From NCBI GenBank assembly GCA_964035545.1, contig CAXIUT010000082.1, positions 1-8,317 of the forward strand: a stretch of DNA of 8,317 nt, read 5' to 3'. Positions 1 to 8,317 of the stretch are shown piece by piece (within the stretch, counting starts at the first letter, position 1; each line of letters opens with the position of its first letter). This DNA comes from Bugula neritina (taxonomy: Eukaryota > Animalia > Bryozoa). The notes beneath the pieces were generated by a model. That model made no database searches and was not told where the DNA came from. It saw only the letters and a list, made by a program, of their open reading frames with translations. Both the position numbers and the translations under genes were made by a program.

Positions 1-1221
1 ATTTTTTTAAGAAGAGAAGTTCGCTCTTATAGGTATTTCTTTTCTTTTTCATTAAAATTTTATCTTAATTTTTTTTATCTATCCTAGAAATCATTTGAAG
101 AGATATTTTTTTCAAATAACATCTTTTGTTTCTAATTTTAAGAAGCATACATTTTTTCAGTTAATATTTTAATTTGTTCTTTACAACTATGCTATCTGAT
201 TTCAACTCTTTTTACAGCATTTTAATAACTTAATTTCTCCTATTATACCTTCTATTTAGTTTGTTTTAACTGTATTGTAAGCTATCTATTTGCTCTTTCT
301 AAAATTTCAAGTTTTGAAGAAACTGTTTTCAACTAAAGTTATAAATTTTATATTTTTCGTGAAGCCTATCTTTCTTATTTTTACAATTCTATCACTCTGA
401 TTGCCTTTGAATTTAATTCAGATTAAATTATAGATAATTTGGTTTTTCCTCCTTATACTTCTCTTTACAGGCCAAAAATCTTCTAATTATCTGAACTTTT
501 TTATTTCTCAGAGTTATAATAATCATCAAGTAAACTATAACGATGTTAAAGTTATTTCTTTTTATTTATTCTTTGATTTGCTACTGTTTGTTTTCCAATA
601 ATTGATTCCTATAATTGTGACTTTCTGGTTCTTGCACTTGGACTAACTCTAAATTGATAATCCATATTTCTTGAAGGACTTTGTCTTCTACCGAAAACCT
701 AACTAGATCTGATATATTAATTGCTTCTGCTTGGAAAAATAACTTTTTCTATGATACTTTAAGCTTGTCCTTCTTGTTTTTTTTCTAAACATTCGAAGAA
801 ATAGTTGTATTCAATGAAAGCATTTTTATCAGGACATTTATCTATGCGGCACATTTAGTGTTTGCTAAAAGAACTCATTTGGTTTAAAGGGAGTTGAACA
901 GTTCCTGCTGGTATTCTCCCGCTGGATGATTTTAAATATATCAATAAAGAACACTTAATTACTTCATAGTTACTTTTTTATCAGACGAATATGCTGAATT
1001 TTTACCAAAGTTTAGTGATATATTGTCAATAAAACTGAAGTTCATTGTTGCTTCTCCATTTTTTAATTATGCTTAACCATAAATATCAGTCTACTTTCCT
1101 TCTAAGTGAGAAATAAAATACATATTTTAATGCTACATGATACTGTGCAAGCAAAACGAACTTTTAGTCTTATTTTTGTGATTATCAACTTCATTCTACA
1201 TATTGATTTTTCCTCAAACAT
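1..1221 (-). CDS. NT-C2-like (N-terminal C2) domain plus long coiled-coil protein. Exons 1221-1122, 1101-974 and 953-<1; the 3' end lies outside the window (~393 aa visible).
   Basis: ATG at 1221-1219. Removing two 20-nt GT..AG introns gives one TGA-free frame (TAR=E): MFEEKSICRMKLIITKIRLKVRFACTVSCSIKI/EGKETDIYGEAELKNGEATMNFSFIDNISLNF...DKK/CSLLIYLKSSSGRIPAGTVQLPLNQ...CRIDKCPDKNAFIEYNYFFECL. An E/K-rich heptad region follows (LERANRELTIQLKQTKEKVEEEKLSYEN...). The domain call rests on the alternating beta-strand pattern and the KCPDKNA motif and is an inference. Confidence 0.8.
954..973 (-). other. Spliceosomal intron, 20 nt (GTAACTATGAAGTAATTAAG)
   Basis: GTAA..AAG ends. Retention gives TGA at 943-941; removal (phase 0) links to the 953-nt open frame that runs to the window edge. 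Confidence 0.8.
1102..1121 (-). other. Spliceosomal intron, 20 nt (GTATTTTATTTCTCACTTAG)
   Basis: GT..AG ends and U-rich. Retention gives an in-frame TGA at 1044-1042; removal joins the ATG-1221 frame to the next open frame. Confidence 0.75.
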
Positions 1222-1340
1222 AGTTATAAATATATTTAAAATTTCTGTTTTTAAGAAATTTAGATCATAAAATGTTTTATTTCATGATTAAAATGAATTT
1301 ATTGATTTAGATCGAAACATCTAATTTATAATAATATTCA
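1222..1340. promoter_or_regulatory. 119-bp divergent intergenic region (putative bidirectional promoter)
   Basis: Very AT-rich spacer between ATG 1221 (-) and ATG 1341 (+). Its function is inferred from geometry only. Confidence 0.5.
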
Positions 1341-2042
1341 ATGCATTTTTCTACAATATGCAAAGACTCTCCTGAAACTGAATATTCTTCGAATCCATAA
1401 GACAATCTTCTCCTTTGTGCCTGCTAAGACTCTGCCTCTAACTACAACTATGGTGCCAAAATTATTTCAAAAGAACTTAAGGGATGGAGGCATCAATCTT
1501 AATCTTAAAGTCCGATAGTTGAAAAAAAAATCAATCAAACAACTCCAGTGAAGAAATTCATAATAACAAGTAGAGAAGGAGCAAAATCTTCTTTTTCAAG
1601 ATTTGCCTATGATAACAAAACTTTATTAAAGCAACAACTTAAACTATACTCTAAGAATGATCAATTAGATTCTCCTGTTCAAAATACTTCTTCTACTGAA
1701 CCAATGCTAAAATAACTTTCCGAACTTTAAAAGAAATAAAGTTCAGAAAAAATGAAAGAATTTTAGATCTACAAACCTTGGAATAAAGTTAAGAAAAGTT
1801 ATCTAAGTCGATTCAATAGATCAATAAGATCACTAACTCCTCAAGATAATATGAAAATTGACAAAAACGTGGAAGATTTGATTTCTAAAACAAATTTTAG
1901 TTTTAGATTAAAAAGTCATAAAAAAGTAGGAATATCAAATTATCCTTTGAATGTGATATTCCCTAAAAAGAATTCTTAAAGTAAGTTGAAATAAAAACTT
2001 GACTCTTATCTTCATTCCAGACTTAAACTTAAATAATTTTGA
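1341..2042 (+). CDS. Hypothetical 233-aa Ser/Lys-rich protein, probably largely disordered
   Basis: ATG at 1341 to TGA at 2040-2042 with no internal TGA (MHFSTICKDSPETEYSSNPEDNLLLCACEDSASNYNYG...LDSYLHSRLKLKEF*). It fills the gap between two AT-rich spacers. No domain recognised. Confidence 0.75.
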
Positions 2043-2128
2043 TTATACATTAATCTATCTTTATTGATTTTGAGAATATTTGATCTTAAATTATGAAGAA
2101 AGTTAATTAACTAAAAATTAAAGAATAA

Positions 2129-4960
2129 TCATTGTTTAGCTTGTTAATAACTTTGGTTCAAAAAGAGTTTATTATCGATCCAGTATCCAATTATTATTTC
2201 ACCAGATCTTTTGTAAAAGATGCCATTTCCTTAGATCATATCATGATCAAATAAGCCCTCAAACATTTAGCCATTTGTTAATTTAATATAACCTTTTCCA
2301 TGCTTAGAATCACTTTTAAATTATCCATCATAGTAAATCCATTTATTACTTAATTAAGAGAAATCTTTGTAGTTAAACTATTAGCTGAATGTGACAGGCT
2401 ACATGTTATAGACTCTACCTTGTCCATTAAATTAATCATTTTACCAATGCCCTTCGTAAGCTATCATTCCATTTTAATAATAAAGTTTACCAAAACCATT
2501 CATCTTGTCATCTTTCCATTCTCCTTCATAATATCCTCCATCTTTAAAATACAAAATACCATGACCATTTCGCTAATCATTGCATTTGTAACCTTAATAT
2601 CTGCCTCTTTATGGAATTTCCTATCGAATATATTCGAGTTTTTATTTATATTATTCATATTGGAGTTTATTAGTAAATCCTGGATTTGAAAAAGATGCTT
2701 AGTTTTAAAGTTACGGTTTCTTGCTTACTGAGTAACTAACTACGCTTTAAGCGTTAAAAGCAGGTTTTTATCTAACTTTAGATGCTGAAGATGGCTTAGA
2801 GAAAGGGGATTAGTGAGATGGAAAAGCTGCAGAGTTTGTAAAAGAGCTGATAGGAAGAGGATTTGGAGGCATAAAAGTCATGTTAGAAGGAAAAACTTGA
2901 GGAGATTGACAATTTTTAGCTAATGAATCAAGTTAAGTATATCTTTTATTAACTTAACTATGAGTTTGACTGATATTTTTTTTTAGCTAAAGAGGAATAT
3001 TAGAAAGATCATCATCAGAATATTTACTATTTGATTAATGAGGAATATGTTTCTTATAAATAGGAAAACTAGTTCCTTTATTGACCTACCCTTGAAATTG
3101 AGAAGATAAAGGTTCTTTGATGATATTATCTTTTTCTTTTTTATTGAATAAATCTACTTTTCCTCTTGTTTGGGAACTTTTAAGCATTATATTGTAGACT
3201 TCAGGTATTTAATGACTAAATATAGGCTACTTGCTTTTAGGAATTTATACTTCAGATTTTTTAAATTGATCTGGTTTGTGTTTTGGATCGCTCGGGATAA
3301 AAGGACTTGCTTTAGTTGCAGAAAATGGTATAAATTTTTATTTATTTGACTATCCTTTTTAAATTTCTTTGGATCCAACTTTAATTGAATCTATGCTTTT
3401 CGATCTTTCATAGAGATTAAAAGATTTTCTAAAATTTTAAAACTGATTCACAGGAATGCCTTGATGAGGAGAATGAGATTGACTTGGTGATTGAAATTGA
3501 TTTGTTTGCAAAACTTTATTTGATTGAACTGATTAATTAAGCGGGACAGGATTTGGTTGGATAAACTGGTTGTTTGATAACTGTTGTACTGGTTGATTAA
3601 CTTGAACTGGTTGAGGTGTTTGAATTGGTTGAGTTATTTGTAAAGGTTGAGGATTTGGTTGAATTATTGGTTGAGGTTGAGGAAATTGTATCGGCTGAAC
3701 TGATAGTAGAGGATGATTTGTTGGAATATTTGATTGAATACTTCGATAGTTTTGATTGAAGGCAATTTGTTTTTGATGGATTTGTTGATGTACTTGTTGT
3801 TGAGGGATATATATTTGATTGGATTGAGCTAAAGGAATTTGTTCAAAGTTTCCATTATGACTTTGATAATAAGGTTGTTTTTTGGGAGATTGATTGAACC
3901 TTTCATCAATAGCTTGGTGTTGAACTATATTTTGTTATTCGACTTTAACTACAGCTGCCTCTTGTACGATATTTGCCTTTTTGTTGTTATCAACCAATTA
4001 TCTTTAAACTTTTTTATCTTATCTTTAAATGATTTGCCTTTATCGAGAAATTTAATGAGATTTGATATTTGATTCTGTTTCAAGAGTATAATCATCTGTA
4101 ACATGATTACATTTTTCAACTCTTTAGATTATTTGCAAAAAATTAGGTCTAGTCTTAGAATCAACTCTAAGCATTTATCCTAAAATAGATGTTAAATTTG
4201 ATGTGTAACGTTCACCTACTCTTTTAATTAACTCAGGTATCAAGTTCAAATTTGTATTACGACTTTGAGGATCATATAAATAGTTAGTTGATAGTAAAGC
4301 TAAGTCTGTTACTATCATACCAAGGATGAAAATATCTGATTTTTCTTTATCATAGTAGAAGAAATTTTGATCTTCTAGACAATTCATAATCTATGGAGAT
4401 AAATGAACTGATATTTATCCATGTTATTTGGTCCTCATAGCCTAAAGATGGTTCTTTTCAAGTCCAAACAATAGAGGTTCTGATATTTTGACAAATCCAT
4501 CTTTGTTAATAAAAATTTGATCTGCAGTTAAACATTCGTGACTTACTCCTCCACTATAAAGTGATTGAAGACCTGTACAACAACTATAGAGAATACTCCA
4601 TAAATCACTTTATTGAAAAGGAACTAAGGTATTATTTTTTGTTCTTTCTTCAAGTTACTGAGATGTATTTTTAAAGGAATATTAAAGAACAAGAAACATT
4701 TTGTATTGAATAGAACATATAAAATCTTGTTGTTTTTATTTTATTTCGACAAGAGAAAGCAAGTGATTGTTTTTTATTTGAGCTCGACTTTCTAGAAGGG
4801 TTTTAAGCCTTTCCATATCTGTTTGATTGATACAACTGACTATTCTCATGAGATAGTCTTTTTCATCTTTTTTACTTCTCAGGAGAGCATTACCATTATC
4901 TTATATTTTTTTAATCTAGAACTCTTCTTATATTTTTTCTTTTGATTCTGTTTTTCCCAT
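2129..4960 (-). CDS. 943-aa protein: N-terminal protein-kinase-like (probable pseudokinase) domain, Q/P-rich low-complexity linker, C-terminal MORN repeats
   Basis: ATG at 4960-4958 to TGA at 2131-2129, 944 codons, with no intron required. Kinase-fold landmarks are LVLEY, PFQESDLWSIL, HECLTADQIFINKDGFVKI, HLSPE, KSDIFILGMIV and MLRVDSKTRPNF. MORN units include GGYYEGEWKDDKMNGFGKLYY. The supplied ORF 4175..4387 is an in-frame fragment. Confidence 0.93.
2165..2605 (-). repeat. MORN repeat region (about 5 full repeats plus one partial) within the pseudokinase gene
   Basis: GRYEGYKCNDERNGHGILYFKD / GGYYEGEWKDDKMNGFGKLYYEN / GMIAYEGHWENDEFNGQGRVYN / [insert] / IYYDGEFKSDSKHGKGYIKLTN / GEMFEGLFDHDMIEGNGIFYKRS / GEIIIGYWIDNKL match the MORN consensus Y-x-G-x-W/F-x(5)-G-x-G. 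Confidence 0.9.
3536..3934 (-). repeat. Gln/Pro-rich low-complexity coding tract (PQP/VQP/IQP degenerate repeats)
   Basis: Translates as ...IPQQQVHQQIHQKQ...VQPIQFPQPQPIIQPNPQPLQITQPIQTPQPVQVNQPVQQ... It appears on the + strand as TTGA/TTGG-rich sequence. Confidence 0.9.
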
Positions 4961-5034
4961 TGAATAAATTTATAGATAAACTATTGTTATATTAAACTAT
5001 TTTATAAAGATAATTATATTCGGTCATAGAATAA

Positions 5035-6987
5035 TCAAAGTTGGCTTGTCTTTTTTGATTCTTGATTTCTAAGCAATCTTTCTCCTAAGCTATCCTAAGA
5101 TAGAATAGTACTATTATTATTCTTAACAGTAGATTCTGTATCAGAAACTGTCTCAGCTGCGATATTTTAGGCTATTTTAGCTGGTCTATCTTTTTTCTTT
5201 AAGAAGGCAGTGAACATTAACTTTTATAGCTTTGAAAAGGGTACTTCAACGAGCATTGTTCCTAAAAATCCGAAAAAGACACTGATAATGGCAATAGAAA
5301 AGAAGAGAGGAATCACTGTGACTTGTGTGTAATAAAAATCTACTTTTTATCCAAAACAGACTCTTTCTACGATCATGAAGTGGCAAAGATAGATCCAGAA
5401 AGATATTTTACCAGTAAAGTTGAAAAATTTAGTATCTAGAACAAAGAAAGCTAGTGTTGGTATTTCCAAAATTGTAGGTAAAATAAGGAAGTATATACCT
5501 ATTGTGAAGGATAATTTTTAGATAGATAAGTATACTCCATGAGCCCAATAAGGCCATGTATTACCTAATTGCATATCATGAGGTATCATTATTGTTACAA
5601 CCATAAAAGCTAAACCGAATATTTGACTGAGCCATGCAATCCATCTTCTTATTAACATTTGATTTCTAATTCTAACAAAAATATTAGCATTTGCTATCTC
5701 ATCTTAAGGATCATCTTTTAGTTTTTTTCTTTTTTAAAGATACTACATATGAAGTAGTCCAAGCACTAATCCCAATAGATATGGTGGACATCTGATCCAT
5801 GGTTTTATGTAAATATTAGTAAAATACTAATTCCACTTGATGAAATCAATAAGGTGAGTAACTTGTTTTATTTATCTATCAACTACTTCGTAAATATTAA
5901 GTCCTATGCCAAGACATATCATAGCTATGATAGCTAGATATCCAATAATTCTATTCTTTTTGTATAAGAATATAAAAAGTAGAGAAAATATAAATATCTG
6001 CATATCATTTTGCAGATACCATCCCCATGGAACACACATCGTTTACCCATTGTTAACTAGGTTATCGACAAAGAATATAGCTCTCCAAGCTGTTTCGCAA
6101 TAAGGTATTTGACCTAATGTCATATTTTATTTCCATAGAGGTCCGCTTCCTGTATGAATATGAACAGAATAATAGATCATGATGAGCATGATATAACTTG
6201 GCCAAAATCGAAGGATTCGATGAACGATAGCCATTGGATATTTCAAAATACTTTTTGATTTTTATCTCATGAAAGAATAAGCTACTAAAAATCCTCCAAT
6301 GAAAAAGAATACATCAACTGCCAGAAAGGCTCCAGTTACAAAGCAGAAAAATGTTTATTAAACAATTGAAGGGATTCCTGCGATATTAACATCATATTTA
6401 AGTCTTACTGAGAATAAATGACCGAAAGCGACCCAAAACATGCACATTGTTTTTATTCCATTGAATATATTTAAGTAGTTATGTTTGTAGTTAAATATTT
6501 TTAGTGATTCTGAGTAATCAAAACTTTGTATGATTTTATCAGGAATATTTTTTCTTTATTTTTTTCTTATCGCCTTTCCTCTCCATAATGCAAAAATACC
6601 CATGAGAGCTAGTAATATTAAAAGAATTATTGTAAAATAAAACCATCCAGTTTTGTCATAAGTGTAATCTTGAGGGTTAACATCAACTGATCCAACAGCT
6701 AATGGAGCTCCTAGAACTGCTTGAATTATTTGACTATTGTTGGCTAATTGAACATTCATAACTTACTGAATGTACTATTTAGAACATTATGAAGGAAGAC
6801 ACAATCCCATGAAAAGTGTGGCATTTGCTTTTGTTTTGTTGTTGATGAAGTTAGCCATGTAGTAACTTGAATTGTATGGTAGCTAGACACAGTCATTGAA
6901 ATAGCCCATTTGACCGAAGAAGTGTCCTGAGTACTATGCATACTCAAGATGTTGTTAGGCTAAATCATTGCATATATCGCCTTACAT
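5035..6987 (-). CDS. NRF-domain / acyltransferase-3 (OafA/NRF-6-like) multi-pass membrane O-acyltransferase, ~650 aa
   Basis: TGA-free frame ending at TGA 5037-5035. NRF-like Cys motifs are YSGHFFGQMGYFNDC and MGLCLPSECS. AT3 motifs are LNIFNGIKTMCMFWVAFGH (R/K-x10-H), AVDVFFFIGGFL, HRILRFWPSY, GSGPLW, CVPWGWYLQNDMQ, YIKPWIRCPPYLLG, GKISFWIYLCH and VEVPFSKLEK, with many hydrophobic segments. The start is uncertain: ATG 6987 is preferred, and an in-frame ATG also exists at 7092. Confidence 0.92.
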
Positions 6988-7149
6988 CAAATAGATTTAT
7001 TATTATTATTCATTATGTTAGAAATAAAAAGAAAAACTTTAATATTATTTCTAAAACGATTAAAAATACTTAACTAAGTTCGATTTAGTCATTTTTTACG
7101 GATAAATATCTTAAGTGAAATTATTTTATTAATAATATCGTTAAATTAG
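6988..7149. promoter_or_regulatory. Divergent intergenic region of up to 162 bp (putative bidirectional promoter)
   Basis: AT-rich spacer between the acyltransferase start (-) and ATG 7150 (+). Its function is inferred from geometry only. Confidence 0.45.
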
Positions 7150-8184
7150 ATGATGTCGAAACAAGTTGCAAATAAAAGCAGCAAGAAGTCTGTTCCATCT
7201 CCTCGTACTTCATTTCGAAATATCAAAACAAGTAAAATAACAAAGCAGATGTAGCAGTTGGCAAGTATAAATTAAAATTTATCATAATCTTTGCTGATAG
7301 GAAAGGAAAATAAATGTGAAAATATAACTTAGCTATGTGTTACTTCTCACTAATCTTTTATTACTGAAAATTAATATAAAACTAATAGAACATATTCTTA
7401 AGATTCTTAACAGCTAGAATATTTGCTTAATAAAATACAAAAACTTGATGATTAACTGAGAAATCAGAAAATAGCCTATTAGATCTTATAAATAAAAAAT
7501 AATGAAATTGAATAAATCAATTTTGGTTTAAAAAGATAGAATCGATAATTAAAAGAATAAATTCTGGTATTGAAAGATCAATCTATTTTAGTGATTAAAA
7601 GAGAATAATAAGACGCAAAGGCAAAATCTTTTTAATAATTTAATGAATAATATGATAAATAGTTTTAAAAGAAAATAACAGTAAATAAAGAAGAGATTCC
7701 TATGCTTATGGAATTACATAATTAAAATTTTAAACTTTTAAATAAAATATTCTAATTAACAGTTTCAAATAAGTCACAATAGACTCAATCTATTCAGACT
7801 GATAATAAATAGATATCTCAGAAATCTGTGCAGGTTGATAATAACTATTTAACATCTTTATCATAATTCCTTCATAAAAATAAAATAAATAAAACTCCCG
7901 AATCTATATTATCCAATTTTGAAGATTGGATAGAAGGATATTTATCAACTTAAGTTAATATGAAAATAATCCCTTTGAAATGTTAAGTTGAGTTATTTAA
8001 TTAGCTTTTGACAAAAAATAAAGAACAGCATTTATAAAAAGAAAGTCGTCTTTAAAATTTACTTAATTCTGCTCAAAAGACAATAAAGCATTTGATGGTT
8101 GAAATGAAAAAGTTTTAGCAGGCTTCAAGATAGAATTATTCAAAATATTTATAAGTTTTAAGGCGATAAAAGAAATAAGAATGA
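7150..8184 (+). CDS. Hypothetical 344-aa coiled-coil protein, the last gene before the telomere
   Basis: ATG ATG at 7150 to TGA at 8182-8184 (followed by a second TGA), with no internal TGA over 345 codons: MMSKQVANKSSKKSVPSPRTSFRN...QLEYLLNKIQKLDDELRNQKIAYEILEIKNNEIEEINFGLKRENRELKEEILVLKDQ...YLEVLRREKKEE*. It is absent from the supplied ORF track because of the many TAA/TAG codons. Confidence 0.85.
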
Positions 8185-8224
8185 TGATAAATTGATTTTA
8201 GATGATATTTTAATTTAAAATAAT

Positions 8225-8317: not shown

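Follow-up and report, generated by a model that had tools for sequence, protein, structure and literature searches.

The first report of the nuclear code in which TAA and TAG specify glutamate and TGA is the only stop (NCBI table 30) concerned Vorticella and Opisthonecta (Sanchez-Silva et al. 2003, as cited in PMC4967479). Later reports added Campanella umbellaria and Carchesium polypinum (PMC10553269), and the transcriptomes of Campanella and Carchesium have been given code predictions (PMC4967479). In table 6, the code of Tetrahymena and Paramecium, TAA and TAG are likewise sense codons and TGA is the sole stop, but both triplets encode Gln. Oligohymenophorea sp. PL0344, which has an AT-rich genome, uses TAG for Glu, TGA as its sole stop and tandem TGA, whereas its TAA encodes Lys (PMC10553269). 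UAR also denotes Glu in the nonstop code of the trypanosomatid Blastocrithidia, but there UGA encodes Trp and UAA doubles as a stop (PMC12153298).

The sequence studied here (the window) is a stretch of 8,317 nucleotides in which TAA and TAG are read as Glu, TGA acts as the terminator, and one end carries a ciliate telomere. It agrees with table 30 in all three codons and in its oligohymenophorean-type host, and no difference from that code was found. With table 6 it shares the sense reading of TAA and TAG and the single stop, and with Tetrahymena the G4T2 telomere repeat, but it has Glu where table 6 has Gln. With PL0344 it shares TAG as Glu, TGA as sole stop, a tandem TGA and an AT-rich oligohymenophorean host, and it differs in TAA. 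Unlike the Blastocrithidia code, it has no in-frame TGA, and its telomere and gene content are ciliate-like. The assignment of UAR to Glu is real, was correctly read in the initial annotation, and is already known as NCBI table 30; the list of genetic codes gains nothing new, unless the organism proves to be a non-peritrich.

Reading frames and gene content

Six-frame parsing with TGA as the only stop yields five long frames, A to E (Table 1). From their probable ATG starts onward, these comprise 2,489 codons (the initial estimate was about 2,560), among which are 120 TAA and 40 TAG but not one internal TGA (0/2,489). The earlier description of long frames packed with in-frame TAA and TAG is thereby confirmed, and all seven codon positions quoted for it are exact (7/7).

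Table 1. Features of the window (+, forward strand; -, reverse strand)
Feature	Coordinates	Strand	Remarks
Frame A	980..3	-	TGA-free; runs past left window edge
Gene A, partial	3..878	-	19 TAA, 11 TAG in-frame; 3' end past left edge
Frame B	1182..2042	+	TGA-free parsing
Gene B	1272..2042	+	12 TAA, 2 TAG in-frame; stop TGA 2040-2042; start codon uncertain
Frame C	5023..2129	-	964 codons
Gene C	2129..4960	-	45 TAA, 11 TAG in-frame; stop TGA 2131-2129
Kinase-like domain of C, ~aa 30-300	4124..4936	-	Pfam pieces, PDB match
MORN repeat region of C, ~aa 806-955	2159..2608	-	14 in-frame TAR codons
Frame D	7209..5035	-	724 codons
Gene D	5035..6987	-	17 TAA, 6 TAG in-frame; stop TGA 5037-5035
Frame E	6931..8184	+	417 codons
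Gene E	7150..8184	+	27 TAA, 10 TAG in-frame; tandem TGA 8182-8184 + 8185-8187
Telomere	8224..8317	+	15.7 perfect GGGGTT copies (Tandem Repeats Finder, 100% matches)

Read with the standard code, the window has no stop-free run longer than 133 codons. When the bases were shuffled 500 times, the longest stretch without TGA had a mean of 334 codons and a maximum of 615, against 964 observed in frame C. Because shuffles reach 615 codons, length by itself lends no significance to frames A, B and E; a codon model trained on C and D ranked the proposed frame first of six for each of these three. When gene callers apply the standard or bacterial code, they split such genes into small fragments. Every relative in the large protein collections is represented solely by pieces 44-533 aa long, broken where TAR codons occur, and a look-up of five stop-free window ORFs in the protein collection gave no exact match.

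Genes C and D have syntenic orthologues in two related loci, L004 (GC 40%) and L001 (GC 51%), which were reached via fragments P0002 and P0003. Protein identity for the two genes is 49-66% and synteny is kept, the genomes compared having GC contents of 28%, 40% and 51%. In gene C (orthologues at L004 8689..11718, 56% identity, and L001 2222..5011, 49%), a kinase-like domain is followed by a Gln/Pro-rich linker and then by C-terminal MORN repeats. The kinase-like domain is probably a pseudokinase, with HEC in place of HRD and SEP in place of DFG. Stop-free pieces of C matched Pfam Pkinase/PK_Tyr_Ser-Thr weakly, below the cut-off, and MORN above it (4.6e-09 on piece 2477-2572). The best PDB match to the kinase piece was the GCN2 pseudokinase domain (E = 1.5e-4, weak), and such matches are too short for reading the residue opposite a TAR.

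Judged by sequence similarity, gene D encodes an NRF-type membrane acyltransferase of the Acyl_transf_3 (AT3) family. Its stop-free pieces matched PF01757 weakly, under the cut-off; sub-threshold Pfam matches of this kind, for the kinase as for AT3, are enough for naming a domain but not for reading columns. Orthologues or homologues of D occur in L004, L001, L005, L006, L007, L008 and L009 at 38-66% identity. When a 65-aa AT3 piece was searched against a representative library, nearly all matches were fragments of relatives, with no full-length named homologue among them. P0001, P0012 and P0014 were dropped from the AT3 set as repeat-driven false matches.

The remaining genes are less conserved. 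Gene A encodes a Lys/Glu-rich protein, probably a coiled coil; no orthologue was found in the related loci and no Pfam match was obtained. Gene B has only a weak match in L004 (25% identity), and neither B nor E has a Pfam match. The product of gene E is coiled-coil-like; its orthologue lies at L004 7061..5757 (35% identity over 379 aa), where the divergent orientation of D and E is conserved.

Telomere and probable host

The GGGGTT tract runs to the end of the sequence, with the G-rich strand reading 5' to 3'. G4T2 is the Tetrahymena-type telomere repeat, and the tract is consistent with an oligohymenophorean ciliate. Taken together, the observations are best explained, with a probability of roughly 0.9, if a macronuclear chromosome reaches its telomere in this window, the host being an oligohymenophorean ciliate and most probably a peritrich that uses table 30, the peritrich code, for its nuclear genes. 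UAA and UAG are then ordinary Glu codons, presumably decoded by tRNA-Glu-derived suppressor tRNAs with anticodons UUA and CUA, presumably alongside an altered eRF1, and UGA is the single termination codon. Scans of the window and of seven related loci turned up no tRNA gene, an Rfam scan (rRNA included) of the window and related loci gave 0 matches, and neither contains eRF1 or a phylogenetic marker gene.

A peritrich host is most probable and agrees with both the telomere and the literature. Among ciliates, UAR = Glu has been reported for Peritrichia only, with a single inferred origin (PMC10553269). Peritrich genomes span 25-46% GC (PMC12411067), and the related loci here cover a much similar range, 28-51%. 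It is improbable, though conceivable, that the window comes instead from another oligohymenophorean lineage in which UAR was reassigned to Glu a second time, independently. Oligohymenophorea do hold three code variants, and in PL0344 UAG = Glu arose separately (PMC10553269). A non-peritrich origin would mean that a whole GC-diverse clade of metagenomic relatives (L001 and L004-L007) shares the independent reassignment. Against it, the clade of relatives is species-rich with a wide GC range, as in peritrichs (PMC12411067), the ciliates reported with UAR = Glu all belong to Peritrichia (PMC10553269), and the G4T2 repeat is in keeping with Oligohymenophorea. The only named proteins from a homologue search with P0019 were two Caenorhabditis NRF proteins, which provide no taxonomic anchor.

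Termination at TGA

As claimed initially, all four complete frames (B, C, D and E; 4/4) end in TGA, and the absence of internal TGA supports its role as the only stop, not a sense codon, at the four gene ends seen. Gene C has the same aligned TGA end in three species (the window, L004 and L001). TAR codons lie 5 and ~20 codons ahead of the TGA in C and D, and similarity to the orthologues extends past them.

Context-dependent codons that serve as both stop and sense occur in Blastocrithidia, Condylostoma and karyorelicts. That the window uses such an ambiguous code, with TAA and TAG as Glu internally and as context-dependent stops elsewhere, is very unlikely. Four gene ends are visible, and gene E, with three TAA in its last ten codons, could be taken to have an uncertain true end; but E closes with TGA TGA, TGA occurs within none of the coding frames, and C and D keep both their similarity beyond the last TAR codons and their shared TGA end.

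Residues opposite TAA and TAG

The codon assignment is based on genes C and D; gene E, at 35% identity to L004, is too diverged, and its alignment carries no usable signal. In these alignments, window TAA lies opposite GAA/GAG in the relatives 42 times, CAR 6, AAR 4 and GAY 7, and window TAG lies opposite GAR 12 times, CAR 2 and AAR 1, the relatives being related to each other so that their counts are not independent. TAA falls on Glu at 21/48 sense-aligned sites in L004 and again at 21/48 in L001 (background Glu 5.5%, p = 1.7e-14), compared with 5/48 and 1/48 for Gln and 3/48 and 1/48 for Lys. TAG falls on Glu at 7/11 sites in L004 and 5/14 in L001. Where both relatives agree on the residue, it is Glu at 13/14 TAA sites and 3/5 TAG sites; at such sites GAA gave Glu in 15/15, CAA gave Gln in 17/21 and AAA gave Lys in 46/49. 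In the reciprocal direction, the relatives' TAR codons pair mainly with window TAR and with Glu codons. Of the window's GAA codons, 13% stand opposite TAR, and neither CAA nor AAA has TAR among its leading partners.

Likelihoods were calculated with substitution tables learned from sense codons of the same alignments. Glu was the best residue for TAA, with Gln worse by 23 (L004 only) to 59 lnL units (all loci) and Lys by at least 46. It was also best for TAG, with Gln worse by 12 to 33 and Asp by 5.6 to 24. The alignments thus strongly support Glu as the residue for TAA and TAG, as initially proposed. TAG is less well supported than TAA, having fewer sites.

Amino-acid composition gives no separation of Glu from Gln in the window alone and is informative only against orthologues. 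GAR plus TAR is nearly constant across orthologues (8.1 vs 7.1%, 7.9 vs 7.5%). CAR plus TAR is uneven (9.9 vs 5.9%), and so is AAR plus TAA (11.5% in the window vs 8.2% and 6.9% in the orthologues).

The motifs from which Glu had first been argued bear this out in part. In the MORN repeats, the TAA at C aa810 (2596-2594) and that in TNG[TAA]MF (aa919, 2269-2267) are Glu in both orthologues, as are the TAR codons at aa 850, 864, 875, 882 and 931. In the kinase-like domain, the TAA of the F-x-E motif (aa138, 4612-4610) faces TAG/Glu and the TAG of the APE-equivalent (aa211, 4393-4391) faces TAA/Glu. YDG[TAA]F (aa901, 2323-2321) is weaker than initially proposed, its orthologues having Gln and Leu, and the hinge LVL[TAA]Y (aa114, 4684-4682), although the codon is present, is uninformative on its own, since both orthologues have TAR there. 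The AT3 codon in VEVPFSKL[TAA]K (D aa662, 5226-5224) aligns to Gln in relatives. By itself, the MORN consensus also permits Lys at C aa861 and aa864.

When 71 AT3 homologues were aligned, TAA lay opposite Glu in 106/368 cases, Gln in 39 and Lys in 20; the GAA control in the same alignment gave 32% Glu, close to the TAA figure. Conserved Glu columns occur at D316, D389, D489 (TAG) and D502, and that at D489 has Glu in 21/32 homologues.

Two other residue assignments were weighed, and for each the chance is very slim. One is table 6, with Gln for both codons, which is the code found most often among Oligohymenophorea that have G4T2 telomeres; a few TAA sites do align to Gln in relatives (D141, D621, D662 and C901). 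The other is the split code of PL0344, with TAA = Lys and TAG = Glu, under which Lys at aa861 and aa864 would suit the MORN repeats (W-x-N-D-x; a neighbouring repeat has WKDDK); Lys, like Glu, is tolerated in coiled coils, and D285 stands opposite Lys in four relatives. However, both orthologues have Glu at C864 and TAG at C861. Moreover, site counts, likelihoods and composition contradict both readings: table 6 would require Gln to jump from 5.9 to 9.9% between orthologues, and the split code would raise Lys to the 11.5% given above. Because of the orthologue counts and likelihoods, the Gln and Lys readings are ruled out in favor of Glu. One 8-kb window and two orthologous metagenomic loci suffice to tell Glu from Gln or Lys with high confidence. 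In a raw comparison only, TAA falls opposite Gln slightly more often than GAA does.

The probability that the frames are pseudogenic or non-coding, with TAA and TAG as true stops, is negligible: AT-rich DNA does yield TGA-free runs of ~330 codons by chance and A and B have no usable homologue, but C and D are conserved and syntenic across three genomes of contrasting GC content, their domain order is intact, and the 964-codon frame is longer than any in the 500 shuffles.

With TAA and TAG read as Glu, TAA is the most used Glu codon in the window genes (TAA 120, TAG 40, GAA 90, GAG 12), and a table 6 translation would set Gln for Glu at 6.4% of codons.

TGA-delimited frames, their genes and their relatives

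The window (8,317 bp) is AT-rich (GC about 28%), and TGA is rare in AT-rich DNA. Six-frame parsing with TGA as the only stop yielded five long frames, A to E (see the table), which from their likely ATGs contain 120 TAA, 40 TAG and no internal TGA in 2,489 codons. Read with the standard code, the window stays open for 133 codons at most. Shuffling its bases 500 times gave longest TGA-free runs of 334 codons on average and 615 at most, versus 964 observed; by length, therefore, C and D are significant, whereas A, B and E are not. With a codon model trained on C and D, the proposed frame of each of A, B and E ranks first among six. Intergenic spacers are very short: 74 bp separate the D stop from the C start (4961-5034), the divergent genes D and E start 162 bp apart (6988-7149), and the convergent genes B and C end 86 bp apart. 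Neither C nor D has an evident intron.

Features of the window and its two syntenic loci
Feature	Position	Strand	Remarks
Frame A	980..3	-	likely ATG 878; open at left edge of window
Frame B	1182..2042	+	likely ATG 1272; ends in TGA
Frame C	5023..2129	-	964 codons; likely ATG 4960; ends in TGA
Frame D	7209..5035	-	724 codons; likely ATG 6987; ends in TGA
Frame E	6931..8184	+	417 codons; likely ATG 7150; ends in TGA
Telomere	8224-8317		15.7 perfect GGGGTT repeats; G-rich strand 5'->3' to sequence end
L004, (E)-D-C	5757-11718		17.5 kb of 24-kb contig; run SRR6869044; GC 40%
L001, D-C	209-5011		7 kb; run SRR31535021; GC 51%

Pfam searches of stop-free pieces found MORN (4.6e-09) and, weakly, Pkinase/PK_Tyr_Ser-Thr in C; three D pieces matched Acyl_transf_3 (AT3), in the order that the profile predicts. 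A, B and E had no Pfam family match. D is an NRF-type membrane acyltransferase. C comprises a kinase-like domain, a Gln/Pro-rich linker and MORN repeats. The kinase domain (4124-4936, minus strand) reads HEC for HRD and SEP for DFG, and its VAIK lysine is apparently Arg, so that the catalytic motifs are missing; in the PDB it matches the GCN2 pseudokinase domain best. C probably encodes a pseudokinase fused to MORN repeats. Imperfect 18- and 30-bp tandem repeats (3602-3683, minus strand), with PQPxxQ-type peptide repeats, lie in the linker.

A 65-aa piece of D, searched against a representative library of 1.84 billion proteins, gave 37 matches, nearly all short fragments, at 45-78% identity. 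These fragments are the same gene of related organisms, cut at its own TAR codons (TAA or TAG) by bacterial-code gene calling. Two of the loci recovered, L004 and L001, are syntenic with the window: in both, the kinase-MORN gene comes immediately after the AT3 gene, and an E orthologue (35% identity) is present in L004, in divergent orientation as in the window. The order (E)-D-C is thus shared by three organisms with GC contents of 28%, 40% and 51%. Their proteins are 61-66% (D) and 49-56% (C) identical to those of the window. Five shorter or more distant loci (L005-L009) hold further D homologues. One of them, from an NCBI assembly (L009; GCA_041192925.1, JBFTWQ010001406.1), has an AT3 homologue 48% identical and several other long TGA-delimited frames, all rich in in-frame TAR.

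Meaning of TAA, TAG and TGA

The initial annotation had proposed that TAA and TAG both encode glutamate and that TGA is the sole stop. Because L004 and L001 are much more GC-rich and have far fewer TAA, most TAR codons of the window face a sense codon there. In the orthologue alignments, TAA is opposite GAA/GAG 42 times, CAA/CAG 6, AAA/AAG 4 and GAT/GAC 7; TAG is opposite GAR 12 times, CAR 2 and AAR 1. Glu occupies 21/48 sense-aligned TAA sites in each of L004 and L001, where its background frequency is 5.5% (binomial p = 1.7e-14 for each relative), and 7/11 (L004) and 5/14 (L001) TAG sites. When scored with substitution tables derived from sense codons in these alignments, TAA and TAG each reached their highest likelihood as Glu in every subset except gene E, which was uninformative. 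Where the two relatives agree, the residue is Glu at 13/14 TAA and 3/5 TAG sites, and the controls behaved as expected (GAA 15/15 Glu, CAA 17/21 Gln, AAA 46/49 Lys). Reciprocally, TAR codons of the relatives are mainly opposite TAR and Glu codons of the window; TAR faces 13% of window GAA, and is absent among the leading partners of CAA and AAA.

Family-wide, 71 AT3 homologues were aligned to D with each TAR entered as X. TAA was opposite Glu at 106/368 residues, Gln at 39 and Lys at 20, and TAG was opposite Glu at 32/98; the GAA control gave 32% Glu. Strongly Glu columns include D316 (21/34), D389 (20/35), D489 (TAG, 21/32) and D502 (7/9).

A glutamine reading fell below Glu by 23 (L004 only) to 59 (all loci) lnL units for TAA and by 12 to 33 for TAG. 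A minority of TAA sites (D141, D621, D662, C363, C901) are opposite Gln in relatives; Gln makes up 8.5% of the residues aligned to TAA, versus about 4% for GAA. A single transition separates CAA from TAA, which might account for this minority; so might the UAR = Gln code that is inferred to be ancestral in Oligohymenophorea. Asp for TAG scored 5.6 to 24 below Glu, and Lys for TAA 46 or worse. Over aligned columns, GAR+TAR is near-constant (8.1 vs 7.1%, window vs L004; 7.9 vs 7.5%, window vs L001), whereas CAR+TAR would shift from 9.9 to 5.9%, and AAR+TAA from 11.5 to 8.2% and 6.9%. Composition is thus stable between orthologues under the Glu reading only. Use of the four Glu codons tracks GC: TAA, at 3.9% of aligned codons, is dominant in the window, and GAG and TAG are dominant in L001 (TAA 0.5%).

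All seven codon coordinates quoted in the initial annotation were exact; the motifs cited with them as evidence for Glu held in part, some being individually weak. In C, both relatives have Glu at GRY[TAA]G (aa810) and at TNG[TAA]MF (aa919). F-x-[TAA] (aa138) and the APE-equivalent TAG (aa211) each have Glu in one relative and a TAR codon in the other (TAG and TAA, respectively). The hinge codon (aa114) is uninformative because both orthologues have TAR, and at YDG[TAA]F (aa901) they have Gln and Leu. VEVPFSKL[TAA]K (D662) is opposite TAG and Glu, with Gln in more distant homologues. The MORN consensus alone is compatible with Lys at aa861 and aa864, where the orthologues have TAG/TAG and Glu/Glu.

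As to termination, C ends NQSY[TAA]QAKQ-TGA in the window, NQSY[TAG]N[TAG]KK-TGA in L004 and NQSYEHDKK-TGA in L001, so that the same aligned TGA terminates all three, and L001 has Glu in place of the TAR that lies five codons before it. The TGA of D is likewise similarly placed in the window and both relatives, and E closes with two tandem TGA (8182-8187). At these gene ends, therefore, nearby TAR codons are sense and TGA is the stop. Four gene ends are seen in the window; termination elsewhere in the genome may be context-dependent.

Host and telomere

Three codes have been described among Oligohymenophorea: in table 6 UAR means Gln, in table 30, the code of Peritrichia, it means Glu, and sp. 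PL0344 reads UAA as Lys and UAG as Glu; a single origin of UAR = Glu, in peritrichs, has been inferred (PMC10553269; PMC4967479). At the codon level, the window behaves in every respect as table 30, and it departs from table 6 and from the PL0344 code. Sequenced peritrichs have a GC content of 25-46% (PMC12411067), and the relatives found here form a species-rich set at 28-51%. The codon observation is confirmed and its interpretation supported, and the phenomenon is already known. We consider a peritrich host, as initially suggested, highly probable (about 0.9), and the G4T2 telomere and GC-diverse relatives are circumstantially consistent with it. A host outside the peritrichs, the only case in which the code would be novel, appears improbable. 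No tRNA, rRNA or Rfam match was found in the window or the related loci scanned. No part of the window is similar to human sequence. The apparent 3' end of a tRNA gene (GGTTCGACTCCGG T-arm, then a T-run) at L006:1-30 is cut off before the anticodon and is therefore unusable as a suppressor tRNA candidate.

The GGGGTT end is the Tetrahymena-type telomere of macronuclear chromosomes in oligohymenophorean ciliates. It begins about 36 bp downstream of the E stop, which leaves an extremely short stretch for 3' UTR and subtelomere combined, resembling a spirotrich nanochromosome end more than a Tetrahymena end.
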